Origin: Oscillospiraceae bacterium
GTDB lineage: Bacteria; Bacillota; Clostridia; Oscillospirales; Ruminococcaceae
DNA length: 64,000 bases
Direction: 5' to 3'
NCBI GenBank assembly: GCA_024404875.1
Contig: JAKSPK010000003.1
Location: 16,497-80,496 of the forward strand
The notes below the pieces were generated by a model. The model made no database searches and had not been told where the DNA came from. It was given only the letters and a program-made list of their open reading frames with translations. This document shows positions 1 through 64,000 of this stretch, in pieces. Made by a program: the position numbers and the translations under genes. Position 1 is the first letter of the stretch, and every line of letters starts with the position of its first letter.

Positions 1-1353
1 GACACAGCCCTGTGCCTTCATAGCCTCTGCAACCTTCAGGAAACCTGCGATATTTGCACCTGCAACGAGGTCATCGCCGAGACCGTAGGTATTCGCAGCC
101 TCGATGGAAGCCTTGAAGATGTTCGCCATGATGCCCTTCAGCTTTGCATCGACTTCTTCAGCAGTCCAGCTCAGGCGCTCGCTGTTCTGGGACATTTCCA
201 GACCGGAAACTGCAACACCGCCGGCGTTGACAGCCTTGGACGGCGCAACAATGACGCCTGCTTCCTTCAGCAGAGCAATCGCCTCGTTGGTGGTCGGCAT
301 ATTTGCGACCTCAACATAATACTTCACACCGTTTGCAACGATCTGCTTTGCTTCTTCAAGGCCAACCTCATTCTGGGTTGCGCACGGCATGAGGATATCA
401 GCCTTGACACCCCACGGCTTCTGGCCAGCGAAGAACTGTGCAGACGGGAACTTGTCGGCATAGTCCTGTGCGCGGTTGCGGCAGGATGCTCTCATTTCGA
501 GCAGGAAATCAACCTTTTCGTCCGTGGAGATACCGTCCGGATCATAGACGTATCCGTCCGGTCCGGAGATCGTGACAACCTTACCGCCGAGCTCGTTGAC
601 CTTCTTGATGGTGCCCCATGCAACATTGCCGAAACCGGAAACTGCAAAGGTCTTGCCCTTGATCTCATCCTTAAAGTAGTCGAGCATATTCTGGACATAG
701 TAGACAGCGCCGTAGCCGGTTGCCTCCGGGCGGATCAGGGAACCGCCGTACGGAATGCCCTTACCGGTCAGAACGCCGGTGAACTCATTCTGGATTCTCT
801 TATACTGACCGAACAGATAGCCGATCTCTCTTGCGCCGACACCGATGTCGCCTGCCGGAACATCGAGGTTCGGGCCGATGTGACGGTAAAGCTCAGTCAT
901 AAAGCTCTGGCAGAAGCGCATGACTTCTGCATCAGACTTGCCCTGCGGATCGAAGTCGGAACCGCCCTTGCCGCCGCCCATCGGAAGAGAAGTCAGGGAG
1001 TTCTTGAAGGTCTGCTCGAAGCCAAGGAACTTGATGATGCCGATGTAGACATTCTTTGCGAAGCGGAGGCCGCCCTTGTACGGACCGATCGCGGAGTTGA
1101 ACTGAACGCGGAAGCCGCGGTTAACCTGCTGCTTGCCGTTATCGTCGATCCACGGAACACGGAAGATGATCTGACGCTCCGGCTCGACCATGCGCTCGAT
1201 CACGCCTGCCTCGACCAGATCAGGTCTCTTTTCGACAACCGGCTCCAGAGTGCTGAGCACTTCTGTGACGGTCTGGAGGAATTCCGGCTCGTTCGGGTTG
1301 CGCTTTTCAACCTGTTCGTAGACGGATTTGAGGTATGCATTCTTCAATTCCAT
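1..1353 (-). CDS. gdhA: NADP-specific glutamate dehydrogenase (C-terminus cut by window edge)
   Basis: Absent from the ORF track because it runs off the window. Manual reverse translation from ATG at 1353 (SD AAGGAG upstream) gives MELKNAYLKSVYEQVEKRNPNEPEFLQTV...GPYKGGLRF...PMGGGKGGSDFDPQGKSD..., the Glu/Leu/Phe/Val dehydrogenase signature. 451 codons stay open down to position 1. Confidence 0.9.
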   Translation of the reverse strand, partial: MELKNAYLKSVYEQVEKRNPNEPEFLQTVTEVLSTLEPVVEKRPDLVEAGVIERMVEPERQIIFRVPWIDDNGKQQVNRGFRVQFNSAIGPYKGGLRFAKNVYIGIIKFLGFEQTFKNSLTSLPMGGGKGGSDFDPQGKSDAEVMRFCQSFMTELYRHIGPNLDVPAGDIGVGAREIGYLFGQYKRIQNEFTGVLTGKGIPYGGSLIRPEATGYGAVYYVQNMLDYFKDEIKGKTFAVSGFGNVAWGTIKKVNELGGKVVTISGPDGYVYDPDGISTDEKVDFLLEMRASCRNRAQDYADKFPSAQFFAGQKPWGVKADILMPCATQNEVGLEEAKQIVANGVKYYVEVANMPTTNEAIALLKEAGVIVAPSKAVNAGGVAVSGLEMSQNSERLSWTAEEVDAKLKGIMANIFKASIEAANTYGLGDDLVAGANIAGFLKVAEAMKAQGCV

Positions 1354-1772
1354 TTTTAAAATCTCCTTACAAAATAGCGTTCGGACACGGTTTTGTCCTC
1401 TATCATTATACTGCATTTTGCACAGAATGAAAATGTTCTATTATAACCTATATTAACCCGTATTATTCCGTATATATTGCTATTTTTATTCATTTTTTTC
1501 AAAATAACTGTTATATTGTAGCCCATCAAAATGTTAATATTATATGAACATTGTTAAATTCAAAACGAACTTTTTTATCTATGCAATGCAGTTGACATTC
1601 CTGCTCGGTCAAATCTGATATACACAGCAAATCATATGCCATCTCACTGTATATCGGATACAATTGTAATCAAATTCAGCTAAATAGTCATAGCTTGGTA
1701 TGTAAAATATCAAAATCACATTTCGACTTGATTGTATCTGCTGTGTAATATGCCGAAATATTGGTTTACAGA

Positions 1773-1801
1773 TTGACAAAACACAAAAAAGAATGTATAC
1801 T
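1773..1801 (+). promoter_or_regulatory. Sigma-A-type promoter TTGACA-17-TATACT
   Basis: TTGACA at 1773-1778, a 17-nt spacer, TATACT at 1796-1801. No CDS follows within about 580 nt. Confidence 0.55.
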
Positions 1802-1807
1802 ATATAT

Positions 1808-1912
1808 AGTTTTCACCTGCAGAACGATGTGCGAAAGCGCGTCGATCTGCTTATGGTAACCTCTTTCCTTCATAACGGATGGCTGCACAGCAGACCGTCC
1901 GCTTTTTTTTGC
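1808..1912 (+). ncRNA. Candidate ~100-nt small RNA (promoter, long hairpin, CU-rich single strand, intrinsic terminator)
   Basis: Hairpin 1 spans 1819-1850 (GCAGAACGATGTGCG-AAA-GCGCGTCGATCTGC). A CCTCTTTCCTT linker sits at 1860-1870. The terminator stem CGGATGG/CCGTCCG (1876-1901) is followed by T8 (1903-1910). Confidence 0.4.
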
Positions 1913-2151
1913 CGGCAGTACCGGGAAGGCCGCTTTCGGCCTTGTCTACAGACCAAGACCTGACGCCTATTCTTTGGAATTCATTGTCATATCATTATCG
2001 TATCTCGAATGCAGCTTTCTCAATTTCGCAGTCCCTGTCGTGCCAGCTCTGAGAAACAAATTCCATTATACAAATTTCACGATAATTATTATTGGATATT
2101 CGAGGCACTTGTTTTTCCAGCATTCTTTCCGTCCCGATTTCGCGAAAAAAC

Positions 2152-2180
2152 TTGACAGCGGAGGGGTTATGTGATAAAAT
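2152..2180 (+). promoter_or_regulatory. Sigma-A-type promoter TTGACA-17-TAAAAT with TGn extended -10, driving the CapD-like gene through a ~200-nt leader
   Basis: TTGACA at 2152-2157 and TAAAAT at 2175-2180, preceded by TGA. The leader contains hairpins GCTGTATTC/GAATACAGC and CAGAACG/CGTTCTG. Confidence 0.55.
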
Positions 2181-2388
2181 ATATCTAAAAGCATACATCC
2201 GTGTCTAGCTGTATTCGTTGAATACAGCCTCTCGCCGCATGGGCTGCCTGCCGGCAGTCTATGTGTCTGCTCTGTACACTCTGCATAAATGAGTTACGGG
2301 GCGTGATGTGAAAAAAACGAGATCCTGAAAATTCGGTCATGTCAGAACGACCAAGGACCGGGATCCGTTCTGATATTGAGGTGTAAAA

Positions 2389-3891
2389 ATGGAAAACAAC
2401 GTCCACTCTTTGCGTACCATGATCATCGGCGGCGGCGTTGCTGCAAAAATTCTGCTGACGGAGATCCAGAACGCACGGCAGTCACCATATGAAGGGGATA
2501 AATATGCTGCGCAGTTCGAGCCGGTCTGTATCGTTGACAATGATCCGAAAAAACAGAACATTGAGATCATGGGTGTGAAGGTTGTCGGTACTGCATCAGA
2601 TATTCCGCAGATCGCAAGACGGTATCAGATTGAGCAGATCATTCTGGCCATACCGTCGCTGAAGGAGGATAACCGCAAGCTCCTCATCGATCTTTGCAAT
2701 GAAACCAACCTCCCGCTTAAAATCGTGCCCTTCATCGGTACGCTGCTCCTCGGCAAAAACACAAGTCTGATCGGTCAGGTTCGTGAAATCAAAACAGAGG
2801 AACTGCTCGGCCGGGAACCGGTCAAATTCAACAATCAGGATATCCGTGACTTTATTCATGATAAAGTCTGCATGGTCACAGGCGGCGGCGGCTCGATCGG
2901 TTCAGAGTTGGTACGGCAGATCGCGAAATATAATCCGAAGCAGATCGTGATCGTTGATATCTACGAAAATAATGCTTATGATATTCAGCAAGAGCTTATC
3001 ATGGAGTACGGCGATGGGCTGAATCTTGTGACACTGATTGCATCTGTCCGTGACTACTACCGTATGAATCAGATCTTCGAGAGCTATAAACCGGATGTCG
3101 TGTTCCATGCAGCGGCGCATAAGCATGTTCCGCTGATGGAAACTTCACCGATGGAAGCCATCAAGAATAATGTGATTGGTACATTTAATGTCGCGACACT
3201 TGCGCAGTATCATAAAGTCCGGAAATTTGTCATGATCTCAACAGATAAGGCGGTCAATCCGACCAACGCAATGGGTGCTTCCAAGCGCTGCTGTGAGATG
3301 ATCGTGCAGTATCTTGCACAGCAGCATGGGGAATGCACGGAATTTGTGGCGACGCGCTTCGGCAATGTGCTCGGCTCCAACGGCTCCGTAATCCCGATCT
3401 TCAAAAAACAGATTGAGCAAGGCAAACCTGTTACCGTGACACATCCGGATATTATCCGCTATTTTATGACAATCCCCGAAGCCGTCAGTCTGGTGTTAGA
3501 GGCTGCGGCTATGGCAAAGGGCGGCGAGATCTTTGTGCTGGATATGGGCAAACCGGTCAGGATTGTCACGCTGGCAGAAAACCTCATCCGTATGTACGGC
3601 AAGGAGCCCTATGTCGATGTGGAGATCAAGTTCACCGGTCTGCGTCCAGGTGAAAAACTGATGGAAGAACTGCTCATGAAGGAGGAAGGACTTGAACGCA
3701 CCTCCAACAAGCTCATCTATATCGGCAAGCAGATCGAAATAGACTCGGAAAGCTTTGTTAAGGCGCTCAGGGAACTGAGAGATGCGGCAAAGAAAAATGA
3801 CGATGCAATCGCCATTGCCGCACTGCATAAAATGGTTCCGACCTTTACCACTCCGGAAGAATTCAACCGGCTGGCGCTGTCCGGTGTCTGA
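2389..3891 (+). CDS. Polysaccharide biosynthesis protein, CapD/PglF-like NDP-sugar 4,6-dehydratase/epimerase (soluble form, no N-terminal TM region)
   Basis: 500 aa, SD GAGGTG. There are two Rossmann motifs (IIGGGVAAK and VTGGGGSIGSEL), and MGASKRCCE and FGNVLGSNGSVIP resemble the CapD family. Confidence 0.8.
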   Translation: MENNVHSLRTMIIGGGVAAKILLTEIQNARQSPYEGDKYAAQFEPVCIVDNDPKKQNIEIMGVKVVGTASDIPQIARRYQIEQIILAIPSLKEDNRKLLIDLCNETNLPLKIVPFIGTLLLGKNTSLIGQVREIKTEELLGREPVKFNNQDIRDFIHDKVCMVTGGGGSIGSELVRQIAKYNPKQIVIVDIYENNAYDIQQELIMEYGDGLNLVTLIASVRDYYRMNQIFESYKPDVVFHAAAHKHVPLMETSPMEAIKNNVIGTFNVATLAQYHKVRKFVMISTDKAVNPTNAMGASKRCCEMIVQYLAQQHGECTEFVATRFGNVLGSNGSVIPIFKKQIEQGKPVTVTHPDIIRYFMTIPEAVSLVLEAAAMAKGGEIFVLDMGKPVRIVTLAENLIRMYGKEPYVDVEIKFTGLRPGEKLMEELLMKEEGLERTSNKLIYIGKQIEIDSESFVKALRELRDAAKKNDDAIAIAALHKMVPTFTTPEEFNRLALSGV

Positions 3892-3940
3892 TGCGGAATA
3901 CCACGACGGCCAGAAGATCAGATAAAATACAATGCTATAC

Positions 3941-3992
3941 AAAAAGCAGTTATACAAAGCGATTTTTCGCTCCGTATAACTGCTTTTCTTTC
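3941..3992. terminator. Bidirectional intrinsic terminator between convergent genes
   Basis: Perfect 12-bp stem AAGCAGTTATAC/GTATAACTGCTT, with T-rich runs on both strands (TTTCTTTCC on +, TTTTTGTAT on -). Confidence 0.7.
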
Positions 3993-4097
3993 CATATGCA
4001 TATTTGAATCTCCGAGCATGGCGAAATGAATCGAGTTATAGTATACCATATGCTGCATAGAATGACAAACAGCCAGAAAAGGTCTGCCCTGCACGCA

Positions 4098-4727
4098 TCA
4101 CCCGCCCTGCATGAGCCAGGAAAATGCCTTTGCCGTACGGAGATCCGGCTCGGTAAAATGGCCGCCCTTATTCCATTCAAGCGTACAGGCTATGCCCTGC
4201 GATTGCAGCAGTGCGAAGTCTGCACGGATGCAGTCGCCGACCGCCGACATAACTGAATGCCGCGTCTTTTCCTCGCGGTCACCAAGACTCAAATATACCC
4301 TGCCTGTCCGAAGCAAATGCGTCTGCATATACGCAGAAAAATCCGGAAACCAGACCGACGGCGATGCTGCCGCAATGCCCGTGAAAAGATCCGTCTGATA
4401 TGCCGCCCAGAGCGCAAAAAGCCCCGCCAGCGAATAACCGCCCAGGTAATAGGTTTTGCTGCTGTCGGCACAAAGCGATAAGATCTGTGCAAGCGTTTCC
4501 GCTGCGCCGCCGCCGAACGGTTCATCACCGAATACTGCCGGAGCCTGCCACGGCGAAAGCGCATGATTCCAGCGATCGGTCTTGACTGCGACCAACTGAA
4601 AATCCTGCTTTGTCATCTCGCGGATCAGCCTGATTTCGGTGTCAATCGCTGAAAGATCATAAGCATTGACAGGCTGAATCAGAACAGTCTTCGCATCGCG
4701 GCCGAATTCAATGATCTCCATGAGCAT
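4098..4727 (-). CDS. Alpha/beta-fold hydrolase (putative esterase)
   Basis: 209 aa with nucleophile elbow G-Y-S-L-A-G in YYLGGYSLAGLFALWAAY. The SD GGAGG abuts the first ATG, so the true start may be the second ATG at 4721. Confidence 0.6.
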   Translation of the reverse strand: MLMEIIEFGRDAKTVLIQPVNAYDLSAIDTEIRLIREMTKQDFQLVAVKTDRWNHALSPWQAPAVFGDEPFGGGAAETLAQILSLCADSSKTYYLGGYSLAGLFALWAAYQTDLFTGIAAASPSVWFPDFSAYMQTHLLRTGRVYLSLGDREEKTRHSVMSAVGDCIRADFALLQSQGIACTLEWNKGGHFTEPDLRTAKAFSWLMQGG

Positions 4728-4851
4728 CCTCCATAGTATACATTCTTTTCCTTAGCTTCCGGCCAGAACAACACGAAATTATCCGTTCTCCGACGGCTGT
4801 CTCTATCCGGCGGGCTGCGGCACCGGGTTAATCCCCCTCACACCATAAATA

Positions 4852-4883
4852 GCGCCCCCGCAGAAAATGATTCTGCGGGGGCG
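4852..4883 (-). terminator. Hairpin terminator after coaX
   Basis: GC-rich stem CGCCCCCGCAGAA/TTCTGCGGGGGCG lies 20 nt downstream of the coaX stop. The U-tract on the minus strand is weak (CTATTTAT). Confidence 0.5.
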
Positions 4884-4902
4884 TCCGCTTGGGTTTTGTT
4901 AT

Positions 4903-5703
4903 TTATGCTTCGGAGCCGGAGACTTTCCCGGAATTTGTCGCTGTATTGCGCTGATAGATCAGCATCAGTCCCTTGAGCAGCAGATGCTCGTCATGAATGA
5001 TCTTTCGTCGGCAGAAGGGAATGATGCGCGGTGCATTGCCGCCGGTCGCTACGACCGTACACGGCTGTCCCAGTTCCTCCTCAATGCGTGCGGTCACGCC
5101 GTCGATCGCGCAGGCGGTGCTGTATATAATCCCGCTTTTCAGGCAATCAACGGTATTCGCTGCAATGAGCTTTTTCGGCGGTTCAAGTGATATTTCCGGC
5201 AGCTGTGCGGCGCGTCCTGTGAGTGAATCCAGCGCAACACGCACACCGGGAATGATGATCCCGCCGATAAATGTTTTGCTCGCATCGACAACGGAAACCG
5301 TCGTCGCTGTGCCCATATCGACAGTAATGACCGGACAGGGATAATAATGGGAAGCAGCAGCAGCATCTGCGACACGGTCACTGCCGAGCGCTGCAGGATT
5401 GTCCACATGAATTTTCAGACCGGTTTTTACCCCTGCGCCCAGAACCAACGGCTCTTTCCCAGTCATCCGAAGAATTGAGCTTCGGACGGTCTGCGTGACA
5501 GGCGGCACGACAGACGAAATGATACATCCATCGAAATCCCGGAAGTCCATGTCATTCAGCTCAAGGACGGTTTGGATCAGGACAATGTATTCCAGATCGG
5601 TTGAAAGCCGTTCCGTTGACATCCGCTCCATAAAGATGATCCTGTCATCTTCAAAGCTGCTGACAACGATATTTGTATTGCCGATATCGACAGCCAGAAT
5701 CAT
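4903..5703 (-). CDS. coaX: Type III pantothenate kinase
   Basis: 266 aa. The N-terminus MILAVDIGNTNIV and the ...ATGGNA... segment are typical of the CoaX/acetate-sugar kinase fold. The start lies 3 nt after the upstream stop. Confidence 0.9.
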   Translation of the reverse strand: MILAVDIGNTNIVVSSFEDDRIIFMERMSTERLSTDLEYIVLIQTVLELNDMDFRDFDGCIISSVVPPVTQTVRSSILRMTGKEPLVLGAGVKTGLKIHVDNPAALGSDRVADAAAASHYYPCPVITVDMGTATTVSVVDASKTFIGGIIIPGVRVALDSLTGRAAQLPEISLEPPKKLIAANTVDCLKSGIIYSTACAIDGVTARIEEELGQPCTVVATGGNAPRIIPFCRRKIIHDEHLLLKGLMLIYQRNTATNSGKVSGSEA

Positions 5704-5706
5704 AAT

Positions 5707-6348
5707 TTACGCTCCGTTGGATTTGTTCATCGGGAGAATGTGCGAGGCATAGAGCGCGGTGCCAACACCGCCGCTGACAATCGTAGAGACGATCATCTCG
5801 ACAACAGCATTGAGGCCGACAAACGCACAGATAAACAGGAATGTGCCGCTGAGAGACTGTTCCTGACCGAATTTCTGATAGAGTCCCTGCACATATTCGG
5901 TTTTGCCGAAGAGCAGGACGAGTCCGGTCATGAAGAAGGCCGTGTTAAGAAATGCGGAGCAGAAGCCCGTGATGAAGCTCGACACCTTTCCGCCGATCTT
6001 TTTTTCAAGCGCCTGATGCAGCAGGCCGAGCAGCAGACCGTCCAGTGCACGCGGAACAAATCGCTGCACGAATGCGAGGAACGGGTTGATGTCGAACAGA
6101 ATCGCGCCCATGCCGCTCGGTACACCAATGCCGATGCACTGTAAAAAGCTCAGCAGGCCGAATACGGATCCCATGACGAGGCCGCCTACAGGTCCGAGTG
6201 CGATCGCTGCGATCGCGACAGGAATGATGTTGAGTGTGATCGAGAGCGGCCCAATCGGAATGGTACCGATCGGTGTGAATGAGAACAGCAGCAGGACTGC
6301 TGTCATCAGACCGAGGATCACGATTGCCTTGGTTTTGGTGCTTTTCAT
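5707..6348 (-). CDS. ECF-transporter substrate-specific (S) component, PanT-like by context
   Basis: 213 aa, about 6 TM, SD AAGGAGG. It sits immediately upstream of and is coupled to coaX, which suggests pantothenate specificity (inference). Confidence 0.6.
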   Translation of the reverse strand: MKSTKTKAIVILGLMTAVLLLFSFTPIGTIPIGPLSITLNIIPVAIAAIALGPVGGLVMGSVFGLLSFLQCIGIGVPSGMGAILFDINPFLAFVQRFVPRALDGLLLGLLHQALEKKIGGKVSSFITGFCSAFLNTAFFMTGLVLLFGKTEYVQGLYQKFGQEQSLSGTFLFICAFVGLNAVVEMIVSTIVSGGVGTALYASHILPMNKSNGA

Positions 6349-6407
6349 TTTAAAGATTCCTCCTTGTTGTTATCATTCCCCTTTCGGGGATACAATACAG
6401 CAACATC

Positions 6408-6436
6408 ATTATAGCGCAAAAAAAAGCAAATGTAAA
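6408..6436 (-). promoter_or_regulatory. Sigma-A-type promoter TTTACA-17-TATAAT for the S-component/coaX operon
   Basis: Read on the minus strand as TTTACAtttgcttttttttgcgcTATAAT. Confidence 0.55.
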
Positions 6437-6467
6437 CAAATTCCGGCAGATTCGTCAAAACTGCCGG
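6434..6467 (-). terminator. Intrinsic terminator (CCGGCAG/CTGCCGG plus T-rich tail)
   Basis: The minus strand reads CCGGCAGttttgacgaatCTGCCGGaatttgttt. It lies just downstream of the decayed small ORF at 6495-6693. Confidence 0.5.
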
Positions 6468-6740
6468 ATTCCCGTATCAAACCGAAATGTGAATTTATAT
6501 ATTCAGCCATGCATCAACCATTGTTTTGCCAGGCCGAGCCTGGATCCATTTTGAGATCAGGCTGCGGAGATCGGGAAGAGCATTGAAGAAAAAGCAGAAT
6601 CTGCCTGTATTTGTCTATGGGAAGCTCGATCATCTCATAACCGATTCGCACATACGGATTATTTTTCTCACCATTGAACGCTGTGAGCGGCATATTTATA
6701 GTATGCTTTCGGAGTGATACATAGAATCCATCCCTGCCAC

Positions 6741-6780
6741 CAAAAATGCCAAAAGACCCGGACAGTTTCAACTGTCCGGG
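6741..6780 (-). terminator. Intrinsic terminator after lysA
   Basis: The minus strand reads CCCGGACAGttgaaaCTGTCCGGGtcttttggcattttt, a 9-bp GC-rich stem plus a U-rich tail. Confidence 0.75.
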
Positions 6781-6919
6781 TTGATTGATGTAACAACAAC
6801 CTCTTGACGCAATTTGACTTTCTTTTGGCTGCAAGGTTTTGTTTTTGAAATAAGGCACTGCTGTTTTGGCGCAGCAGATACGGATGACAGTACGAACGCT
6901 GTATAATCCGTGTCGTATT

Positions 6920-8188
6920 TCACTTCCGATATTTGTCCATGATATCGCAGAAATCAAAGGTTGCAAAATAATCAGCCGGTGTCTCTGCTCGGCGAATCAG
7001 CTTCACATTGCCGTCCTCGCAGAACAGCAGCTCCGCAGAACGCAGCTTTCCGTTATAGTTATAGCCCATAGAAAAACCGTGTGCGCCGGTATCGTGAATA
7101 TAAAGCAGATCACCGATTTCCACTGGCGGCAGCATCCGGTCAATCGCGAATTTGTCGTTGTTTTCGCACAGGCCGCCGGTTACATCGCAGAGATAAGAAC
7201 AGGGCTCGTCCTCTTTACCCAGCACAGTGATATGGTGATAAGCGCCGTATATGGCAGGACGCATCAGGTTTGCAGCGCAGGCATCGCAGCCGACATATTC
7301 TTTGTAGATATGTTTTTTGTGCAGAACGCGTGTGATCAGTCCGCCGAAAGGCGCGAGCATGAATCTGCCCATTTCCGTAAAAATCGCAACATCGCTGAGT
7401 CCTGCCGGAACAAGGATTTCCTCAAATACCCTGCGCACGCCCTCACCGATCGCGAGAATGTCATTCGGTGTCTGATCGGGATGATATGCCACGCCGACAC
7501 CGCCGGAAAGATTGATAAAGCGGATATCTGCGCCGGTCTCCTTTTTCAGATCAGCGGCGAGCTGAAACATCTCCCGCGCAAGCGTCGGATAGTATTCATT
7601 CGTGACAGTGTTCGATGCGAGAAATGCGTGGATGCCAAAATGCTTTGCACCCTTCTGCATCAGCATTCTGAAGCCCTCAAACATCTGCTCGCGGGTAAAG
7701 CCGTATTTTGCATCCTGCGGCTTATCCATTACGAATGTCGAGATCTTGAAATCGCCGCCGGCGTTGAATCGGCAGCAGATTGTTTCCGGAATGCCGGTCA
7801 GTTTTTCGAGGTATTCGATATGCGTGATATCATCGAGATTGATGTATGCACCGAGCTGATACGCAAGCTGATAATCCGCAGCCGGTGTCACATTCGATGA
7901 AAACATGATATCGCTGCCGGAAAAACCGCAGGCATCAGCCATTTGCAGCTCGGTCAGCGAGGAGCAGTCCGCACCGCATCCTTCCTCCTGCAGAATCTTC
8001 AGGATAAACGGATTCGGCGTTGCTTTGACTGCAAAATATTCGCGGAAGCCCTTATTCCATGCAAATGCCTGCTTGACAAGTCGTGCATTCTCTCGGATAC
8101 CGCGCTCATCGTAGATATGAAACGGCGTCGGATACTGCGCAGTGATCTCCTCAGCCTGCTCTTTTGTAATAAAGGGTGTTTTCTTCAT
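6920..8188 (-). CDS. lysA: Diaminopimelate decarboxylase (PLP-dependent Orn/DAP/Arg decarboxylase family)
   Basis: YFAVKATPNP carries the PLP lysine, and the protein has the fold-type III decarboxylase layout. It follows dapL and a dapF domain on the same strand. The start was chosen at the second ATG (MKKTPF, SD GAGGA 9 nt upstream); the ORF track start is 8203. Confidence 0.75.
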   Translation of the reverse strand: MKKTPFITKEQAEEITAQYPTPFHIYDERGIRENARLVKQAFAWNKGFREYFAVKATPNPFILKILQEEGCGADCSSLTELQMADACGFSGSDIMFSSNVTPAADYQLAYQLGAYINLDDITHIEYLEKLTGIPETICCRFNAGGDFKISTFVMDKPQDAKYGFTREQMFEGFRMLMQKGAKHFGIHAFLASNTVTNEYYPTLAREMFQLAADLKKETGADIRFINLSGGVGVAYHPDQTPNDILAIGEGVRRVFEEILVPAGLSDVAIFTEMGRFMLAPFGGLITRVLHKKHIYKEYVGCDACAANLMRPAIYGAYHHITVLGKEDEPCSYLCDVTGGLCENNDKFAIDRMLPPVEIGDLLYIHDTGAHGFSMGYNYNGKLRSAELLFCEDGNVKLIRRAETPADYFATFDFCDIMDKYRK

Positions 8189-8344
8189 TATTCTATTCCT
8201 CATCCTAACATCTCATGTTTTGATTGCCTTTTTGTTACAAACCGGTATTTATCTGACTGCAGCAGAAAAGAGTCATATATGCGCGAGATTCGGCGTATGG
8301 GCGAGGCCATGCCATGAGCCGAACACCGGCGCGGACTCTGCGCA

Positions 8345-9520
8345 TTACAATGCAGCGAGATACGCCGCAGCCTTTGTAACGGTCTCTCTTGTGCCGAATG
8401 ACGAGAACCGCAGCCAGCCCTGACCGGCTTTACCGAAGCCGGCGCCCGGTGTTCCGGCAATGCCGAAGCTGTTCAGCAGATAATCGAAGTATTCCCACGA
8501 ATCAGCACCGTCGGGGCACTGCATCCAGACATACGGCGCATTCTCGCCGCCGACAGAATGAATACCCGCTTTTGTCAGCGCAGCCTTGATGATCCGCGCA
8601 TTCTCCATGTAATAATCAATATCCTCATGAACGGCACGCAGACCCTCGTCTGTGAAAACCTTTGCAGCGGCGCGCTGAATAATATATGAAGTACCGTTGT
8701 ATTTTGTCGCCATGCGGCGGAACCACATATCATGCAGCGATGCGCCGTCAAATTGAAGTGTGCGCGGAACAACCGTCCAGCCGCAGCGGACACCGGTGAA
8801 GCCTGCCGTTTTCGAGAGTGAATTGATCTCGATCGCGCAGGTCTCCGCGCCGTCGATTTCAAAAATGCTGTGCGGCAGTTCGGGATCACGAATATACGCT
8901 TCATATGCTGCATCGAACAAGATCAGCGCGCCATTATCCTTTGCATATGCGATCCATTTCGCAAGCTGATCTTTCGTATAGACTGCGCCGGTCGGATTGT
9001 TCGGCGAACAGAGATAAATGATATCCGCATGAACTGCTGCATCAGGCATCGGCAGGAATCCGTTTTCCTTTGAGCCGCACGCGAAGATTACGCGCCGCCC
9101 CGCCATGATGCTTGTATCGTAATAGACCGGATAAACCGGATCCGGCAGCAGTACCGTGTTGTCTGAATCAAACAGATCACAGAGATTGCCGAGGTCGCAT
9201 TTGGCACCATCGCTGATGAACACATCTGCTGCATCAACCTTTATGCCGCGCTTCTGATAATATCCGGCGATTGTTTCCCGCAGGAACGGCTCGCCCTGCT
9301 CAGCACCGTAGCCGTGAAATGTCTCCGCATGAGACATATCTTCGGCGGCGGCTTTCATTTCATCAGTGATGATCGCTGCGAGCGGGCGCGTGACATCACC
9401 GATACTCAGCTTTAACAGCTCACGCTCAGGATGCGCCGCCTGAAAAGCGGAGATACGCTTTGCAACCTCCGAAAATAAATAATTCTGCTCCAATTCGAGC
9501 GCATGATGATTGACTTTCAT
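8345..9520 (-). CDS. dapL: LL-diaminopimelate aminotransferase
   Basis: MKVNHHALELEQNYLFSEVAKRISAFQAAHPERELLKLSIGDVTRPL is a typical DapL N-terminus. The ATG at 9520 sits 1 nt after the upstream TAA and is preceded by GAGGTG; the track's upstream extension to 9562 is rejected. Confidence 0.9.
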   Translation of the reverse strand: MKVNHHALELEQNYLFSEVAKRISAFQAAHPERELLKLSIGDVTRPLAAIITDEMKAAAEDMSHAETFHGYGAEQGEPFLRETIAGYYQKRGIKVDAADVFISDGAKCDLGNLCDLFDSDNTVLLPDPVYPVYYDTSIMAGRRVIFACGSKENGFLPMPDAAVHADIIYLCSPNNPTGAVYTKDQLAKWIAYAKDNGALILFDAAYEAYIRDPELPHSIFEIDGAETCAIEINSLSKTAGFTGVRCGWTVVPRTLQFDGASLHDMWFRRMATKYNGTSYIIQRAAAKVFTDEGLRAVHEDIDYYMENARIIKAALTKAGIHSVGGENAPYVWMQCPDGADSWEYFDYLLNSFGIAGTPGAGFGKAGQGWLRFSSFGTRETVTKAAAYLAAL

Positions 9521-9521
9521 A

Positions 9522-12500
9522 TTACACCTCAATTTCTCCGCTGAATACCAGAACCGCATCACCGGTCATATAAACAGCATCCTCTGTATAACGGATCACG
9601 AGATCGCCGCCGTTCAGATGAACTGTGACTTCCGTATCCGGTTCGCAATATCCGTTTCTGACTGCTGCTGCCGCCGCTGCACAGGCACCCGTTCCACAGG
9701 CCATCGTCTCACCGGATCCGCGTTCCCAAACGCGCATCCGCAGCGTATGAGCGTCGATAACCTGCACAAATTCTGTATTGACCTGCTCCGGGAAAACAGG
9801 ATGATGCTCGAACTCCGGCCCGACCGTTTCAAGATCGACCGCCCCGGCATTGAAAACAACACAGTGCGGATTGCCCATTGACACGCAGGTGACAGTGTAT
9901 TCTTTGCCGGCAGCTGTCAGCGGCTGCGCGATTACTTCCGGCAGTTCACTCTTCACGGGAATCTGGGCAGCATCAAAAATCGCTCTGCCCATATTGACCG
10001 CAGCAGATGTGACAACACCGTTCTGCGTCGTGACCGTAACTGTGCGAAGACCGCTTTTCGTCTCGATCATGATATCCTTTTTTGTGCAGATGCCGAAATC
10101 GTAAAGATATTTCGCGACACAGCGGATCGCATTGCCGCACATATTTCCCTCGCTGCCGTCGAGATTGAACATCCGCATTCTCGCGTCTGCAATTTCCGAG
10201 GATTCGATCAGAACCAATCCGTCACCGCCGATTCCAAAATGTCGGTCGGATAGCTGAACGGCAAGCGACTCCGGCGCAGATACGCGCTTTTCCATGCAAT
10301 TCACATAAATATAATCATTGCCGCAGCCCTGCATTTTCACAAAGGGAATGCGTCGCTTGGCTGTTCGCAGATGATTCATATTCATCAGTTCCACATTGGA
10401 ATCCCGATACCCGGTGTGCAGGCAGTTTGCAACAGCTGCCGCAGTATCAGTACATGTCAGACAAGGAATGCCGAGCGCAACCGCTTTCTTCCGGATCTTC
10501 GCTCCGTCGCGGGCAGCCATACGCGCATTTGCATCTGTTGAGACAATATAGCGGATCGTTCCATTCTCCATGAGATCGAAGGTCTCCGTATCGCCGGTGT
10601 GCAGCTTGCGCAGCATATGGACGGATAAGCCCGCGGAACGCAGTGCATCTGCGGTTCCCTCCGTTGCAAACAATTTGAAATCAAGCCGTGCAAATTTCCG
10701 TGCAATTTCGATGATATCCGGCTTGTCCGCGTCACACACCGTGAGCAGAACGCCGTTCTGATTTTTGCCGCTGTCCTCAAGCCGGTAACCGGCCGCACGA
10801 AGTCCTTTGTAAAGTGCTTCGGTCAGCGTTTTACCGATGCCGATGACCTCACCGGTCGATTTCATTTCCGGTCCGAGCATGGATTCGCCGCCAATTTTCT
10901 GGAATGAAAATACCGGTACTTTGACGGCGGTAAAGGGCGGTGTTTTGTAATAGCCCGTGCCGTATTCCATGGCCGCAAGTTTCTCGCCGAGACAGACACG
11001 CATTGCACAGTCGCAGAGCGGCAGACCGGTCAGCTTGCTCATGAACGGGACTGTTCGCGATGCACGCGGATTCACTTCGATCACATAGAGTGACTGCCCT
11101 TTGACGATATATTGCAAATTGATGAGTCCGACTGCATGCAGGCCGAGACAGATCTTTTTTGTATCCGTGAGAATCTTTTTCCGCATATCATCATCGATAT
11201 GCACCGGCGGACAGATCGCAATCGAGTCGCCGGAATGTACGCCCGTACGCTCAATATGCTCCATGATGCCGGGGATCAGAATATCCTTGCCATCACAGAT
11301 CGCATCAACTTCGATCTCTGTGCCGCGGATATACTGATCGATCAGCACAGGATTATCAATGCCGTCTGCAAGAATATTCTGCATGAATGCTTTGACATTG
11401 TCCGCATCAAATGCGATGTTCATATTTTGTCCGCCCAGCACATAGGAAGGGCGTACCAGAACCGGCAGACCGAGCTTTTTGACGGCCTCATCTGCTTCCT
11501 CGAGCGTATTGACAGTACAGCCGCGAGGCCGTTCGATCTCAAGCGACTCCAGCAGTGCGTCAAAGCGTTCGCGGTCTTCCGCGAGGTCAATGCTGTCCGC
11601 CGTTGCGCCGAGCAGCCGATAGCCTGCTTCCTCAATCACCCGTGCAAGCCGGATCGCTGTCTGTCCGCCGAATGCCGTGACCACGCCAACAGGCTTTTCC
11701 AGTGCAAGGATAGAGAGCACATCCTCCGGCGTCAGCGGCTCAAAATACAGCCGGTCAGCCGTATCAAAATCCGTCGAAACAGTCTCCGGATTATTGTTAA
11801 TCAGCACAACCTCATAGCCTGCACTTTTTAGTATCTGCACACAGTGAACTGCCGAATAATCGAACTCGATGCCCTGTCCGATTCGGATCGGCCCGCTGCC
11901 CAAAACGACAACGGTCTGATGCGGTTTTCCGGCAAGAAACAGAGCTGCTTCATCGGCTTCCGGTGTTGCATCCGGATTGCAGACGCCATAAAAATACGGT
12001 GTTTCTGCTGCAAATTCGCCCGCGCAGGTATCAACCATACGATAGATCGGACGATACTTTTTCTGCGGCAGGCCGCATCCGGAAAACGCTGCAATCGTAT
12101 CATCCGGATAGCCGAATCGCTTGGCAGTCCGATAAAGATCATCGGTCAGCGGTGCATTTTCCAGGCTGTTCTCGCAGACAACGAGATCGTGGATCTTATG
12201 CAGAAACCAAGTGTCGATTTTCGATAATGCGTGAATTTCATCTGCTGTCATTCCGCGCCTGAACGCCTCTGCTGCTGCAAACAAGCGTACATCATCCGCA
12301 TGAACCAAATGCTCATGCAATTCGCTGTCAGAGACATTGCGCAGCGCCCGCACGAGCAGCGCACTATGCTTGACTTCAGCGCCGCGCAGTGCTTTCAGCA
12401 GCGCAGATTCAAAGCTGTCGGAGATGGCCATGACCTCTCCGGTCGCTTTCATCTGCGTGCCAAGCTGATGTGACGACCCTGAAAATTTCTCGAACGGAAA

Positions 12501-13577
12501 CTTCGGCATCTTCACAGCTACATAATCCAAAGCAGGCTCAAATGCAGCGGATGTCTTGCCGGTCACTTTATTCGCGATTTCGTACAGTCTGTAGCCAACC
12601 GCAATCTTTGCGGCAACCTTGGCGATCGGATAACCCGTTGCTTTGGATGCAAGTGCTGATGAGCGGGATACACGCGGATTCACCTCAATGACGGCATATT
12701 CAAACGAATCCGGATTGAGTGCGAACTGACAGTTGCATCCGCCCTCAATTTTCAGAACCTCCGCGATTTTTAACGCAGCAGTCCGCAGCATCTGGTACTC
12801 TTTGTCTGCAAGCGTGACTGCCGGCGCAATTACAATACTGTCGCCCGTATGAATGCCGACCGGATCGAAGTTTTCCATCGAACAGACTGTGATTTTATTA
12901 CCGTCCGCATCTCGCACGATCTCAAACTCGATCTCCTTCCAGCCTGCGATGCACCGCTCCACCAGGATCTGATGAATCGGTGAAAGCCGCAGACCGTTTT
13001 CCGCGATCCGCTCCAAATCATCCGGCGTTTCCGCGATGCCGCCGCCGGTGCCTCCGAGCGTAAATGCCGGGCGGATAATGACCGGATAACCGATCTCCTC
13101 TGCAATGCTGCGTGCGGTCTCCATGTCCTCGGCAATACCGGACGGAACGCATGGCTGTCCGATCGAATCCATTGTTTCCTTGAACAGCTTGCGGTCTTCA
13201 GCACGCGCGATTGTCTCCGGATCAGCGCCAAGCAGCCGGATTCCGTTTTCTGCGAGAAATCCGCTTTCCGCGAGCTCCGCGCAAAGGTTTAATCCTGTCT
13301 GTCCGCCAAGACCGGAAAGGATGCTGTCCGGCTTTTCCTTGAGACAAATACGCTTGATGACCTCCGTTTTCAAAGGTTCCATATAGATCTGATCAGCAAT
13401 CCGTGTATCAGTCATGATCGTGGCCGGATTGGAATTGACCAGCACAACCTCGATCCCTTCCTCTTTCAGAGCACGACAAGCCTGTGTACCGGAATAGTCA
13501 AATTCCGCAGCCTGCCCAATGACGATCGGCCCGGAGCCGATGACAAGAACCTTATGAATATCCTGATTCAGCGGCAT
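9522..13577 (-). CDS. carB: Carbamoyl-phosphate synthase large subunit fused in frame to diaminopimelate epimerase (CarB-DapF)
   Basis: One 1351-aa ORF. The first ~1070 aa are a complete CarB: two ATP-grasp halves and an MGS-like allosteric domain ending ...NVELMNMNHL. The last 276 aa (9525-10352) are a complete DapF with both catalytic Cys motifs (GNMCGNAIRC and ETMACGTGACAA). There is no stop and no SD at the junction. Confidence 0.85.
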   Translation of the reverse strand: MPLNQDIHKVLVIGSGPIVIGQAAEFDYSGTQACRALKEEGIEVVLVNSNPATIMTDTRIADQIYMEPLKTEVIKRICLKEKPDSILSGLGGQTGLNLCAELAESGFLAENGIRLLGADPETIARAEDRKLFKETMDSIGQPCVPSGIAEDMETARSIAEEIGYPVIIRPAFTLGGTGGGIAETPDDLERIAENGLRLSPIHQILVERCIAGWKEIEFEIVRDADGNKITVCSMENFDPVGIHTGDSIVIAPAVTLADKEYQMLRTAALKIAEVLKIEGGCNCQFALNPDSFEYAVIEVNPRVSRSSALASKATGYPIAKVAAKIAVGYRLYEIANKVTGKTSAAFEPALDYVAVKMPKFPFEKFSGSSHQLGTQMKATGEVMAISDSFESALLKALRGAEVKHSALLVRALRNVSDSELHEHLVHADDVRLFAAAEAFRRGMTADEIHALSKIDTWFLHKIHDLVVCENSLENAPLTDDLYRTAKRFGYPDDTIAAFSGCGLPQKKYRPIYRMVDTCAGEFAAETPYFYGVCNPDATPEADEAALFLAGKPHQTVVVLGSGPIRIGQGIEFDYSAVHCVQILKSAGYEVVLINNNPETVSTDFDTADRLYFEPLTPEDVLSILALEKPVGVVTAFGGQTAIRLARVIEEAGYRLLGATADSIDLAEDRERFDALLESLEIERPRGCTVNTLEEADEAVKKLGLPVLVRPSYVLGGQNMNIAFDADNVKAFMQNILADGIDNPVLIDQYIRGTEIEVDAICDGKDILIPGIMEHIERTGVHSGDSIAICPPVHIDDDMRKKILTDTKKICLGLHAVGLINLQYIVKGQSLYVIEVNPRASRTVPFMSKLTGLPLCDCAMRVCLGEKLAAMEYGTGYYKTPPFTAVKVPVFSFQKIGGESMLGPEMKSTGEVIGIGKTLTEALYKGLRAAGYRLEDSGKNQNGVLLTVCDADKPDIIEIARKFARLDFKLFATEGTADALRSAGLSVHMLRKLHTGDTETFDLMENGTIRYIVSTDANARMAARDGAKIRKKAVALGIPCLTCTDTAAAVANCLHTGYRDSNVELMNMNHLRTAKRRIPFVKMQGCGNDYIYVNCMEKRVSAPESLAVQLSDRHFGIGGDGLVLIESSEIADARMRMFNLDGSEGNMCGNAIRCVAKYLYDFGICTKKDIMIETKSGLRTVTVTTQNGVVTSAAVNMGRAIFDAAQIPVKSELPEVIAQPLTAAGKEYTVTCVSMGNPHCVVFNAGAVDLETVGPEFEHHPVFPEQVNTEFVQVIDAHTLRMRVWERGSGETMACGTGACAAAAAAVRNGYCEPDTEVTVHLNGGDLVIRYTEDAVYMTGDAVLVFSGEIEV

Positions 13578-14662
13578 TTCTGCACCTCCATCATCTGAAC
13601 GAATTCATCAAAAATGAAAGCCGTATCCTGCGGGCCGGCACAGGCCTCCGGATGAAACTGCACGGATATGGCAGGGAAATTGCGGTAGCGCAATCCCTCA
13701 CAGGTATTGTCATTGAGGTTGACATAGAGCAGGTCGGCTTTCTTGCTGCAGTGCGGATCATCTGTATTATACTGCACCTGATATCCGTGATTCTGTGTCG
13801 TGATGGCCATGCGCTTCGTTTCAAGATTCAGAACCGGCTGATTCGCGCCGCGGTGACCAAACTTCATCTTTGCGGTCGTGATTCCGTTCGCGAGCGCCAG
13901 CAGCTGATGTCCGAGACAGATTGCCATAATCGGAATACCGAGCGTAATGATTTTTTGCAGCTCAGCGATAATCTCCGGATTATCTGCCGGATCTCCTGCT
14001 CCGTTGGATAGCATGATGCCGTCCGGATGCAGATTCGCAATATCCTCACATTTTGTATATGCGGGCACCACTGTAACACGGCATCCGCGTTCTGAAAGTG
14101 ACCGCGCGATATTTGCCTTTGCGCCGATGTCCAGCAGCACGACATGATACGGTGCATTGACATCGCCAATCGTATATGCATTCTCACAAGTCGTGTGCTT
14201 TACCGCATCAGTGACACGATATGCTCGTATCTTCGACATATCCGCCTGTTCCGGCGAATCGCAGATCATACCGTTCATCGTTCCGTGATCGCGCAGCACT
14301 CTGGTAAGTGTACGGGTATCCACACTCGTAAGAATGGGAATATTTTGCGCTGTCAGCCAATCAGCAAGCCGGCCTTCGCTCCGAAAGTTCGATGGATTCA
14401 TGCAAATCTCCGAAGCAATATAAGCAGATAAATGCGGTTTAACTGATTCAAAATCTTCAGGTATCACGCCATAGTTTCCAATCAGCGGAAAGGTCTGCAC
14501 GACCGCCTGACCGTAATAGCTCGGATCAGTCAGCGTCTCCAGATATCCGTTCATACCGGTCGCAAAAACGATTTCCGCCGTCACATTGTTCCGTGCGCCA
14601 AGCCGTTTTCCGCGGAATATCATACCGTTTTCCAATACAAGACAGCCCTCAGTTGCATCCAT
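13568..14662 (-). CDS. carA: Carbamoyl-phosphate synthase small (glutamine amidotransferase) subunit
   Basis: 364 aa with the triad Cys motif ICLGHQLLALANG and HRGANQPV. It overlaps the carB start by 10 nt. Confidence 0.92.
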   Translation of the reverse strand: MDATEGCLVLENGMIFRGKRLGARNNVTAEIVFATGMNGYLETLTDPSYYGQAVVQTFPLIGNYGVIPEDFESVKPHLSAYIASEICMNPSNFRSEGRLADWLTAQNIPILTSVDTRTLTRVLRDHGTMNGMICDSPEQADMSKIRAYRVTDAVKHTTCENAYTIGDVNAPYHVVLLDIGAKANIARSLSERGCRVTVVPAYTKCEDIANLHPDGIMLSNGAGDPADNPEIIAELQKIITLGIPIMAICLGHQLLALANGITTAKMKFGHRGANQPVLNLETKRMAITTQNHGYQVQYNTDDPHCSKKADLLYVNLNDNTCEGLRYRNFPAISVQFHPEACAGPQDTAFIFDEFVQMMEVQKCR

Positions 14663-14697
14663 GTTTCATTTCCTCACTTCCGAAATTTACACGGCAA

Positions 14698-14722
14698 GCC
14701 GCACTGCGTTTTGCAATGCGGC
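14698..14722 (-). terminator. Hairpin between glnN and carA (weak terminator or processing site)
   Basis: The minus strand reads GCCGCATTGCaaaaGCAGTGCGGC, followed by TTGCCGTGTAAATTT. The U-tract is poor, so read-through into carA is likely. Confidence 0.35.
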
Positions 14723-14742
14723 ACCGCTATAATTATTATTAA

Positions 14743-16812
14743 TCAAACACTGTAAAGCAGATCTGCATAGGTGGGGAAGGGCTGATATTCCTTTGCTGTC
14801 AGCGGTTCAAGCTGATCGGCAGCGGCACGCAGCTCATTCATTGCAGGAATGATCGTGTCACGGCAGTAGTACGACGGATGCTCGTTATCAAAGAGTCCGA
14901 TCATCACGTTTTCAAGTGCTTCAGTCTTTGCCGCGATCTCGTCGGTCAGCGCGCTGACTCTCCGCAGCAGATCGGTCTCGGCCAAGCCCTGCACACCGAG
15001 CTCCTTTTTCTTCATCGCATAATCCGCAAGTGCCTCACCGTACCGGAAGCCCGCCGGAATGATCTGCGTACGAGCCATGTCGATCATCGTATTTGCTTCA
15101 ATCACAATGAGCTTCGTGTAGTTCTCAAGCAGAATATCCTTACGAGAAACGACTTCGCTGTGATTGTAAACGCCGAACCGCTTGAAGAGTGCAACATTCT
15201 TTTCAGTAGCAAATGCATGCATCGCGTCGGCTGTTGTGCGGAGATTGAGCAGACCGCGGCGCTCTGCCTCTGCAACCCATTCCTGCGAATAGTTGTTGCC
15301 GTTGAAAATGATGCGGCCATGTGTTTTCAGTGTATCCGAGAGGATTTTCTGTACTGCCTCTGCAACATCCTCTGCGCCCTCCAGACGATCAGCAAAATTG
15401 CAAAGAGCTTCTGCAAAGATCGTATTCAGCGCAATATTTGTATCAGCGATGGAGTTCTCCGAGCCGAGCATACGGAACTCAAACTTATTGCCGGTGAAAG
15501 CCATCGGTGAAGTACGGTTGCGGTCTGAGGTGTCCTTCTTGAAATCGGGGAGAACATGAACGCCGGTCATCAGGGTTTCGTGGTGCTTCTGCTCATCGCG
15601 GCCCTCAGCGGCTGCTTCGAGCTGGAGCTGGAGGTCATCTCCAAGATATACCGAAACGATCGCAGGCGGTGCTTCATTTGCGCCAAGACGGTGGTCGTTT
15701 CCAGCGGATGCAACCGACATTCTCAGCAGATCCTGATGCTCATCTACAGCAGCAACAACCGCTGCAACCATCAGCAGGAACAGTCTTTTGCGCTCCGGCG
15801 TTTTGCCCGGTGCAAAGAGGTTGATGCCGGTATCGGTCGAGAGCGACCAGTTATTGTGCTTGCCGCTGCCATTGACACCTGCGAACGGTTTTTCATGCAG
15901 CAGGCACATCAGTCCGTGGCGTTCCGCGACCTTCTTCATGATCTCCATTGTGAGCTGGTTGTGGTCGCAGGCGAGGTTCATAGTCGTATAAACAGGTGCA
16001 AGCTCATGCTGTGCAGGAGCGACCTCATTATGCTCTGTCTTCGCGTAGATGCCGAGCTTCCAAAGTTCCTCGTTCAGATCCTTCATGAAAGCCTGTACAC
16101 GCGGCCGGATCACGCCGAAATAATGATCCTCCATCTCCTGACCTTTCGGTGCTTTTGCTCCGAACAGTGTTCTGCCGGTAAAGAGGATATCCTTGCGCTG
16201 CTTCGCGATTTCGCGGTCGATAAGGAAGTATTCCTGCTCCGGACCGACCGTTCCGCTGACGCGCTTCACATCGTCAAAGCCCAGCAGATGCAGCACCTTG
16301 ACTGCCTGCTCGCTGACGGCTTCCATAGAACGCAGCAGCGGCGTTTTCTTATCAAGTGCCTCACCGCTGTAGGAATAAAATGCAGTCGGGATGCACAGGC
16401 TGTTTTCCTTGATGAATGCATAGGATGTCGGGTCCCAGGCCGTATAGCCGCGTGCTTCAAAAGTTGCGCGGAGACCGCCCGACGGGAACGAAGATGCATC
16501 CGGTTCGCCCTTGATCAGCTCCTTGCCGGAAAATTCAAGAATCGCACCGCCATTTCCATCAGGGGAAAGGAAGCTGTCATGCTTCTCTGCGGTGATACCG
16601 GTCATCGGCTGGAACCAGTGCGTGTAATGCGTTGCGCCGTTTTCCACAGCCCATTCACGCATCGCGCTGGCGACCACATCCGCAACGGTCTGGTCAATGT
16701 CCTTGCCGTCCGCAATGGTCTCGTGCAGGGATTTGTAGACCGCTTTCGGCAGGCGCTCCTGCATTACGGCATCATTGAACACAAGTCTTCCGAATACATC
16801 AGTCGGTTTCAT
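14743..16812 (-). CDS. glnN: Glutamine synthetase type III
   Basis: 689 aa. The length and the N-terminus [29 protein letters not shown]...[12 protein letters not shown] are typical of GSIII. Confidence 0.9.
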
Positions 16813-16882
16813 AATCTTACATCCTTTCTGTATTTGGCATCTGTCCGAAATGCCGCTCTATGTATGACGGCATTCAGCAGAT

Positions 16883-16941
16883 AAACAAAAAAACAGCAAC
16901 GGCATCACGGGACTCATCCCGAAACAGCGCCGTTGCTGTTT
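16883..16941 (-). promoter_or_regulatory. Leader attenuator: intrinsic terminator overlapped by tandem small hairpins (ANTAR-target-like)
   Basis: The terminator is AACAGCAACGGC/GCCGTTGCTGTT (12 bp, perfect) plus T7. The alternative hairpins are CAGC-AACGGC-GCTG (16925-16938) and CGGG-ATGAGT-CCCG (16908-16921). Confidence 0.65.
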
Positions 16942-16951
16942 TCTGTATCAC

Positions 16952-16980
16952 ATCATAACACATTTTTTTGAATTTGTCAA
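16952..16980 (-). promoter_or_regulatory. Sigma-A-type promoter TTGACA-17-TATGAT (TGn extended -10) for glnN
   Basis: The minus strand reads TTGACAaattcaaaaaaatgtgtTATGAT. Confidence 0.65.
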
Positions 16981-16984
16981 TCAC

Positions 16985-17013
16985 TTGACAGAAAATTCAC
17001 AAAGTTTTACAAT
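16985..17013 (+). promoter_or_regulatory. Consensus promoter TTGACA-17-TACAAT pointing antisense into the ANTAR gene and glnA
   Basis: The plus strand reads TTGACAgaaaattcacaaagtttTACAAT. Its -35 box forms a palindrome (TGTCAA-tcac-TTGACA) with the -35 box of the glnN promoter. Confidence 0.4.
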
Positions 17014-17027
17014 CTGCCCATGAATTT

Positions 17028-17618
17028 TCATCGTTGCTCATAGGTTTTTAGGATATTTTCAGCAGCCGTCCGTTTTGAGATACGCTGATTCATTGCCTGC
17101 TGCTCAATGTATTTATGCGCCTGCTCCTCGGTCATTCCGAGATACTGAATAAGCGCATACTTTGCACGGTTGACAATGCGCAGATCGATGAGCTTGATCT
17201 GCAGGCGCTGGTTTTCCAGCAACAGAATCTGCGTTCTCGAATAGGCAGAGGCAGCATCATACAGCACCTGATGAAACGAAAAATGTGAGAACGGTCTGCC
17301 GAGCACAAAGATGCCGGCAGGTTCAAGCGACTGCCGGAACTCAGTCTCCTGTTCATTTTTTACGACAGCCACAACGGTCGAGGGGGTATTCTCTGCAAGA
17401 TCGCTTGCAAGCTCGGTGCCGCATTCATCAGCGAGTGGTATGTTGATAAGAACGACCGTACAGCGATTGCCCATCATTTTTTGACGTGCTTCCGTACAGG
17501 AGGCGGCACTGCCTGAGATCGTAAAGTCGCCATCCGGCAGGTTGTCCCGTACATAGCGATGAAAATTCTCGTTCGAGGAAATGACGAAAACCTCTTTCTG
17601 CTCCAAGCGTGTCAGCAT
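17028..17618 (-). CDS. ANTAR-domain RNA-binding antiterminator with degenerate receiver domain (NitR/AmiR-like)
   Basis: The C-terminus RAKYALIQYLGMTEEQAHKYIEQQAMNQRISKRTAAENIL is an ANTAR helix bundle. The ATG at 17618 has GGGGTG 8 nt upstream. The alternative GTG at 17630 overlaps the glnA stop (GTGA). Confidence 0.8.
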   Translation of the reverse strand: MLTRLEQKEVFVISSNENFHRYVRDNLPDGDFTISGSAASCTEARQKMMGNRCTVVLINIPLADECGTELASDLAENTPSTVVAVVKNEQETEFRQSLEPAGIFVLGRPFSHFSFHQVLYDAASAYSRTQILLLENQRLQIKLIDLRIVNRAKYALIQYLGMTEEQAHKYIEQQAMNQRISKRTAAENILKTYEQR

Positions 17619-17626
17619 GACCGGTG

Positions 17627-18853
17627 TCACCCCGTATATGCAGCAAGCAGATGCGCCGGCAGAGAGGCACGCATGAACTTGCTTTCAGACATTATTTTTC
17701 GCGCAGCGGCGAGATTCTCCGGCAGTGAGGCATATTGCGCAGCAATTTCTGCGGGCGCATCGAGCAGATTGACATTGCAGGAGGGCGGAGGTGTCAGGCC
17801 GCTAAGAATGCCGTCAAGACCTGCCCGCATAACCAGCGCGAATGCAAGATACGGATTGCAGGAAGCATCCGGTGAGCGCAGCTCCATGCGCTGATGCGAA
17901 GCATCTGCCGCCGGGATGCGGATGAGCTGCGAGCGGTTGCTCGGCGACCAGGAAACACGGTTCGGCGCTTTTTTCCTGCCCAGCCGCTCATAGGAACTGT
18001 CCAGCGGATTCAGTACCGCTGTCATCTCCGAAGTATGTGCAAGAATGCCCGCCATGAACGACTGAAACAACGACTCATTTACATCTGCACGAATGTCAGC
18101 TTTTGTGATCGAGCAGTTGATATGGAATCCGCTTCCGGCTTCATCCGCGATCGGCTTCGGCGCAAATGATGCCCAGAGCCCGTTCCGCGCAGCCACCGTG
18201 CTGACGACCTGCTTGAAGGTCACGACATGATCCGCTGCACTGAGCGCACTGCTGTACCGGAAATCAATTTCATTCTGACCGGGTCCCTGCTCATGATGCG
18301 AGCGCTCCGGCTGAATTCCCATAGTCTCAAGCGTCTGACAGATCTCTCTGCGGACATTCTCGCCGCCGTCTGCCGGCGCGATATCAAAATATCCGCCGCG
18401 GTCAAGCGGGATATTCGTCGGCTCGCCATGCTCGCTGAGCTTAAACAGATAGAATTCGCATTCCGCTCCGATATCACAGCGAAGACCATGCTCCGCGAAG
18501 AGCTGTTCGGTATCGGCGAGATAGCGGCGGCAGTCCGCAGAAAAAGGTGTGCCGTCCGGATTGCGGATTTCACAGAAAAAACGCGCAACGCCGCCGCGGG
18601 AAGGTCTCCACGGCAGCAGAGTCAGCGTTGTCGGATCAGGAAACAGAAACAGGTCGGATTGTGAAGCATCACGGAAGCCGTCGATCGAAGACGCATCGAA
18701 CGCAATGCCCTGTGTAAAGGCGCGTTCAAGCTCCGATGCCTGCACCGAAATATTCTTCTGCACACCGAATACATCGCAGAATGCCAGCCGCACAAATTTG
18801 ATATCACTGCTTTCGATCAGCTCTGCGGCTTCGCGCTGCGAAACACTCAACAT
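17627..18853 (-). CDS. glnA: Glutamine synthetase (type I family)
   Basis: About 408 aa with the GS beta-grasp and catalytic domains (KFVRLAFCDVFG..., NEIDFRY, GSGFHIN). The ATG at 18853 follows SD AGGTGGTG; the track start (GTG at 18865) lies inside the SD. Confidence 0.88.
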   Translation of the reverse strand: MLSVSQREAAELIESSDIKFVRLAFCDVFGVQKNISVQASELERAFTQGIAFDASSIDGFRDASQSDLFLFPDPTTLTLLPWRPSRGGVARFFCEIRNPDGTPFSADCRRYLADTEQLFAEHGLRCDIGAECEFYLFKLSEHGEPTNIPLDRGGYFDIAPADGGENVRREICQTLETMGIQPERSHHEQGPGQNEIDFRYSSALSAADHVVTFKQVVSTVAARNGLWASFAPKPIADEAGSGFHINCSITKADIRADVNESLFQSFMAGILAHTSEMTAVLNPLDSSYERLGRKKAPNRVSWSPSNRSQLIRIPAADASHQRMELRSPDASCNPYLAFALVMRAGLDGILSGLTPPPSCNVNLLDAPAEIAAQYASLPENLAAARKIMSESKFMRASLPAHLLAAYTG

Positions 18854-18890
18854 AATCAACACCACCTATGATTGAAAGATTCATCATTTT

Positions 18891-18920
18891 ATTATACCAT
18901 ATCCGGCGAATACTTGTCAA
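18891..18920 (-). promoter_or_regulatory. Sigma-A-type promoter TTGACA-18-TATAAT for glnA
   Basis: The minus strand reads TTGACAagtattcgccggatatggTATAAT. The -35 box contains the purF stop codon. Confidence 0.55.
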
Positions 18921-20335
18921 CCATGAATTTTCCGCTCAAAGCGGTCTTTGCATTCATCCTGCTCAACAGCCGTCGGGTAATCGCCGGTAAAGCAGGCAGT
19001 ACAGATCCCGTCTGAACCCGCAAGCGCCGGCAGCGCTTCCTGCGGCAGAAATCCAAGCGAATCCGCACCAATAATCTCCGCGATCTCCTGGACGGTATGA
19101 TGATTGGCGATCAGATTTTCTTCGGAATCAATATCCGTGCCGTAATAACAGGGATGCAGGAACGGCGGCGCAGAGATGCGCATATGGATCTCGCTTGCGC
19201 CGGCTTGACGCAGCAGATTGACAATGCGGCGGCTGGTCGTGCCGCGCACGATAGAATCATCGATCAGCACAAGGCGTTTTCCCGCGACTGTCTCACAGAT
19301 CGCGCTCAGCTTGAGCTGCACGCCGCTGTCACGCTCAGACTGCGACGGTGCGATGAATGTCCGCCCGATGTATTTGTTTTTGATCAGGCCAATGCCATAG
19401 GGAATGCCGGATGCCTCCGCGAATCCGAGTGCGGCATCCAATCCCGAATCCGGCACACCAATTACAACATCCGCTTCCGCCGGATGTGCAGCAGCGAGCA
19501 GTGCGCCCGCCTTTTTCCGTGCCGCATGAACGGAAACGCCGTCCAGGACAGAATCCGGACGCGCAAAATAAATATACTCAAAAATACAGGCGCGCTTCGG
19601 TGCGGTGCCGCAATATCTGCGGTCGGACTGCATCTTGCCGTCCGGTGTCAGCACGATCATCTCGCCAGGTTCGAGATCACGCAGGAATTCCGCTCCGACC
19701 GCTGAAAGTGCACAGCTCTCTGATGCTATCACATAGCCGCCGCGCGGCAGTCTGCCGATGCAGAGCGGCCGGAATCCGTGCGGATCACGGACGGCGATCA
19801 GCTTCTGCGCGGACATGATAATCAGCGAAAATGCACCCTCCAACTGCGGAACGGCAAGCCGAACAGCATCCTCGATCGAAACGGTTTGCAGCCGCGCCTG
19901 CGTAATGAGATACGCAATGATCTCGGTATCGCTCGTCGTATGGAAGATTGCGCCGCGTTGTTCGAGAACGCTGCGCAGTCTGCCGGCATTGCTGAGATTG
20001 CCGTTGTGGACGAGCGCCATTTTTCCCTTCTGGTGATTGACCTCCATCGGCTGACAGTTTCTCCGCTGACTGCCGCCGGTCGTGCCGTATCGTGTGTGAC
20101 CGACCGCGATCCTGCCCTGCGGAAAGCTGCCGAGAATCTGAGGCGTAAACACATGATCAACGAGCCCGAGATCCTTGTGCGTTGTGAATACGCCGTCATC
20201 ATTGACGGAGATTCCCGCACCCTCCTGCCCGCGATGCTGCAATGCAAACAGGCCGCAGTATGTGAGATGTGCGAGATTTTCCGGCTGCGGTGTCAGGATA
20301 CCAAATACACCGCATTCCTCGTGTAATGAACCCAT
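18917..20335 (-). CDS. purF: Amidophosphoribosyltransferase
   Basis: 472 aa. It has the Ntn amidotransferase N-terminus MGSLHEECGVFGI and a PRPP-binding loop VLIDDSIVRGTT. Confidence 0.93.
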   Translation of the reverse strand: MGSLHEECGVFGILTPQPENLAHLTYCGLFALQHRGQEGAGISVNDDGVFTTHKDLGLVDHVFTPQILGSFPQGRIAVGHTRYGTTGGSQRRNCQPMEVNHQKGKMALVHNGNLSNAGRLRSVLEQRGAIFHTTSDTEIIAYLITQARLQTVSIEDAVRLAVPQLEGAFSLIIMSAQKLIAVRDPHGFRPLCIGRLPRGGYVIASESCALSAVGAEFLRDLEPGEMIVLTPDGKMQSDRRYCGTAPKRACIFEYIYFARPDSVLDGVSVHAARKKAGALLAAAHPAEADVVIGVPDSGLDAALGFAEASGIPYGIGLIKNKYIGRTFIAPSQSERDSGVQLKLSAICETVAGKRLVLIDDSIVRGTTSRRIVNLLRQAGASEIHMRISAPPFLHPCYYGTDIDSEENLIANHHTVQEIAEIIGADSLGFLPQEALPALAGSDGICTACFTGDYPTAVEQDECKDRFERKIHG

Positions 20336-20338
20336 ATT

Positions 20339-21937
20339 TCACGCTCCCAGCGCTGCTTCGACAAGTCCGGCAAACAGCGGATGCGGCTTGTTCGGACGGC
20401 TTTTGAATTCCGGATGATACTGTACGCCGACATAGAACGGCAACTCCGTCAGTTCGACGGTTTCAACAAGATTGCCGTCCGGCGAGGTACCGCTGATGCA
20501 CAGCCCGGCATCGGTCAGCACATCACGGAACACATTGCTGAATTCATAGCGGTGACGGTGACGTTCTGCAATATGCGGCTGGCTGTAGCAGCGCATCATT
20601 GTCGTATTCGGCGCAATCACGCAGGGATAACTGCCGAGACGAAGCGTACCGCCCTTGTCGATGCTGTCCGACTGTCCGTCCATGAAATCAATGACCTTAT
20701 GCGCACAGTCCGGCGCAAATTCTCCGGAATGTGCATCGGTCAGACCGGCAATATGCCGCGCAAATTCGATAACCGCAATCTGCATTCCGAGACAGATGCC
20801 GAGAAACGGCTTTTTTGCTGTACGCGCATATTCCGCCGCCGCAATCATGCCCTCAATGCCGCGTTGACCAAATCCGCCGGGGATCAGGATGCCGTCGGCA
20901 TTTCTAAGGATTTCTGCAGCGTTCTCACGCGTGATCTGTTCGGAGTCAATCCAGTCAATCTGCACATTCGCACCGAGATGATAACCCGCATGACGCAGCG
21001 CCTCCGCAACTGATAAATATGCATCATGCAGCTGCACATATTTGCCGACCAGCGCAATCGTGACGCTTCTCTGAGGGAACCGGATGCGATCACAGAGTGC
21101 TTCCCATTCTCTCAGATCGGGCGGCGGTGTCTGCAAATTGAGCTCTCGGCAGACGATCTCTGAAAGATGTGCTTTTTCAAGCATCAGCGGTGCTTCATAA
21201 AGACTTTGAAGCGTGAGATTTTCGATCACGCAATCCGGCTTGACATTGCAGAAATGCGCAATCTTTGTGAAAATGCCGCGGTCAGTGATCGGTTCATCTG
21301 CGCGCAGAACGATCATATCCGGTGAGATGCCGAAGCCCTGCAACTCCTTGACAGAATGCTGCGTCGGCTTGGATTTATGCTCGCCGGAGGCTTTGAGATA
21401 CGGCACCAGTGTCACATGGATATAGAGCGTATTCTCACGCCCGACCTCGTGGCCGAGCTGCCGGATCGCTTCGAGAAAGGGCTGGCTTTCAATATCGCCG
21501 GTCGTGCCGCCGATCTCCGTGATAACGACATCCGCGTTGCCCTTTTCACCGACGCTGTAGATGAAATGCTTGATTTCGTCGGTGATATGCGGGATGATCT
21601 GCACGGTGCGTCCGAGATATTCGCCATGCCGCTCCTTATGCAGCACATTCGCATAAACCTTGCCGGTTGTGAGATTGGAGAAACGGTTTAAATCCTCGTC
21701 GATGAAGCGCTCATAGTGGCCAAGGTCAAGATCGGTCTCGGCGCCGTCTTCGGTAACATAAACCTCACCATGCTGATAGGGACTCATCGTGCCGGGATCG
21801 ACATTGATATACGGATCGAGCTTCTGCGCTGCGACCTTAAGCCCGCGAGATTTGAGCAGCCGTCCGAGTGATGCCGCTGTGATGCCCTTGCCGAGTCCTG
21901 ATACAACGCCGCCCGTGACAAATATATATTTCGTCAT
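20339..21937 (-). CDS. pyrG: CTP synthase
   Basis: [18 protein letters not shown] and the triad motif GICLGMQ. The start was chosen at the ATG 6 nt after GAGGTG; the upstream stop TGA is inside the SD. Confidence 0.93.
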
Positions 21938-21947
21938 CATGCACACC

Positions 21948-22670
21948 TCAGTTTGCTACATACATCTGCTTGTAGGGATTTCCGCTGTCCGGTGTGACCA
22001 GCGTAAACTGCGCATTCAGGATTTCATCGGCACTGCCGCCGAAATGCGCGCAGTATTCCTCCACATAGCCGCGGATCTCCGCCAGCTCCTCCGCTGATGC
22101 GATGCGGTGATGCACCTGATGCGGAAAATGGATGTCGCTGCATTCCGAGCGCAGAAACAGCTTTCCGCCGTGCATTCCGGTGCAGGGGAAATTACTGACG
22201 ATCGGGCGCTCGCCGCCGGAAAGTCCCAGCACGATGATGATGCCGCCCGCCTGATATTCACCGAGGAAGCTGCCGGTTCTGCCGCCGATCACCATGACCG
22301 GTACCTTGTCTTGATAGGCCTTCATATGAATGCCGGCGCGGTAACCTGCGTTGCCCTGCACGAAGATCCTTCCGCCGCGCATCGCATAACCAGCCGCATC
22401 GCCGATATTACCGTGAACGATGATTTCTCCGTCGTTCATCGTATCACCGACCGCATCCTGTGCATTGCCGAAGGTCTCGATGACTGAGCCGTTGAGATAA
22501 GCACCGAGCGCATTGCCTGCGATTCCGTTGATCTTCACATATTTACCGGTGGTGCCGGCTGCGAGGAAACGTTGTCCGATGCAGCCGGTAAGCGTAATCT
22601 CACTGTCGGCTGTCTGCCGCATCTGTTCATTGACCTCAGAAAAACCCATTTGTGATACATTCAGTTCCAT
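21948..22670 (-). CDS. Glutamate synthase GXGXG (GltB C-terminal-like) domain protein
   Basis: 240 aa with repeated G-x-G-x-G beta-helix motifs ([22 protein letters not shown]). Its ATG directly abuts the upstream stop. Confidence 0.8.
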
Positions 22671-23909
22671 TCAGACAACTCCCTTCAGCACTTTATTCCG
22701 GTAAGCCTCGCCCATTGCAGCAAGCTGCGGCTCAATCTTCAGTCGCGCAAAATCGACCTCGGAAAGCGGCGTCCGATTCCGGATCAGCGCAGTATAAATG
22801 CCTGTCCGGTGCATATGTCCGAGCAGCATAAAGCCGGTCAGTCTGTCATCCTTCACAAAGAGCCGCTTAATATGAGAATCGTCTGATTCCTCATACATTT
22901 CGCAGCCCTCCGGCTGGGAACCTGCGGTATGACAGTGCAGTCCGAAAAAGCCGATCGAGTTCATCGGGATCGCATTGTCAAACAATACCGCGCCGCCTGC
23001 CATATTGATTCCCGCAGTACGCCCCTGCATATAGGCATTCGGCATCAGCGCCATGACCTTGACTGAATTGGATGAAATATCGTGATACTCGGTGCAGTCG
23101 CCCGCCGCATACACATCCGGCAAGCTTGTTCTGCACACATCATCGACGAGAATGCCGCGGCTGACATTGCCGCCTGCATTCCTGACAATCGCTGTATTCG
23201 CACGGACGCCGACAGCCAGCACCAGCACATCAAACTCCACGGTCTCACCGCTTTGCATGACAGCGCTGTTTCCAATAAATTCCTTTGCACTTGTGCCAAG
23301 CAGGAAGCGAATGCCGTTCGCTTCGAGATGCTTTTGCATCATCGCGGCACATTTATCATCGAGGATTGAGGACAGCACACGCGGCGCAAGGTCGCAGACC
23401 GTGATCTGCTGTGCACGCCCATGCAGTCCCTCGGCACATTTCAGGCCAATCAGGCCGGCGCCGATGATGAGCACGCGGCTCTCCGGTGTGACTGCTTTTT
23501 CGAGGGCAAGCGTATCGTCGATCGTCATGAACGGGAACTTATTCTGTACGGTATCAAGCCCCTGCATCGGCGGGATAAACGGCGCAGAACCCGTGCAGAC
23601 GCAGAGTGCGTCATACGGCACCGTTTCGCCGTTATCCAGACTGATTTCTTTCTCATCTGTGTTGATCGCAAGAGCGGATACTCCGTATCTGACATCAGCA
23701 TGGTTGTCCGTATAGAACGAATCCGCACGGTAATTCATGCGCTTCAGATCGGTTTTCTTCTCAAGATAATAGGAGATCAGCGGGCGACAGTAGACCGGAT
23801 ATTTCTCAGCAGAGATCACCGTAATGCTGCCCTCTGCATCGGTGGAACGGATGCCTTCGATGCAGCCTGCCGCTGCAGTGCCGTTTCCGATGATTACATA
23901 TTTTTTCAC
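22671..23909 (-). CDS. FAD/NAD(P)-dependent pyridine nucleotide-disulfide oxidoreductase (putative electron-input subunit of the split glutamate synthase)
   Basis: 412 aa. It has the dinucleotide motifs VIIGNGTAAAG and VLIIGAGLIGLK, a GTG start and SD GAGAGGTGA. Confidence 0.75.
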   Translation of the reverse strand: MKKYVIIGNGTAAAGCIEGIRSTDAEGSITVISAEKYPVYCRPLISYYLEKKTDLKRMNYRADSFYTDNHADVRYGVSALAINTDEKEISLDNGETVPYDALCVCTGSAPFIPPMQGLDTVQNKFPFMTIDDTLALEKAVTPESRVLIIGAGLIGLKCAEGLHGRAQQITVCDLAPRVLSSILDDKCAAMMQKHLEANGIRFLLGTSAKEFIGNSAVMQSGETVEFDVLVLAVGVRANTAIVRNAGGNVSRGILVDDVCRTSLPDVYAAGDCTEYHDISSNSVKVMALMPNAYMQGRTAGINMAGGAVLFDNAIPMNSIGFFGLHCHTAGSQPEGCEMYEESDDSHIKRLFVKDDRLTGFMLLGHMHRTGIYTALIRNRTPLSEVDFARLKIEPQLAAMGEAYRNKVLKGVV

Positions 23910-23915
23910 AGTCCG

Positions 23916-24347
23916 TCACCTCTCTTCGTAAACGATCGCGTTGTTCGGACACCCCTTGACACAGGCCGGTGCGCCGCATGAATTCTTCATGCAAAGCTCA
24001 CATTTCTGCGCAACACCGCTGCCGTCCTCGATGACAGCGCCGTAGGGACAGACCAGCACGCAGGTCAGGCAGCCGACGCATTTTTCATGATCAATCTCAA
24101 TAACGCCGTCCTTTTTGGAGAGTGCGCCTGCAATACAGCTTTTCACACAGATCGGATCGTTGCAGTGCCGGCAGGAAACCGCAAAGGTCACGCCGTTCGC
24201 CTCGGTCTCAACCTGAATGCGCGGATAGATCTGCTTACCGCGCAGCGCCTTGGCCATATCCGTCATGCCGGAATTTGCAAATGCACAGTTATATTCACAC
24301 AGACGGCACCCGAGGCACCACTGTTCTTTCACATAGATTCGTTTCAT
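23916..24347 (-). CDS. 4Fe-4S dicluster ferredoxin-like protein
   Basis: 143 aa with several CxxCxxCxxxC(P) motifs (CLGCRLCEYNC, CVGCLTCVLVCP). Confidence 0.8.
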   Translation of the reverse strand: MKRIYVKEQWCLGCRLCEYNCAFANSGMTDMAKALRGKQIYPRIQVETEANGVTFAVSCRHCNDPICVKSCIAGALSKKDGVIEIDHEKCVGCLTCVLVCPYGAVIEDGSGVAQKCELCMKNSCGAPACVKGCPNNAIVYEER

Positions 24348-24363
24348 ACTTCACGCCCCCGCT

Positions 24364-25860
24364 TTATTCGCCTGCATGAGAGATGCCGAGAATTTCAAGC
24401 TCCTTTTCGGTCAGTCCGACACCGCGGAGCATCAGACGGTTTCCGCGCAGCGCTTCGATCGAATTGATGCCCATGCCGCCCATCAGCTCCTTGATCTCAT
24501 GCCGCCATGCGTCCATGAGATTGATGAGACGCTGCGAGCCGATATCCGGATTCAGGCGCTTGACCAGATCGGGGCGCTGTGTCGCAATGCCCCAGTTGCA
24601 TTTTCCGGTGTGGCAGCTCCGGCAGAGATGACATCCCATTGCGAGACAGGCCGCTGTCGCGATATAGCAGGCATCTGCGCCGAGCGCGATCGCCTTGACC
24701 ACATCTGCCGCAGAGCGTACAGATCCGCCGCAGACAATCGAAACATTGTTGCGGATGCCCTCATCGCGCAGCCGCTTATCGACGGCCGCAAGTGCCAGTT
24801 CAATCGGGATGCCGACATTGTCGCGGATGCGTGTCGGAGCCGCACCGGTTCCGCCGCGGAAGCCGTCGATCGCGATAATATCCGCGCCGGAGCGCGCAAT
24901 GCCGCTTGCGATCGCCGCAATGTTATGCACCGCTGCGACCTTGACAATGACCGGCAGACGGTATTCAGTCGCCTCCTTCAGCGAGAAGACAAGCTGACGC
25001 AAATCCTCGATACTGTAGATATCGTGATGCGGCGCAGGAGAGATCGCATCGCTTCCCTCCGGAATCATTCGTGTCTTGGAGACATCGCCGACAGCCTTTG
25101 TACCGGGCAGATGTCCGCCGATACCGGGCTTTGCGCCCTGTCCCATTTTGATCTCGATCGCGGCACCCGCTTCAAGATAATCCTTGTGTACGCCGAATCG
25201 GCCGGATGCGACCTGCACGATCGTATTTTTGCCATATTGGTAGAAATCCTCATGCAGACCGCCCTCGCCAGTGTTATAATAAATGCCGAGCGCTTCGGCA
25301 GCTCTCGCAAGGCTTGCATGGGCATTGTAGCTAATCGAGCCGTAGCTCATCGCAGAGAACATCACAGGCATGCTGAGCGTTAACTGCGGAGCAAGCTTGG
25401 TGTCAAGTATACCGTCCGGATTGCGCGTGATACGCTCCGGCTTTTTGCCGAGGAAAACACGCGTTTCCATCGGCTCACGCAGCGGGTCGATCGGCGGATT
25501 CGTGACCTGCGATGCGTTGATGAGGATTTTATCCCAGTAGACAGGCAGCGGATTTGGATTGCCCATAGACGAGAGCAGCACACCGCCGGTTTCGGCCTGC
25601 CGGTAGACCTCCTTGATCGTCTGATCGGAGTAATTGGCATTTTCGCGCAGGCGGCAGTCGCTCTTGACAATCTTGAGTGCCCTTGTCGGGCAGAGCGTCA
25701 CGCAGCGCTGGCAGTTGACGCATTTCGATTCATCGGCAAGCATGAACTTGCCGTCCTCATCATACCAATGCACCTCATTGGCGCATTGCCGTTCACATAC
25801 CTGACAGCGGATGCATCGGCTGTCATTACGCACGACCTCAAATTCCGGATAGAAATTCAA
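24364..25860 (-). CDS. Glutamate synthase FMN-binding/synthase domain protein with N-terminal 2x[4Fe-4S] module
   Basis: 498 aa with CIRCQVCERQC and CVNCQRCVTLCP, followed by the GltS central-domain signature (GEGG, QGAKPGIGGHLPG, IDGFRGGTGAAP). Its TTG start overlaps the upstream TGA (TTTTGA). Confidence 0.85.
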   Translation of the reverse strand: MNFYPEFEVVRNDSRCIRCQVCERQCANEVHWYDEDGKFMLADESKCVNCQRCVTLCPTRALKIVKSDCRLRENANYSDQTIKEVYRQAETGGVLLSSMGNPNPLPVYWDKILINASQVTNPPIDPLREPMETRVFLGKKPERITRNPDGILDTKLAPQLTLSMPVMFSAMSYGSISYNAHASLARAAEALGIYYNTGEGGLHEDFYQYGKNTIVQVASGRFGVHKDYLEAGAAIEIKMGQGAKPGIGGHLPGTKAVGDVSKTRMIPEGSDAISPAPHHDIYSIEDLRQLVFSLKEATEYRLPVIVKVAAVHNIAAIASGIARSGADIIAIDGFRGGTGAAPTRIRDNVGIPIELALAAVDKRLRDEGIRNNVSIVCGGSVRSAADVVKAIALGADACYIATAACLAMGCHLCRSCHTGKCNWGIATQRPDLVKRLNPDIGSQRLINLMDAWRHEIKELMGGMGINSIEALRGNRLMLRGVGLTEKELEILGISHAGE

Positions 25861-26951
25861 AACGCTCCCTCCTTTACCCGAACAATGACCGGCTCACCGC
25901 CGGCGGGCGACCAGATATTCTGAATATCCGGTGCCATCACGCGAATCGCGGCTTCCTCACTTGCGATATAGACCATATCGCCCTGCTCGCCGACAACCAT
26001 TGACCGCAGCTTCAGGCGATCGTTGAGCGCCATGAGTCCGCCCTCAAAGCCGAGGATGATCGAGAACGGCCCCGTGACCAGCATGCTCGGAAAGGCGTTC
26101 CGCAGATAGGTATAAATCTGCTTCTCTGCTTCGGGCATTTTGTCGATCGTTGACCAGAACGGTGCCGCGATGACCGCAGCCGTTTCTTCGAGCGTCAAGC
26201 CCTGCCGACGAAGCAGATAATCCGCGATATAGGCGATGACTTCGGTATCAGTCTGCAGAGTGCATTTGTAGCCGTACATCTCAATGAAGCGGCGGTTCGC
26301 GTCATAGGACGAGATCTCGCCGTTATGAACGATCGAATAATCGAGCATACAGAACGGATGCGCACCGCCCCACCAGCCCGGCGTATTCGTCGGATATCTG
26401 CCGTGCGCCGTCCAGCAGTAGGCCTCGTATTCTTCCAGCCGGTAATATCTGCCGACATCCTCCGGAAAACCGACAGCCTTGAACGCGCCCATATTCTTGC
26501 CGCAGGAGAAGACATAGCTGCCGTCCAGCTCTGCATTGATGCGGTTAACAACGCGCACCACAAGCTCCTTTTCGTCGATCTGCAAATGCCGCAGAACAGA
26601 CTGCATCGGCGAGACAAATACGCGCCGGATGATCGGCTCATCGGTGATCTGCGGAATTTTCCGCACCTTGATATGCTCGTCCTGCACGATCTCAAAGTAT
26701 TCGCGCAGCAGCGTCATGCATTCGCTCCGGCATTGCCGGTCATTGAAAAAAATATGCAGTGCATAGAAATCCTTGTATTCCGGGTAAATGCCGTATGCCG
26801 CAAAGCCGCCGCCGAGACCGTTTGAGCGGTCGTGCATCGGCACCATGCTCTGTATGACCGATTCACCGTTCATGCGTCTGCCGTCACGGGAGATCATCGC
26901 GGAAACAGCACATCCGGACGGGATGCGCACCTGGCCTTCCAGTGGGATCAT
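25857..26951 (-). CDS. Glutamate synthase class II glutamine amidotransferase domain protein
   Basis: The start was chosen at the ATG at 26951 (SD AAGGAGG 8 nt upstream), giving MIPLEGQVRIPSGCAVSAM... It contains HNGEISSY, typical of Ntn class II GATases. The track start at 26987 is rejected. Confidence 0.8.
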   Translation of the reverse strand: MIPLEGQVRIPSGCAVSAMISRDGRRMNGESVIQSMVPMHDRSNGLGGGFAAYGIYPEYKDFYALHIFFNDRQCRSECMTLLREYFEIVQDEHIKVRKIPQITDEPIIRRVFVSPMQSVLRHLQIDEKELVVRVVNRINAELDGSYVFSCGKNMGAFKAVGFPEDVGRYYRLEEYEAYCWTAHGRYPTNTPGWWGGAHPFCMLDYSIVHNGEISSYDANRRFIEMYGYKCTLQTDTEVIAYIADYLLRRQGLTLEETAAVIAAPFWSTIDKMPEAEKQIYTYLRNAFPSMLVTGPFSIILGFEGGLMALNDRLKLRSMVVGEQGDMVYIASEEAAIRVMAPDIQNIWSPAGGEPVIVRVKEGAF

Positions 26952-26971
26952 CTCAAATTCCTCCTTGCAAA

Positions 26972-27030
26972 CAAAAAAAGCGTCCATTCAGAGACACGAA
27001 TCCCGTGTATCCGAATGAACGCCTTTGTTC
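26972..27030 (-). promoter_or_regulatory. Leader attenuator of the glutamate synthase operon (terminator plus overlapping ANTAR-target-like hairpin)
   Basis: The terminator is GCGTTCATTC/GAATGGACGC plus T7. The alternative hairpin GAAC-AAAGGC-GTTC (27017-27030) sequesters the 5' terminator arm. An inner hairpin CACG-GGATT-CGTG is also present. Confidence 0.6.
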
Positions 27031-27044
27031 ATTTCATTGTCGAT

Positions 27045-27073
27045 ATTATAACACATTGTGAAAGTTCTGTCAA
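27045..27073 (-). promoter_or_regulatory. Sigma-A-type promoter TTGACA-17-TATAAT (TGn extended -10) for the glutamate synthase operon
   Basis: The minus strand reads TTGACAgaactttcacaatgtgtTATAAT. It shares the AATGTGTTAT -10 context with the glnN promoter. Confidence 0.65.
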
Positions 27074-27205
27074 TATTCGGCGGACAGTTTTCCGTATCAC
27101 AGACACAATTTCGGAGAAAACGCCGGAATCTTACGGAGCCAGCGAGAAGAAAACTGTGTGTTTCCACAATCCGCGCTTGCGTGACAATCAGAAACCGGCA
27201 GTCCA

Positions 27206-28132
27206 CTAAAACAGCGTAAGCTGATTGTCTATCCAGCTTTCCTGCTTTGCAGAATGAACGGTCTCGCCCGCCTGCACAGAGCCGATAAGCAGTGGCGAAC
27301 AAGGATCATGGAGCTGCATATTGTGACGAACATTCTCCCTGTTATGATTGGCGTAGCAGTAGCGGCAGAGATGCCCGCAGGTATCATATGTTCCGATATC
27401 CGAACCGAGGACGCAGGTACATTCTGTCCGCTGTGATTTTGTTTTCGGAATGCACAGCTTACTGCCGACCGCAGATTCAAAGGTCTCCTTTGTCATGCAG
27501 CCGGAACAATCGACGCCGAAGCGTGCAAGTGCCGTTCCTTCAGCGCAGGCCTTGACGGTGATTCCGTACTGTCTTCCAATCTCCGCAAAGGCGCTTCCAA
27601 GGGCGATCCGTTCCTGCTCTGTGACCGTTCTTGCCTGCGGATAATTGCGCAGAACTTTCTCATACAGGTCTATGAAGCTGATGACGCATACACCGGTATA
27701 GCCGGAGAGTGTCCGGCACATCGCTGAGAAATCTGCAATGTGCCGTTCGATCGTGTATGTACTGTCGATCAGGATCGGATCATACCGCCAACCGATACAG
27801 TCAAGTCCGACCGCCTTTGAAAGCGTGATGAAATGCTGCATGACAGTTTCCTTCGGCGGCACATTCGGTTCAATCTCCGCTCCGTAGGGTGTGATCGTGA
27901 CAAACCAATACTGATGAAAGCGCTTCAGCACATCCATATATTGCAGCATCGGCGCGGGATTCTTGGTGCAGAATACGATGCAGTCCACGACCGCCGGGTC
28001 CAACTCATAGCGAGTGATCCAATCCGGGCGGAAGGGATTGCGAACCATCACAAAGCCTGCCCGTATTCTGTTCATGAACCATTCTGCATAGAAAGCCGGA
28101 ATATCCGTCCGCATACCTGTGTTGAGTATCAT
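27206..28132 (-). CDS. DUF1848-like protein with C-terminal CX3CX2C cysteine cluster (function unknown)
   Basis: The N-terminus MILNTGMRTDIPAFYAEWFMNRIRAGFVMVRNPF matches my memory of the DUF1848 family. The C-terminal CGHLCRYC is a radical-SAM-type spacing. The ATG at 28132 is preferred over the GTG at 28141. Confidence 0.6.
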   Translation of the reverse strand: MILNTGMRTDIPAFYAEWFMNRIRAGFVMVRNPFRPDWITRYELDPAVVDCIVFCTKNPAPMLQYMDVLKRFHQYWFVTITPYGAEIEPNVPPKETVMQHFITLSKAVGLDCIGWRYDPILIDSTYTIERHIADFSAMCRTLSGYTGVCVISFIDLYEKVLRNYPQARTVTEQERIALGSAFAEIGRQYGITVKACAEGTALARFGVDCSGCMTKETFESAVGSKLCIPKTKSQRTECTCVLGSDIGTYDTCGHLCRYCYANHNRENVRHNMQLHDPCSPLLIGSVQAGETVHSAKQESWIDNQLTLF

Positions 28133-28171
28133 TGCTCTCACCGTCCTTGCTTTATTTGCAGATACGATAAC

Positions 28172-28211
28172 GAAAAAAGGCGTACAGATATCCTCCCGGC
28201 ATCTGTACGCC
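28172..28211 (-). terminator. Intrinsic terminator ending the trp transcription unit
   Basis: The minus strand reads GGCGTACAGATgccgggaggatATCTGTACGCC plus TTTTTT. Confidence 0.8.
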
Positions 28212-28228
28212 TGAATCTATTGAATGCT

Positions 28229-28483
28229 TCAGTGATGATCTTCCGTTTCTTTCTTCCGGCGCTTGTTGCTGAGGTGATTCTGGATTCCCTTGACGATCGT
28301 GATCAGAACCGCATAGACCAGTGACTCAAACGCAATTTCGCCGATCTGGAAGGTATCGGTGCGACCGGTCGCCTTCGACCAGAGCAGACGGAATACAAAA
28401 AGAATCACCAACAGAAAACTGAAATGCACCGCAAAATACAGCAGCCAGAAGCGCGGCGCGGATCGGTTTACAGGAATACTCAT
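28229..28483 (-). CDS. Small membrane protein (2 predicted TM, basic/His C-terminal tail), function unknown
   Basis: 84 aa, SD AAAGGAGGA. It is the last cistron before the terminator, and no terminator separates it from trpA. Confidence 0.5.
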   Translation of the reverse strand: MSIPVNRSAPRFWLLYFAVHFSFLLVILFVFRLLWSKATGRTDTFQIGEIAFESLVYAVLITIVKGIQNHLSNKRRKKETEDHH

Positions 28484-28606
28484 GATGTATCCTCCTTTCG
28501 GAACAAACAGATTCGGACATGTACTGGAACAATCTTTTTTGATTTGTATCGTTACTCAAGAGACGTTGTTTGAAATGCCAAATGTCGCCCCGAAATTTTG
28601 TTTGTT

Positions 28607-29377
28607 TTACCGAATGGCATTTTTCATGCTGCGCACATATTCTCCGACGGCCGGCGCAGCATCTCTGCCCTGCTCTCCGATCCGGCGGACGATCGCCGAG
28701 CCGACGATCACGCCATCTGCGGTCGCGGCCATTGCGGCTGCCTGCTCCGGTGTCGAAATGCCGAAGCCAATCGCACATGGGATATCCGTATTCGCACGGA
28801 TCTGCGCGGTCATCGACGCAAGATCGGTGTTAATCTCACTGCGCACACCCGTTACGCCGAGACTCGATACCACATAAAGAAAGCCTTCTGCATCCTTCGC
28901 AATCTCGGCAATGCGGTTTTCGGAGGTCGGCGCGATCAGCGAGATAAAGTCGATCCCGCAGGCACGGCAGGCCGGCGCAAACTCCTCTTTCTCCTCATGC
29001 GGCACATCCGGCAGAATGATGCCGTCGATGCCGGTCTCGGCGCATTTCTGCACAAAGCGCTCAATGCCGTAGGAAAATACCACATTCGCATAGGTCATGA
29101 ATACGAGCGGCACGCGGACATCCTTCCGCAGCTCCTGCACAAAATCGAAAACGCGGTCGGTCGTGACGCCGCCTGAAAGTGCGCGGATATTTGCGCCCTG
29201 GATGACCGGTCCTTCTGCGGTCGGATCGGAAAACGGAATGCCCAGCTCAATAAGATCTGCACCCGCTGCCTCCATTTCGCGGACGATCTTCCCCGTTGTT
29301 TCGAGGTCGGGGTCGCCGCATGTGATAAACGGAATGAATGCCTTTCCATTGCGGAAAGCGTCCCTGATCTTACTCAT
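28607..29377 (-). CDS. trpA: Tryptophan synthase alpha chain
   Basis: [23 protein letters not shown]..., [17 protein letters not shown]. Its ATG overlaps the trpB stop (ATGAGTAA). Confidence 0.92.
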
Positions 29378-30560
29378 GGATATCCTCCCCTCTGTATCGT
29401 GCGATCGCCGCACAGTCCTTGTCGCCGCGGCCTGAGATCGTGATAACGATGATCTGATCCTTGCGCATCTGCGGTGCGATCTTCATCGCATGAGCGACAG
29501 CGTGCGCGGATTCGATCGCCGGAATGATGCCCTCTGTCCGCGAAAGATATTCAAACGCATTGACTGCTTCATCATCGGTGACAGCGACATATTCCGCTCT
29601 GCCGGTATCATGCAGATGTGCGTGCTCCGGGCCGATGCCGGGATAATCGAGTCCCGCCGAGATCGAATAGACCGGCGCGATCTGGCCGTATTCATCCTGA
29701 CAGAAATAAGATTTCATGCCGTGGAAAATGCCGAGCTTTCCGGTATTGATCGTTGCGGCGGTCTCAAAGGTGTCAATGCCTCTGCCAGCAGCCTCACAGC
29801 CGATCAGCCGTACATCCGCATCCGGAATAAAGTGGTAGAAGGTGCCGATCGCATTGGAGCCGCCACCGACGCACGCGATGACCGCATCGGGCAGTCTGCC
29901 TTCTTTTTCGAGAATCTGCGAACGGATTTCCTTCGAGATAACCGCCTGAAAATCGCGGACGATCGTCGGGAACGGATGCGGACCCATGACCGAACCGAGA
30001 CAGTAATGCGTATCCGCAATGCGGCTTGTCCATTCGCGCATTGCCTCGGAAACGGCATCCTTCAGTGTTGCCGTACCAGATGTAACCGGAATCACCTCCG
30101 CGCCAAGCAGCCGCATTCTGTAGACATTGAGTGCCTGTCTTTTGGTATCTTCCTCACCCATGAAAACGACGCATTCCATGCCCATGAGTGCAGCAGCGGT
30201 CGCCGTCGCAACGCCGTGCTGACCGGCTCCGGTCTCTGCGATCAGGCGCGTTTTGCCCATTTTCTTCGCCAGCAATGCCTGACCAAGCACATTGTTGATC
30301 TTGTGCGCACCAGTGTGATTGAGATCCTCGCGCTTGAGATAAATCTTTGCACCGCCGAGATCTGCGGTCATTTTGGCCGCGTAATAGAGCAGCGACGGAC
30401 GGTTTGCATATTCATTGAACAGCGTCTCCAGCTCCGCATTGAAGGCAGGATCGTTTTTATAGAAATCATACGCCTGTTCCAGCTCAATCACGGCATTCAT
30501 CAGTGTTTCGGGGATATACTGCCCGCCGTGAATGCCGAAGCGTCCTTTCGGATTTGTCAT
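29370..30560 (-). CDS. trpB: Tryptophan synthase beta chain
   Basis: [20 protein letters not shown]..., HTGAHKINN (PLP lysine). The start at 30560 follows SD AGGAGG; the track extension to 30632 is rejected. Confidence 0.93.
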
Positions 30561-30905
30561 ATCGTACCTCCTGTAAACTGTTTTCCGTGCAGCCGGACAA
30601 TGATGCACAGCAGCACTGTGAGAATCATGCACGCTGCAGTACCAAAGTCAAAAGTAGTATTATTCAGCAGCATATGGATGAAGACCGCAATAGGAATCAG
30701 CCCTTTGCAGTTTTCGTAATGCACCGCCCGCGCGCTCAGCACGGAAAGTGCCATGTGAAATACGAGATTCGCGGCGCTGCCGTGCCTGATCCCGTAACAG
30801 AGCGCCGATCAGCCAAACCGTCAACCGTTCGCCGGTGAATGTCTTCGCGCCCTGCACAAAGACACTACGCAGGAAAAAGTCCACGAACTGAAGCGTTGAA
30901 AATAT
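30557..30905 (-). pseudogene. Relic of a CPBP (CAAX-type) intramembrane protease gene, N-terminally truncated and frameshifted
   Basis: Two adjacent frames read ...FVDFFLRSVFVQGAKTFTGERLTVWLIGALL then YGIRHGSAANLVFHMALSVL...GLIPIAVFIHMLLNN (FxxxH and HxxxN motifs). No start codon is present. The stop overlaps the trpB ATG (ATATGA). Confidence 0.4.
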
Positions 30906-30907
30906 TG

Positions 30908-31519
30908 TCAGCCTGTCCTTTCACATTGTCTGACTGCTGTTGTAAATGCACGCATCTTCGAGATATCTTTCTGCCCGTCCGTTTCAATGCCGGAGCTTGT
31001 GTCCACGCCGTAGGGATGATACTGCGCGATCACTGCTGCTGCATTTTCCGGTGTCAGTCCGCCTGCGAGAAAGTATGGCCTTGTGCATCCCGCGAGCAGC
31101 GTATGATCGAAGGTGCTTCCCGTTCCGGTTCCGGCATCCAGAAGCACCATATCTGCATCGGAGCACATCGCCGTCTGCACATCCGCCTCTGTCCGGATCG
31201 TATACGCTTTCATGATCGGCAGCTTACAGACCATGCGCAGCTCCCGGATGAAGGCAGCATCCTCGTCACCGTGAAGCTGCACAAGCTGAATGATTCCGCG
31301 CTCGGCAAAATCCGCAATCTCCGTGATCTGCGCATTTACAAATACACCGACCGCCGGAATGCGATCTGAGAGCGCTTTGCGAATCGCCATTGCGGTCTCC
31401 CGCGTAACGGAGCGCCGGAATCCAGCCGAGAGGATGATGCCCGCGAAATCGGGACAAACCGTATTGCAGGCAGCGGCATCCTCCGGCCGCATCATACCGC
31501 AGAGCTTGATTTTGGTCAT
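30908..31519 (-). CDS. trpF: Phosphoribosylanthranilate isomerase
   Basis: 203 aa, MTKIKLCGM..., LHGDED. It has an ATGA overlap with trpC. Confidence 0.9.
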   Translation of the reverse strand: MTKIKLCGMMRPEDAAACNTVCPDFAGIILSAGFRRSVTRETAMAIRKALSDRIPAVGVFVNAQITEIADFAERGIIQLVQLHGDEDAAFIRELRMVCKLPIMKAYTIRTEADVQTAMCSDADMVLLDAGTGTGSTFDHTLLAGCTRPYFLAGGLTPENAAAVIAQYHPYGVDTSSGIETDGQKDISKMRAFTTAVRQCERTG

Positions 31520-32313
31520 CGTTTTTCACCTTTCAGATACCGCAGCATCGTGGCTTTGTCATCGGCGCGCATCAGCGTTTCACCGATCAGCACGGCATCT
31601 GCGCCGGCATCCCGCGCTGACTGAATATCCGCCGGAGTACGCATTCCGCTCTCGACAACAAACAACGCATCTGCAGGCGCATATTTCCGCAGACTTCCCG
31701 CACGCTGAGGATCAACGGAAAAATCGCGCAGATTGCGGTTATTGACGCCGATGATCCGCGCACCCGCTTCTGCAGCGGCTTCGATCTCTCTCTCGTCATG
31801 GGCTTCGACCAATGCCGAAAGTCCGACCGACTCCGCAATACTATGATACTCCTTCAGCGCCGATTTGTCAAGGATCGCGCAAATCAGCAGCACAGCCGAT
31901 GCGCCGAGCAGCTTCGCTTCATAGATCATATAGGGATCGACCGTAAAATCCTTCCGCAGACAGGGAATTGAAACGGCTGCGGCGATCTCCGCAAGATACC
32001 GGTCGCTGCCGAGAAAGCGTTCCGGCTCTGTCAGGACAGAAATGCAGTTCGCTCCGGCACTTTCATATTCCTGCGCGATTTTAAGATACGGGAAATCCGG
32101 TGCGATCAGCCCTTTCGAAGGCGATGCTTTTTTGCATTCGCAGATAAATGCGATATCATCGGTATGCAGCGCATTCTCAAATCGGAAGCTGCCCTTCGGC
32201 ATGGCCTCCGCATCGCGCCGGACGGATTCCGCAGAGCGAAGACGCTTGGCGCGTTCAGTGCGGGACGCTGCGGATTCCGCCAGTACTTGTAAAATATCCT
32301 GCATCGCGCTCAC
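31516..32313 (-). CDS. trpC: Indole-3-glycerol phosphate synthase
   Basis: 265 aa, [12 protein letters not shown]..., NNRNLRDF. The GTG at 32313 overlaps the trpGD stop; an ATG at 32304 is an alternative start. Confidence 0.9.
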
Positions 32314-33989
32314 CGGTTCGATGCAGCGGCAAAGGCTTCGAGCTTTTCGAGTGCCGCGCCGCTGTCGATCAGCTCCGCCGCAAGCTTGATGCCCTCTGCC
32401 ATGGACGGCGCTTTATCTGCAATGTAAAGTGCAGCACCCGCATTCATGAGAACGGCTGTGCGTTTGCCGCCCTGCTCCTTGCCGGACAGCACCGCGCGGG
32501 TAATCGCCGCATTCTGCTCCGGAGAACCGCCGAGCAGCTCTGCGCGGTCGCAGCGCACCAGACCGAAATCTTCCGGCGAGACGGTGTAGGTCTTGGACTG
32601 CTCCACATCAAATTCGCAGACAAGCGTATCCGCACAGGCGGAGATTTCATCGAGCCGGTCGAGACCGTAGACGACCATGCCGCGCTTGACACCGAGACGC
32701 ATCAGCACCTCCGCGATCGGATTGACCAGCGATGCATCATAAACACCAATAAGCGTCCGTTTTGCATTTGCAGGATTCGTCAGCGGGCCAAGGATATTGA
32801 AGACGGTGCGCACGCCAAGCTCTTTGCGGATCGCGCCGACAAAGCGCATCGAGGTGTGATAAAGCTGCGCAAAAAGGAAACACATTCCAACCTCATTAAG
32901 CATTGCGGCTGCTTTCTCCGGCGGCTGCTGGATATTTACACCGAGCGCTTCGAGACAGTCCGCTGTTCCGCACTTCGAGGATGCAGCGCGGTTGCCGTGC
33001 TTTGCGAGGGCTGCGCCTCCCGCTGCAGCGACAAGTGCAGATGTTGTGGAGATGTTGAAGCTGTTGGCATTATCACCGCCTGTACCGACGATCTCCAGCA
33101 CATCAAGATCATGCTCGACATGAAGCGCGTGCTCACGCATTGCCGTCGCACAGCCGGTAATCTCGTCAATCGTCTCGGCCTTTGTGCTTTTGGTTGAGAG
33201 CGCCGCGAGAAATGCAGCATTCTGCGTCGGTGTCGTTTCGCCATTCATGATCTCGTTCATAACGGCATAGGCTTCTGCATAGGTCAGGTCATTTTTACCC
33301 ACGATCTTTTTGATTGCTTCAGCGATCATTTTCGGTTCCTCCTCAGAGCGGGGCGTGCCCGCATCTTTTTTTTCAATGTTATTCGGTTCTTTTGTCACAG
33401 GCCGGGCTGTCAGATCCTCAGAATCAGAATGGATAAAATTGCGGAGCATCTGCATCCCGTCCGGCGTCAGGATGGATTCCGGATGAAATTGCAAACCGTA
33501 AACCGGATATTCCCGATGCTGAACGGCCATGATCTCGCCGTCCTCCGTTCGGGCGGTAATGCGCAGGCAATCCGGCATCGTATCAGGATCGGCAGCGAGG
33601 GAATGATACCGCGCAGCCGGAACAGTCTCCGTCAGGCCGCGGAACAGCGCACAGTCCGGCATAAGAATGATCTCAGACTGCTTGCCGTGCATAAGCTGCT
33701 TTGCATGAATGATCTTCGCGCCATATGCGGCACAGATCGCCTGATGACCAAGACAGACACCAAGGATCGGAATGCGGCCGCCGAGCTTTTGTACGACTTC
33801 AATGATGATGCCGGCATCCTCCGGTCTTCCGGGACCGGGCGAAAGGATAATATGAGAGGGGGCAAGTGCCTCGACCTCTGCAACAGTCATTGCGTCGTTC
33901 CGGATCACGCGGATATCCTCGGTCAGCGTACCGAGATACTGATAGAGATTATAGGAAAAGCTGTCGTAATTATCAATCAGCAGGATCAT
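32310..33989 (-). CDS. trpGD: Bifunctional anthranilate synthase component II (glutamine amidotransferase) / anthranilate phosphoribosyltransferase
   Basis: 559 aa. The N-terminal half is [18 protein letters not shown]...GVCLGHQ (TrpG). The C-terminal half has GTGGD and [11 protein letters not shown] (TrpD). Confidence 0.9.
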
Positions 33990-35448
33990 TGAGCGCCTCC
34001 TGTTCCTTCAGCGCACGGACGACCGCCGCTGCTTTGTTCATGCATTCCTGATATTCCTTTTCCGGCACGGAATCCGCGACGATTCCCGCACCGCTGCAAA
34101 CATAGACCGTATCGCCCTTGCGGTAAGCGAGTCGGATCGCGATACAGGCATCCAGATCGCCCTGAAAAGAGAGATAGCCGACCGCGCCGCCATAGATGCC
34201 GCGCTTTGCGCCCTCAAGCTGACCGATCAGCTGGCAGGCACGGATCTTCGGCGCACCGGAAAGCGTTCCGGCAGGCAGCACTGCAGCAACCGCATCCAGT
34301 GCATCGAATTCCGGCCGGATCTCACCGCGCACCGTCGAGCCAATGTGCATGACATGAGAATACCGCTCAATCGAATGAAGCTTTTCGACCGAGACTGAAC
34401 CGAAGCGGCTGATCTTTCCGAGATCGTTTCTGCCGAGATCGACGAGCATATTATGTTCGGCAAGCTCCTTTTCATCCGCGAGCAGATCGGCTTCGAGCGC
34501 CTTGTCCTCGGCAGCGGTCTTGCCGCGCGGTCTGGTTCCGGCGAGCGGAAAAGTATGCAGAACACCGTCCTCCAGCCGGACGAGTGTTTCCGGTGAAGCA
34601 CCTGCGGTTTCGATATCCGTGCCGGAGAAATAGAACATATACGGCGATGGATTCAGTGTCCGCAGCATCCGGTAGGTGTTAAGCAGCGAACCCTCAAACG
34701 GTGCCGAAAAACGGTTTGCGAGGACAATCTGAAAAATGTCGCCCTCATGAATATAATGCTTTGCCTTCTCGACCATTTCGCAGTATTCCGCCGGCTGAAA
34801 GAGCGGCGTCAACTCACCTGTCATGCGGCTGACCGGTTCGCTGGCGGGCTTGCCGCTGCGGATTAGATCTGCCATCTGCTGAAGCGCAAGCGATGCGCGG
34901 TGGTATTCCGTTTCCGGCTGGCTGAGCTGCATATTGGCGATCAGGATGATCTTCTGACGGAAGTGATCAAAGGCGATCACCTTGTCGAAGAGCATGAGAT
35001 CGAGATCCTGAAAATGCGCATCGTCAGCAGCAGCCGTACGGATGCTTGGCTCCTGATAGCCGAGATAATCAAATGCGAAATAGCCGACAAATCCGCCGGA
35101 AAAGGGCGGAAGCTGCGGGAGCTTCGGACTGCGGTATTTGCGCAGCAGTGAACGCAGAACCGCTGCGGGATCATCAGTCTCCGTTTCGGCATCACCGATC
35201 CGGAGTTTTCCGTCCCGGCAGGAAACATCGAGCTTCGGATCATAGCCGAGGAAGGTATAGCGCCCGTGCGATTCGGGGCCAGAGACCGATTCGAGCAGAT
35301 AGCAGTGTGCGGAAACGCGGCGGAGCTTCCGCAGAACGCCGAGCGGGGTGATGTCATCGCAGAGCAGTTCACAGCTCAGCGGCAACAGGTCATAGCTTCC
35401 CTCTGCGGCAAAGCGCCGCACCTCGTCAAGAGTGAATGATACTTGCAT
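33973..35448 (-). CDS. trpE: Anthranilate synthase component I
   Basis: 491 aa with the chorismate-binding signature ...[26 protein letters not shown]. Confidence 0.92.
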
Positions 35449-35765
35449 ATTTACCTCCGTTCCGGTTCAGAGGGCAACAAAAAACGCCCGTCCTGAACCT
35501 GATTACAGTTCAAGGACGAGCGTATATACACTCGCGGTGCCACCTTGATTCGCAGATACAAGATCTGCGCACTTTTGAGCAGGATACCAGCATATCCCCG
35601 ACAGGTTACGGCTGTCCGGCCGTCGCAGTTTTACCGGCCGAGCCGACTGCGCCCTCAGCGGGCCATTTGCGAGGCTGTGTTCCCGTCCGGCTCTCAGCTG
35701 CCCGGACTCTCTGTAGGGTCATACAACGCGTTATCTCCGCTTCAACGGTTTGTGATGCTGTTATC
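35449..35765 (-). promoter_or_regulatory. T-box riboswitch leader (tRNA-Trp) with terminator/antiterminator
   Basis: The T-box sequence AATCAAGGTGGCACCGCG is at 35533-35550. The terminator CGCTCGTCCTTGAAC/GTTCAGGACGGGCG plus T6 spans 35477-35522. In Stem I I read AGAGAG (the AG bulge) and GCTGAGAG (the distal loop). The candidate specifier UGG is at 35662-35664. Confidence 0.85.
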
Positions 35766-35794
35766 ACTATACAACATTTTGCGTCGTTTGTCAA
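35766..35794 (-). promoter_or_regulatory. Sigma-A-type promoter TTGACA-17-TATAGT for the trp operon
   Basis: The minus strand reads TTGACAaacgacgcaaaatgttgTATAGT. Confidence 0.6.
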
Positions 35795-35921
35795 TACTGT
35801 TTTATAATTATTTTTCATTTAACATAAAACGCATATTCCGGTACCGGTTCTAATCCCTGCAGCAGCGGCATAGAATATAACAAAACCAGAGCGGCACTGC
35901 CGCAGAAACCGGAGGAATGAT

Positions 35922-37472
35922 ATGATACCGATCAACAACTGGAGCCTTCAGCGCACAACTGTGCTGACACCGCTGCATTTGCCGGAGCTGACACAGGAAC
36001 AGAGTGTAGAGCTCGATTATGTGCTGCCGGATTACTATCCGGATTTTTTTCGTCTGCTGCACTGCACGGCCGAAGCTGCCGTGACGGAGCACAACATCAC
36101 AGACGGCGCTGTACAGTATGCGCTGCGTGTGACGCTCCATGTACTGTACTGCGGCGAACAGACCGCGACTGTGCAGTCCGTAACACAGACACTCGATTAC
36201 CGCGGAGCGATTCCGCTGCCGCAGGAGGCCGCCGATGCTGATCGTTTGCAGATCAGGCTCACCGGCGAGCCATCCTATCTCAACTGCAGGGCAGTCAGTC
36301 CGCGGCGCATTGATCTGCGCGGTGCCGTCCGGATCCGCGGGATTCTTTGCGGCGAAAGGCGGCGTGAGGTGCTGCAAAGCGCCGAAGGACTCCATACACA
36401 GATGCGCAGTACGCCGGTACGGTATGTCTCAGAACTGATGCGCACGGAGAAAGCGTTCCTGCTCACCGATGATATCCGGCTCCCGGATGCACAGCCGGCG
36501 CTGCTCTCCGTTCTGCGGATGCAGACTGCACTGAATGTTACGGAAACGCGGGTTGTTGCAGGAAAGCTCGTCATCAAGGGTGAAGCAAATGTCTCCCTGT
36601 TGTATACAGCATCAGACGGCATTGAGCATCTGGATGCAATCCTGCCGTTCAGCCAGATCGCAGAGCTGGATGCGCTTTCCGATGAGATGCCTGCAATCGT
36701 GACGGCTGTGCTCACGGAGCAGACACTCACGCCTGAGGCTGAGCGCGACGGCGATATCCGACTGCTGCATTGTGACCTCGGCATCGTCCTGCAGTGCGCG
36801 GTCATCCGGACATCGTCCGCCGATCTGCTGACCGATATCTATTCAACCATGCATCCATCCGAGCCGATCCGTGCAGAGATCCCGCTGCTGACAGCGCCGA
36901 TGCAGTTTTCCGAGCATAATCAGCAAAAGATCATCCTGACCAAACCGGATGCTGTTATCACAAGGGTCTATGCGGCATGGGCGGAGCCGCGACAGATCCA
37001 GTCCACCGTAAATGCATCCGGCGGAACGATCATCAGCGGCGAGCTGCAATGCTGTGTACTGGCGGCCGATGCAGAAGATCATCCGATGATGCTGGAGGAA
37101 TGCAGACCGTTCACATGGGAACTGCCGCAGCTTTCTTCGGCACAGACGCTGCCCCCGCTGCGCGTCCAGAGCTGCTCCTATATGCTTTCAGGCTCGGATT
37201 CGGTCACGCTGCAGCCGGAGCTTCTGCTCAGCGGAACAGTAATGCAGGCACAGCAGATATCCCTGCTGACGGATATTCTCATTGATCCGGAGGCGGCGCT
37301 GCCGCAGCGGACGCAGTATGCACTGCGGCTCTACTTTGCACATCCGAATGAATCGGTCTGGGAGATCGCCAAGCGCTATCACACCGCTGAATCCGCAATC
37401 CGTGAGGAAAACCAGCTCACGGCCGATACCCTGACCGAGCCGCAGATGCTGCTTATCCCCGCAGTCACATAA
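35922..37472 (+). CDS. SipL/SpoVID-like spore morphogenetic protein (DUF3794/SPOCS-type repeats plus C-terminal LysM)
   Basis: 516 aa. LDYVLPDYYPDFFRLLHC is typical of DUF3794. The C-terminus YALRLYFAHPNESVWEIAKRYHTAESAIREENQL is a LysM domain. It lies directly upstream of spoIVA. Confidence 0.65.
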   Translation: MIPINNWSLQRTTVLTPLHLPELTQEQSVELDYVLPDYYPDFFRLLHCTAEAAVTEHNITDGAVQYALRVTLHVLYCGEQTATVQSVTQTLDYRGAIPLPQEAADADRLQIRLTGEPSYLNCRAVSPRRIDLRGAVRIRGILCGERRREVLQSAEGLHTQMRSTPVRYVSELMRTEKAFLLTDDIRLPDAQPALLSVLRMQTALNVTETRVVAGKLVIKGEANVSLLYTASDGIEHLDAILPFSQIAELDALSDEMPAIVTAVLTEQTLTPEAERDGDIRLLHCDLGIVLQCAVIRTSSADLLTDIYSTMHPSEPIRAEIPLLTAPMQFSEHNQQKIILTKPDAVITRVYAAWAEPRQIQSTVNASGGTIISGELQCCVLAADAEDHPMMLEECRPFTWELPQLSSAQTLPPLRVQSCSYMLSGSDSVTLQPELLLSGTVMQAQQISLLTDILIDPEAALPQRTQYALRLYFAHPNESVWEIAKRYHTAESAIREENQLTADTLTEPQMLLIPAVT

Positions 37473-37523
37473 TATGAAAATATCCTATCACGGAAACGGT
37501 CAACCGATTTTGGAGGAGCATAT

Positions 37524-38996
37524 ATGAATGATATTTACGCAGATATTGCCCGCAGAACCGGCGGTGATATTTATATCGGCGTTGTCGGACCGGTACGGAC
37601 AGGTAAATCGACGCTCATCAAACGATTTATGGAAACGCTCGTAATCCCGAATATCTCCGACGATGCAAGGCGCGAACGCGCAACAGATGAGCTGCCTCAG
37701 AGCGCGGGCGGCAAGACAATCATGACGACAGAGCCGAAATTCGTGCCGGAAACCGCCGTCGGAATCGAGCTTTCGGATGGTGTGCACTGCGCCGTCCGCA
37801 TGATCGACTGCGTCGGATATATCGTACCGAGCAGCCTCGGATACATTGAAGCAGAAGCGCCGCGCATGGTGAAAACGCCGTGGTTCGAGGAAGCAGTGCC
37901 ATTCAATATGGCTGCGGAGATCGGAACGCAGAAGGTCATCACCGAACACGCAACCGTTGGGCTTGTCGTCACGACGGACGGCTCTGTGACCGATATCCCG
38001 CGCAGCGAATATGCCGCCGCAGAGGAGCGCGTCATCTCCGAATTGCAGGCGCTGGGCAAACCGTTTGTAATCCTGCTCAACTGCGTCACACCGGAATCCA
38101 CCAAAGCAAAGGCACTCGCTGCGGAAATGGAGGAGCAGTATCATGCACCGGTGATCGCGGTCAGCTGTCTGTCACTCGACGAGGACACAATCCGCACGAT
38201 TCTCTCACGCCTGCTGGATATGTTCCCAATCCGAGAAATCAGCGTGGAAACTGCAGGATGGCTCCCTGCACTGCGCAGCGGTCACTGGCTGAAAACGGCT
38301 GTATTCGATGCCGTGCGGCAGGCAGCACAGAGTCTTGCGGTCATGCAGGATGTCCGTGCACTGCCGGAGCAGCTTCGCGAATGTGAATATATACAGGAAT
38401 GCGCCGTCCGGCAGATCAAACTCGGCACCGGCAATGTCATTCTGCGGCTTGCGCTGGATCCGGAACTGTTCTACCGTGTGCTGGGTGAAGAAACGGGCAT
38501 TGAAATTCACGGCGAAAATGAGCTGTTTCCGGTGCTGTTGGAGCTGGCACAGATCCGGCGCGAATATGAACGCGTTCGGCCGGCACTGGAGGAGGCCGAA
38601 GCGACCGGCTACGGCATAATCATGCCTGAAGCGGAGGAGCTGACGCTCGAAGAACCGGAGATGATACGGCAAGGCGGGCGATACGGTGTGCGTCTGCGCG
38701 CTTCGGCACCCTCTCTGCATATCATGAAGGCCGGCATCCAGACGACCGTCAGCCCGATTGTTGGCAGCGAAAAACAAAGCGAGGAGCTGGTGCTGTATCT
38801 GCTCCGCGAATTCGAGGAGAATCCCGCACAAATCTGGGAATCCAATATCTTCGGAAAATCGCTGCACGAGCTGGTCAACGAGGGACTGCATACCAAGCTC
38901 AGTAAAATGCCGCCGGAGGCCCGCCTGAAATTGCAGGAGACGCTGGAGCGCGTCATCAATGAGGGCTGCAGCGGTCTGATCTGTTTTATCCTGTAA
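37524..38996 (+). CDS. spoIVA: Stage IV sporulation protein A (coat/cortex basement-layer ATPase)
   Basis: 490 aa, MNDIYADIARRTGGDIYIGVVGPVRTGKSTLIKRFME (Walker A). SD GGAGGAG. Confidence 0.93.
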   Translation: MNDIYADIARRTGGDIYIGVVGPVRTGKSTLIKRFMETLVIPNISDDARRERATDELPQSAGGKTIMTTEPKFVPETAVGIELSDGVHCAVRMIDCVGYIVPSSLGYIEAEAPRMVKTPWFEEAVPFNMAAEIGTQKVITEHATVGLVVTTDGSVTDIPRSEYAAAEERVISELQALGKPFVILLNCVTPESTKAKALAAEMEEQYHAPVIAVSCLSLDEDTIRTILSRLLDMFPIREISVETAGWLPALRSGHWLKTAVFDAVRQAAQSLAVMQDVRALPEQLRECEYIQECAVRQIKLGTGNVILRLALDPELFYRVLGEETGIEIHGENELFPVLLELAQIRREYERVRPALEEAEATGYGIIMPEAEELTLEEPEMIRQGGRYGVRLRASAPSLHIMKAGIQTTVSPIVGSEKQSEELVLYLLREFEENPAQIWESNIFGKSLHELVNEGLHTKLSKMPPEARLKLQETLERVINEGCSGLICFIL

Positions 38997-39018
38997 TACA
39001 ATTCAGCGAATACTGCAA

Positions 39019-39052
39019 CAGCCGCCGATGTGTTTCTGCACACCGGCGGCTG
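39019..39052. terminator. GC-rich hairpin between convergent spoIVA and mgtE
   Basis: CAGCCGCCGATGTG/CACACCGGCGGCTG with one mismatch. The U-tracts are poor on both strands. Confidence 0.45.
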
Positions 39053-39115
39053 TATATGATCGGGATCTTCATTGTGAACGGCTCAGCTCTCCGCACAGAG
39101 CCTGCGTAAACGCAG

Positions 39116-40555
39116 TCATTCATTCAGGTGCAGCACATTAAGCAGAAGGATCCAGCTCATGCCGTAATAAGTCATAACTGCGACAAGGTCATTGATTGTT
39201 GTAATGAGCGGGCCGGATGCGACTGCGGGATCAATTTTAATCTTTTTGAAGAACAGCGGGATCAGCGTGCCGACAGCGCTGGATATCAGCATTGCTATGA
39301 CCAGCGAAAGGCCGATGCAGCCGGAGACAGCAAATGAAAAGCCCGCTGTACGCTGCTTTATGAGCATGATATATCCGCCGACCATCACAAAGGACAAAAT
39401 GCCGAGCAGCAAACCGTTGCAGAGGCCGACGCGCATCTCCTTGAATACCAGCCCCATTTTCTGCCGGAAGGTCAGTGTCTCGTCCATGAGCACGCGAATG
39501 GTCACCGCGAGGGACTGCGTGCCGACATTTCCTGCCATATCAAGGATCAGCGACTGAAACGCCATGATGAGCGTAAGCTGCGAGATCACCCGCTCGAAAA
39601 TGCCGACGACGCTCGAAACGATCAGGCCAAGTCCAAGCAGAATCAGCAGCCACGGCAGGCGTTTCCGCATACTGCGGCCGAGCGGCTCCTGCAAATCCTC
39701 CTCTGCGGTCAAACCTGCGAATTTCGCATAGTCTTCGCCCATTTCATCATCAACGACCTCAATCAGACTGGCCGCTGTAATAACACCAAGCATCTGGTTT
39801 CCGTTGTCGAGTACGGGAATGGAGTCCTCGGAATAGTCCTTCAGCTTTTCGATACAGTCGTCAATAGCCTCATGCGCATAGACATAAGGAAACGAGGTTG
39901 AGATAAGACTTTCGAGCGGAACACTGTTGCGCGCGGTGATGAGTTCCTTCAGGTCGATCGCGCCGTAATACGCGCCATATTCATCCACAACAAAAATCGT
40001 GGAAATATTATCGTTTTCCTCCGCCTGCCGAACAAGCTCATTCATGGCTTGCTTTACGGTCAGGTTTTCGCGGATAATGATGCAGTTTGTTGTCATCTTG
40101 CTGCCGATCTCGTCATCATCAAAGGATGCGATCAAGCGGATCTCTTTCCGCAGTGCGTCAGGCAGCATTTCAATGAGCAGCGTGCGGCGTTCGCGGTCGA
40201 TCTCGTGCAGAACATTTGCCGCGGTATCTGTTTCCAGATCAGCAATGACAGCCGCAGCTTTCGGAAGATCCATTTCCCGCAGATAGCCGCCCGCAGCGGA
40301 TTCCTCAAGATGCTCATAGATCTCCGCGAGCATTTCCGCTCCGCAGACGCGATAGAGCTTTTTGCGTTCCGATTGCGAAAGCTGTTCCATAATGTCGGCA
40401 ATGTCGCTGCCGTGATAGTCTGTCAGCATTGTCTGCATCGCCCGCGGGGAGAAATTTCCGCGGATTATGCTGATGATCTCATTTCCGTAATCAGGCTTGA
40501 CTGCAACGACGGTCTCCTCATTCATTACAGCATCCTGCCGGATTTCTGTCGCCAT
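39116..40555 (-). CDS. mgtE: Magnesium transporter MgtE
   Basis: 479 aa with the MgtE N-domain, a CBS pair and a C-terminal 5-TM channel domain (…GNVGTQSLAVTIR…). Confidence 0.9.
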   Translation of the reverse strand: MATEIRQDAVMNEETVVAVKPDYGNEIISIIRGNFSPRAMQTMLTDYHGSDIADIMEQLSQSERKKLYRVCGAEMLAEIYEHLEESAAGGYLREMDLPKAAAVIADLETDTAANVLHEIDRERRTLLIEMLPDALRKEIRLIASFDDDEIGSKMTTNCIIIRENLTVKQAMNELVRQAEENDNISTIFVVDEYGAYYGAIDLKELITARNSVPLESLISTSFPYVYAHEAIDDCIEKLKDYSEDSIPVLDNGNQMLGVITAASLIEVVDDEMGEDYAKFAGLTAEEDLQEPLGRSMRKRLPWLLILLGLGLIVSSVVGIFERVISQLTLIMAFQSLILDMAGNVGTQSLAVTIRVLMDETLTFRQKMGLVFKEMRVGLCNGLLLGILSFVMVGGYIMLIKQRTAGFSFAVSGCIGLSLVIAMLISSAVGTLIPLFFKKIKIDPAVASGPLITTINDLVAVMTYYGMSWILLLNVLHLNE

Positions 40556-40810
40556 ATATGTACCCTCCGTTTTTTCATGAAATCTGCTGCGATCTCATGA
40601 CAGCAACGGACAAATGGACAAAGATCCCCCGTCTGCAATGCAAACAGGGGATCATCAGAGGATACGGTCAGAGCACCGAGAAGCAATGCGGCGAACCAGC
40701 CAGTCCGCGCATTCCGGTGCTCCGCCGTATCAGCGTTAATCGTCCGTTTGCACCACAACTGTCACTGTTTGCCACATTTCTCACCTCACATTATCATTGG
40801 TTTTGCAACG
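40556..40810 (-). promoter_or_regulatory. Long structured leader with terminator upstream of mgtE; candidate M-box (Mg2+) riboswitch
   Basis: The 5' GTGAGGTGAG resembles the conserved M-box GUUAGGUGAGG. The terminator is GATCCCCTGT/ACGGGGGATC followed by TTTGTCCATTTGT. The leader is about 250 nt. The family assignment is not verified. Confidence 0.45.
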
Positions 40811-40815
40811 AGTTT

Positions 40816-40844
40816 ATTATAACACAACTAACCGAAAAAGTCAA
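40816..40844 (-). promoter_or_regulatory. Sigma-A-type promoter TTGACT-17-TATAAT (TGn extended -10) for mgtE
   Basis: The minus strand reads TTGACTttttcggttagttgtgtTATAAT. Confidence 0.6.
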
Positions 40845-40852
40845 GCAAGCAC

Positions 40853-40914
40853 CAACAAAAGAACAGACGGATACACTGAGGATTCATCATGATCCGGAAG
40901 ATGCAGCCATCTGT
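40853..40914 (-). terminator. Putative terminator of the three-gene membrane-protein operon
   Basis: The minus strand has stem ACAGATGG/CCGTCTGT with a large internal loop, followed by TCTTTTGTT. Confidence 0.35.
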
Positions 40915-40942
40915 CAATCAGGGTGCCGGAGCGCATTGGGCT

Positions 40943-41788
40943 TTATGTACCGCTGAACTCATGAAGCAGAAATTTTCTTGCCGCGGGAAATACATCAACG
41001 CTGTCAGCCGTGAGCTGCATTTCGAGCAGGATCTCGGCTTCAGCCGGACAAAGCGTCTCCGGCTGACGACGGATATAATCCTGCTGCATATTTTCGAGCC
41101 GCAGGTCACCGTCCGGTTGAATCTGCAGCGCAATTTCCGTGCAGAGCCATGTGTCCGCGGCAAAGCCCATACCAGCGTAATCGCCGCTGACATAGAGATG
41201 TCCGTCCGAAAAGCGTACAGTATATTCGCACCACTGCATCTTGCATTCAAATTCATCAAGCAGCTTCGCGCTCCCGTCAAGATCGGTGTAGAGCTGAAAT
41301 ACCGGCACGGCGGCACACCCATCCTGCACGGCATCCAGCCGGATCACAAGCAGATCCTCTTTCCCTTCGCCGCGGAAATCTCGCAGATAAGCCGCCGCAA
41401 TGCCTGCATTCTCATACGGCGTTTTCGGTTCATCTTTTCCGGAAACGCCCCATCGGGGAATGAGAATCTCGTTCATCAGTGTGTCATAAGCAGGGGGCAG
41501 TGGATTCTCTGTCACGGCGGTTGTCGCTGCCGGTTCCGAACCGGTCTCAGCCACAGCTGTCACGGGGACTTCTGTCGTCTGAACTGGCGTTGTGACGGTT
41601 GATGCTGCAGTTGTATTTGTCTGTTCAGCGGTCTCTGCGACTGTGGTTTCCGTCCATGCAGCCTCCGGCCCCGGCGCATTTCGTTCCGGATGCAGCACGA
41701 TCAGTGCAATCGCTCCGATCAGTACCGGAATGCCGAGCAGAACTGCCGCCACAAAAAGCTGCGGATCGCCGCCGGGTATTCGTTTCAT
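40943..41788 (-). CDS. Hypothetical membrane-anchored protein (N-terminal TM, Thr/Ala-rich linker, globular C-domain)
   Basis: 281 aa with TM LFVAAVLLGIPVLIGAIALIVL and linker TTVAETAEQTNTTAASTVTTPVQTTEVPVTAV. I recognise no family. Confidence 0.6.
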   Translation of the reverse strand: MKRIPGGDPQLFVAAVLLGIPVLIGAIALIVLHPERNAPGPEAAWTETTVAETAEQTNTTAASTVTTPVQTTEVPVTAVAETGSEPAATTAVTENPLPPAYDTLMNEILIPRWGVSGKDEPKTPYENAGIAAAYLRDFRGEGKEDLLVIRLDAVQDGCAAVPVFQLYTDLDGSAKLLDEFECKMQWCEYTVRFSDGHLYVSGDYAGMGFAADTWLCTEIALQIQPDGDLRLENMQQDYIRRQPETLCPAEAEILLEMQLTADSVDVFPAARKFLLHEFSGT

Positions 41789-41800
41789 ACAGGCGCCCCC

Positions 41801-42376
41801 TTATTTGAGCCAAAGGATCAGTCCGATGATATTTGCAATAATAAGCGCCGCATTGGCTGCTATCAGAATCTTGCGAAGCTTCTGATCCCCGGTCTGCGCA
41901 TCAGCGTCAATCTGCTGCGTATATGCAGCCTGCCGGGCTGTCTGGGGTGCAGGTGCCGGGCGTGTCTGCCTGACCGCCTGCGCCGGCACGGGCGCCGGAG
42001 CAGCGTTTTGTGCAGACTGCGGAAAATCCGCAGGATCCAGCCTCCACAACGTATCAGCCTGCTGCGCTGCGGCAGGCGCATGCTCCTCTGTCGGCTGTGT
42101 TTCGGGGGCCGCGCCGCTGACCGGCGGCTGCACAGATTGAAACAGAAAATCCGGTTCATCCGGCCGCTGCACCAGCTCTTTCCGCTCCGGCGGCATCTCA
42201 CCTAGCGCTGCCGGCTGAAACAGAAAATCCGGATCCATTCCGTGCTGCACCTGTGCAGAGGGCAGCGGGGGCGGAGCAAATGCCGTATTCTGAATCTGCG
42301 GCTGATGACAGATCGGACAAAAATTCATATTCATTGCATTTTCGGAATTACAATTCCGGCATATCCAAGTCTTCAT
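41801..42376 (-). CDS. Hypothetical tail-anchored protein (N-terminal zinc ribbon, Pro/Gln-rich linker with D-P-D-F-L-F-Q repeats, C-terminal TM)
   Basis: The start is at the ATG at 42376 (SD AGAGAGG), giving MKTWICRNCNSENAMNMNFCPICH (CxxC...CxxC). The repeats are DPDFLFQ, EPDFLFQ and DPADFPQ. The C-terminal TM is ILIAANAALIIANIIGLILWL. Confidence 0.6.
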   Translation of the reverse strand: MKTWICRNCNSENAMNMNFCPICHQPQIQNTAFAPPPLPSAQVQHGMDPDFLFQPAALGEMPPERKELVQRPDEPDFLFQSVQPPVSGAAPETQPTEEHAPAAAQQADTLWRLDPADFPQSAQNAAPAPVPAQAVRQTRPAPAPQTARQAAYTQQIDADAQTGDQKLRKILIAANAALIIANIIGLILWLK

Positions 42377-42401
42377 GATAGCCTCTCTTTTCTGAAATCG
42401 T

Positions 42402-43892
42402 TCAGGATTGGCACAGAGATCCGTTTGCAAAGATCACGCCCGTATTGCGGAGATCATCCGTCCCTGCCGGGACAACACTGATGCTCAGCACATTGATGCC
42501 GCTGATATCCTGCCGGATATGCAGCACACCGGACTTTGCCGTAACCGCATATTGCTCCAGCAATCTGCCGTCTCCGCTGATCCGGATATACACTGTTCTG
42601 TCAGCTGCAAAGCCGGCAATCGGCGCTGCATCGACAGTCAATACGCCGTACTGCCCGCCTGTCCGGAAATCGGCAGAGCTGATCTTCCGGCCGGTCAGTG
42701 TTTCCTCATAAGAATGATACAGATTGCCCTCCGCAGCGGGATATGACTTGCCGGAGCAGTCTGTCAGATCAGATTCCGCAAGATAAAAATCGCGCATATC
42801 CGTATCTTCTGCATCGGATAACCTGCATGGCTGATAGGCGGCGAGTTGTGCGCGCAAATCGGCTATGATCTCGGCCTCCGGCGCGATCTGCTCCGCCTCA
42901 TCGGCGAGCGCCTGCGCTGCTTCATAATCACCGCGCTGCAAAAGCAGGGTAACTCTGCGCGGCACAAGCCGAAGCCATCGGCTGTAATAGCTGTTTTTTG
43001 AAGCAGTCAGCACGGCATCCTCCTGCATGGATTCCGGCAGACCGATAAATGCGCCGAATGCTTGCTGATAATGTCCGTCAGAAAATTCCAGTGCGGCAGT
43101 GCGCAGCGTCTCCGACCGCAGTACGGCATCGCGCAGCTCTGTGATCCGCGCTGCTTCGGCCGTCAGCTCGATATCGTCCGGCAGAAGGCGGAGTGCTTCC
43201 TGCAAAGCTGACAGCGCCGCGGGATAATCCGGATTGGCACTGTTCACTGCGACTGCTGCAAGCTCCAGCGCATTCTGCCTGCATTTTCCCTGCAATGCGA
43301 TCATCTGCACTTCGGCATCGGCAAAGATGTCCTTTTCGGATTTCGGTATTTTGCGGTAGGTATCCATTGCGGATTCATAATCGCCTGCCGCTGCAAATTG
43401 CTGCGCAGTCGATTGCAGAACGGCGGCGGCTTCCCGTACCCGCAGTGCTTCCAGCTTCGGTTTGACTGCCGCCGAGACTTCGGGGATATCAAGGAGCATA
43501 AGAGAGCGCATGGCAGAGCTGGCATCTTCTGCCGTGCGTTCTCCTGCCTGATATGCATCATAGAGCTGCTGCGGTTTTTCCCGCAGCGCTGCAGCAATAT
43601 CCTCCGGAAGATCTGTACCCGGATCACGCAGATCCAGCATCTGCTTCGCGGCAGCATAGTCCTCTGCCGTCACCGCCTTGCGCAGAGCAGCATCGGGATC
43701 CGCCTGTTCTGTCTGAACCGGTTCGGAAACCACTGTATCGATATTCCCCTCCATCTCTGCGGCCGAACGATAACGGCGTGCAAGAATAATGCTCTCGGCT
43801 GCAAGGCAGCAGATGAAAACAGGCAGACTGATCCGCAGCACCCGCCGGATTTTCCGATCGCGGCGCCGCTGTGCTGATGAACGCTTTTTCAT
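42402..43892 (-). CDS. Hypothetical membrane-anchored protein (basic N-terminus and TM, long helical-repeat region, beta-rich C-terminal domain)
   Basis: 496 aa, MKKRSSAQRRRDRKIRRVLRISLPVFICCLAA. It has TPR-like helical pairs (GDYESAMDTYRKI, GDYEAAQALADEA). The C-terminus ...VYIRISGDGRLLEQYAVTAKSG...VIFANGSL looks like a lectin/NPCBM-type beta sandwich (guess). Confidence 0.6.
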   Translation of the reverse strand: MKKRSSAQRRRDRKIRRVLRISLPVFICCLAAESIILARRYRSAAEMEGNIDTVVSEPVQTEQADPDAALRKAVTAEDYAAAKQMLDLRDPGTDLPEDIAAALREKPQQLYDAYQAGERTAEDASSAMRSLMLLDIPEVSAAVKPKLEALRVREAAAVLQSTAQQFAAAGDYESAMDTYRKIPKSEKDIFADAEVQMIALQGKCRQNALELAAVAVNSANPDYPAALSALQEALRLLPDDIELTAEAARITELRDAVLRSETLRTAALEFSDGHYQQAFGAFIGLPESMQEDAVLTASKNSYYSRWLRLVPRRVTLLLQRGDYEAAQALADEAEQIAPEAEIIADLRAQLAAYQPCRLSDAEDTDMRDFYLAESDLTDCSGKSYPAAEGNLYHSYEETLTGRKISSADFRTGGQYGVLTVDAAPIAGFAADRTVYIRISGDGRLLEQYAVTAKSGVLHIRQDISGINVLSISVVPAGTDDLRNTGVIFANGSLCQS

Positions 43893-44163
43893 TCTGCACC
43901 CCCTCCTGCTGTCTTTTTGTTTCCATTATAATACATTATATCATATTATGGAAAAAAGTGCAATGGATACCAAAAATAAAACGCCGGATTTCACATCCTA
44001 ATCTCATATCAGAGCCGGGCACTGCGGACTGGCCTTCACCGGAAATACCAACCATTTCTTCCGCCCCAATCGCACTTTTGTTGATTTCTTCTTTTTCGTC
44101 CCCGGTACTGCCATAAAGCATCCTGCATTTACACACTTGTTCTTTTATTTTTACATTTGAGAG

Positions 44164-45366
44164 TCAAGACTCATGCTGAAGCAGTTTTGAATATGTTCTG
44201 TCAATCCCTATTGCTCCCAGCGGAGCTGTGATGAGTATCGCAAGCACTGCCACCGAAAGCACAATCTTTCCGCATGGCAAACCCAAAGACAACGGCACCG
44301 AGCCGATAGCCGCTTGAACTGTAGCTTTCGGAAGATAGGCGATCACACAGAAGATACGCTCTTTTGTGTTCAGCTCAGTACCAAACAGACACAGCCACAC
44401 CCCCACAGCCCGGAACGCAAGTGCTGTGAAGATCATCAACACAGCCATTCCTCCTGCCGACAGGGTGTATCGAATATCGACCGCAGCCCCCACAAGCACG
44501 AAAAGCATGACTTCGGCGGCGATCCACAGCTTTCCGAACTTCTCTGACAGGCCGGAAGAAACGCCCTTGTCAGTTTTCAGCTTTATCACGCAGGCCATAG
44601 CAACAACAGCGAGCAGCCCAGACAGCGCAACATACGGATTTATGAGTGTTTCTATACTCATCAGCAGAAACGATGTACCAAGCAGGATAATAACCTTTGT
44701 GCTGTTCCTGATCCTGTGCCCTTTCTGATAACAGCTTTCAAAAAGCAGATATACCAGCAGTCCGACCGCCGCACCAAGCAGAACGCCGAGCACAATGGAT
44801 ATGGGGATATTCAGGAAATCCATCACCTTTGCCGAACCGCCCTGAGCCATGGTCAAGAATGTGGAAAACAGTACGATCACAAAAATGTCATCGCAGGATG
44901 CTCCTGCAAGTATCATCTGCGGTATACTTCTTTGCGTACCCCATTTATCTTCTATCAGCCTGACCATTCTGGGAACGACCACAGCAGGAGATACCGCACT
45001 CAGCACGGCACCCATAACAGCGGCTTCGATACGGTCAACTCCGAGCAGGATCGGAGCAAACACCACATACCCGGCAATCTCACAGCAGGCGGGCACGAAG
45101 GACATCATCACCGCAGGTCTTCCGACTTTTTTCAGATCAGAAAGATTCAGCGAAAGACCTGCCTTTATCAGAATAATGATAAGTGCGATTCGCCGAAGCT
45201 CTGAGGATATGCCGAGTATAGATGGATCAAGCAAGTCAAGAACATAAGGACTTACCACAATACCCACGCCGAGCATACCGATGATGCGAGGCAGGCCGAT
45301 CTTCTCAAATACAGCAGCGGCTGACAGCCCGACAAGAAAAATGATTGCAAGTGATAACAGCATCAA
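44164..45366 (-). CDS. Cation:proton antiporter (Na+/H+ exchanger family)
   Basis: 400 aa, about 11-12 TM. The N-terminus MMLLSLAIIFLVGLSAAAVFEKIGLPRIIGMLGVGIVVSP is typical of CPA-family exchangers. Confidence 0.8.
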   Translation of the reverse strand: MMLLSLAIIFLVGLSAAAVFEKIGLPRIIGMLGVGIVVSPYVLDLLDPSILGISSELRRIALIIILIKAGLSLNLSDLKKVGRPAVMMSFVPACCEIAGYVVFAPILLGVDRIEAAVMGAVLSAVSPAVVVPRMVRLIEDKWGTQRSIPQMILAGASCDDIFVIVLFSTFLTMAQGGSAKVMDFLNIPISIVLGVLLGAAVGLLVYLLFESCYQKGHRIRNSTKVIILLGTSFLLMSIETLINPYVALSGLLAVVAMACVIKLKTDKGVSSGLSEKFGKLWIAAEVMLFVLVGAAVDIRYTLSAGGMAVLMIFTALAFRAVGVWLCLFGTELNTKERIFCVIAYLPKATVQAAIGSVPLSLGLPCGKIVLSVAVLAILITAPLGAIGIDRTYSKLLQHES

Positions 45367-45503
45367 AACACCTCCGGATAAAATAAAAAGCCGACAACTA
45401 TTGCGTATGATACGCAGAAGTCATCAGCTTGATAAAGCGGTTTCGCAGGCTCAGCCTGAGCCGTCCGTGGGAGAACATCATTCCTATATGAAATTACAAG
45501 AAC
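45367..45503 (-). promoter_or_regulatory. 5' leader with intrinsic terminator upstream of the antiporter (candidate riboswitch/attenuator)
   Basis: The terminator spans 45379-45430: AAGCTGATGAC...GTTGTCGGCTT enclosing GCGTAT-C-ATACGC, followed by TTTATTTTAT and then SD GGAGG. An upstream hairpin GGCTC-aggct-GAGCC is present. Confidence 0.5.
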
Positions 45504-45532
45504 ATTATACTACTGCTGATAAAAATTGTCAA
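45504..45532 (-). promoter_or_regulatory. Sigma-A-type promoter TTGACA-17-TATAAT for the antiporter
   Basis: The minus strand reads TTGACAatttttatcagcagtagTATAAT. Confidence 0.6.
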
Positions 45533-45632
45533 TACCTTTCAGCCTGATTCTCTATCCGGCTGCATCAATAGGCACAATGCACAAAACAATGGCTGATTAT
45601 TCGTAATTGCTCATGAACTTTTTTAAATCTGA

Positions 45633-45661
45633 TTGACATTACATTTGGAAAATGGTATGAT
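45633..45661 (+). promoter_or_regulatory. Sigma-A-type promoter TTGACA-17-TATGAT (TGn) for the LRR/dockerin gene
   Basis: The plus strand reads TTGACAttacatttggaaaatggTATGAT. Confidence 0.6.
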
Positions 45662-45706
45662 ATGATAAATATGGGATTATATTTCTGTTCTGAGGGGGCT
45701 ATTTTT

Positions 45707-48130
45707 ATGAACACAATCAGCCGCGTAATGCGCAGGCTGAGCAGCGCACTGCTTTCCTGTGCGCTGCTGTCCGGCAGCATCCTGCCGATGCCGCTTTCTG
45801 TATCAGCAGCAGGCGGAAGCTGCGGCACATCCGCTGCATGGGACTATACCGACGGCAAGCTGACGATCAGCGGAACCGGCGCGGTCTCCAATGTAGCATG
45901 GGGTGTATACCGCAATTCGATCACATCCGTCACGATTGAGGACGGCATCACGGCGCTGCCCGCGCACGCATTCGACAGCTGCTCGGCACTCAAAGAGCTT
46001 TATATGGCTGACAGCGTGACGAACATGGGCAACTATATGTGTAATTATTGCAGTCAGCTGACGACGGTCCGGCTCTCACAGAATCTCACACAAATCAATA
46101 CCCAGGCGTTCAACAGCTGTACAAAGCTCATGCCGTTTACACTTCCGCCCAATCTTGTTTCGATCGGCAGCACTGCTTTTTACGGCAATCTCGCACTGAC
46201 AGAACTCACGCTGCCCGATACGGTCACAAGCATCGGAGCCAGCGCATTTTACGGCACCAATATTCAGACTGTCACGCTCAGCAGTTCGCTTCAGTCAATC
46301 GGTTCGAAAGCATTCGGAATGTCCTGCTTCAAGTCCATCGCAATTCCGGAAAGCGTGACGATAATTGAAACCGATGCGATCGGCAAGTACTATGATGAAA
46401 TCAAATACCAGAACAATAAAATGGTCGGTACCTATGTCGGTGCCCCCGGCATCACAACAATCTACGGCAAAGCGGGCTCTGCGGCACAGACATATGCAAA
46501 CGCTGCCGGACTAAATTTCGTGGCGATCGGCAGCTCGGAGCATTCTCATGTCTGGTCGGCCTGGGGGGTCACAGCAGCCGTAACCTGTACCGCAAACGGA
46601 AAGCGTGAACGCACCTGCTCCGGATGCGGTGTGACAGAAACCGAAACCATTCAGGCGACAGGACATCAGTGGAGCAGCTGGAGCGTCAAGGAAGCCGGCT
46701 GTGAGACAACCGGTGAGCGTTCGCGTATCTGCACAGTCTGCGGCACCGGTGAACAAGAGATTTTGCTTGCAAACGGACACAATTACGGTGACTGGACTGT
46801 CGAGACCGAAGCCTCCTGCGGAGTGACCGGCTCCCGCTTCCGCGAATGCAAAGACTGCGGAAAACGCGAGTATCAGATGAGCGCTGCACTGGCTCATTCC
46901 TTCGGCGAGTGGATCACGGATTATCCCGCAAACTACAACTCCGAAGGCCGAGAACACCGCGTATGTTCAAACTGCGGAGAGACCGAGTACCGTTCGATTC
47001 CGGCGATGTCACATTCTTTCGGTGAATGGCGCGTTGAAAAGGCTGCATCCTGTACCGAAAACGGCACCGAAGTTCGGGAATGCGCTGACTGCGGTCTGAA
47101 AGAATACCGCGAAATCTTTGCAGCCGGACATGATTTCTCGGATTGGATAATGGAATCGTCACCAAGCTGCGACACATCCGGCAGAAACTATACCGAATGT
47201 TCCAGATGCGGCTACAGGGAATACAGGGATATCCCAGCAGCCGGCCACAGTTGGGGCAACTGGCAAACCGTCAGAGAACCTTCAATCTATGATGCCGGAA
47301 TCTCCGAACGAGTTTGCAGCGTCTGCGGCAGCAAGCAGTCTGTCGCGATTCCGAAGCGCGGCAGCTTTACGGTCAGCACAATGGCTTCCGGTCAGGGCGG
47401 CAGCATCTCACCATACGGCGAAACACTCGTTGAAGCTGGCGGCAGTCTCACGATCCGCGTCTCACCAGATGCCGGATATCATCTCCAGTCCATACTGCTT
47501 GACGGCGCGGAAACATTTCTGCTCAACGGCGAGCTGACGATCTCAGATATTCGCGAGAACCATACGGTTGCTGCGGTATTTGAAAAGGATGCGCCGGTAC
47601 AGACCAGAAGCTGTACGATGATCTCGGCATCGTCCAAGGTCGCTGCATGGCGCACGGATGACACAGATATTGCAAATATTGCGAATTATTCGATCCTTGC
47701 TTATATTTCCGAAAACGGCAATGCAGGCTGGCAGAATATCACGGAAAGCTGTGTCTGTCAGGGCATGCCCGATCTCTCGCAGGAAGGGAGCGCAAAGCTG
47801 ACATTCCGCTATCAGGGCGGCGACAGTGCGGTATCTGCTTATGCAAACAGCAATACAATCACGCTGACCGTCCCCTGCCATCTGCGCGGTGACGGAGACT
47901 TCAGCCGCAGCATTTCCAGCAAGGATGCATTACAGGCATTGCAGGCCTATACCGCAGACATCACCGGCTCCAGCGAATACAAGCTGAACGATATTGAACA
48001 GCGAATCCTGGATGTTGACAACTCCGGCAAAGTGGATCTGCGGGATGCAATGGCGATCCTGATCTTCTTTACCGAACAGATGATCAGCAACCAGCCAACA
48101 TGGCAGCAGGTTCTCGCTCAGCTCAGCTGA
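45707..48130 (+). CDS. Secreted leucine-rich-repeat (BspA-like) protein with His/Cys tandem modules, an InlB-B-repeat-like domain and a C-terminal dockerin
   Basis: The start is at the ATG at 45707 (SD GAGGGGG), with signal peptide MNTISRVMRRLSSALLSCALLSGSILPMPLSVSAA. The LRRs carry ...SVTSIGASAFYG... motifs. The dockerin Ca-loop is DVDNSGKVDLRDAMAIL. Confidence 0.8.
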   Translation: MNTISRVMRRLSSALLSCALLSGSILPMPLSVSAAGGSCGTSAAWDYTDGKLTISGTGAVSNVAWGVYRNSITSVTIEDGITALPAHAFDSCSALKELYMADSVTNMGNYMCNYCSQLTTVRLSQNLTQINTQAFNSCTKLMPFTLPPNLVSIGSTAFYGNLALTELTLPDTVTSIGASAFYGTNIQTVTLSSSLQSIGSKAFGMSCFKSIAIPESVTIIETDAIGKYYDEIKYQNNKMVGTYVGAPGITTIYGKAGSAAQTYANAAGLNFVAIGSSEHSHVWSAWGVTAAVTCTANGKRERTCSGCGVTETETIQATGHQWSSWSVKEAGCETTGERSRICTVCGTGEQEILLANGHNYGDWTVETEASCGVTGSRFRECKDCGKREYQMSAALAHSFGEWITDYPANYNSEGREHRVCSNCGETEYRSIPAMSHSFGEWRVEKAASCTENGTEVRECADCGLKEYREIFAAGHDFSDWIMESSPSCDTSGRNYTECSRCGYREYRDIPAAGHSWGNWQTVREPSIYDAGISERVCSVCGSKQSVAIPKRGSFTVSTMASGQGGSISPYGETLVEAGGSLTIRVSPDAGYHLQSILLDGAETFLLNGELTISDIRENHTVAAVFEKDAPVQTRSCTMISASSKVAAWRTDDTDIANIANYSILAYISENGNAGWQNITESCVCQGMPDLSQEGSAKLTFRYQGGDSAVSAYANSNTITLTVPCHLRGDGDFSRSISSKDALQALQAYTADITGSSEYKLNDIEQRILDVDNSGKVDLRDAMAILIFFTEQMISNQPTWQQVLAQLS
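46541..47355 (+). repeat. Seven tandem ~39-codon coding repeats (H-x-W/F-G/S-x-W ... C-x9-C-x2-C-G-x2-E)
   Basis: Read directly from the translation: HVWSAW..CTANGKRERTCSGCG, HQWSSW..CETTGERSRICTVCG, HNYGDW..CGVTGSRFRECKDCG, HSFGEW..RVCSNCG, HSFGEW..CTENGTEVRECADCG, HDFSDW..CDTSGRNYTECSRCG, HSWGNW..RVCSVCG. Confidence 0.85.
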
Positions 48131-48176
48131 ACAGACGAATTGATATGACAATACCAACCACATAGGGGGAGAAAGA

Positions 48177-48216
48177 GCAAGTCCGCACCGGAGTCTAGGA
48201 GCCGGTGCGGACTTGC
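48177..48216. terminator. Bidirectional terminator (perfect 15-bp stem) between convergent genes
   Basis: GCAAGTCCGCACCGG-agtctaggag-CCGGTGCGGACTTGC. Confidence 0.7.
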
Positions 48217-48249
48217 CGCATTTCTTCATACAACACTGCATTAATGGAC

Positions 48250-49092
48250 TCATTCCTTCAATCCTCCGGATTCCGGCGCGGCACTGCGCTGCGATGCGAA
48301 AAACAGTATGATCTGCGGCAGCATCGCAATGCAGCAAACTGCCAGCACACGGTTCCATGCAAACCCGCTGTCCGCATCCATTGAGAGCTTCACATAAACA
48401 GAAAGCGGATAACGCGCAGGTGTTTTCACATAGAGCAGCGGCCCCATGTAGTCGTTCACTGTCCAGAGCAGCTGCAAAACACCCACGGACATCAGGACCG
48501 GCCGAAGCTGCGGCACAAGAATATACCACAGTATTTGCAGCGAATTGCAGCCGTCGAGCCGCGCCGCTTCATCATAGGTGCGCGGGATGCTGCGGATAAA
48601 CTGGATCAGCATGATAACCAGAACCGTGTCGCCGGCGAGCGCTGCCGGAACGATCAGCGGCAGATAATGCGGCGAGTCGATCCAGCCAAGCCGATTGAAC
48701 AGGATGAACTGCGGCACATATAACACTGTCTGCGGCAGAAAGACTGTCGCAAAAAGCAGTGCTGTCAAAAGCCGCTTCCCCGCAAACCGGAACCGCGCAA
48801 AGCCGTAAGCCGTCAGCGTAACGGAAATCAGCGTCAGCAGCATTTTCGGCAGCGCGATCATATATGTATTGCGCAGCGCTTTCATCAGACTGATCTGTCC
48901 GCCATAGGACGCAAACGCATTGCGCCAGCCATCAAATGTCACGGAACGCGGGAACAGTCCCGCATCGGAAAACAGCTCCGAATTGCTGCGGAATGTCGCA
49001 CTCACGAGCCAGAGCAGCGGGAAGATCATCACGGCCGCGCCGGCACTCAATATCACCATACGCAGAAGGCGCTCCCGTCTGACACGCTTCAT
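48250..49092 (-). CDS. Carbohydrate ABC transporter permease (MalG-like)
   Basis: 280 aa, 6 TM, EAA loop YDEAARLDGCNSLQILWYILVPQLRP. Confidence 0.88.
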   Translation of the reverse strand: MKRVRRERLLRMVILSAGAAVMIFPLLWLVSATFRSNSELFSDAGLFPRSVTFDGWRNAFASYGGQISLMKALRNTYMIALPKMLLTLISVTLTAYGFARFRFAGKRLLTALLFATVFLPQTVLYVPQFILFNRLGWIDSPHYLPLIVPAALAGDTVLVIMLIQFIRSIPRTYDEAARLDGCNSLQILWYILVPQLRPVLMSVGVLQLLWTVNDYMGPLLYVKTPARYPLSVYVKLSMDADSGFAWNRVLAVCCIAMLPQIILFFASQRSAAPESGGLKE

Positions 49093-49994
49093 GCTTTAGC
49101 CTCCCCGTCCGGATCATAAACGAACCGCCGCCGCAGAAGCAGAAACCCCGCACTAACTGATGCCGACAGCAGAAATAACACCCACGCCAGCGCACAGGCA
49201 TAGCCCATTTCATTCGCTGTGAATGCACTGCGATAAAGCAGCAGCGAAAACAGCGTCGTCGCACCGCGCGGCCCGCCGTCCGTAATGACAAAGGGGGCAT
49301 TGAACTCCTGCATCGCCGCACAGAATCCCAGCATCAGATTATAGTACAGCACCGGGGAGATCATCGGCAGCTTGACCGAGAAAAATGTGCGCAGCTTTCC
49401 CGCGCCGTCGAGGGCTGCTGCATCAGCATATTCCTGCGGAATCTGCTGAAGAGCCGCCAGCAGCATCAGCATCGGAGAGCCGAATTCCCAGACACGCAGC
49501 AGGATAATGGTCCACATCGCGGAATGCGGCTCCGCAAGCCAAGAATGCACCGGAAGATGCAGCGCCGTGAGCATCGCATTAACCACGCCGTGATCGCGGA
49601 ACATCGCCTTCCAGAGCACCGATGCCGCAACTGATCCGCCGAGGATCGAGGGCAGATAATAAAGCGTCCGGAAGATCCGGATGCCGCGGAGCTGCTTCGC
49701 AAGCAGGGCTGCACATAACAGTGCCGCACCAATCTTCAGCGGTACGCTCAGAAATGCGAATTTCAGCGTCAGGCCGATCGAATGCATTGTCTCGGAATCT
49801 TCAAAAATGCGAACATAATTCATCATGCCGGTCTGCGATACACCGCGAAACAGATTGAAATCGGTAAAACCGCAGATCAGTGAATACAGCATCGGCGCCG
49901 CCTGAAAGATCAGAAAGCCAATCAGCCACGGCAAAATATAAAGAAGATGCCGGTTCCGTCTGAGGAAACCGGCAGATCGGTTTTGATTCAGCAT
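49089..49994 (-). CDS. Carbohydrate ABC transporter permease (MalF-like)
   Basis: EAA loop ADAAALDGAGKLRTFFSVKLPMISP. The start was chosen at the ATG at 49994 (SD GGAGGAG 6 nt upstream); the track start is 50030. Confidence 0.88.
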   Translation of the reverse strand: MLNQNRSAGFLRRNRHLLYILPWLIGFLIFQAAPMLYSLICGFTDFNLFRGVSQTGMMNYVRIFEDSETMHSIGLTLKFAFLSVPLKIGAALLCAALLAKQLRGIRIFRTLYYLPSILGGSVAASVLWKAMFRDHGVVNAMLTALHLPVHSWLAEPHSAMWTIILLRVWEFGSPMLMLLAALQQIPQEYADAAALDGAGKLRTFFSVKLPMISPVLYYNLMLGFCAAMQEFNAPFVITDGGPRGATTLFSLLLYRSAFTANEMGYACALAWVLFLLSASVSAGFLLLRRRFVYDPDGEAKA

Positions 49995-50016
49995 ATCGTT
50001 CTCCTCCGGCGGATGC

Positions 50017-51132
50017 TCAAAACGCTGCACAGCGCTGCGCAGCCGCCGTTTTCTGATTCCGGATGCGCACCGCCTCCGCCATCATCAGGACACCTGTGCC
50101 TTTCGGATCATCTGAAACGACCGGCTCCGAAAGATAATAGGCTGCAGTCCCGTCGCGGTGATCCGCACCGCCGAGCCCGGCTGCGCTGCAGATGCCGCAG
50201 AGCGAAATGCCGCCGTCGGTCTGCACGAGCTTTTCGCGCTTCACCGCTTCGAGCATCTCCGCACCCGCCTGGAATGCATCCTCCGGCAAGGCCTGAAGCT
50301 CTGCGCCGTACATCATTGCATAGGCTGCCATCAGACTGCCGGATGTCTCCTCATAATTGCCAGCAGCAGGCGGCTGATCCGCGATCTGACAGAGCATGCC
50401 GTTTTCCGTGCGGAACGGCAGCAGCGCACCAACCGCATCCTGAAGCGTTTCCGCGAGGAATCCGCGCAGCTCCGCTTCCGATTCCGGCAGCAGCGCGATC
50501 GTATCGGTCAGCGCCATGAGAAACCAGCCGATACCGCGCAGCCAGCAGGAACGCGAAAGTCCGGTCACAGGATCCGCCCAGTGCTGTGTGCGGGATTCGT
50601 CCAGCGCATGATAGAAGAGTCCTGTTTCAGGATCGCGCATATGCGCAGTGACATAATGGAATGCACGGCTGATCTCTGCAAAGCAGCTGCTGTCGCCGGT
50701 ACGCTTTGCATATTCCGCGAGGAATGGTGCGAACATATAAACGCCGTCAATCCAGACCTGTTCCGGATAAATCTGCTTATGCCAGAAGATGCCGCTGCCC
50801 GTCCGCGGATGCACAGCAAGCTGCTCCGCCTGCCAGTGTGCAGCAGCGGCATAGCGCTCATCGTGTGTCAGATCATAGGCGAAAAAGAGCACCTTGCTGC
50901 AATTAAAGCTGTCCAGCGCATTCCGGCTGACCGGATATCCCGGAATAGAACCGTCCGGCCGGACGCGTTCCGCCAGATACTGCAAAACAAATTCTGCGTA
51001 GCAGGCAGCACCAGTCGCCTGAAACATCCGGATGCACCCGAGCAGCACGCAGCCGTCCTCATAATTCCAGTAATCCTTAAACGGCCGGTAATGCTTCAGA
51101 TAATCCTGAAAATACTGTTCTGTCATGGTCAT
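50017..51132 (-). CDS. Glycoside hydrolase family 88/105 (unsaturated glucuronyl/rhamnogalacturonyl hydrolase)
   Basis: 371 aa. YWNYEDGCVLLG..., FWHKQIYPEQVWIDGVYMFAPFLAEYA is typical of YteR/UGL-type (alpha/alpha)6 hydrolases. It has an ATGA overlap with the binding-protein gene. Confidence 0.8.
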   Translation of the reverse strand: MTMTEQYFQDYLKHYRPFKDYWNYEDGCVLLGCIRMFQATGAACYAEFVLQYLAERVRPDGSIPGYPVSRNALDSFNCSKVLFFAYDLTHDERYAAAAHWQAEQLAVHPRTGSGIFWHKQIYPEQVWIDGVYMFAPFLAEYAKRTGDSSCFAEISRAFHYVTAHMRDPETGLFYHALDESRTQHWADPVTGLSRSCWLRGIGWFLMALTDTIALLPESEAELRGFLAETLQDAVGALLPFRTENGMLCQIADQPPAAGNYEETSGSLMAAYAMMYGAELQALPEDAFQAGAEMLEAVKREKLVQTDGGISLCGICSAAGLGGADHRDGTAAYYLSEPVVSDDPKGTGVLMMAEAVRIRNQKTAAAQRCAAF

Positions 51133-52406
51133 TCTCCGGCAAGGGCAGCCTGAATTCCGGCACAGAGCCGTTCTGCCGCTTGGGAAACCGAGTAATCACC
51201 GTAGCTCAGTCCGGTGAACACATCCTCATAGAGACCCCCATCTCCTTTAAGAGAGGCGTGTTCAAAATCCGGATCAATTCTTAGCGTAATGTAATCATTC
51301 ATCGTGCTGTATGCTTTCGCAGCGATATCGCCGAGCAGATCCGCCTCTTCACAGATCTCATAGGCACGATGATTCAGCGGTACGCCGCGCTCCGTTCCGA
51401 GCAGCGTAACCGCTTTTTCATTGCTGACCAGGTAGGCGATCAGCTCTGCGCAGGCCTCCGGCGAAGCGGTATGCTTCGAGATCGCAAAACCCTGCGCAAT
51501 CTTGGAAAATCCGCCGTGGCAGCTGCCGAGGTCATCGAAATATTGCCCGACGATCAATTCCTGTCCTTCGGCAAGTGCATCGACAAATTTGCCGGCGGAG
51601 GAATCCCATTCGTAAATGCCGGCATATTTGCCGGTGATAAAACTCTCGTCCTTATCAAAGCTGTCCGCGCCGCCGCCCGCAATCTGCTTCAGCGGCGGAA
51701 TCACATGATCCGCTTCCATCTGCACAATGTGCTGCATTCCTGCCTCAATCTCCGCCTGCGAATACTGCAGAACACCGTTCTTCACCCATTCGCGTCCGTA
51801 ACGGCACTGCAGATCATAGACGAGAAAAAGCATCCGGTCATACCAGCCGAGTGCCAGCGGATACCATTCCTCGCCGAGCTTCTCGCGGAAGATTCTGCCG
51901 GCCTCGCAAAGTGCGGAAAAACTCTCCGGCACTGACAATCCGGCAGCCGCATAGGTTGTCCCGTTCCAAAAGAAAACACGCCCTGTTTCGCTGAGCGGCA
52001 GGCAAAGCAGCTTGCCGTCAACGGTACACATATCCAGTACATCCTTGTCGTACTGCTGCAAATCAATGATGCTGCGGAATGCGTTCAGGTCAAGGAATCC
52101 GGCACTCTCCGAGCAGTAGTCGGTGATCCAGTTCTGATTGACCTGCATGACATCCGGCTCGGTGCCAGCATAGAGCGCAGCGGCAGCAGCCTCCTCCCAG
52201 CCGTTCCATGCGCCGTATTCGGTACGAACGGCGATATCCGGATGATCTGCAGTGAAGCTGTCAACAGCGGCCTGCGTAGCCTGATGGCGGGACTGTCCTC
52301 CCCACCATGAGAACCGGATCCCGGTGCCGCTGCCGGACTCTCCGCATCCGGTACAGCACAGCATGACCGCGGCCGTGACACACAGCGTCCCCACTCGTTT
52401 TTGCAT
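51129..52406 (-). CDS. ABC transporter extracellular solute-binding lipoprotein (sugar)
   Basis: The start is at the ATG at 52406, giving MQKRVGTLCVTAAVMLCCTGCG (lipobox). It has family 1 SBP size and layout. Confidence 0.85.
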   Translation of the reverse strand: MQKRVGTLCVTAAVMLCCTGCGESGSGTGIRFSWWGGQSRHQATQAAVDSFTADHPDIAVRTEYGAWNGWEEAAAAALYAGTEPDVMQVNQNWITDYCSESAGFLDLNAFRSIIDLQQYDKDVLDMCTVDGKLLCLPLSETGRVFFWNGTTYAAAGLSVPESFSALCEAGRIFREKLGEEWYPLALGWYDRMLFLVYDLQCRYGREWVKNGVLQYSQAEIEAGMQHIVQMEADHVIPPLKQIAGGGADSFDKDESFITGKYAGIYEWDSSAGKFVDALAEGQELIVGQYFDDLGSCHGGFSKIAQGFAISKHTASPEACAELIAYLVSNEKAVTLLGTERGVPLNHRAYEICEEADLLGDIAAKAYSTMNDYITLRIDPDFEHASLKGDGGLYEDVFTGLSYGDYSVSQAAERLCAGIQAALAGE

Positions 52407-52470
52407 CACATACTCCATTCATGCTTTCTGGCGCAGCGCACATCTGCGCCGCACCGATCCTCTCCTGCAT

Positions 52471-52499
52471 ATTATAACGGTTTTCCGCCTGCTTGTCAA
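52471..52499 (-). promoter_or_regulatory. Sigma-A-type promoter TTGACA-17-TATAAT for the sugar-uptake operon
   Basis: The minus strand reads TTGACAagcaggcggaaaaccgtTATAAT. Confidence 0.6.
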
Positions 52500-52603
52500 T
52501 GTACAATTGTCCGATGTTCCTTTGCAATCATCCGCTGCGGGAGCGTTTTTTATGCACCCAGCCGAAATTGCGAGAAAATCATACTGTTATCGGGTTTTGC
52601 TTA

Positions 52604-52632
52604 TTGCTTTTTTTTTATTTTTATGGTATACT
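52604..52632 (+). promoter_or_regulatory. Sigma-A-type promoter TTGCTT-17-TATACT (TGn) for the atp operon
   Basis: The plus strand reads TTGCTTtttttttatttttatggTATACT. Confidence 0.55.
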
Positions 52633-52662
52633 GTTTAGAGAATCGGAAAAGGAGGCATCGGT

Positions 52663-53076
52663 ATGCCATCAGACAGCCCGGCGCGGGAAATTCGCGCTCT
52701 GATGAAGCGTGCGGTATTTCTGGATATTGCGGCTTATCTCATCAGCGTACTGTTTCTCGGACTGACGCTGTCCTTCGCGCTCGGACTGCTCCTCGGAACT
52801 GCGGTTCTGCTGATCACGCTGCTTCTGCTTCGGATCAGCGTCCTGCATATGGAGGAGGACGCAAGGCGCTTCGGCACATCCAGCCAGCGGCGGCATCTGC
52901 TTTTCTATGCGGCAAGGCTTGGCGTTTTCGCACTGGGATTCGGTGCAGCGCTGCTCCTGCGCAGCAGGATCTCGCCGGTTGCTGTTGTGATCCCGATGCT
53001 GTATCCGCGCATCGTCTATACCGCCGGCGCGCTGTTGTTCCGGACCGATTCTGCATCCGGCAAAAAAAAGAGGTGA
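52663..53076 (+). CDS. atpI: ATP synthase protein I (AtpI/AtpZ-like small membrane protein)
   Basis: 137 aa, 4 hydrophobic segments. It is the first cistron of the atp operon. SD AAGGAGG. Confidence 0.7.
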   Translation: MPSDSPAREIRALMKRAVFLDIAAYLISVLFLGLTLSFALGLLLGTAVLLITLLLLRISVLHMEEDARRFGTSSQRRHLLFYAARLGVFALGFGAALLLRSRISPVAVVIPMLYPRIVYTAGALLFRTDSASGKKKR

Positions 53077-53088
53077 AAAGCAACAGTT

Positions 53089-53853
53089 ATGGCAATCCCC
53101 GAATTTTTGCAGGGGCCGTCGGAGCTTGATGTCTCCGGCCCGAAAGTCATTACATCCTTCAAGCTCTTCGGCCTGACGATCAATTTCACAGAGACCGTCG
53201 TACTGGAATGGATCGTCATGGCGATCATCATCGGGCTGGTGATCTTCCTGACGCGGAATCTGCGCGTGCGGAATATTTCCAAACGGCAGGCGGTTGCGGA
53301 AATGGCGGTCGAGGCGATCTCGAATCTCGTCCGTGATACGATGGGAAAACGATTTCTCAGTTTCACGCCCTACATCGCAACGATCTTCTGCTTCTCGATC
53401 TTCGGCAGCCTCATCAGTCTGCTCGGTCTGCGCGCCGTGACCTCGGATTTCTCCGTCCTGCTGACATGGGCGGCGATCACATTCATTCTCATCACGGCAA
53501 CCAAGATCCGCTTCGGCGGTGTCGGCGGCTATCTCAAGGGCTTTGCAGATCCGATCCCTGTCATGCTGCCGATCAACATTCTGAGTGAAGTCGCGACACC
53601 AACTGCAATGGCGCTCCGTCATTTCGGTAACATCGCCGGCGGCTCAATCATCATGGGACTGGTCTATTACGGCCTGACCGCGCTCTGCCACATGATCCGC
53701 CTGCAGATTCCGATTCTGACGGTCGGTATCCCGGCAGTCCTGTCACTCTATTTTGACCTGTTCTCTGACTTCATGCAGGCATTCATTTTCATCATGCTGA
53801 CAATGGTATTCATCAGCAATGCGGGTCCTGCGGATGACGCAGCCGAAGCCTGA
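53089..53853 (+). CDS. atpB: F0F1 ATP synthase subunit a
   Basis: 254 aa with the conserved Arg region ALRHFGNIAGG. Confidence 0.92.
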   Translation: MAIPEFLQGPSELDVSGPKVITSFKLFGLTINFTETVVLEWIVMAIIIGLVIFLTRNLRVRNISKRQAVAEMAVEAISNLVRDTMGKRFLSFTPYIATIFCFSIFGSLISLLGLRAVTSDFSVLLTWAAITFILITATKIRFGGVGGYLKGFADPIPVMLPINILSEVATPTAMALRHFGNIAGGSIIMGLVYYGLTALCHMIRLQIPILTVGIPAVLSLYFDLFSDFMQAFIFIMLTMVFISNAGPADDAAEA

Positions 53854-53908
53854 GCGCTCCCCTGCCCCGTCCCCGCATCCCAAAACACATTTTTTTCGGA
53901 GGTATTGA

Positions 53909-54163
<255 letters not shown>

Positions 54164-54199
54164 TTCGGCTGAAATACAGATCAGAGAGGCTGGGACTAT

Positions 54200-54700
54200 A
54201 TGAAACTCGGATTTTTATCCATTGACATCGGCACCATTCTCTTTACCCTCTGCAATACGCTGATCCTGTTTCTCGCACTGAAGCACTTCCTCTTTGCGCC
54301 GGTGCAGAAGATCCTCTCAGAGCGCAAAGCGGCCGTCGATCAGACGCTCGCAGACGCAGAGGATGCCCGCAGCCGCGCAGAAGCCGCAGAAACAGAGTAT
54401 AACGAGAAGCTCGCAAATGCAAAGGAAGAATCTGCGGAGATGCTCCGGACGGCAACCCGCCGCGCACAGCAGCGCTCGGATGAGATTGTTGCGCAGGCGC
54501 GCGAGGAGGCAGCCGGCATCATGCAGCAGAACCGCGATGAGCTGGAGCGTGAGCGCCGCAGAGCAGCAAGCGCCCTGCGCAGCGAAATCTCCGGACTGGC
54601 AGTTGCAGCGGCAGAGAAGGTCGTCGAACGTGAGATCAATCAGGCAGATCACGAAAGACTGATTGATGAATTTATTGATTCGGTGGGTGATGTACAGTGA
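54200..54700 (+). CDS. atpF: F0F1 ATP synthase subunit b
   Basis: 166 aa with an N-terminal TM followed by a long charged helix. Confidence 0.88.
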   Translation: MKLGFLSIDIGTILFTLCNTLILFLALKHFLFAPVQKILSERKAAVDQTLADAEDARSRAEAAETEYNEKLANAKEESAEMLRTATRRAQQRSDEIVAQAREEAAGIMQQNRDELERERRRAASALRSEISGLAVAAAEKVVEREINQADHERLIDEFIDSVGDVQ

Positions 54701-55227
54701 GCTCGGAGGTTTCTTCCGTTTATTCGGGTGCGCTGTTTTCACTCGCGAAGGAACAAGGCGATACAGTCATGCAGCAGACGCGAAATGATCTGCGGCAGTG
54801 TGCACTGATGTTCTCGCTCAATCCCGATCTGACAAGGCTGCTCTCGCTGCCGACGGTCTCCGTTTCGGAGCGGCAGCAGATCGCTGAAAAAATCTTCGGG
54901 GATGAGGGACTTGCTGCCCGTCTGCTCCTGCTGCTGATCGACCACGGCAGAGTCTCGTATATCGGCGAGATCGCAGACGATTTCGATGCAATGATGCTCG
55001 AATTCAACGATCTGGCAGTTGTCAGCGTGACCACTGCCGTCCCGCTGAGCGAGACACAGCAGGAACGTCTGCGCACGGCACTCGAACGCAGAATGCATAA
55101 GACTGTGCAGATCCGTGAGCGAATCGACCGCAGTATTCTCGGCGGCGTAATTGTGCAGTACGGCGATACGCGGATCGACAACAGCGTGAAATACCGTCTG
55201 GATGCGCTGAAGAAGCGTCTCTCCTGA
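54697..55227 (+). CDS. atpH: F0F1 ATP synthase subunit delta
   Basis: 176 aa, OSCP-like, with C-terminus GGVIVQYGDTRIDNSVKYRL. It has a 4-nt overlap with atpF. Confidence 0.88.
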   Translation: MSSEVSSVYSGALFSLAKEQGDTVMQQTRNDLRQCALMFSLNPDLTRLLSLPTVSVSERQQIAEKIFGDEGLAARLLLLLIDHGRVSYIGEIADDFDAMMLEFNDLAVVSVTTAVPLSETQQERLRTALERRMHKTVQIRERIDRSILGGVIVQYGDTRIDNSVKYRLDALKKRLS

Positions 55228-55251
55228 CGGAAACAGTTGGTAGGTGTAAGA

Positions 55252-56757
55252 ATGAATTTAAGACCAGATGAAATTACCGGCATCATCAAGGAACAGCTCA
55301 AAAACTATGAAGCAAAGCTGAACCTTGCCGATGTCGGAACGGTAATCACGGTCGGCGACGGCATAGCAAATGTCCACGGTCTGGAACAGTGTATGTCCGG
55401 CGAGCTGCTCGAATTCGAGGGCGGCATCTCCGGCATGGCGCTGAATCTGGAGCATGACTTTGTCGGTGCTGTTCTGCTCGGCTCTGATCACGATATCAAA
55501 GAGGGCGCTTCGGTCAAGCGCACAAAGCGCATCGTCTCTGTTCCGGTCGGCGAGGAGCTGCTCGGCAGAGTCGTCAATGCGCTCGGTGAACCGATCGACG
55601 GCAAGGGGGCGATTCTGACTGAAAAGTCCATGCCGATCGAAAAGATCGCGCCCGGCATCATCACAAGAAAATCGGTGCATGAGCCGCTGCAAACCGGTAT
55701 CAAGGCGATTGACTCCATGATCCCGATCGGCAGAGGACAGCGTGAGCTCATCATCGGCGACCGTCAGACCGGCAAGACAACGATCGCCCTCGACACAATC
55801 ATGAATCAGAAGGACAAGAATGTCATCTGTATTTATGTCGCGATCGGTCAGAAGCGTTCCACCGTCGCAAATGTCGTGGAAACGCTGACGAAAGCGGATG
55901 CGATGAAGTATACGATCGTGGTCTCCGCGACCGCGTCCGAACTGGCTCCGCTGCAGTACATCGCGCCGTATTCCGGCTGTACAATGGGTGAATATTTCAC
56001 CGATCAGGGCAAAGATGTACTGATCGTTTACGATGATCTTTCCAAGCACGCAGTCGCATACAGAACGCTCTCGCTGCTGCTGAAGCGTCCGCCGGGACGC
56101 GAGGCCTATCCGGGCGATGTATTCTATCTGCATTCGCGTCTGCTGGAACGCGCCTGCTGCCTGAATGAGAATTACGGCGGCGGATCGCTGACGGCACTCC
56201 CGATCATCGAGACACAGGCGGGCGATGTTTCCGCCTATATTCCGACAAATGTCATCTCCATCACGGACGGACAGATCTTTCTGGAAACGGATCTTTTCAA
56301 TGCAGGCGTACGGCCGGCAGTCAATCCGGGTATTTCGGTTTCCCGTGTTGGCTCTGCAGCACAGATTCCCGCAATGAAAAAGGTTTCCGGTTCACTGAAG
56401 CTGACCTATTCGCAGTTCCGCGAATTGCAGGCTTTCTCGCAGTTTGGCTCCGATCTCGACAAGGACACGAAGGAGCGTCTGGCAAAGGGCGAGCGTGTGG
56501 TCGAGGTGCTGAAGCAAGGTAAGAACAGCCCGCTCTCGGCAGAGGATCAGGTCGTCATCCTCTACGCTGTAACGAACAATCTTATGCGTGATGTTCCGGT
56601 CGCGAGCGTCGCGGATTTCGAGGATGCATTGCTGCGTGAGGTACATGAAACGCACAGCGAACTGATCGTCTCGATCCATGAAACCGGCAAGCTGCTCCCT
56701 GAGACCGAAAAAGAACTGAAAACGGTCATCACCGAATTCGTACAGACCTTTGTATGA
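55252..56757 (+). CDS. atpA: F0F1 ATP synthase subunit alpha
   Basis: [15 protein letters not shown]..., Walker A GDRQTGKT. The ATG at 55252 follows GGTAGGTG; the track start is 55237. Confidence 0.95.
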
Positions 56758-56771
56758 CGGGAGGTTGAATC

Positions 56772-57638
56772 ATGGCAGCTTCCAATATGAAGGCGATCAA
56801 ACGCCGCATCAAGAGCGTCGAGAGCACCATGCAGATCACCAAGGCAATGGAGCTCGTCTCCTCCTCTAAGCTGCGCAAGGCGAAGGAACGCGCAGAGCAG
56901 GCAGTCCCGTTCTTCAATCTGCTCTATCAGACCATGAGTGAGGTCGCATCGGAGGCGGTCGGCTTTCATTCGGTATTCACCGAGCTGCGCGACAGCGGTG
57001 CGGTGCTGCTGATCGTCATGGCCGGCGACAGAGGTCTTGCCGGCGGCTTCAATCTCAATGTATTCCGGCTGGCAGATGCACGTATCCGAGAACTGCAGAA
57101 AGCGGGCAAAGAGGCTGTGCTGATGACAGTCGGCAGAAAGGCCTCCGAACATTATGCCAAGACCGACTGCCGTATTCTCGGCACATTTGATAATGTCGGT
57201 GAAACGGTCACGACCTATACCGCGCTGCATATGGCGGATCATATCGTGCATCTGTTCGGGCAGGGACATCTGGCGGCGGTCGAGGTATTCTTTACAAATA
57301 TGGTCTCGCCGCTGGCACAGGAGGCGCGGCGTATGCAGGTCATCCCCGTGCCGAATCTGGAACGGAATCCCGGCGTGCAGAGCCTGACGCATTATGAACC
57401 AAGCCCCGAAGCCGTGTTCGATTCGCTGATCCCGCAGTATCTCGGCGGCATTCTCTACTGCACGATCGTCGATACCTATGCCTCTGAACAGGCTGCGCGG
57501 CGCATCGCAATGGAAAATGCTACCGACAATGCACAGGAGATGATCGACGATCTCTCCCTGAAATACAACCGTGCGCGGCAGGCATCCATTACGCAGGAGC
57601 TGACGGAAATCGTTTCCGGCGCAAATGCACAGCACTAA
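56772..57638 (+). CDS. atpG: F0F1 ATP synthase subunit gamma
   Basis: 288 aa, MAASNMKAIKRRIKSVESTMQITKAMELV..., with C-terminus ITQELTEIVSGA. Confidence 0.93.
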   Translation: MAASNMKAIKRRIKSVESTMQITKAMELVSSSKLRKAKERAEQAVPFFNLLYQTMSEVASEAVGFHSVFTELRDSGAVLLIVMAGDRGLAGGFNLNVFRLADARIRELQKAGKEAVLMTVGRKASEHYAKTDCRILGTFDNVGETVTTYTALHMADHIVHLFGQGHLAAVEVFFTNMVSPLAQEARRMQVIPVPNLERNPGVQSLTHYEPSPEAVFDSLIPQYLGGILYCTIVDTYASEQAARRIAMENATDNAQEMIDDLSLKYNRARQASITQELTEIVSGANAQH

Positions 57639-57651
57639 TTTTAGAAAGTGA

Positions 57652-59492
<1,841 letters not shown>

Positions 59493-59512
59493 CAATACAG
59501 AAAGGTTTATGT

Positions 59513-60190
59513 ATGGGAAAAAGTCGTTTTCTTGGCGTGGCGACAATGGTCGCTCTGGTTTTTGGCGTTGTGTTCCTCACAAATACCCCGCAGTTCCTGA
59601 AATATACAAAGGGTGATATCAAGAATTTTGAGGAGCTTGAGCCCAACGAACTTAACATCGGTGATCTTGTAAAGGGCACGATTGATTTCACGGACGGCTC
59701 ATTCGCAGAAATGGAGGAGACCAATACCACATTCGGTATTGAGACCTCCAAGCGCACCACGAAGCAGTATTATGCGGTGTATATGTATAATGATATGTAT
59801 GTTGCTTATGAGACCGGAAATTCCGAGCAAATCGCGAAGCTCGACAAGCTCGCGGAAGAATGCCAGGAGTATTATGAAAGCCTCGAGAATGCATATTACA
59901 ATAATGATGACGATCCGGATCTCTCCGAGATTGTTCAGCCTTCGACCGAAGTCGAATTCGAGGGCACGGTCAAGGAGCTTCCTACCGATCTCGACAAACT
60001 CTTCCGCGAATGGTACGGCGAAGGCTACGACGACGAGGTCGAAAAGGTGCTCATCACCCGTGCGGATTTTAACCGGATGGGCTACATCGTTTATGCCGGC
60101 CTTGGATGCGCTGTACTGGGCATCATCCTGCTGATCGTGACAATCATTGTCTGGCGCAAAGAGAAAACAGAGAATTCCTTCAGCTATTGA
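59513..60190 (+). CDS. Hypothetical protein with N- and C-terminal TM helices and an acidic extracytoplasmic domain
   Basis: 225 aa. It starts 20 nt after atpC and is visibly more AT-rich than its neighbours. I recognise no family. Confidence 0.55.
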   Translation: MGKSRFLGVATMVALVFGVVFLTNTPQFLKYTKGDIKNFEELEPNELNIGDLVKGTIDFTDGSFAEMEETNTTFGIETSKRTTKQYYAVYMYNDMYVAYETGNSEQIAKLDKLAEECQEYYESLENAYYNNDDDPDLSEIVQPSTEVEFEGTVKELPTDLDKLFREWYGEGYDDEVEKVLITRADFNRMGYIVYAGLGCAVLGIILLIVTIIVWRKEKTENSFSY

Positions 60191-60230
60191 CATCCGCAGC
60201 ATTCATTCTGAAAAAAGAGGGGTTTTTTGA

Positions 60231-61961
60231 ATGAAAATAATGTCCAAGCTGGCTGCTCTGCTTTCAGCAGCAGCAATGCTTGCAATGCAGGGTACGATGC
60301 TGCCCGCCCAGCCTGTCTTAGCCGCCCGCGATACGCACAGCGATGACTGGCTCCATGTCGAAGGCGACAAGATCGTCGATCTGGACGGCAATGAGGTCTG
60401 GCTCACCGGTGTCAACTGGTTCGGCTACAATGTCGGCTCGCAGGTGTTTGACGGTGTCTGGTCACAGAATATGCACTGGTGCCTCGAGCTGATCGCCGAT
60501 CACGGCTTCAATCTGCTGCGTGTGCCGGTGTCCACACAGCTCCTGCTGCAATGGAAGGACCGCGCGCCCGAAGGGCCGCTCGTTAAGGTCAACACATATG
60601 AGAACCCGGAGCTCACCGAGGAGGGCATCGAAGGCGGCACACCGAAATACAGCCTTGATATCTGGGACCAGGCGGTCGAATGGTGCCGTGAACTTGGCAT
60701 CAAGATCATGGTCGATATTCACTGTGCAACGACCGCTTCCAACGGCCACACGCTCCCGCTGTGGTATGATAACAACTATTCTGAAGACGACTGGGTTGAG
60801 GCACTTGAATGGGTCGCGGATTACTATAAAGACGATGACACAATCATTGCGATCGACCTGAAAAATGAGCCGCACGGAAAGCCGGAAGAAACCAACTTCG
60901 CCAAGTGGGATAATTCCAACGATGAGAACAACTGGAAACGTGCTGCTGAGCGCGGTGCAAAAGCTGTGCTCGATATCAACCCCAATCTGCTGATTATGGT
61001 CGAGGGCATTGAGTGTTATCCCGATTTCTCCCGCGGCGCTGATTGGTCTACGCCTTCGATTGACTATGCGCATTATGACGAACCGAGCAAGATCTTCGGC
61101 GCATGGTGGGGTGCAAATTTCCGCGGTGTTCGCGATTATCCGATTGACCTCGGAGAATACCAGAGCCAGCTCGTCTACTCTCCGCATGACTACGGCCCGG
61201 AGGTCTATAATCAGAAGTGGTTCTATCTGGCGGATGACAGCAAAACCTTCTCCCGCGAGACGCTGCTCGATGACTACTGGCGCGACACCTGGGCATTCAT
61301 TGCCGAGGAACACATCGCACCGCTGCTCATGGGCGAATGGGGCGGCTGGGTCGATGCGGAACACGACAAATCCGGCGAAAATGTTCACTGGCTCCAGGAG
61401 ATCCGCGATTACATGATCGACAACCATATTCATCACACCTTCTGGTGCTTCAACGAAAATTCCTCAGATACCGGCGGCCTTGTCTATGATAACTTCGGCA
61501 AGTGGGATGATGTGAAATATGACTTCATCAAGTCGGCGATCTGGCAGGATGAAAATGGTGTATTCATCGGTCTGGATCATACCATTCCGATCGGCGCAAA
61601 CGGTCAGACAGTCACGCAGTATTACAGCGGCACATCCCCGCAGCCGCAAGAACCGCCGGAGGAGCCGAAGGTCACGACAGCCGCTGCAACGACAACAACG
61701 GCCGTCACGACAACCGGCGATTCTGAACCGCAGGACAATCTGATGCCCGGCGATGCAAACTGCGACGGCTATATTGATGTTGAAGATACTGTTCTGATCG
61801 CCCGCGTGCTGGCAGAGGATGACAAAGCAGTTCTTTCAACAACCGGCAAAATCAATGCAGATTGCGACGGCGTCAAGGGACTTTCGATGGATGACAGCAC
61901 TGCGATCCTCCTTGTGATCGCAAAGCTGAATCCGGCGGACAGTCTGACTGCACCACAATAA
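60231..61961 (+). CDS. Glycoside hydrolase family 5 endoglucanase with Thr-rich linker and C-terminal dockerin
   Basis: It has a signal peptide, the GH5 acid/base motif DLKNEPHG and the nucleophile motif MGEWGG. The dockerin duplicated Ca-loops are DANCDGYIDVEDTVLIARV and NADCDGVKGLSMDDSTAILLVI. Confidence 0.9.
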   Translation: MKIMSKLAALLSAAAMLAMQGTMLPAQPVLAARDTHSDDWLHVEGDKIVDLDGNEVWLTGVNWFGYNVGSQVFDGVWSQNMHWCLELIADHGFNLLRVPVSTQLLLQWKDRAPEGPLVKVNTYENPELTEEGIEGGTPKYSLDIWDQAVEWCRELGIKIMVDIHCATTASNGHTLPLWYDNNYSEDDWVEALEWVADYYKDDDTIIAIDLKNEPHGKPEETNFAKWDNSNDENNWKRAAERGAKAVLDINPNLLIMVEGIECYPDFSRGADWSTPSIDYAHYDEPSKIFGAWWGANFRGVRDYPIDLGEYQSQLVYSPHDYGPEVYNQKWFYLADDSKTFSRETLLDDYWRDTWAFIAEEHIAPLLMGEWGGWVDAEHDKSGENVHWLQEIRDYMIDNHIHHTFWCFNENSSDTGGLVYDNFGKWDDVKYDFIKSAIWQDENGVFIGLDHTIPIGANGQTVTQYYSGTSPQPQEPPEEPKVTTAAATTTTAVTTTGDSEPQDNLMPGDANCDGYIDVEDTVLIARVLAEDDKAVLSTTGKINADCDGVKGLSMDDSTAILLVIAKLNPADSLTAPQ

Positions 61962-61977
61962 TCTATCACTCAGTGCG

Positions 61978-62003
61978 GGCGGCAGATCATGCCGCCTGTT
62001 CTG
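61978..62003 (+). terminator. Weak hairpin terminator after the GH5 gene
   Basis: GGCGGCA-gatca-TGCCGCC followed by TGTTCTG. The U-tract is poor. Confidence 0.35.
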
Positions 62004-62021
62004 CAATACGGAGGTTTTACT

Positions 62022-63209
62022 ATGAGTCTGGAACAGGTTCCCGCCTCGGAGCGGATCCACATCGGTTTTTTTGGCGCACGAAATGCCGGAAAATCCAGTC
62101 TTGTCAATGCGCTGACCGGACAAGAGGTCTCGATCGTTTCCGATGTCGCCGGCACAACGACAGATGCGGTCATGAAAAGCATGGAGCTGCTTCCGCTCGG
62201 AGCTGTCGTGCTGACCGATACAGCAGGATATGACGACGATGACGAGGCGCTCGGCGCACAGCGCATTGCAAAAACAAAACGCGAACTTTACCGCACGGAT
62301 ATTGCCGTGCTCGCGGCCGATGCTGCAAAGCCGATGAACGAAACGGAAGCAGCACTGATCCGTCTGTTTGAGCAAGAGCATACACCCTATCTCATCGCGC
62401 TGACAAAATGCGACCAACTGACAGAACGCCGCAGCGATCTACCCGAAAATGTCGTCTATGTCAGTGCAAAAACCGGTGAGGGAATCGAACGGCTCAAGGA
62501 GATGCTCGGTGTGCTTTCGCAGAGCGATGCACCGGAGCGGTATATCATCCGCGATATGCTGAAGCCGGATGACTTGGTAATCCTCGTGACGCCTATCGAC
62601 GAATCCGCACCGAAGGGACGGCTGATCCTCCCGCAGCAGCAAACGCTGCGCGAGGTACTGGATGCAAATGCGAATGCACTGCTCGTTCAGCCGGAACAGC
62701 TCAACGGTCTGCTTGCAGCACTGAAGTACCCGCCGCGCATCGTCGTGACGGACAGCCAGGCATTTGCCGCAGTCGCGGCGACCGTACCGGAATCTATCCC
62801 ACTGACTTCTTTCTCGATCCTCATGGCACGCTACAAGGGCTTTTTGCAAACGGCGTTCGAAGGCGTCCGGACGCTGAAAGAACTGCCGGGAAACGCAAAG
62901 ATCCTCATTGCCGAGGGCTGTACGCATCACCGGCAGTGCGGCGACATCGGAACGGTCAAACTGCCGAAAGCCATCCAAAAGCTGACCGGAAAGCAGTTTG
63001 CACTGTCATGGTGTTCGGGCGGCACATTTCCGGAGGATCTTCGCGGCTATGATCTCGTGATCCACTGCGGCGGCTGTATGCGCACAGAGCGCGAGATGCA
63101 ATGGCGGATGCGGACAGCGCTGGCGCAGGGCGTTCCGTTCACGAATTACGGTATCACACTCGCTGCGTGTACGGGTATTCTGGACCGTGCAGCGGCTCCG
63201 GTCACATAA
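62022..63209 (+). CDS. hydF: [FeFe]-hydrogenase H-cluster maturation GTPase HydF
   Basis: G1 GARNAGKSSL, G2 GTTTD, G3 DTAG, G4 TKCD. The C-terminal cluster ligands are CTHH...HCGGC. The ATG at 62022 follows SD GGAGG. Confidence 0.88.
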   Translation: MSLEQVPASERIHIGFFGARNAGKSSLVNALTGQEVSIVSDVAGTTTDAVMKSMELLPLGAVVLTDTAGYDDDDEALGAQRIAKTKRELYRTDIAVLAADAAKPMNETEAALIRLFEQEHTPYLIALTKCDQLTERRSDLPENVVYVSAKTGEGIERLKEMLGVLSQSDAPERYIIRDMLKPDDLVILVTPIDESAPKGRLILPQQQTLREVLDANANALLVQPEQLNGLLAALKYPPRIVVTDSQAFAAVAATVPESIPLTSFSILMARYKGFLQTAFEGVRTLKELPGNAKILIAEGCTHHRQCGDIGTVKLPKAIQKLTGKQFALSWCSGGTFPEDLRGYDLVIHCGGCMRTEREMQWRMRTALAQGVPFTNYGITLAACTGILDRAAAPVT

Positions 63210-63305
63210 TCATTCAAACAGCTTCCCACACTATATTGATCGCAGCAATTTTAAGCTTTGTCTGTAAAATCTGATACCATATGTATTTTAATTGTATATA
63301 TAGAA

Positions 63306-63338
63306 AAAGCTGAGTAACTTTTTGGGTTACTCAGCTTT
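63306..63338. terminator. Perfect 13-bp palindromic hairpin (bidirectional terminator)
   Basis: AAAGCTGAGTAAC-tttttgg-GTTACTCAGCTTT. T-runs flank it on both strands. Confidence 0.6.
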
Positions 63339-63661
63339 ACACTTATTAATTCTATTATTCATTGTATCAAGCCGATACAGAAACCAATTTTCTTATCCTT
63401 TCAAGAAAAAAATTCAACTGCATTTCCAGCATCTTCTGGCCCGTTGCAATGACAACTGCTTTTTTTATAAATACCTCCGATTATTTCAATGACAAGGTAA
63501 TTTTCACATCACCTTTGCCGAGAATACTTATTAATTCCTTCTGTGTCAGATTGTCAACAGGACCGATTAATGAGATGATTTATGAGGATATTCGCTCGCA
63601 ACTCATTGCTGCACTGAAAAAGTTCTGTCCCCAGACACTTTACCGAGAATTCAGATCATGC

Positions 63662-63690
63662 AAAAAGAGAGGGCCTCGGCCCTCTCTTTT
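63662..63690 (-). terminator. Intrinsic terminator after the partial membrane-protein gene
   Basis: AAGAGAGGGCC-tc-GGCCCTCTCTT, followed on the minus strand by TTTTG. Confidence 0.7.
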
Positions 63691-63702
63691 ATCATCCGGA
63701 TA

Positions 63703-64000
63703 TTATGCAATCCACAGCTGCAGTGCAGCGGAAAATGCAAGCAGCAGTCCGCTGATTGCAATATTCAGAATATGTGCAGCCGGCTTTGCGTTCTGTTTCC
63801 TTTTCACAAACAGGAAAAACAGAGAAGCCAGCAAAGACACTCCATAACACCCTATGCACATCATCTCTGCATACTTTGTCAATGTTTTACAGAGCGTGAA
63901 TACACCTGAATAGGAAAGCAAGAAAATATAATAAATCACAATGCCGGCAAGAGATACAATACCCGCAGCCCGTGAAAGAATGATAAACTGCCATCCGCCG
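63703..64000 (-). CDS. Multi-pass membrane protein, C-terminal part only (N-terminus outside the window)
   Basis: The frame is open from the window edge: GGWQFIILSRAAGIVSLAGIVIYYIFLLSYSGVFTL...LLLAFSAALQLWIA. It is hydrophobic throughout, and the track shows only its last 78 codons. Confidence 0.55.
   Translation of the reverse strand, partial: GGWQFIILSRAAGIVSLAGIVIYYIFLLSYSGVFTLCKTLTKYAEMMCIGCYGVSLLASLFFLFVKRKQNAKPAAHILNIAISGLLLAFSAALQLWIA

Follow-up and report, generated by a model that had tools for sequence, protein, structure and literature searches.

A proposed single-hexaloop, ANTAR-class transcription attenuator in front of the split glutamate synthase operon of an Oscillospiraceae bacterium

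In the 64-kb stretch of Oscillospiraceae DNA analysed here (the window), the leader of a split glutamate synthase (GOGAT) operon reads as a protein-dependent, ANTAR-class transcription attenuator with a single hexaloop hairpin, an interpretation of the sequence to which we assign a probability of about 0.72. Control of glutamine synthetase (GS) and GOGAT genes by ANTAR proteins such as NitR is already known; what is new is the single hexaloop and the pseudo-receiver regulator that goes with it. A sister attenuator precedes glnN in the same window, and the ANTAR regulator gene sits between the two leaders.

The GOGAT leader lies on the minus strand and opens with a sigma-70 promoter (27073-27045; 12/12 with TG), in which the -35 TTGACA (27073-27068) is followed by a 17-nt spacer and the -10 is of the extended type, TGTG-T-TATAAT (27055-27045; TGTG 27055-27052, TATAAT 27050-27045). 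The predicted transcription start appears to fall near 27038, a few bases 5' of a candidate antiterminator hairpin (27033-27014) composed of AAUGAAC (27033-27027), the hexaloop AAAGGC (27026-27021) and GUUCAUU (27020-27014). This hairpin has 7 bp and begins 11 nt 3' of the -10; the shorter form GAAC-AAAGGC-GUUC given in an earlier note on this DNA corresponds to the inner 4 bp of the stem. The overlap with a terminator described there is likewise present, as the hairpin, from its hexaloop through its 3' arm, serves as the 5' arm of an intrinsic terminator (27026-26969). All the sequence elements named in that note were located where it had placed them. That arm, GCGUUCAUUC (27022-27013, extended to 27026 via A-U pairs), faces the 3' arm GAAUGGACGC (26989-26980), and a U7-G-U3 tail follows (26979-26969; U7 at 26979-26973). 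The terminator is located 66-104 nt 3' of the -35 and ends 18 nt 5' of the start codon ATG (26951-26949), with a ribosome-binding site AAGGAGG at 26966-26960. A second ATG at 26987, where the mechanical open reading frame starts, falls inside the terminator; given that the homologues are 362-364 aa long and span 96-97% of the 376-aa mechanical frame, we place the real GOGAT start at 26951 and not at 26987. A stable, GC-containing stem with a U7 tract is therefore found between promoter and start codon, the hallmark of an attenuator that works through an intrinsic terminator.

Folding places this region in a single long terminator of -33.7 kcal/mol (z = -6.5), which no shuffle matches. Taken separately, the hairpin alone reaches -5.2 kcal/mol, the best fold with the hairpin enforced -16.1 kcal/mol and the terminator -32.6 kcal/mol, and in nascent-chain folding the hairpin forms before the terminator. 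The two structures are mutually exclusive by design, since in the terminator fold the 3' arm takes up the loop nucleotides as pairing partners that covary with it, and the predicted default outcome is termination. Loop position 3 faces that arm as A-U in 79 leaders, C-G in 12, G-C in 4 and U-A in 2, position 6 does so as C-G in 95, G-C in 17 and U-A in 6, and G4 of the hexaloop is paired in the terminator fold of 127/133 leaders.

The sister attenuator (16980-16883, minus strand) lies 5' of glnN, which encodes GSIII (16812-14743). It comprises a promoter TTGACA-17-TGTG-T-TATGAT (16980-16952), a hairpin AAACAGC-AACGGC-GCUGUUU (16941-16922; loop 16934-16929) and a terminator with its 5' arm at 16940-16929 and its 3' arm at 16903-16892, all on the minus strand; the terminator arm GCCGUUGCUGUU is followed by U7GU3, which runs to 16883. 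This leader also folds as a terminator (z = -6.0 against shuffles), and AATGTGTTATGAT is found in it as well. The proposal that the GOGAT leader repeats the glnN design was borne out by alignment and folding: the layout is the same, the two leaders are collinear from the -35 through the U tract, both fold as terminators, the loops AAAGGC and AACGGC are alike, and each leader ends in U7GU3. Two further resemblances that had been pointed out hold in part. The shared -10 context, AATGTGTTATRAT, is present in both leaders but is a general feature, which we take to be the ordinary Gram-positive TRTG extended -10. An inner hairpin containing CGGGAU, ACACG-GGAUU-CGUGU, does form the apex of the GOGAT terminator (27008-26994, minus strand), and CGGGAU occurs in both window leaders, yet the structural registers differ between the two and the hexamer is not conserved in relatives.

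We then asked how often such an arrangement arises, using a compound pattern that joins an AANGGC hexaloop closed by C-G and a stem of 4 bp or more to an overlapping terminator. The 64-kb window holds just two instances, one at each leader, against 0.03 expected from dinucleotide shuffles. A covariance model of the hairpin, trained on near-identical relatives, scored 31.3 bits on the GOGAT leader and 28.3 bits on the glnN leader, with the next match in the window at 15.7. A third match, at 34960-34983 on the plus strand, is antisense inside trpE and has no terminator (E = 0.037), and we set it aside as probably due to chance. Rfam 15 returned no match on either leader at gathering thresholds, nor any credible match over 16700-27300 with E up to 10.

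A protein-based scan yielded 80 related loci (65-97% identity) from rumen and gut Oscillospiraceae, Christensenellaceae, Lachnospiraceae and others. Among the 79 usable GOGAT leaders, which were selected by protein homology and include that of the window, 71 carry the hairpin, the overlapping terminator and a U tract, and the first GOGAT gene in those 71 is preceded by AUGA(G/A)C-AAAGGC-GUUCAU; the motif is missing from the other 8, one of which (L053) has an adjacent ANTAR gene all the same. Across 1.28 Mb of related loci, both strands included, the compound pattern was found 131 times as opposed to 1-4 times in shuffles, and its targets are GOGAT (66) and GSIII (40) genes along with Amt-PII fusion genes, asnB, gdhA, gatC and a gene for a PPDK_N-domain protein. 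The Amt-PII leaders often hold a tandem pair of modules that have separate terminators. The earlier suggestion of a small regulon near an ANTAR gene, as distinct from chance hairpins, is thus supported both in the window and in this search against random expectation. The ANTAR gene belongs to the same cluster in 44 related loci; several motif-bearing loci have none inside the fetched 10 kb.

The stem sequence varies by leader class with pairing kept (GAAC/GUUC, CAGC/GCUG, AAGGC/GUCUU, GCAC/GUGC). Both partners change in five of its seven pairs, and pairing holds in 88% of cells compared with 36-48% in slid controls. The class-wide scans demanded C-G closure and a stem of 4 bp or more, so that the inner four pairs are paired by construction and the outer three were not required. 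Selection of this kind does not account for the closing pair in the GOGAT set, as every GOGAT hairpin is C-G closed though the GOGAT leader scan did not demand it.

The loop is what ties the hairpin to ANTAR proteins. Their targets follow the consensus SYAC-AAHGRH-GUDB, with a terminal hexaloop that starts with A and has G as its fourth nucleotide (Ramesh 2012, PMC3369931). Here, the class consensus is AA-N-G-G-C behind an invariant C9-G16 closing pair, with A1, A2 and G4 invariant, G5 at 90% or above, and AAAGGC itself in 68/133 leaders; both the loop and its closing pair agree with that consensus. In the GOGAT set, an AA-N-G loop is present in 68/79 leaders and three more are G1 variants. 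Both window loops, AAAGGC at 27026-27021 and AACGGC at 16934-16929, have A1 and G4. The further features that Ramesh 2012 associates with ANTAR targets are present too, namely exclusivity with an overlapping terminator and an ANTAR protein in the same genome (gene 17630-17028). Loops identical to that of GOGAT occur in nasF P2 (GGAU-AAAGGC-GUCC), eutA P2 and Listeria eutG P1. On these grounds, we propose the hairpin at 27033-27014 as the ANTAR-binding site.

The genes behind the leader, all on the minus strand, begin with the five split GOGAT genes, assigned by Pfam as a GATase_2 subunit (26951-25857), a Glu_synthase/FMN protein with Fer4 (25860-24364), a 4Fe-4S protein (24347-23916), a Pyr_redox_2 protein (23909-22671) and a GXGXG protein (22670-21948), with synteny kept in 80 loci. 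The earlier note had treated these five as the whole operon; the genes are there, but the operon probably has seven, with pyrG (21946-20339) and purF (20335-18917) co-transcribed with GOGAT because the pyrG/purF gaps are 1-3 nt. Close relatives (L004-L021 and L026) have pyrG and purF in the same order. Next comes an internal perfect promoter (18920-18891) 5' of a gene for a short type-I-alpha GS of 412 aa (18865-17627), which overlaps the 200-aa ANTAR regulator gene (17630-17028; Pfam ANTAR PF03861, 7.6e-13) by 4 nt. The short GS scores 345 bits, under the 429-bit cut-off of TIGR00653 (GlnA equivalog), and is without about 30 C-terminal residues. The GS-ANTAR gene pair is kept in about 40 loci, and in most lineages the short GS and ANTAR genes lie directly 3' of the GXGXG gene, with glnN divergent upstream. 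Upstream of the GOGAT leader, a DUF1848 gene is found on the same strand.

The window ANTAR protein consists of a pseudo-receiver, a coiled coil and an ANTAR domain and aligns full-length with Rv1626, EutV and AmiR. Its receiver falls short of the Pfam Response_reg cut-off (24.5 against 30.2), and Asn replaces the phospho-acceptor Asp in 43/44 orthologues, the window protein reading 'LINI' in place of the 'LMDI' around EutV D54, such that it does not have the phospho-acceptor Asp of the EutV or Rv1626 type. The RNA contacts are kept in the 44 orthologues: Met172 in 44/44, His at the position of EutV Tyr164 in 44/44 as in AmiR, Arg at that of Lys143 in 44/44 and Arg at that of Lys147 in 42/44. 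With Asn at this position, the regulator would not be controlled by phosphorylation; a partner protein probably takes that role, in the manner of AmiC with AmiR. The most likely partner is the co-encoded short GS, which is a conserved and translationally coupled companion of the ANTAR protein.

These features suggest a simple mechanism. Transcription would start from the constitutive-looking consensus promoter, and the first ~25 nt of RNA would fold into the 7-bp hairpin with its AAAGGC hexaloop. After a further ~45 nt, polymerase would have made the 3' arm belonging to the much more stable terminator, and this arm would pair with the hexaloop and hairpin 3' arm and displace the hairpin 5' arm, so that polymerase would stop at U7 and the default would be OFF. 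An active ANTAR dimer encoded in the cluster would instead clamp the hexaloop hairpin and make the loop and 3' arm unavailable to the terminator, whereupon polymerase would pass the U tract and transcribe GOGAT-pyrG-purF. The same module would control glnN in this genome and amt-PII, asnB, gdhA and gatCAB in relatives, making up a nitrogen-assimilation regulon, which we infer to be switched ON under nitrogen limitation.

These leaders depart from known ANTAR targets in the number of hairpins. In EutV, the only well-dissected system, both hairpins are needed for antitermination, termed 'recruitment' (P1) and 'antitermination' (P2), even though in the structure both ANTAR domains of the dimer engage one hexaloop; single hexaloops were proposed only where polymerase sets no time constraint, and further work was called for (Walshe 2022, PMC8934654). 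The two tandem hexaloops joined by a short linker that define the motif of Ramesh 2012 are not found in these leaders, and the earlier note had offered the inner hairpin as a variant second one. Such a canonical dual target, with the inner hairpin as a degenerate P2 for the second ANTAR monomer, would gain from the occurrence of CGGGAU in both window leaders and from the fact that, once the first hairpin has formed, the inner one persists alongside it in tandem as in the eut and nasF leaders. The relatives speak against it, and we consider it quite improbable. Across 133 leaders the apical loop ranges from 3 to 11 nt, with 15 hexaloops and only about three of the A1/G4 type; the leaders L076 and L078 have neither an inner hairpin nor room for one; and a second A1/G4 hairpin turned up at roughly chance frequency, in 4/65 leaders upstream and 12/65 downstream as compared to 13% and 7% in shuffles. 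The lack of CGGGAU conservation and the differing registers point the same way. As judged from this comparison, the inner hairpin belongs to the terminator as its apex, variable in sequence and size, and is no degenerate second ANTAR hairpin; the motif is thus a single hexaloop embedded in a terminator. Nor is an upstream partner to be expected, since the -10 ends only 4-14 nt 5' of the hairpin in 60/65 GOGAT and 36/39 glnN leaders, so that the predicted transcript would open almost directly with the hairpin and leave no room before it. By its position, the element is a 'P2-only' variant, the putative functional equivalent of a canonical P2 without P1, and we infer that one hexaloop would suffice for antitermination. 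We found no description of a single-hexaloop architecture for transcription attenuation in the literature, the nearest being Walshe 2022 and its preprint; a low-ranked, P1-only partial match in Fig. S2 of Ramesh 2012 (PMC3369931; #235, AGAAC-AAAGGC-GUUCU) is a hairpin of this kind.

A regulated attenuator could also be run by something other than an ANTAR protein, such as another RNA-binding protein (e.g. GS or PII) or a small ligand that stabilises the hairpin. Our assignment of ANTAR binding is itself a reading of sequence, the GOGAT stem AUGAGC/GUUCAU is conserved far beyond structural need, and some motif loci have no ANTAR gene in the fetched stretch, all of which would suit such a factor. 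We nevertheless regard it as unlikely, because proven ANTAR sites have the same loop and closing pair, synteny of the ANTAR gene extends over 44 loci with its RNA-contact residues kept, known aptamers are larger than a 20-nt hairpin with a variable neighbour, and no Rfam family matched even at E up to 10. The leader might instead be unregulated, with the hairpin blocking 5' exonucleases and a leaky terminator damping expression or insulating the operon from upstream transcription; a predicted transcript that begins almost directly with the hairpin, and a DUF1848 gene upstream on the same strand, would be in keeping with this. Stability or insulation, however, needs neither a near-invariant loop and closing pair nor a loop built into the terminator, six kinds of nitrogen genes have the module in front of them, in some cases in tandem, and the GOGAT terminator is kept whatever gene lies upstream, which together leave a purely structural role highly improbable. 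Ribosome-mediated attenuation has next to no probability and was rejected. Although a 14-codon frame (MNKGVHSDTRDSCL; AUG-AAC-AAA-GGC...) can be read from 27031 inside the hairpin, it has no Shine-Dalgarno sequence and no run of Gln or Glu codons, the variable middle region shifts its length and frame so that the frame is not conserved, and the AUG is missing from the glnN- and amt-type hairpins.

The single-hexaloop, ANTAR-dependent attenuator has clear counterparts among known systems. The closest in RNA is EutV/eut of Enterococcus faecalis (PMC3369931, PMC8934654), which shares the A1/G4 hexaloop with a C-G closing pair (eutA P2 AAGC-AAAGGC-GCUU), the embedding of the hexaloop in an intrinsic terminator, an A-rich flank and a regulator built of receiver, coiled coil and ANTAR domain. 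The differences are that eut leaders have dual hexaloops and the present ones a single, functionally P2 hexaloop, P1 being absent here because the predicted transcript starts a few nucleotides upstream of the hairpin; that the regulator here has no phospho-acceptor Asp; and that nitrogen-assimilation genes take the place of ethanolamine genes as targets. NasR/nasF of Klebsiella and AmiR/amiE of Pseudomonas are likewise ANTAR antiterminators and act on nitrogen-related operons; AAAGGC, the GOGAT loop, is also that of nasF P2, and AmiR shares the pseudo-receiver, control by a partner (AmiC) and His at the aromatic RNA-contact position. Their leaders have two hairpins, their sensors are a NIT domain or AmiC, and each serves a single locus in Proteobacteria, whereas here a regulon is involved. 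The TnrA and GlnR system of Bacillus subtilis offers an analogy only, in that a feedback-inhibited type-I-alpha GS senses nitrogen by binding a regulator; TnrA and GlnR bind DNA, unlike ANTAR proteins, which bind RNA. Dual-hexaloop matches before glutamine synthetase, glutamate synthase and ANTAR genes have been reported in many Firmicutes (Ramesh 2012, PMC3369931).

In biological role, the window comes nearest to NitR of Clostridium saccharobutylicum, which is encoded after glnA and is described, in the accounts that cite the original work, as inducing GS and GOGAT (Stutz 2007, cited in PMC6316151, PMC4676874). As far as those accounts go, NitR is an ANTAR regulator directly 3' of glnA with GS and GOGAT as proposed targets, induced on nitrogen limitation. 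The window shows the same kind of gene order, with a glnA-like gene (18865-17627) overlapping the ANTAR gene and attenuators before GOGAT and GSIII, and the likeness is one of gene order and description, the GOGAT of the NitR system being a classical gltAB where the window has the five-gene split type. The NitR system as described there also includes an antisense RNA, and none is supported here; a promoter-like site on the plus strand (16985-17013), considered as a NitR-like antisense-RNA promoter, was discarded since relatives do not keep its -10. The best 120 matches of a profile protein search were all from metagenome-assembled or gut relatives, and the regulators of C. saccharobutylicum and C. 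thermocellum were not among them.

Collectively, the leaders may represent a large undescribed class of 5'-end single-hexaloop attenuators, served by an Asn-type, phosphorylation-independent ANTAR protein that is switched by the short GS as a glutamine sensor, a picture that we advance tentatively and think somewhat more apt to fail than to hold in full. If true, the GS-ANTAR pair would be the master nitrogen switch of rumen and gut Clostridia, governing GOGAT, GSIII, Amt-PII, AsnB and GdhA, and as a sensor-effector pair it is the likely signal input that we propose. ANTAR antitermination has been thought to need two hexaloops, and the EutV-RNA structure (Walshe 2022) led to asking whether one hexaloop can ever act on polymerase during transcription. 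A simple testable model would be at hand in the more than 130 natural attenuators with one terminator-embedded hexaloop that precede core nitrogen genes of abundant rumen and gut Clostridia. The hairpin-terminator pattern can also be used for mapping nitrogen regulons in uncultured Firmicutes.

Such a switch would also bear on Clostridium (Acetivibrio) thermocellum. Nitrogen-assimilation genes there reportedly went up despite high glutamine when the orthologous type-I GS was deleted, an effect that fits, on our analysis, a GS acting as inhibitor of the ANTAR protein. According to its title, the study of this deletion found that it 'deregulates nitrogen metabolism' (Rydzak 2017), which the proposed GS-ANTAR switch would explain. 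The C. thermocellum cluster Clo1313_2030-2036 resembles that of the window in gene content, with a class-II amidotransferase, an Fd-type glutamate synthase, a 4Fe-4S protein and others, then a type-I-alpha GS (2031) and a receiver/ANTAR protein (2030). Its genes are co-expressed, and its ANTAR gene has been suggested to encode an antiterminator. The window's genus differs from this arrangement in having pyrG and purF inserted and in a promoter of its own for the GS-ANTAR pair.

Between the five glutamate synthase (GOGAT) genes and the pair formed by a short glutamine synthetase gene and the ANTAR regulator gene (GS-ANTAR) lie pyrG (CTP synthase) and purF (window 18917-21946, minus strand), an arrangement seen in this genus only, with gaps of 1-3 nt. 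Both products are amidotransferases that consume glutamine, and carA is located downstream of glnN (14662-13568). The cluster brings glutamine-using enzymes together under the nitrogen attenuator.

The ANTAR regulator itself (window 17028-17630, minus strand) is a pseudo-receiver, with the phospho-acceptor Asp replaced by Asn in 43 of 44 orthologues. Its gene almost always sits directly 3' of one encoding a short type-I-alpha glutamine synthetase, here at 17627-18865 (minus strand; 412 aa, without about 30 C-terminal residues and under the TIGR00653 cut-off); this enzyme may be the sensor partner of the regulator. The pair in the window has no attenuator and is driven by a perfect consensus promoter, TTGACA-18-TG-TATAAT (18891-18920, minus strand), which overlaps the end of purF. 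More distant lineages carry GS-ANTAR as the last genes of the attenuated GOGAT operon, so that the regulator would there be autoregulated.

Within the genus, the GOGAT promoter (window 27073-27045, minus strand) and that of Amt-PII share an almost identical spacer, TTGACAaa(a/t)CTTTCACAAT(G/A)TGcTATA(A/C)T, the latter promoter lying at about 2790-2760 (minus strand) in L011, one of the related loci from our GOGAT cluster scan, and occurring also in L012, L014, L015, L017 and L018. Within the spacer of both promoters is the palindrome CACA-A-TGTG, and a conserved copy of its reverse complement, TTGTGAAAT, lies some 20 nt upstream from the glnN -35 (window ~17003-16995). This element may be the site of a DNA-binding regulator, adding control of initiation as a second regulatory layer. 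The glnN -35 also forms an inverted repeat, TGTCAA-N4-TTGACA, with a near-consensus promoter-like site (TTGACA-17-TACAAT, 16985-17013, plus strand) directed antisense into the ANTAR gene; this site is probably not a promoter, given that its -10 is unconserved among relatives.

Among the related loci, several amt-PII, gdhA, gatC and some glnN leaders carry two tandem hairpin-terminator modules spaced 49-126 nt apart, most with a terminator and U tract for each module. Such pairs lie at 2730/2651 (minus strand) in L011, with counterparts in L014, L015, L016, L017, L018 and L078, at 9764/9691 and 5838/5768 in L072, at 9781/9655 in L045 and at 15304/15353 in L037. Other leaders deviate in the loop: that of L053 (~9900-10000) has a 3-nt loop, GGAC-GAU-GUUC, although an ANTAR gene adjoins, and those of L042, L064 and L065 have G1 hexaloops (GAGGAC, GACGGC).

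Elsewhere in the window, the third-ranking match to the hairpin covariance model (15.7 bits, E 0.037) is GTGATC-AAAGGC-GATCAC, antisense within trpE (34960-34983, plus strand); no terminator is present at this hairpin, which is likely a chance match. A fluoride riboswitch (crcB motif, RF01734) was also found at 45408-45494 (minus strand), with 35.1 bits where the gathering threshold is 34.
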